Part shown: positions 1 to 6,901 of the stretch, in pieces
How the letters are laid out: every line of letters starts with the position of its first letter
How positions within the stretch are numbered: the first letter of the stretch is position 1
IMG/VR virus record: IMGVR_UViG_3300022758_000088
Coordinates: 1-6,901 of that record
Origin: a virus
Strand: one strand, 5' to 3'
Length of the DNA: 6,901 nt
The notes under the pieces: generated by a model
The model's input: the letters and a program-made list of their open reading frames with translations, nothing else
The model's database searches: none
What the model was told of the DNA's origin: nothing
Translations under genes and position numbers: made by a program

Positions 1-127
1 TTTGAAATGTAAGGGAAGAGACGTAAAACTATTAAGATATCCCGCAACGTACGACTCAGCCTGTCCTCGGGACGTAGAGCAATCGACACGTCCAAATTTC
101 CAACATGAATTAACAACTCGGATAAAA
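1..127. repeat. Terminal redundancy: 1-127 is identical to 6775-6901. This is a circular-contig overlap, not a biological repeat.
   Basis: Base-by-base comparison of the first 127 nt (tttgaaatgtaagggaagag...caactcggataaaa) with the last 127 nt gives an offset of exactly 6774. The VP4 reading frame continues without a stop across the implied junction (1 joined to 6774). From memory, 127 is the usual largest k of de Bruijn assemblers such as SPAdes. Confidence 0.97.
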
Positions 128-783
128 TTCTTGGCGAGTTTGTCGGAGTCAAAGAAAAATAAGATATGGAAATGCGGGCGGAAAGAGATGGGTCCGTACT
201 CTCCCACAATGTATGTATGTAACTTTTCATTTTCGGGATTTAAATCACGTAAGAGGATTTGCTTACGTACACGTTTCATAAACAAGGAAAGGTCCTTATG
301 GCAAAGAAAACCATAACGACCGGCATATTGAGGGTATTTACCTTTAAAGGATAAATCTGCCTGACGAGAATAACGATTCCAATACTCTTTCTTACAGGAA
401 AAATCAAACTCAAACTGCTGATCCATAGCTAAGCCGAGAACAGGCCGCACATGCTTAACACCATGAAAAATGATAGTACGAGTAAGCCTACGACGAGGAT
501 AAACAAAAGCATGCACAGCAATATTATCTTCGTCGATCTCGTGAGTTTCAACTTCATAATAAGGGATAAACTCATTCTTATAAGTGAGACTAACAAAATA
601 ACAATATTTTGAAACAGACTTTTGAGCATAAATACGATTTTCAGAAAGAATGGATTTAGAAACTCTGCAAGCATCACAGACACCACAGGGAACGAGAATA
701 ATATCACCTGTATAAGGATTAATGACTTCACGTTTGTTCTGACACTCCGTGTAAAATTTATTAACGAACTCTGCAGTATCCAT
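1..783 (-). CDS. VP4: Replication initiator protein VP4 (HUH rolling-circle endonuclease), N-terminal 261 codons. It continues at 6774 on the circle.
   Basis: Hand translation of the minus strand from ATG 783..781 gives MDTAEFVNKFYTECQNKREVINPYTGDIILVPCGVCDACRVSK...YCYFVSLTYKNE...GEYGPISFRPHFHILFFFDS...RGQAESYVAGYLNSFTSLPLHFK. I checked all 261 triplets and found no stop. The sequence has a CxxCxxC cluster, RCR motif 1 (FVSLTY), the HUH motif (HFH in RPHFHILFF) and a Tyr motif (SYVAGYL). This frame is absent from the supplied ORF track because it runs off the window edge. Confidence 0.9.
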   Translation of the reverse strand, partial: MDTAEFVNKFYTECQNKREVINPYTGDIILVPCGVCDACRVSKSILSENRIYAQKSVSKYCYFVSLTYKNEFIPYYEVETHEIDEDNIAVHAFVYPRRRLTRTIIFHGVKHVRPVLGLAMDQQFEFDFSCKKEYWNRYSRQADLSFKGKYPQYAGRYGFLCHKDLSLFMKRVRKQILLRDLNPENEKLHTYIVGEYGPISFRPHFHILFFFDSDKLAKNFIRVVNSCWKFGRVDCSTSRGQAESYVAGYLNSFTSLPLHFK

Positions 784-794
784 GATGTAAAAAC

Positions 795-989
795 CTAGTC
801 TTTATCGTTTAACAAAAGATAGAGATTTTCCTCGGGGAAGGAATCAAATACAAGAACGTTACCGGAACTAGGTTTTAAATTTTCATGCAGAAAGTGAAGT
901 AATTCACCTTCTTCAACAACGTAAATAACAGGCTCCTGAGGGCGCTGAGGATCGTTGGATTTCGAATGTTTAGCTACTTTAAATAACAT
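795..989 (-). CDS. Hypothetical small protein (64 aa) immediately upstream of VP4
   Basis: The ORF is in the gene-strand orientation and its composition looks protein-like (MLFKVAKHSKSNDPQRPQEPVIYVVEEGELLHFLHENLKP...). It stops 11 nt before the VP4 ATG and fits the compact unidirectional layout. I recognise no homolog. Confidence 0.5.
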   Translation of the reverse strand: MLFKVAKHSKSNDPQRPQEPVIYVVEEGELLHFLHENLKPSSGNVLVFDSFPEENLYLLLNDKD

Positions 990-1090
990 ATTGTGAAGAA
1001 TTAATTACAATGCAATAATAAGACAAAATAAGGTAATAACAAAAAATAAGGTATGAAAAAATTTCATAGAAGGAATAATAAATAATAATA
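990..1090. other. Extremely AT-rich non-coding tract (hand count 18/100 G+C) with AAT/TAT-type short repeats
   Basis: Hand count of 991-1090 gives 18 G+C. Sequences such as aataataaataataata occur at 1074-1090. The tract lies directly next to the 53% GC hairpin island. Confidence 0.6.
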
Positions 1091-1490
1091 CCTCCGCTGT
1101 GACCTCGCGATACCGGCTCGCGAGTCGGACACTACGTGTCCTCCCGGGAATAGACTTTTGTCCATTTGCTCGCCTAGCTCGGTCACGCCAACGCACGATG
1201 GATTCTTCGAATCCAGTAGGATGGGGTGTCACTTTTGCATAGTAAGGACGAGAGAGTTGAATCGATGAAGGTAACATCGATTCCCTTCGGGCAAAAGTGT
1301 AGGCTTCACTAACGTAATGGATGTTTACGGGTCAGCTTCGCTGACGGCGTGGACCGTGGTTAACATAATGCAAGGGGAAGAGCGCCGCAAGAGCAAGACA
1401 CTATACTCAAGGGCGCTAGGATGTTTACCGGATTCCGAGACTCGCTACGCTCGCTCTCTCACTCGGTTAACGGTGCCTTCGGCAGTAGTT
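1091..1490 (-). other. GC-rich, hairpin-dense non-coding island. It could be a structured ssDNA origin or a structured RNA. Family unrecognised.
   Basis: Hand count gives 214/400 G+C (53.5%), against roughly 35-43% in spot-checked coding lines and 18% in the adjacent tract. All three minus-strand frames have stops between 1467 and about 1280. At least 10 local hairpins are present, many of them perfect palindromes, plus long-range complementarities (1230-1238/1291-1299, 1099-1104/1181-1186, 1250-1256/1454-1460). Confidence 0.65.
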
Positions 1491-1811
1491 TAATACGTCT
1501 TCTTTGAAGACGTATATATCAGCAGAAGGAATACACGGAAAGTCATCACCAACATGATAATAAGTAACTTCAACTTCAAGATCAGGAACAGATGAAAACA
1601 CAGTAGACAATATTCTACCAATGCGAAGAGATATACAATCAAACACAACAATTCCAAGCATCTCATCAAAGACTCCGGCAGAAGAAGAGCGAAGGGTCAA
1701 ACGAATATATTTAGGTTCAATATAACCAATGGTAGATACACGATGTTCTTCCCATATAGAAACTATTCCTTCCAGTGTACCAAAAACAACAAGTAAATTT
1801 TCTTTAGTCAT
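1467..1811 (-). CDS. Hypothetical protein (114 aa from ATG 1811; an alternative upstream start at 1841 gives 124 aa)
   Basis: Track ORF 1467..1841. The internal start MTKENLLVVFGTLEG... lies 11 nt after the ORF91 stop, which fits the compact layout. The sequence looks protein-like and I recognise no homolog. Its last ~25 codons overlap hairpins at the edge of the GC island. Confidence 0.55.
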   Translation of the reverse strand: MTKENLLVVFGTLEGIVSIWEEHRVSTIGYIEPKYIRLTLRSSSAGVFDEMLGIVVFDCISLRIGRILSTVFSSVPDLEVEVTYYHVGDDFPCIPSADIYVFKEDVLNYCRRHR

Positions 1812-1822
1812 AGCAGCAAGCT

Positions 1823-2098
1823 TTAAAAGTAAACATAACAAGATCCATAGTCAAGATGAAAGGGACGAAAAAGAGCAGGCTGAGATTCAACAGCAAACCG
1901 ACGATGAAAACGAACAGGATCACCGGGGAATAATTTGCGAAGAGAATTAAGCGTAGAACGAGTATCATTAAAACTAAAATCGTAAATAGGGTATAAATGA
2001 CCCTCTCTAATAACAGTAAACACTGCACAGTCCATAAAAACAGAATAAATAGTCTGTGCCTTCTCTAAATCGGTTTTAAATAACTTAATGCGTTTCAT
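1823..2098 (-). CDS. Hypothetical protein (91 aa), first gene after the predicted promoter
   Basis: Track ORF MKRIKLFKTDLEKAQTIYSVFMDCAVFTVIREGHLYPIYDF... The ATG at 2098 lies about 24 nt downstream of a TAccTTTG -7 box. I recognise no homolog. Confidence 0.5.
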   Translation of the reverse strand: MKRIKLFKTDLEKAQTIYSVFMDCAVFTVIREGHLYPIYDFSFNDTRSTLNSLRKLFPGDPVRFHRRFAVESQPALFRPFHLDYGSCYVYF

Positions 2099-2121
2099 AT
2101 CCTTTGTTTTTGATTACATTA

Positions 2122-2152
2122 CAAAGGTAGCATTTTATTATGAAATAACAAA
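2122..2152 (-). promoter_or_regulatory. Bacteroidota-type promoter: -33 TTTG (2152..2149), 19-nt spacer, -7 TAccTTTG (2129..2122)
   Basis: The minus strand reads TTTG-ttatttcataataaaatgc-TACCTTTG. This is an exact match to the Bacteroides sigma-ABfr consensus as I remember it (TTTG / TAnnTTTG, spacing about 19-21). It sits in one of only two non-coding regions, 23 nt upstream of the ORF91 ATG. Confidence 0.55.
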
Positions 2153-2157
2153 TAATA

Positions 2158-2175
2158 TAATGCTAAATAGCATTA
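2158..2175. repeat. 18-bp dyad symmetry TAATGCTA-AA-TAGCATTA between the terminator and the -33 box
   Basis: Read directly: 8-nt arms are perfectly complementary around a 2-nt centre. Its position just upstream of the -33 element suggests an operator or protein-binding site, or a second weak hairpin. Confidence 0.4.
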
Positions 2176-2189
2176 AATAATGTTAATAA

Positions 2190-2216
2190 ATTCTTCCGGC
2201 TATAAACCGGAAGAAT
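2190..2216 (-). terminator. Intrinsic-terminator-like hairpin directly after the VP2 stop
   Basis: The minus strand reads TGA-ttt-ATTCTTCCGG-tttatag-CCGGAAGAAT-ttattaacattattt. This is a 10-bp perfect stem with a 7-nt loop and a U-rich (not pure U) tail, starting 3 nt after the VP2 TGA. Confidence 0.5.
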
Positions 2217-2219
2217 AAA

Positions 2220-3419
2220 TCACTTTTTCTTAAGAGCAGCAGTACCAATACCGGAAACAGTATTTAAAAAGAAATCTCTCCAAATCTGTTGAGCACGGTA
2301 ATACTTCTTACGATTAAGCATAGAATGACCTTCACGAGACCAAAGCAATTCCTGCATCTGTTTTTCAAGGCGAGAAATCTGAGACTGATAGATATCCATA
2401 TTACCTCTACCAGTAGCAACAGCACCGGCAAGAGATTTATACGAACGATAATAAGCAGCATTAGACTGATACTCTTCTTTCATTGCGCGTACAAAGAAAT
2501 CAGAAAGTTCAGCGGACTGTTTATTACTTATACGAATACCGGCAGTACGGGCAATAGATTCATTATATTCTGCCAATCGATTTTTAATCGATGCCAAAGA
2601 CAATTGTCCTTGAGCATATTGAGCAAAAAGTGATGCAGCATGAGAATAGATCTGAACCTGCTGTTGAGCAGGAAGATACTTATTCATAATTTCCTGGCCT
2701 TTACCTTGCAATTTAGTCAGAAGAGCCTGAGCAGCTGTAAGCTCAGTATGAGTGCGAACAGCTTCATACTCCTGACGAATCATATTTATACCAGTAATAG
2801 CCATCTCAGGAGCCATGGCACGACGAATATTCCAATAGGCAGGATCAAGACTCTCAACTTCTCCATTAATATTGGAAAGTATCTGAGATTTACGAAAATC
2901 TGATCCAAACTGCATATCAAAAGCATTCGCAATATCCTGACCTTTTGCCTGATTGGCTAAAAGTTGATTACTGTAATAAGAATTAATAGCATCTCCAACA
3001 CTATTAAAACTCATCTGAAATGTCTCCGGGACCTGATTAGGCATCTGAGCAGTAGGATTACCTACTCCGGAAACACCGGAGGAGGTAACACCAACACCTG
3101 CAGAATTGCCATCAAGTCCATTCATATAAGGATTATATCCGGCCTCTTCAAGGCGGGCGCGTTGCGCAGCCGGAGAATTATACTCGTTTTCACGATTCCA
3201 TTGTTCCAAAGTCCACTGGTTTTGGGCATTACGTTCAGAAGTTTGCCACTCGCGATTAATGGCTGCCTGCTGAGCATTCCATTCATTATTCATCTGAGCG
3301 ATTTCCTTCTGACCTTTATTATAAGCCTTGGCGGCACGTTTAGACATGCCGCCGGAAATACCAGAACCTAGAAGTCCGGAAATACCTGAAACAATAGCGC
3401 TACCAACAAGCGGACCCAT
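2220..3419 (-). CDS. VP2: Minor capsid / DNA pilot protein VP2 (399 aa)
   Basis: The N-terminus is Gly/Ser-rich (MGPLVGSAIVSGISGLLGSGISGG). It is followed by a Q/N/W-rich segment ...NREWQTSERNAQNQWTLEQWNRENEYNSPAAQRARLEEAGYNPYM, which I recognise as typical of microvirus VP2. Size and position downstream of VP1 fit. The start overlaps the upstream stop (TAATG). Confidence 0.85.
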   Translation of the reverse strand: MGPLVGSAIVSGISGLLGSGISGGMSKRAAKAYNKGQKEIAQMNNEWNAQQAAINREWQTSERNAQNQWTLEQWNRENEYNSPAAQRARLEEAGYNPYMNGLDGNSAGVGVTSSGVSGVGNPTAQMPNQVPETFQMSFNSVGDAINSYYSNQLLANQAKGQDIANAFDMQFGSDFRKSQILSNINGEVESLDPAYWNIRRAMAPEMAITGINMIRQEYEAVRTHTELTAAQALLTKLQGKGQEIMNKYLPAQQQVQIYSHAASLFAQYAQGQLSLASIKNRLAEYNESIARTAGIRISNKQSAELSDFFVRAMKEEYQSNAAYYRSYKSLAGAVATGRGNMDIYQSQISRLEKQMQELLWSREGHSMLNRKKYYRAQQIWRDFFLNTVSGIGTAALKKK

Positions 3420-3832
3420 TACTCAGTAGACTGAACAGGTTCAGAATCAACCTTAGGCTGGGAAGCAATAGCGGCTTCTTTAACCTCAGCAACCATATCC
3501 TGATATTTCTGATCAAGGCTAGCCATCCAAGCATCAACTTCAGCCGGAGACTGAAGATAACGAGATTTTAATGTCTCAATCAGAGCATCATCATCAAGTT
3601 TCTGCTTATACGGGGACCGGGAAGGCTGAATAGAGCGAACAATATTCAAATAATTTTCCTCACCAATCTGATTACGAATGCGTTCTGCATTCATAAGAAG
3701 ATTGACATCAGAATTCATATGAATACAACCATCTTCATCGGTATAAAACCGAAGAGATTCAATCGGTTGTACAACAACGGCAATAGCCGAAGACAAACCA
3801 GCAACAATATACTTATCACTCATAATGAACAT
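3419..3832 (-). CDS. Hypothetical protein (137 aa) between VP1 and VP2. It may be a scaffolding-type protein, judged by position only.
   Basis: The ORF is tightly packed, starting 2 nt after the VP1 stop and overlapping the VP2 ATG by 1 nt. The sequence looks protein-like with an acidic C-terminus. No motif recognised, so the functional guess is purely positional. An alternative start is ATG 3823. Confidence 0.6.
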   Translation of the reverse strand: MFIMSDKYIVAGLSSAIAVVVQPIESLRFYTDEDGCIHMNSDVNLLMNAERIRNQIGEENYLNIVRSIQPSRSPYKQKLDDDALIETLKSRYLQSPAEVDAWMASLDQKYQDMVAEVKEAAIASQPKVDSEPVQSTE

Positions 3833-3834
3833 CT

Positions 3835-5736
3835 TTAATAAGGCATACCATCATAGTCGAAGTTCCGGACAGCCTTAACATCCAGATACAACGAAGACAA
3901 AAACTGATCAGTATCCATCGAACTGTCAGCAGCAACTTTAAAGATACTGTCCAAAACGGACGGATTTACTTTAAAGAAACCATAATTCAGCGAATACGTA
4001 GGAAGAGACTCACCGGGGGAAATAGTAGAAGTCACCCATTTAGAAAGATACTCAGGATCAAGCGGAGCAACCCAGGACTTCAAAGTAGAACGGAAAGCTC
4101 CGTACACTTCGTCATAGTCGGTCTTTAAATCAATAAATCGAGGGGTGTAACCCATAACCGATCCGGTAGGATCAGAAGCAAATGTATCAGACTTGTAATT
4201 AAAGAACCTACCAAAATGAAGCGACTGCATACCAATAGAATCAAATTCCGGGAAGGGAAGATCGGCAGTATTGGTATATAAAAGCTCCTGAGGCTGGCCG
4301 GTAATCACATAATCCAAAAGAGGAACCACATGGTAAATAGCCATCAGAATACCATATTCATCAGAAGAGAAATTTACTCCTCCTTGGCCGGAACCAACAC
4401 CTTTACCTTTAATAATAGCAGAGGCATTTTGTTCGGCTTCAGGAAGATAAGTATTAACTACTTCTGAAATATCAATATTGGAGGCGGATCCTCCAACACG
4501 GAAGCAAGTGTCAGAAAGAGCCGGAGACAAAGTCACACCAAAATGAGCATAAATCTGATCACGGGCAGTCTGATCAGCAACCTGAGAAACCTCGCGATAG
4601 CGCTGAACGGTTTCAGCCATACGAAGCTGGAGAACGGTAAACGAGGCCTGAAGAGAAGGATTAGAAATAATAGTCTTAAGAATAGCGCTATCAGGCTGAC
4701 GAGTGGGCATCAAATTGTATTCACCAGTACTAGAACCAGTAACCTTATTCATAGCAATCTGGCCAGTAATGTCAACATCTCCAGTAGCAGATACGCCGAC
4801 AACATTTCCAATAAGGTTTGAAGGAGTCGCAGAACTGGGTATAACATCCACAACAGAAACATCGCCTAACTGGGAATTAGGCATAACTCCCATAAAAAGG
4901 TCTTTCGGCCAGTTGGCATAACGAAGAGTAAAAAGATTGTTACCTGTTATATATTCCTTTAAAGCAGCTAAATCAGAAGTAAAAGAATTAAAAATATTAC
5001 CTCCGGAATACCAATCAAAATTATAGGTATAAGGTTCATTTTGTTCCCATTGAGAAATCCTGAAATGATCTGCATAAATTTTCTGATAAGCAGCAAAAGG
5101 CAAAACATTAACAGAATAGTGAGTATTAATTCCCTGAAGAGAAAAATCAGGAGACTCAGACAAACCTAAACTAAGATAACCAGCACCAGCAGGAGGAGTA
5201 TATTCAGCAGGAAAAAAATTACCATAACGAAGCATCATAGCAAGCTTAGCACCACAAGTACCCGCGTTAAATCCAAAGAAATTTACAACAGGACTAATAC
5301 CAGCAGATGCATTACCATAATACATATCCCAAAGAACAAGCCAAAGATTATAACCTAAACCAGCGGAATGTGCACCAAGAACAGTATAGGGAATATCATT
5401 AGTGACGATCTTGTTTGTACCAATTCCAGATGCCTGGACAGGATTATTCTGCATATTCATAAGAGCCTGAGGAAGGTTCTTATTAATAAGACGCAACGGT
5501 ACAAAATACCAGTCCAAATACTCACGGATACGGGTATACGCAGCTGTATTCACAGGCTGTGTACGGGTAAACAACTGATGACGAATATTGAATTTGTCAC
5601 CGGGATAAACCAGTTTGTAATAAACTGGCAACAGTTCACCAGCCTTACTAGTGAAACAGATACGACGAGAAAGATCGAAACCGGACCTGTGAGGATGATT
5701 CCGAACATCTCCATAAGAAAATAAATTTGAAGCCAT
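3835..5736 (-). CDS. VP1: Major capsid protein VP1 (633 aa), Microviridae F-like
   Basis: The N-terminus is MASNLFSYGDVRNHPHRSGFDLSRRICFTSKAGELLPVYYKLVYPGDKFNI...FTRTQPVNTAAYTRIREYLDWYFVPLRL. This matches the conserved start of Alpavirinae-type microvirus capsid proteins as I remember them. It is the longest ORF and is uninterrupted. Confidence 0.95.
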   Translation of the reverse strand: MASNLFSYGDVRNHPHRSGFDLSRRICFTSKAGELLPVYYKLVYPGDKFNIRHQLFTRTQPVNTAAYTRIREYLDWYFVPLRLINKNLPQALMNMQNNPVQASGIGTNKIVTNDIPYTVLGAHSAGLGYNLWLVLWDMYYGNASAGISPVVNFFGFNAGTCGAKLAMMLRYGNFFPAEYTPPAGAGYLSLGLSESPDFSLQGINTHYSVNVLPFAAYQKIYADHFRISQWEQNEPYTYNFDWYSGGNIFNSFTSDLAALKEYITGNNLFTLRYANWPKDLFMGVMPNSQLGDVSVVDVIPSSATPSNLIGNVVGVSATGDVDITGQIAMNKVTGSSTGEYNLMPTRQPDSAILKTIISNPSLQASFTVLQLRMAETVQRYREVSQVADQTARDQIYAHFGVTLSPALSDTCFRVGGSASNIDISEVVNTYLPEAEQNASAIIKGKGVGSGQGGVNFSSDEYGILMAIYHVVPLLDYVITGQPQELLYTNTADLPFPEFDSIGMQSLHFGRFFNYKSDTFASDPTGSVMGYTPRFIDLKTDYDEVYGAFRSTLKSWVAPLDPEYLSKWVTSTISPGESLPTYSLNYGFFKVNPSVLDSIFKVAADSSMDTDQFLSSLYLDVKAVRNFDYDGMPY

Positions 5737-5741
5737 AAAAT

Positions 5742-5963
5742 TTAAGTTTCGCGATAATAGATATCGCCTAAATTAACAACTGAATAAAAGGATTCTGCAT
5801 AATGAAAATCCGAAAGGATCTGATTCAGTTTCGCAACCTTATGAGAAAACTCCGTAAAAGATCGAGCATTCAAATAAATCTCAGTCACAAGATAAAACTG
5901 ATTGTCTTCGAGCATATTGGAAGACTGATACAAATACGCTTTGTAAGGACGACGACTAGACAT
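5742..5963 (-). CDS. Hypothetical small protein (73 aa) between VP4 and VP1
   Basis: Its ATG (5963..5961) overlaps the VP4 stop in the arrangement ATGTCTAG (8-nt overlap), and it ends 5 nt before the VP1 ATG. The N-terminus is mildly basic (MSSRRPYKAY). No homolog recognised. Confidence 0.55.
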   Translation of the reverse strand: MSSRRPYKAYLYQSSNMLEDNQFYLVTEIYLNARSFTEFSHKVAKLNQILSDFHYAESFYSVVNLGDIYYRET

Positions 5964-6901
5964 TATAATTGGCTCTCTCCGTAAAGAAATTATTCATATC
6001 ATTAAGATGACGATGTTTCACCTTCGAATGCACAAGAGCAGAAAGTTTCGTACGACAAACAGAACCTAATCCGGATTCTGCGAATTCTCTTTGTCTTTCT
6101 TCGGTCTGATTCCAAAAAATATCCGACCAATCGCTCTCAAAAGCCTGAGAATCTGAAAAAAGATCGTGGAGGCTTTGTTTTTCTCTAACATCAAAAAATT
6201 CTTTAGATAACTTAATAGCGGAATAAATCCTATCATAATCTACTCGCGGAGAGAAAAGAGAGAATCCCATCGAAGACAAGAATCTCTCACAATGACGGAA
6301 AAATATGTAAAAACGACTGCAAAAAGATCGCTCAAAAAATTCATCACCAAGAGCACCTCGGGTAGGATCAATATGAAGAAACTGCATAATATCGATCATA
6401 ACAGAATCTCCAGAAAGCTCTTTCACTGTCTCGCTCTGTCTGTCAGACGCGTAGTAATGCTGATAGATGAGCCGGGGGATACAGAAGAGGGAGGATTTCC
6501 AGTAGGCTGGCCGCTGGCAGATATTCCGAGCATGTCGTAATACCTCAACATATTCAGATACAGTACGACGGCCGTGTGCGACGGGTCGAAAAAAGCAGGT
6601 ATCGATAATCGAGCTCCATGGCCGAATAACTCTATATTTGCCATTGACCGGCACGCTGACTCCATCAAGGAGCTTAGAAAAATTTCCCTTCCTACCTTCT
6701 TCAATGGAAGGCGAAAAGAACTGAAATCCAAAGTGGTTAGAGAATCGTGCAAAAGGACGAATGCAGCGATTTTCTTTGAAATGTAAGGGAAGAGACGTAA
6801 AACTATTAAGATATCCCGCAACGTACGACTCAGCCTGTCCTCGGGACGTAGAGCAATCGACACGTCCAAATTTCCAACATGAATTAACAACTCGGATAAA
6901 A
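5956..6901 (-). CDS. VP4: Replication initiator protein VP4, C-terminal part. The 6775-6901 portion duplicates codons already counted in 1-127. The full gene is 783..1 plus 6774..5956, giving 533 aa.
   Basis: The frame is open from the junction (…LHFK|ENRCIRPFARFSNHFGFQFFSPSIEEGRKGNFSKLLDGVS) into the 232-aa track ORF 5956..6654. The M at the start of that track ORF is really an internal GTG (Val) codon. 6774-5956+1 = 819 nt, or 273 codons including the TAG at 5958..5956. Confidence 0.88.
   Translation of the reverse strand, partial: FIRVVNSCWKFGRVDCSTSRGQAESYVAGYLNSFTSLPLHFKENRCIRPFARFSNHFGFQFFSPSIEEGRKGNFSKLLDGVSVPVNGKYRVIRPWSSIIDTCFFRPVAHGRRTVSEYVEVLRHARNICQRPAYWKSSLFCIPRLIYQHYYASDRQSETVKELSGDSVMIDIMQFLHIDPTRGALGDEFFERSFCSRFYIFFRHCERFLSSMGFSLFSPRVDYDRIYSAIKLSKEFFDVREKQSLHDLFSDSQAFESDWSDIFWNQTEERQREFAESGLGSVCRTKLSALVHSKVKHRHLNDMNNFFTERANYNV
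6775..6901. repeat. Second copy of the terminal redundancy (duplicate of 1-127)
   Basis: Identical to 1-127, as described for the first copy. Confidence 0.97.

Follow-up and report, generated by a model that had tools for sequence, protein, structure and literature searches.

The primase-dependent complementary-strand origins of G4, St-1, alpha3 and phiK (Bullavirinae) are non-coding and intergenic and lie on the packaged strand of a microvirus; the G4 origin spans about 140 nt and consists of three hairpins. The ssoA, ssoT, ssoU and ssoW single-strand origins of rolling-circle plasmids and the minus-strand origin of M13/f1 are likewise strand-specific, structured, non-coding and host-dependent, measure 150–300 nt, recruit host RNA polymerase to single-stranded DNA (ssDNA), show a modular build and can pass from one replicon to another. 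The hallmarks of ssoA are RSB and a CS-6 loop motif, TAGCGT/A. In microviruses, it is the mRNA-sense strand that enters the virion, and those outside the phiX174/G4 group are among the most abundant phages of the human gut.

Folded ssDNA is also read by a primase or RNA polymerase in RSF1010 ssiA/ssiB and F-plasmid Frpo/ssi. As DNA, the mini-hairpins d(GCGNAGC) and d(GCGNNAGC) have an extraordinary stability, whereas r(GCGAAAGC) melts at 39 °C (PMC13037366). DNA mini-hairpins of the GCGNAGC type are poor SSB binders and are known from the complementary-strand origins of G4, St-1 and alpha3, where they lie at the primase site, as well as from RSF1010 ssiA (CCGAAGG) and from the N4 hairpin promoters (PMC13037366). 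In other microviruses, conserved intergenic DNA hairpins with compensatory changes have been read as candidate minus-strand origins, those of the reekeekee- and roodoodooviruses being tentatively tied to negative-strand initiation (PMC9865509). The G+C-enriched GEBRO, ARRPOF and PAGEV structures of 223–349 nt adjoin the origins of ssDNA-generating replicons, and their authors suggested that they might act as ssDNA, noting the intrinsic difficulty of telling ssDNA from RNA structures by sequence (Weinberg et al., 2017; PMC5737381).

We analyzed a 6,901-nt stretch of viral DNA (the window), which comprises a circular 6774-nt genome and 127 nt of terminal redundancy. All genes of this genome are on the minus strand, which we therefore take as the functional strand of the element described here. 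The element occupies the only large intergenic region, within the conserved gene order pilot protein, element, small ORF and Rep. Rep is a single intact ORF of 533 residues starting at ~783, downstream of the element, and was assigned to the PF23343/phrog_942 initiators; we found no recognizable primase domain in Rep or encoded elsewhere in the genome. The GC content is 0.535 in 1091–1490, 0.178 in 990–1090 and 0.395 in the remaining genome, which reproduces the island of 53.5% GC alongside an 18% tract reported in a first-pass annotation made from the letters alone. The same annotation saw no convincing ORF in 990–1466, where we indeed found short ORFs only, none with a Pfam or PHROGs match. 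The features of the region are as follows, in the order of the minus strand.

1493–1515, minus strand: 10-bp hairpin with an AAA loop, immediately beyond the stop codon that ends the 124-aa ORF upstream
1474–1484, minus strand: H1 hairpin TGCC-GAA-GGCA, with a covarying stem (double changes at 3/5 pairs)
1419–1469, minus strand: 5' junction domain with an ACCG/CGGT helix (ACGC/GCGT in other lineages)
1419–1431, minus strand: conserved motif 1, CCGGTAAACATCC, which terminates the 5' junction domain
1381–1417, minus strand: H5 domain formed by AGCGCC...GGCGCT and, inside it, a GAG/CTC extension, both helices in the covariation set
1351–1380, minus strand: pyrimidine-rich, poorly conserved linker
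1360–1368, minus strand: isolated XerD-arm-like 9-mer TTATGTTAA inside this linker
1319–1350, minus strand: H6 hairpin GTCAGC-GAA-GCTGAC closed by ACG/CGT, together with motif 2
1319–1331, minus strand: conserved motif 2, CCCGTAAACATCC, after H6
1309–1318, minus strand: insertion hot-spot at the ATTACG/TTAG boundary
1303–1309, minus strand: 7-nt mini-hairpin GTGAAGC, whose 2-bp stem covaries across the family
1226–1299, minus strand: 3' module with the 9-bp stem CACTTTTGC/GCAAAAGTG, the most widely conserved part
1091–1225, minus strand: optional 3' extension, partly or wholly deleted in several lineages
1199–1215, minus strand: 3'-extension hairpin TGGATTC-GAA-GAATCCA, outside the GTGAC/GTCAC helix
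1182–1186 with 1099–1103, minus strand: long-range helix GTGAC/GTCAC
1150–1165, minus strand: 3'-extension hairpin ATGGAC-AAAA-GTCTAT, enclosed by GTGAC/GTCAC
1127–1141, minus strand: 3'-extension hairpin GGACAC-GTA-GTGTCC, enclosed by GTGAC/GTCAC
1104–1124, minus strand: 3'-extension hairpin CTCGCGA...TCGCGAG, enclosed by GTGAC/GTCAC
1013–1090, minus strand: A/T-rich zone downstream of the element
1051–1069, minus strand: conserved palindrome CTATGAAATTTTTTCATAC in the A/T-rich zone
1013–1043, minus strand: Bacteroidetes-type promoter-like motif TTTG-N19-TATTATTG, upstream of a 64-aa ORF (989–795) and Rep

The element is built of modules: its 5' domain contains two CCGTAAACATCC motifs, each located directly 3' of a hairpin, and is followed by the insertion hot-spot, the widely conserved 3' module and the optional 3' extension. 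Among homologs the element ranges from 260 to 620 nt and contains multi-helix junctions. The outer helix of the 5' junction domain encloses a conserved GAGTGAGAG box, a GAG/CTC helix (GCG/CGC elsewhere) and a hairpin capped by C-GTA-G. The H1 loop alternates between GAA, GCA and GTA, H6 includes the classical GCGAAGC (within 1331–1345), and the 7-nt mini-hairpin at 1303–1309 appears across the family as GCGAAGC, GCGTAGC, GCGGAGC, ATGAAAT, GTGAAAC or ACGAAGT. Insertions at the hot-spot measure 0, ~17, ~70, ~150 or ~225 nt and add hairpins. Within the 3' module, the 9-bp stem encloses a CCC-GAA-GGG hairpin, a second hairpin (1259–1283), whose stem covaries throughout, and an unpaired pyrimidine tract (1239–1258); TGACAC comes after the module. 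Overall, the homologs differ by indels of 1, 2, 17 and roughly 70–225 nt, including non-multiples of three, gain or lose whole hairpins, and carry paired substitutions in the stems. On this indel pattern, the stem-paired substitutions and the lack of family matches for the ORFs of the region, we rejected a degraded or frameshifted coding gene; the homologs show no conserved reading frame.

Covariation calculated over all columns against all was swamped by phylogenetic correlation, and we used curated helices instead. In these helices, 97.2% of the pair cells were standard and 17 pairs had changed on both sides, as compared with 31–41% standard pairs when the partner was slid by 1–3 columns; the helices of the 3' extension were paired in 96.5%. 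Compensatory substitutions are thus present in the helices. The 9-bp stem of the 3' module is invariant in 65 distinct close relatives while the other helices drift, which suggests sequence-specific recognition by a protein. In distant relatives, the same stem covaries as CAGTTTTC/GAAAACTG, GAGTTTTC/GAAAACTC and CACTTATC/GATAAGTG. That the 3' module might be the best-conserved nucleotide stretch of the genome was not borne out, as segments of the capsid and Rep genes are similarly conserved.

Folding with RNA parameters gave z-scores against shuffled sequences of -4.75 for the minus and -2.98 for the plus strand, and DNA parameters gave -4.38 and -3.72, respectively; a coding control reached -0.56. 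The block described in the first pass as densely structured therefore folds far better than its shuffles, with z of about -4.4 to -4.8 in the sense of the genes. Nearly all of the helices listed there could be recovered, namely the local ones at 1104–1124, 1127–1141, 1199–1215, 1259–1283, 1331–1345, 1381–1417, 1474–1484 and 1493–1515, and the long-range pairs 1230–1238/1291–1299 and 1099–1104/1181–1186, both of which covary across relatives. The hairpin at 1313–1329 is conserved only in part. The helix 1435–1439/1462–1466, whose loop had been proposed to engage in a pseudoknot, is unsupported by the comparative data, which favor ACCG (~1464–1467) paired with CGGT (1428–1431), replaced by ACGC/GCGT in other lineages, together with the GAG/CTC helix that switches to GCG/CGC. 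As for the GAGAGAG run assigned to that pseudoknot, bases 1–5 are invariant and the sole variable position, the sixth, covaries inside the local GAG/CTC helix. A pairing of GTAAACAT with ATGTTAAC in the 1360s was dropped because it is not conserved.

The element is shared among gut microviruses at the same genomic position. An initial collection scan with the pattern GTAAACATC...GTAAACATC was too unspecific, returning mainly chance matches in large contigs, and was replaced by a stem-spanning pattern. Copies were found in ~75 contigs of microvirus size, several of them from human-gut assemblies, in three prophage-like regions of bacterial assemblies and, more diverged, in six GenBank microviruses. 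A distant-mode blastn search of 50,697 phage records returned 7 close relatives only and no Bullavirinae, an exact-pattern scan of cellular genomes (185,579 species genomes) gave 0 matches and no integrated copy of the close family, and the plasmid search gave no homolog. In the collections searched, the element was thus not found outside microvirus contigs and microvirus prophage-like regions. Covariation, folding z-scores and conservation in the ~75 contigs and the diverged copies together uphold the large multi-helix structure proposed from the single sequence, and the block is a real, selected and conserved folded structure.

The loops of this structure carry a signature of DNA. C-GNA-G accounted for 151 of the 199 triloop hairpins on the sense (packaged) strand and for 0 on the antisense strand, and such hairpins reach a density of 9.3/kb in the element vs. 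0.11/kb in the rest of the same genomes. Mini-hairpins of the NN-GNA-NN type, with a stem of 2 bp, show compensatory variants. None of the tetraloops (0/63) belongs to the GNRA or UNCG classes. G.T pairs contribute only 1.8–3.8% of helix pairs. As regards the strand, G.T exceeds A.C within helices (50–109 vs. 20), in line with the packaged one. We consider it likely that the element works as folded ssDNA, with the caveat that folding with RNA parameters favors the sense strand, too. Of the two readings offered in the first pass, folded ssDNA is the better supported, and the RNA-specific one, in the form of a ribozyme or an intron, found no support. The 4227 models of Rfam 15, which presumably include Intron_gpI, the self-cleaving ribozymes, GOLLD/ROOL/HEARO and GEBRO/ARRPOF/PAGEV, gave 0 matches by cmscan over the whole window on both strands at E <= 1, and ARAGORN found 0 tRNA or tmRNA genes in the window. 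A group I or II intron would require an interrupted gene, but the element lies between separate ORFs and Rep is uninterrupted; the catalytic cores (P3–P7 with the G-binding site, domain V) are absent from the consensus structure. Two CDSs labeled "replication initiator" in Dulem virus 265 had suggested an intron splitting Rep; Rep is intact, and the second label belongs to a 91-aa ORF without family support.

Given the ssDNA-type hairpins, the element therefore most likely aids the start of copying of the ssDNA genome rather than acting as a ribozyme or an intron, and it may well be a complementary-strand origin or priming signal at the ssDNA stage. Since Rep has no recognizable primase domain, priming by the host would be needed; the host clade is probably Bacteroidota, judged by the promoter type and a Prevotella prophage. 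We infer that host SSB would coat the injected circle except at the cluster of very stable GNA-capped mini-hairpins, and that a priming enzyme of the host would find the two single-stranded CCGTAAACATCC motifs and the conserved 3' module displayed on the SSB-free fold. By precedent, this enzyme could be a primase (G4), RNA polymerase (M13 or ssoA) or a PriA-type primosome (phiX174); it would then make the primer that turns the ssDNA into the replicative form.

The closest parallel is the G4 type of origin, which is similarly placed on the packaged strand and contains a cluster of stable hairpins including mini-hairpins of the GCGNNAGC/GCGNAGC type, with a proposed SSB-free, single-stranded start site 3' of a hairpin (PMC13037366), as we propose here. 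Unlike the G4 origin, the element measures 260–620 nt and has long-range helices, junctions, an insertion hot-spot and optional domains; it shares no sequence homology with the G4/St-1/alpha3 oric by blastn in the 50,697 phage records, and its host is probably a member of the Bacteroidota. The CCGAAGG mini-hairpin of ssiA is identical to ones in the element (PMC13037366), but ssiA is 40 nt long and read by the plasmid-encoded primase RepB', whereas the window genome has no recognizable primase. Compared with the sso and M13 types, the element has neither a demonstrable folded promoter-like -33/-7 arrangement nor a plasmid homolog, and its TAGCGA in GCGTAGCGAG (~1440–1449) is an unconvincing match to the ssoA loop motif, being part of the C-GTA-G hairpin and not of a terminal loop. 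A folded ssDNA promoter was not supported, since the invariant stem CACTTTTG, read as a Bacteroidetes -7 box, matches only at 7/8 positions, and this match is lost in distant relatives. GEBRO, ARRPOF and PAGEV reside on plasmids of other phyla, and the window had no Rfam match at E <= 1. The reekeekee- and roodoodoovirus hairpins number one or two and measure 13–64 nt, while the element is 5–10 times larger, multi-domain and distinct in its loop signature (PMC9865509). Against an origin stand the unexplained size, several times that of any characterized minus-strand origin of an ssDNA phage, and the lack of sequence similarity to any characterized origin. The 3' extension and the insertions are dispensable and cannot all be essential parts of an origin.

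A structured RNA, either stand-alone or as a structured untranslated region, seems rather unlikely to us. As the latter, it could form an exonuclease-blocking 3' UTR on the transcript of the two upstream ORFs, or regulate the Rep operon that follows. The structure sits on the transcribed strand, its RNA-fold z-score is -4.75 in sense vs. -2.98 in antisense, G.U-compatible variants outnumber A.C, a large modular architecture with a variable periphery is typical of RNAs, and bioinformatics is unable to split RNA from ssDNA cleanly (PMC5737381). The hairpin 1493–1515 occupies the terminator position in the window genome but is missing its T-run, and with no canonical terminator separating it from the upstream ORF, the element may be transcribed as a 3' UTR. 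However, 0 Rfam families matched at E <= 1, none of the 63 tetraloops is of a GNRA or UNCG type, the G.U content is low, and GNA triloops and 2-bp mini-hairpins are weak as RNA (PMC13037366). Canonical terminators stand directly upstream of the element in the bajarodmic lineage and, by eye, in the Peromfec lineage, leaving few nucleotides for a promoter; one was found at the position of hairpin 1493–1515 in L003 and, by eye, also in L002, L005 and L006. No terminator follows the element, and the next promoter-like motif lies downstream of it: TTTG-N19–20-TAnnTTTG occurs there in A/T-rich DNA in 46/58 contexts. Several lineages have the element placed after a terminator and ahead of such a Bacteroidetes-type promoter-like motif. 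A scan for sigma-70 promoters and terminators was uninformative for this host type. The confinement to microvirus contigs and prophage-like regions in the collections searched also speaks against an RNA.

The 3' module (1226–1299) could instead be the viral-strand (plus) origin, recognized and nicked by the rolling-circle Rep within the unpaired pyrimidine tract (consensus ...YCTTGTC...); the GNA-hairpin domains around the module would then be a separate minus-strand signal and the block a combined replication-control region. We regard this as improbable. No other part is as widely conserved as the module, which lies shortly before the Rep operon; its stem is invariant in the 65 close relatives, iteron-like repeats or palindromes follow it, Rep is a PF23343/phrog_942 initiator, and the pyrimidine tract seems to resemble the CTTG/ATA context in which phiX174 and pC194-type origins are nicked. 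Nick sites of HUH enzymes normally do not vary, whereas the putative nick tract does so at the same place within the close family (TCG, TTG, TGG, TAG, TAA, TTA, TCA); known Rep origins do not resemble a 9-bp A/T-rich stem that encloses 55 nt including two hairpins, and phiX-like phages have the origin inside the Rep gene. For Bacteroidetes microvirus proviruses, integration via dif-like sites upstream of Rep has been proposed (PMC3091885). The element might accordingly serve lysogeny, either as an attachment site made of folded ssDNA or as an accessory structure for XerC/D integration at dif-like sites, cf. CTXphi, which we judge highly improbable. The prophages L183 and L186 have a dif-like att repeat 40–57 nt downstream of the 3' module, and the window element contains one XerD-arm-like 9-mer, but that 9-mer falls in the non-conserved linker, in the prophages the dif-like att sites fall outside the element, itself intact at the prophage end, and no integrated close-family copy was found in the 185,579 species genomes. 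Allowing 3 mismatches to the consensus, we found no dif-like site in the window and hence no CTXphi-type attP (a 28-nt dif-like site of XerC arm, 6-nt spacer and XerD arm, or two inverted copies that form a hairpin).

A more far-reaching reading, to which we give a fairly low probability, is a multi-domain natural ssDNA serving as the replication-initiation platform of gut Bacteroidota microviruses or, if the element is transcribed, a new class of large ncRNA. In the former case, the folded ssDNA would combine three-way junctions and long-range helices with a periphery that can expand and with recognition modules of invariant sequence. It would be a DNA counterpart of the large structured RNAs and would surpass in complexity, by a wide margin, every natural ssDNA structure described; were it transcribed and functional as RNA, the class would be found only in ssDNA phages. 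The element offers a concrete, conserved and mutable candidate for a complementary-strand start outside the phiX174/G4 group, with testable handles in its defined modules, two repeated single-stranded motifs and sequence-invariant stem. Loop chemistry can help to tell ssDNA from RNA structures in silico, previously thought hard, with GNA triloops, 2-bp mini-hairpins and missing GNRA/UNCG loops as useful markers of ssDNA. For annotation, the element accounts for the long "empty" gap between the pilot protein and Rep in the microvirus records examined and flags as suspect the CDS calls that extend into it.

A microvirus genome, circular and 6774 nt long, fills the window; positions 1-127 recur exactly as 6775-6901 (a terminal redundancy of 127 nt), and the Rep ORF crosses the junction. 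Microvirus virions package the mRNA-sense strand; because all genes of this genome lie on the minus strand, the minus strand of the window is the packaged one. The order along it is:

Rep, minus strand, 533 aa (PF23343 and phrog_942)
73-aa ORF, minus strand
Major capsid protein, minus strand (phrog_514)
Scaffold protein, minus strand
Pilot protein, minus strand
A/T-rich gap containing a hairpin
Two small ORFs of 91 and 124 aa, minus strand
The element, then an A/T-rich zone
64-aa ORF, minus strand, followed by Rep, which closes the circle

Directly after the pilot-protein gene, a hairpin TTCTTCCGG...CCGGAAGAA followed by TTTATT (window 2190-2215) is likely a terminator that sets the two small ORFs apart from the structural genes. 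In Dulem virus 265, the 91-aa ORF (CDS 1954-2229; window 1823-2098) is labelled 'replication initiator protein' with no Pfam or PHROG support, and a 'hypothetical protein' CDS (1220-1573) extends into the 3' extension of the element; both annotations look doubtful.

The first-pass annotation had singled out the element as a G+C-rich, hairpin-dense island devoid of a convincing ORF. We reproduced the G+C contents of 53.5% at 1091-1490, 17.8% at 990-1090 and 39.5% elsewhere in the genome, and none of the ORFs of the block matches Pfam or PHROGs. We also found the proposed local helices and the two long-range ones. Folding of the 436-nt block gave z = -4.75 for the minus and -2.98 for the plus strand with RNA parameters, and -4.38 and -3.72, respectively, with DNA parameters, against -0.56 for a capsid-gene control. 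The helix proposed at 1435-1439/1462-1466 found no support in the comparison of homologs, and the purine run assigned to a putative pseudoknot is invariant in its first five bases, the sixth covarying inside a local helix. On the sense strand, the element and the adjoining zone are composed as follows, all named parts of the element lying on the minus strand:

1515-1493: hairpin at the terminator position
3' of it: H1, TGCC-GAA-GGCA
Junction, ACCG pairing with CGGT (ACGC/GCGT in other lineages), containing a conserved GAGTGAGAG box and a GNA-capped hairpin
Motif 1, CCGGTAAACATCC
H5 domain, then a variable linker
H6, GTCAGC-GAA-GCTGAC
Motif 2, CCCGTAAACATCC
Insertion hot-spot of 0, ~17, ~70, ~150 or ~225 nt depending on the genome
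7-nt mini-hairpin
1299-1226: 3' module with a 9-bp stem CACTTTTGC/GCAAAAGTG, and inside it CCC-GAA-GGG, a second hairpin and a pyrimidine tract
1225-1091: optional 3' extension, complete, partly deleted or absent by lineage
1051-1069: conserved palindrome CTATGAAATTTTTTCATAC between element and promoter
1013-1043, minus strand: promoter-like motif of Bacteroidetes type, TTTG-N19-TATTATTG

The block has homologs in GenBank phages as well as in IMG/VR and metagenome contigs. Among GenBank phages, Dulem viruses 265 and 266 carry the block (86% identity), bajarodmic viruses 1133, 502 and 273 its core alone (71-75%), and Peromfec virus RodF7_5 and bajarodmic virus 1102 match over ~85 nt; the region is mostly unannotated in all seven. 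A sequence pattern spanning the invariant 9-bp stem matched 21 IMG/VR and 46 metagenome contigs. Each of these is about as long as a microvirus genome or about double that length, and many come from the human gut. The pattern had no match in 185,579 species (one genome each); the element had no plasmid match either. Searching 84 sources with a covariance model built on 11 copies gave 86 matches. Six further relatives, picked because the element seemed absent, all have an unannotated gap of 390-1056 nt at the equivalent position, each with a diverged copy inside. The element also occurs on three contigs of bacterial genome assemblies, one of them a Prevotella MAG, with capsid genes 33-38% identical. 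Two contigs of about twice genome length (L117, 12,801 nt; L164, 12,938 nt) each contain two different variants, with and without a 225-nt insertion or with 72- and 75-nt modules; two related microviruses could have been joined in them as heterodimers, by co-assembly or by recombination.

Hot-spot inserts are unrelated to one another across genomes. That of bajarodmic virus 502 (~1640-1790) is 150 nt long and very G+C-rich with G5/C5 stems, and ~10 human-gut contigs (L050, L071 and similar) have a 225-nt insert with more C-GAA-G hairpins. In Peromfec virus RodF7_5 (1760-2010, minus strand) and bajarodmic virus 1102 (1800-2100, minus strand), a different G+C-rich domain replaces the 5' domain; it also has GGGGTATAGGGGGCTTTGCCCCCATAGCGTT and several GCGTAGC and GCGAAGC hairpins, and ~180 nt of A/T-rich spacer separate it from the conserved 3' module. 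By eye, two similar putative ORFs of roughly 90 aa were noticed antisense to every other gene in Dipodfec virus UOA04_Rod_446 (L179, 3511-4150) and bajarodmic virus 1121 (L181, 3560-4200), within the unannotated gap that precedes the element; such genes would be unusual in a microvirus. On the sense strand, the stretches have ...TTTTTCCAT or ...TTTTTCAT at their end.

The helices show compensatory changes. In the covariance-model-based alignment, standard pairs fill 97.2% of the pair cells and 17 pairs have changes on both sides, whereas only 31-41% of the cells pair when partners are shifted by 1-3 columns. In the 3' module, the second hairpin has its entire stem replaced between lineages (AATCGATG/CATCGATT versus AATCAGG/CCTGATT, with TTTCGAT/ATCGAAA and ATTTGTT/AACAAAT as further forms). 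The 9-bp stem, invariant in 65 close sequences, covaries in distant relatives (CAGTTTTC/GAAAACTG, GAGTTTTC/GAAAACTC, CACTTATC/GATAAGTG and CACTTTTC/GAAAAGTG). In the 3' extension, pairing reaches 96.5% and four pairs have changed on both sides, including GTGAC/GTCAC to GTGCT/AGCAC in the long-range helix and GGACAC/GTGTCC to GGACCC/GGGTCC or GGACGC/GCGTCC in one of the hairpins. G.T pairs are scarce (1.8-3.8% of helix pairs), in keeping with ssDNA, yet outnumber A.C pairs, which fixes the functional strand.

The first-pass annotation had left a structured RNA, such as an intron or a ribozyme, beside folded ssDNA. The intron and ribozyme readings are unsupported, the element matching neither Rfam nor tRNA models; a folded ssDNA acting at the ssDNA stage is best supported, and several independent features point to it. 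Among 42 distinct elements (stems of at least 4 bp), C-GNA-G accounts for 151/199 triloop hairpins on the sense strand, or 9.3 per kb, against none on the antisense strand and 0.11 per kb in the remainder of the same genomes. The antisense strand is not readable as UNCG tetraloops because the stem registers demand 3-nt loops, and none of the 63 tetraloops is GNRA or UNCG. The 7-mer directly 5' of the 3' module (ATGAAAT, GTGAAGC, GCGAAGC, GTGAAAC, GCGTAGC, ACGAAGT or GCGGAGC) is a covarying 2-bp stem around a GNA loop. As DNA, the hairpins d(GCGNAGC) and d(GCGNNAGC) have extraordinary stability, whereas the melting temperature of r(GCGAAAGC) is 39 °C; such mini-hairpins bind SSB poorly and are known from RSF1010 ssiA (CCGAAGG), from phage N4 hairpin promoters and, in the complementary-strand origins of G4, St-1 and alpha3, from the primase site (PMC13037366, a 2026 review). 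A transcribed RNA element is nevertheless a conceivable, if unlikely, alternative, as ssDNA and RNA motifs are hard to tell apart by sequence (PMC5737381).

As a folded ssDNA, the element is most likely a complementary-strand origin or priming signal. SSB would be left off the mini-hairpin array, which would then display two CCGTAAACATCC motifs and the conserved 3' module to a presumed host priming enzyme, with an equally putative priming start site. Each of these motifs directly follows the 3' side of a hairpin, as the start site of G4 does. Against an origin, the element is several times bigger than any characterised one, and large parts of it are dispensable. That the 3' module might instead be the plus-strand origin of Rep seems decidedly improbable, the putative nick tract being variable among homologs. 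Our literature searches found no description of the element. It comes closest to G4-type origins and to the sso and ssi signals of plasmids, and also to short hairpins conserved in small microviruses (PMC9865509) and to GEBRO, ARRPOF and PAGEV, three motifs found on plasmids (PMC5737381); its size, modularity and loop signature are unusual.

In bajarodmic relatives, a canonical terminator (partly judged by eye) lies a few nt before the element; the window has a hairpin without a T-run at this position, and its element may be co-transcribed with the upstream ORFs. Downstream, TTTG-N19-20-TAnnTTTG of Bacteroidetes type (at most 1 mismatch) was found in 46/58 contexts, eight of them perfect, and no terminator was found there. 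In part of the family, the element therefore lies between transcription units. Bajarodmic viruses and L128 have a perfect TTTG-N19/20-TATATTTG. The palindrome between element and promoter reads CTATAGAAATTATCTATAC or CTATGAAAATTATTCATAC in other lineages; of two distant relatives, L182 (~4190-4270) has three direct repeats of TAAGTATAAATACCAC in its place and L179 (~4470-4520) the palindrome GGTGGTATTTATACCACC. These palindromes and repeats look like operators or iterons.

Microvirus proviruses of Bacteroidetes are thought to integrate via dif-like sites upstream of Rep (PMC3091885). Two of the bacterial-assembly contigs, from one Prevotella MAG and one unclassified assembly, are clearly integrated prophages flanked by dif-like direct repeats (for example TTTATCTTAATGCGCATTATAT): at 5854-5875 and 12171-12192 in L186 (6317 nt apart; a 6.3-kb prophage), and at 6112-6143 and 11959-11990 in L183 (5847 nt apart; 5.8 kb). 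In both, the intact element is followed 40-57 nt downstream by the right-hand repeat; it therefore lies beside attP but does not constitute it. An accessory role in Xer integration is very improbable; the window has no dif-like site at up to 3 mismatches. The promoter type suggests a Bacteroidota host, and together with the two prophages it points to Bacteroidota as the probable hosts of these microviruses.

Follow-up and report, generated by a model that had tools for sequence, protein, structure and literature searches.

The locus analysed here raises the question of what a cluster of hairpins, all with the same type of three-nucleotide loop and all on one strand, does in the genome of a gut microvirus. 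The original prediction took the cluster for an element that functions in single-stranded DNA, such as a complementary-strand origin. Among microviruses, the start of the complementary strand is, to our knowledge, known for the phiX174/G4 group only. Gut microviruses are among the most abundant phages of the human gut, and the replication and transcription machinery of Bacteroidales, the hosts of the clade concerned, differs from that of E. coli.

The window, that is, the whole stretch of 6,901 nucleotides analysed, represents a circular microvirus genome of 6,774 nt, in which every open reading frame lies on the minus strand. Judging from protein family matches, the capsid protein belongs to Pfam Phage_F and Rep to an HUH-type family. 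Recognisable proteins are limited to Rep, capsid, and pilot proteins, and neither a primase nor a polymerase is encoded. The coding strand is rich in T (35%, vs 25% A). In Microviridae, the virion strand has mRNA sense. Since all genes are on the minus strand, this gene-sense strand is, by the family rule, taken as the packaged one. The element is placed between two gene blocks, following the end of the late operon (capsid to pilot) and preceding rep.

Hairpins with GNA loops on the gene-sense strand

All six C-GNA-G hairpins of the original prediction are present with exact sequences on the minus strand (1127–1141, 1199–1215, 1283–1291, 1331–1345, 1444–1450, and 1474–1484). The position 1444–1450 (GC-GTA-GC) should be noted, since the perfect stem there is only 2 bp in the window, but the heptamer is the apex of a real hairpin, CGAGC-GTA-GCGAG. 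Of the palindromes in 1091–1490 that are perfect and enclose a 3-nt loop, all four with a stem of at least 4 bp are C-GNA-G hairpins on the minus strand, as are five of the eight with a stem of at least 3 bp. The three others are weak, with 3-bp matches that include AT, and the plus strand of this region has no C-GNA-G hairpin. As had been claimed, the cluster is beyond chance: when the region was shuffled 20,000 times with its dinucleotides preserved, C-GNA-G hairpins with a stem of at least 3 bp numbered 0.156 on average and 3 at most, and the observed number of five was never reached (0/20,000). Elsewhere in the genome (6.4 kb), there are two such hairpins on the minus strand and zero on the plus strand. 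Direct reading of the palindromes confirmed that, on the plus strand, their register is incompatible with a C(UUCG)G tetraloop. The low GC content ascribed to the neighbouring tract was also found (17.8% at 990–1090), while the GC content of the element is ~52% vs ~38% for the genome.

According to the rule for DNA mini-hairpins, the two loop-adjacent pairs are G-C/C-G in the arrangement GC..GC or CC..GG (PMC13037366). The hairpins at 1283–1291, 1331–1345, 1444–1450, and 1474–1484 have such pairs. In those at 1127–1141 and 1199–1215, the second pair from the loop is A-T or T-A and the stems are longer. A G-N-A triloop closed by C:G is found on one strand only, both in the window and in its relatives, with N being A, T, G, or C. 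The asymmetry is visible in the sequence as GNA on one strand vs TNC on the other.

Modules, conservation and covariation of the element

Homologues of the element are found in ~60 contigs of microviruses from the gut of humans, lemurs, and rodents, and the slot upstream of rep is constant among the carriers. The element is modular, with an obligate core (M2 and M3, which share an identical set of 21 IMG/VR contigs) and optional hairpin cassettes. The features are listed in Table 1. The block at 1091–1490 is real, but its extent had been understated, since the unit is 300–700 nt with an obligate core at ~1219–1490. Similarly, two of the hairpins originally cited (1127–1141 and 1199–1215) are exact but belong to M1, which many relatives lack. 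Others carry M1 wholly or in part, and GGACCC/GGGTCC and GGACGC/GCGTCC are found as variants of its stems.

Table 1 Features of the element and its flanks in the window
Feature	Positions	Strand	Basis or remark
Whole GC-rich non-coding structured element (M1+M2+M3)	1091–1490	minus	GC island, folding vs shuffles, homologues in ~60 contigs
Flanking hairpin ATACGTCTTC-AAA-GAAGACGTAT	1493–1515	minus	At 3' terminus of orf114; directly precedes the element on virion strand
Module M3, eight helices, three GNA-capped	1308–1490	minus	Part of obligate core; covariation and conservation
Hairpin Ha, TGCC-GAA-GGCA	1474–1484	minus	Stems in relatives: TGTCC, TGTGC
Invariant unpaired AGTGAGAG	1454–1463	minus	Invariant columns, alignment A1
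Hairpin Hh, CGAGC-GTA-GCGAG	1441–1453	minus	Holds GCGTAGC; tandem G·A mismatches
Direct repeat copy 1, CGGTAAACATCC	1419–1430	minus	Doubles as 3' arm of helix Hb
Helix Hd (AGCGCC/GGCGCT) around hairpin He (GAGTA..TGCTC)	1381–1418	minus	
ATTATGTTAACC, partial inverted copy of GTAAACAT repeat (helix Hi)	1358–1369	minus	Like XerD arm of dif
Hairpin Hf, GTCAGC-GAA-GCTGAC	1331–1345	minus	
Direct repeat copy 2, CCGTAAACATCC	1319–1330	minus	Directly 3' of Hf; invariant columns
Module M2	1219–1307	minus	Part of obligate core
M2 invariant 9-bp stem, CACTTTTGC with GCAAAAGTG	1291–1299 with 1230–1238	minus	
Module M1, four hairpins	1091–1218	minus	Optional
M1 hairpin TGGATTC-GAA-GAATCCA	1199–1215	minus	
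M1 hairpin ATGGAC-AAAA-GTCTAT	1150–1165	minus	
M1 hairpin GGACAC-GTA-GTGTCC	1127–1141	minus	
M1 hairpin CTCGCGA-GCCGGTA-TCGCGAG	1104–1124	minus	
AT-rich tract, 17.8% GC	990–1090	minus	Between element and orf64/rep; outside folded element

Two open reading frames overlap the block (90 aa on the minus strand at 1005–1277, and 58 aa on the plus strand at 1317–1493). Protein coding was nevertheless rejected, as no open frame is conserved across 56 homologues of M3 and modules come and go. Across 39 genomes, conservation of M3 (1308–1490) is 0.75–0.86. The identity of the obligate core (0.84–0.86) equals that of the segment of rep coding for the HUH motif, whereas that of the adjacent orf114 is 0.05. 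M3 is 80–85% identical even where the capsid proteins share just 55–59%. An apparent loss of the element in the close relatives L185, L188, and L191 was dismissed, since these contigs are simply truncated at the element borders.

Exact-pattern scans place the element in a single narrow clade, and outside this clade it was not found in the collections searched. None of 185,579 bacterial species genomes contains the M3 pattern, BLAST with the element against plasmids gave no match at E up to 0.01, and distant-mode BLAST against 50,697 phage records (including G4 and phiX174) retrieved only six records, all of the same clade. The true matches in metagenomes are all on short phage-sized contigs; those on long contigs proved to be unrelated AT-rich chance matches.

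The compensatory changes in the stems support selection on the hairpins. In M3, 93.2% of the cells are paired and 12 pairs have changed on both sides, while none of 500 shuffles was as high and slid registers gave 26–41% paired cells. For the M2 hairpin, six stem versions were found that differ from each other but are each complementary; the M2 pairs were read by eye because the MAFFT alignment is out of structural register there (GAA vs GAAT). The loop of Ha is GAA, GTA, GCA, or GGA across relatives, and ACA once. Hh in relatives has a clean 5-bp stem (CGGAC-GAA-GTCCG, CGGAC-GTA-GTCCG, or CGAAC-GGA-GTTCG), and the 3-bp helix Hc flanking it covaries from A-T to C-G. In helix Hb, the CGGTAAACATCC arm pairs with TTAACCG at ~1464–1470, with two compensatory columns (CG/GC swapped). 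The stem of Hf is GTCAAC/GTTGAC in 39 relatives and GTCAATC/GATTGAC in one, and its loop is GGA in two. Unpaired nucleotides are conserved as well: AGTGAGAG and GGAATC (1431–1436) form a conserved internal loop. The invariant stem of M2 encloses CCC-GAA-GGG (1283–1291), the covarying hairpin AATCGATG/CATCGATT (1260–1282), and an unpaired pyrimidine-rich strand (1239–1259). TGTCACTTTTGCATA in M2 is unchanged even in the distant Peromfec virus RodF7_5. At the position of the flanking hairpin (1493–1515), most relatives carry another hairpin, AGGGCTG-TTTTTA-CAGCCCT.

The two exact direct repeats of GTAAACATCC, 100 nt apart and accompanied by a partial inverted copy, could be protein sites of a Rep-dependent viral-strand (double-strand) origin or of a Rep-binding or iteron region. 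The location upstream of rep and the invariant sequences, which suggest sequence-specific recognition by a protein, are consistent with such a role. However, the most conserved 30-mer of the genome is within rep itself (6114–6143; 0.993), and a Rep origin does not account for GNA loops capping ~10 hairpins in a strand-asymmetric way, making this explanation very improbable. A 25-mer inside the 30-mer is identical in 66 of 73 instances and, in common with the phiX174 nick site CTTG/ATATTAAT, has G-ATATT; the phiX174 origin is likewise within the rep gene. The conserved segment inside rep is the better candidate for the viral-strand origin.

TTATGTTAACC in M3 can pair with the GTAAACAT repeats, and at 10 of 11 positions it agrees with the XerD arm in what we take to be the bacterial dif consensus. 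The folded virion strand might be a substrate of XerC/D recombination for integration at the host dif site, as is attP(+) of the CTX phage. No segment of the element, however, reaches 22/28 matches to dif, and the only segment of the window that does so is at 5747. Whereas a complete dif-like site has 28 bp (XerC arm, 6-bp spacer, and XerD arm), the element holds only an XerD-arm-like half site at 1358–1369. Integration via dif-like sites upstream of rep has already been proposed for Bacteroidetes microviruses, some of which have a second, inverted site (PMC3091885). For the carriers of the element, in contrast, there is no sign of lysogeny, as 0 of 185,579 species genomes contain M3 and the metagenome matches are phage-sized. 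The Bacteroidales-type prophage-flanking site TCCTATAATTTGTATTATGATAAAT is also absent from the window. Recombination by XerC/D is thus extremely unlikely to be the role of the element. Among the carriers, TCCTATAATTTGTATTATGATAAAT is found partially and only in the AT-rich tract of the rodent-virus relatives, where the tract equivalent to 990–1090 bears a dif-like site.

Loop chemistry and the choice between DNA and RNA

The GNA bias was predicted to be retained in related phages, and it persists, reaching ~60 relatives and their extra cassettes. The distinct perfect triloop hairpins of the family that are closed by C-G have the loops GAA (13), GTA (6), GGA (5), and GCA (1). In orthologous hairpins, the middle base of the loop has changed ~12 times and the first G ~3 times, whereas the last A has never changed (P = 2.9e-4 under equal rates). 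Tetraloop variants in relatives are GAAT, GTAT, and GGAT. According to the review of Hirao, only GNA among all 64 triloops yields a DNA mini-hairpin, GAAB loops are tolerated, r(GCGAAAGC) melts at 39 °C vs 76.5 °C for the DNA version, and mini-hairpins are poor binders of SSB (PMC13037366). The loop pattern, in which G1 and A3 are kept and N is free, matches what would be expected of DNA mini-hairpins and fits no RNA loop class.

This rule does not extend to microviruses in general. Coding-strand hairpins capped by GCGTAGC, GCGCAGC, or GCGAAGC are found in two non-homologous non-coding regions of related microviruses. However, the GCGNAGC/CCGNAGG heptamers of distant relatives show no strand bias (86 vs 79), and a general rule was rejected. 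The more distant microviruses (capsid at most 41% identical) are mostly without GNA clusters, and the loops of their hairpins are mostly non-GNA.

Since folded strand and mRNA-sense strand are one and the same, the covariation fits a transcript equally well. The element might accordingly work as a gene-sense RNA, either a structured non-coding RNA or a long 3' UTR or 5' leader, in mRNA stability, processing, regulation of rep, or binding of host factors. It is of transcribed sense between two gene blocks, and large phage-associated structured RNAs typically have such a length (300–700 nt). Folding beats shuffles whichever strand or energy set is used, and the strongest z-score (−4.75) is that of the minus-strand RNA. 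With the DNA energies of ViennaRNA, the minus strand has no advantage (−75.2 vs −77.3 kcal/mol), though this energy set presumably lacks bonuses for GNA loops.

Several observations argue against an RNA. C-GNA-G is an optimum of stability in DNA, and its RNA versions are far less stable (PMC13037366). Neither GNRA nor UNCG tetraloops were seen among the conserved apical loops. The covariance models of Rfam 15 gave no match in the window at E up to 1 and just three sub-threshold chance matches in five relatives, all outside the element; a scan of the window for tRNA and tmRNA was also negative. The M3 helices have 18 G·T and 47 A·C wobbles, with no excess of G·U. The wobbles comprise few independent events and are dominated by a single C·A column, which would be G·U on the plus strand and lies in helix Hd (C·A in 31 of 52 sequences). 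A strand call from wobble pairs was dropped on these grounds. A promoter of the element's own is not evident, and the position-conserved hairpin directly 5' of the element leaves no room for one. The Bacteroides −7 box is TAnnTTTG, and CACTTTTG was considered as such a box but rejected for want of a conserved −33 partner, as judged by eye. What favours DNA over RNA is loop chemistry together with the lack of a G·U excess, and we regard the RNA explanation as unlikely.

The hairpin cluster could also terminate or insulate transcription between the late operon and rep, or serve the single-stranded DNA without priming, as a nuclease or defence decoy or in genome condensation. It follows the gene block that runs from capsid to pilot, its stable hairpins are many, and cassettes are gained and lost. 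On the other hand, no intrinsic terminator (a GC-rich hairpin followed by a T run) was found in 700–2300, where the hairpin at 1493–1515 was not scored as one. The invariant unpaired motifs and the 85% conservation far exceed what termination needs, rendering these roles distinctly unlikely.

A candidate single-strand initiation signal and its counterparts

Selection on the hairpins, the strand-specific constraint on GNA loops, and the packaged-strand rule partly support the prediction of a function at the level of single-stranded DNA. The origin role within that prediction is reached by analogy (G4, phiX174, and RSF1010 ssiA) and elimination. On this basis, the element may be a cis-acting structure of packaged DNA in a Bacteroidales-associated clade of gut microviruses, with a complementary-strand origin (ssi signal) as its most likely function, a proposal we hold with middling confidence.

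The following course could be envisaged. After entry, host SSB would coat the circular virion strand, but the hairpins capped by C-GNA-G (and GAAT) would resist melting, so that ~300–400 nt would stay folded and free of SSB. This would expose the stem CACTTTTGC/GCAAAAGTG with the adjacent pyrimidine-rich strand, the internal loop of AGTGAGAG and GGAATC, and the two copies of GTAAACATCC. Host primase, a PriA-type primosome, or RNA polymerase might read these features and make an RNA primer, from which DNA polymerase would turn the genome into the double-stranded replicative form. We infer DNA as the active form, exclusion of SSB, the acting enzyme, and the start of priming; no conserved start triplet for primase (CTG or CTA) could be fixed from the alignment.

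Known minus-strand origins of microviruses are ~55–140 nt. Among the points against the origin reading, the element (300–700 nt) is far larger than these, and M1 and the internal cassettes are dispensable. Alternatively, it might be an autonomously folding domain of structured DNA with removable mini-hairpin cassettes and more than one role (SSB exclusion, replisome recruitment, and a shield or decoy against nucleases or defence), which seems quite improbable to us. If so, strand-asymmetric GNA capping could be a general marker, readable by computation, that tells DNA-level from RNA-level function across single-stranded DNA replicons.

Returning to the complementary-strand origin, a close counterpart in design is oric of G4, St-1, and alpha3. 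Both are non-coding, orientation-specific clusters of hairpins on the viral strand with an extra-stable mini-hairpin, for which the same role of keeping SSB off is proposed. The G4 origin is ~140 nt with three hairpins, and CGGC-GAAA-GCCG on the viral strand of G4 falls within the region annotated as primer and complementary-strand origin. However, G4 has one mini-hairpin, whereas the element has five to ~10 in 300–700 nt. Distant-mode BLAST, with G4 in the collection, revealed no sequence homology between the two, and the host phylum of the G4-type oric differs from that of the element (Bacteroidales). Mini-hairpins are also listed in St-1, alpha3, RSF1010 ssiA, and the N4 promoters (PMC13037366). 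In RSF1010 ssiA/ssiB and the promoters of N4 vRNAP, a GNA mini-hairpin (CCGAAGG; GCGGAGC) steadies a single-stranded hairpin that is read by a primase or polymerase (PMC13037366). In contrast to the element, these signals are single hairpins of 30–40 nt served by a dedicated plasmid or phage enzyme, which this microvirus does not encode.

The sso elements of plasmids (ssoA, ssoU, ssoT, and ssoW) and ori(-) of filamentous phages resemble the element as strongly folded, non-coding, orientation-dependent single-stranded DNA in the range of 150–300 nt. Though TAGCGC at ~1412–1417 is similar to what we take to be the CS-6 consensus, it is within the stem of Hd, not in a terminal loop. The RSB and CS-6 motifs are not evident in the element, and no plasmid matches it. 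The sso and ori(-) systems are Gram-positive or enterobacterial, and we know of no description of GNA capping as a hallmark of sso elements. Host RNA polymerase recognises the sso types and synthesises the primer; these origins are adapted to their hosts (PMC5703833).

If the element is a single-strand initiation signal, it would be a large new variant, a reading in which we place intermediate confidence. It offers a sharply bounded, highly conserved candidate with clear handles for mutation, namely positions G1 and A3 in the loops, the invariant stem, and both repeats. A defined ssi signal of Bacteroidales would help to build single-stranded DNA or rolling-circle vectors there. Loop chemistry can, in addition, tell DNA-level from RNA-level structure computationally when both are on the same strand.

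Among microviruses, conserved intergenic hairpins with compensatory changes by rep have been proposed, without proof, as minus-strand initiation sites in the reekeekee- and roodoodoo-microviruses; these are one or two simple hairpins of 13–64 nt, for which no DNA-specific loop signature was reported (PMC9865509). The n'/PriA site of phiX174 shares with the element an intergenic hairpin region of the viral strand from which the complementary strand is started (PMC9865509). There is no sequence similarity between the element and the primosome assembly site of phiX174. That site is a single hairpin of ~55 nt. The heptamer GCGAAGC, which the original prediction placed in the origin region of phiX174, is indeed present on the viral strand of this phage, where it lies in the F–G intergenic region at 2358.

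Genome organization and conservation of the element

Positions 1-127 of the 6,901 bases recur exactly at 6775-6901; this terminal redundancy of 127 nt shows that the genome is circular, measures 6,774 nt and was opened within rep. All credible genes among the window ORFs lie on the minus strand. Since the mRNA sense is the sense of the packaged strand in Microviridae, the virion strand corresponds to the window minus strand, which is T-rich (35% T versus 25% A). The closest GenBank records are microviruses of lemur and rodent faeces. The phage probably infects a member of the Bacteroidales, because prophages with capsid relatives are present in Xylanibacter and one Bacteroidales MAG.

Coordinates of the genes, the GNA hairpins within rep and the dif-like sites
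Feature	Position	Strand	Remarks
Rep, 533 aa	783 across junction to 5956	minus	Pfam REP_ORF2-G2P match
Major capsid protein	5736-3835	minus	Pfam Phage_F match
Scaffold-sized ORF		minus	
Pilot protein	3419-2220	minus	PHROG pilot families match
Four small ORFs		minus	No family match
C-GNA-G hairpin ACAC-GGA-GTGT	742-752	minus	Within rep
C-GNA-G hairpin ATTC-GCA-GAAT	6075-6085	minus	Within rep
Prophage-flanking dif-like sites, L226	4713 and 11241	minus (of L226)	TCCTATAATTTGTATTATGATAAAT form
Prophage-flanking dif-like sites, L198	2895 and 9470	minus (of L198)	TCCTATAATTTGTATTATGATAAAT form
Partial dif-like copies, rodent-virus relatives	L002 1380; L003 1384; L004 1385; L005 1410		AT-rich tract beside the element

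BLAST, two exact-pattern IMG/VR scans and one metagenome-contig scan recovered 62 loci homologous to the element (56 distinct sequences). These lie on contigs of microvirus size (approximately 6.3-7.2 kb), on shorter pieces of such contigs, or on contigs with tandem genomes, which reach 13.6 kb. Pattern matches on long contigs were rejected as unrelated chance matches. Its location in the annotated GenBank relatives matches that in the window: along the virion strand, the pilot-side small ORFs precede it, and it is followed by an AT-rich tract, one small ORF and rep. Modules M3 (~1308-1490) and M2 (~1219-1307) occur in every homologue, and the IMG/VR contigs with one are, without exception, those with the other (21 contigs). 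Relatives have M1 (1091-1218) in full, in part or not at all, and their inserts of 0, 13, 67, 147 or 225 nt between M2 and M3 are made of hairpins too (e.g. AGACC-GAA-GGTCT, GGC-GAA-GCC and CCGACC-ACA-GGTCGG).

Three independent IMG/VR contigs (L185, L188 and L191) were rejected as close relatives without the element, since they end at its borders; on the reference contig L189, their ends map to 496-737 and 1421-1524. Assemblies seem to break here, perhaps through polymorphism of the cassettes or a loss of coverage at hairpins. The M2 block occurs twice in each of three other contigs, L116 (12,801 nt), L169 (12,938 nt) and L126 (7,473 nt); of the pair in L116, the first has the 225-nt insert and the second is short-spaced. 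Such contigs suggest tandem genomes, or two variants joined in assembly.

No open reading frame is kept across the element homologues. Identity across 39 complete carriers is 0.75-0.86 at positions 1201-1500, on a par with the rep stretch that encodes the HUH motif (0.86-0.90), and 0.05 in the neighbouring orf114 region. Genomes with capsid proteins just 55-59% identical share 80-85% identity in M3.

Two regions are nearly unaligned among the 39 carriers (0.04-0.09 identical) beside highly conserved DNA. One, orf114 (1501-1900), resembles a gene cassette that has been swapped; the other, 4601-4800 in the capsid gene (0.39 for 4601-4700), resembles a hypervariable surface loop. A perfect 10-bp hairpin, ATACGTCTTC-AAA-GAAGACGTAT, lies at 1493-1515, overlapping orf114 in its 3' part; it may be a terminator or boundary element, although the scan for terminators gave no call there. 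In most relatives, an unrelated hairpin, AGGGCTG-TTTTTA-CAGCCCT, takes this position just 5' of the element.

Selection on structure and the rules of the loops

Eight M3 helices were written by hand and their pairs counted on a 53-sequence alignment. Paired cells amount to 93.2%, and 12 pairs have changed on both sides; none of 500 shuffles matched these values, and slid controls are 26-41% paired. The stem of Hf occurs as GTCAGC/GCTGAC, GTCAAC/GTTGAC and GTCAATC/GATTGAC, and that of Ha as TGCC, TGTCC and TGTGC. Two columns are swapped in Hb, and an A-T pair has become C-G in Hc. Six differing self-complementary versions of the second M2 hairpin occur, and the 9-bp outer stem of M2 with the adjoining TGTCAC...CATA is invariant even in a virus otherwise unlike the element.

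The original prediction placed six C-GNA-G mini-hairpins on the minus strand of the element, and all six are present there with exactly matching sequences. Among perfect triloop palindromes in 1091-1490, C-GNA-G is found on the minus strand in 4/4 with stems of at least 4 bp and in 5/8 with stems of at least 3 bp, and in none on the plus strand, which bears out the proposed one-strand bias. The cluster also exceeds chance as claimed, since 20,000 dinucleotide shuffles gave a mean of 0.156 and a maximum of 3 against the five with stems of at least 3 bp. The remaining genome has just two C-GNA-G triloop hairpins, both listed in the table. The element is a GC island (~52% versus ~38% GC), and the neighbouring tract, put at 18% GC in the original prediction, has 17.8% (990-1090).

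Folding of the element beats that of shuffles on either strand, and neither strand is favoured by the DNA energy model used. Because perfect Watson-Crick stems fold on both strands, the loops decide the strand and the molecule. Read on the plus strand, the loops are TNC, which have no merit known to us, and a UUCG tetraloop cannot form in that register, as predicted. On the minus strand, orthologous hairpins have GAA, GTA, GCA or GGA loops, and also the four-base loops GAAT, GTAT and GGAT. By a hand count that is not phylogenetically resolved, the middle base has changed ~12 times independently, G1 ~3 times (to A) and A3 never (P = 2.9e-4 under equal change at the three positions). This pattern is that of the published DNA mini-hairpins: of the 64 triloops in GCNNNGC, GNA alone forms the mini-hairpin, held by a sheared G·A pair, with the stability order A > G > C > T and with GAAB tetraloops tolerated (PMC13037366). 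The DNA form melts at 76.5 °C, versus 39 °C for r(GCGAAAGC), and binds SSB poorly (PMC13037366).

The element may instead act as a transcript, which has the same sense as the virion strand. However, the M3 helices contain 18 G·T and 47 A·C, from few events and with 31 of the 47 in one C·A column, and this lack of G·T excess is unlike typical structured RNAs. Rfam gave no match to the element. The evidence favours selection of the structure in virion-strand ssDNA.

Complementary-strand origin as a candidate role

The best-supported role of the element, by analogy with mapped origins and because better candidates for other cis functions lie outside it, is a complementary-strand origin, for which we consider the chances about even. 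The genome's most conserved 30-mer (6114-6143, minus strand; 0.993 across 39 genomes) is a candidate viral-strand origin within rep. Its 25-mer GAGCGATTGGTCGGATATTTTTTGG, unchanged in 66 of 73 instances, among them a divergent rodent-virus relative, contains G-ATATT like the phiX174 nick site CTTG/ATATTAAT, which likewise lies within the rep gene.

The experimentally mapped complementary-strand origins of phiX174 and G4 have one viral-strand mini-hairpin each. In G4, CGGC-GAAA-GCCG at 3975 lies within the annotated RNA primer (3970-3997), beside the annotated origin. GCGAAGC, which the original prediction placed in the phiX174 origin region, is indeed located at 2358 on the viral strand, in the F-G intergenic region that contains the primosome-recognised hairpin (PMC9865509). 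Mini-hairpins are also listed for St-1, alpha3, RSF1010 ssiA and the N4 hairpin promoters (PMC13037366). Single-strand origins of rolling-circle plasmids resemble the element in being folded, orientation-dependent and host-tuned (PMC5703833), and conserved intergenic hairpins of uncultured microviruses have been proposed, without proof, as minus-strand origins (PMC9865509). A further viral-strand hairpin of phiX174, CCCC-GAA-GGGG at 4331, lies ~25 nt downstream of the annotated viral-strand origin (4306).

In the proposed mechanism, SSB would cover the incoming circle while the stems with mini-hairpin caps remain folded; the published evidence for their stability and weak SSB binding comes from model oligonucleotides rather than this sequence (PMC13037366). 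The fold would then display the features conserved here, namely the 9-bp stem of M2, into which 21 unpaired, pyrimidine-rich nucleotides run, the internal loop AGTGAGAG/GGAATC, and both copies of the GTAAACATCC repeat, each directly 3' of a helix. Host primase, primosome or RNA polymerase might recognise them to start a primer, and the optional cassettes may just widen the SSB-free platform. Contrary to an origin, the element is several times the size of the minus-strand origins known from microviruses, neither M1 nor any insert is required, and distant relatives mostly have loops other than GNA.

Two non-homologous non-coding regions in related clades have coding-strand hairpins capped with GCGTAGC, GCGCAGC or GCGAAGC. 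L005 (Peromfec virus RodF7_5) has M2 alone in common with the window; downstream, its non-coding 1560-1970 contains three GCGTAGC, one GCGAAGC and CCGAAGG, every one of them on the coding strand, with no such motif on the opposite strand. A second microvirus clade (L207-L222; capsid ~30% identical) has a ~500-nt non-homologous non-coding gap upstream of rep, in which (e.g. L211 3340-3790) two long covarying coding-strand hairpins have GCGTAGC caps (GCGCAGC in L210).

Among the papers searched, none tied mini-hairpins to Microviridae or described the element, and neither BLAST nor bacterial species genomes or plasmids yielded a sequence relative outside its clade. The element appears to be a new, unusually large and modular form of single-strand initiation signal, a function suggested by analogy.

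Dif-like sequences

Bacteroidales microvirus prophages are flanked by dif-like sites TCCTATAATTTGTATTATGATAAAT ~6.5 kb apart. Neither the element nor the rest of the window contains a dif-like site, and the absence of a recognisable TCCTATAATTTGTATTATGATAAAT-type copy from the window and most human and lemur carriers suggests that this lineage does not integrate via such sites. M3 1358-1369, ATTATGTTAACC, matches the XerD arm of the bacterial dif consensus at 10 of 11 positions, and is complementary to both GTAAACAT repeats with one A·A mismatch, making alternative pairings possible. That M3 is a CTX-phage-like recombination substrate is only remotely conceivable: the XerD-arm-like TTATGTTAACC can pair with the repeats, but the element has no dif-like site, and the copies in relatives sit in the AT-rich tract beside it. 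In one hairpin of the second clade, the CATAATTTAA / TTAAATTATG stem resembles a split dif core.
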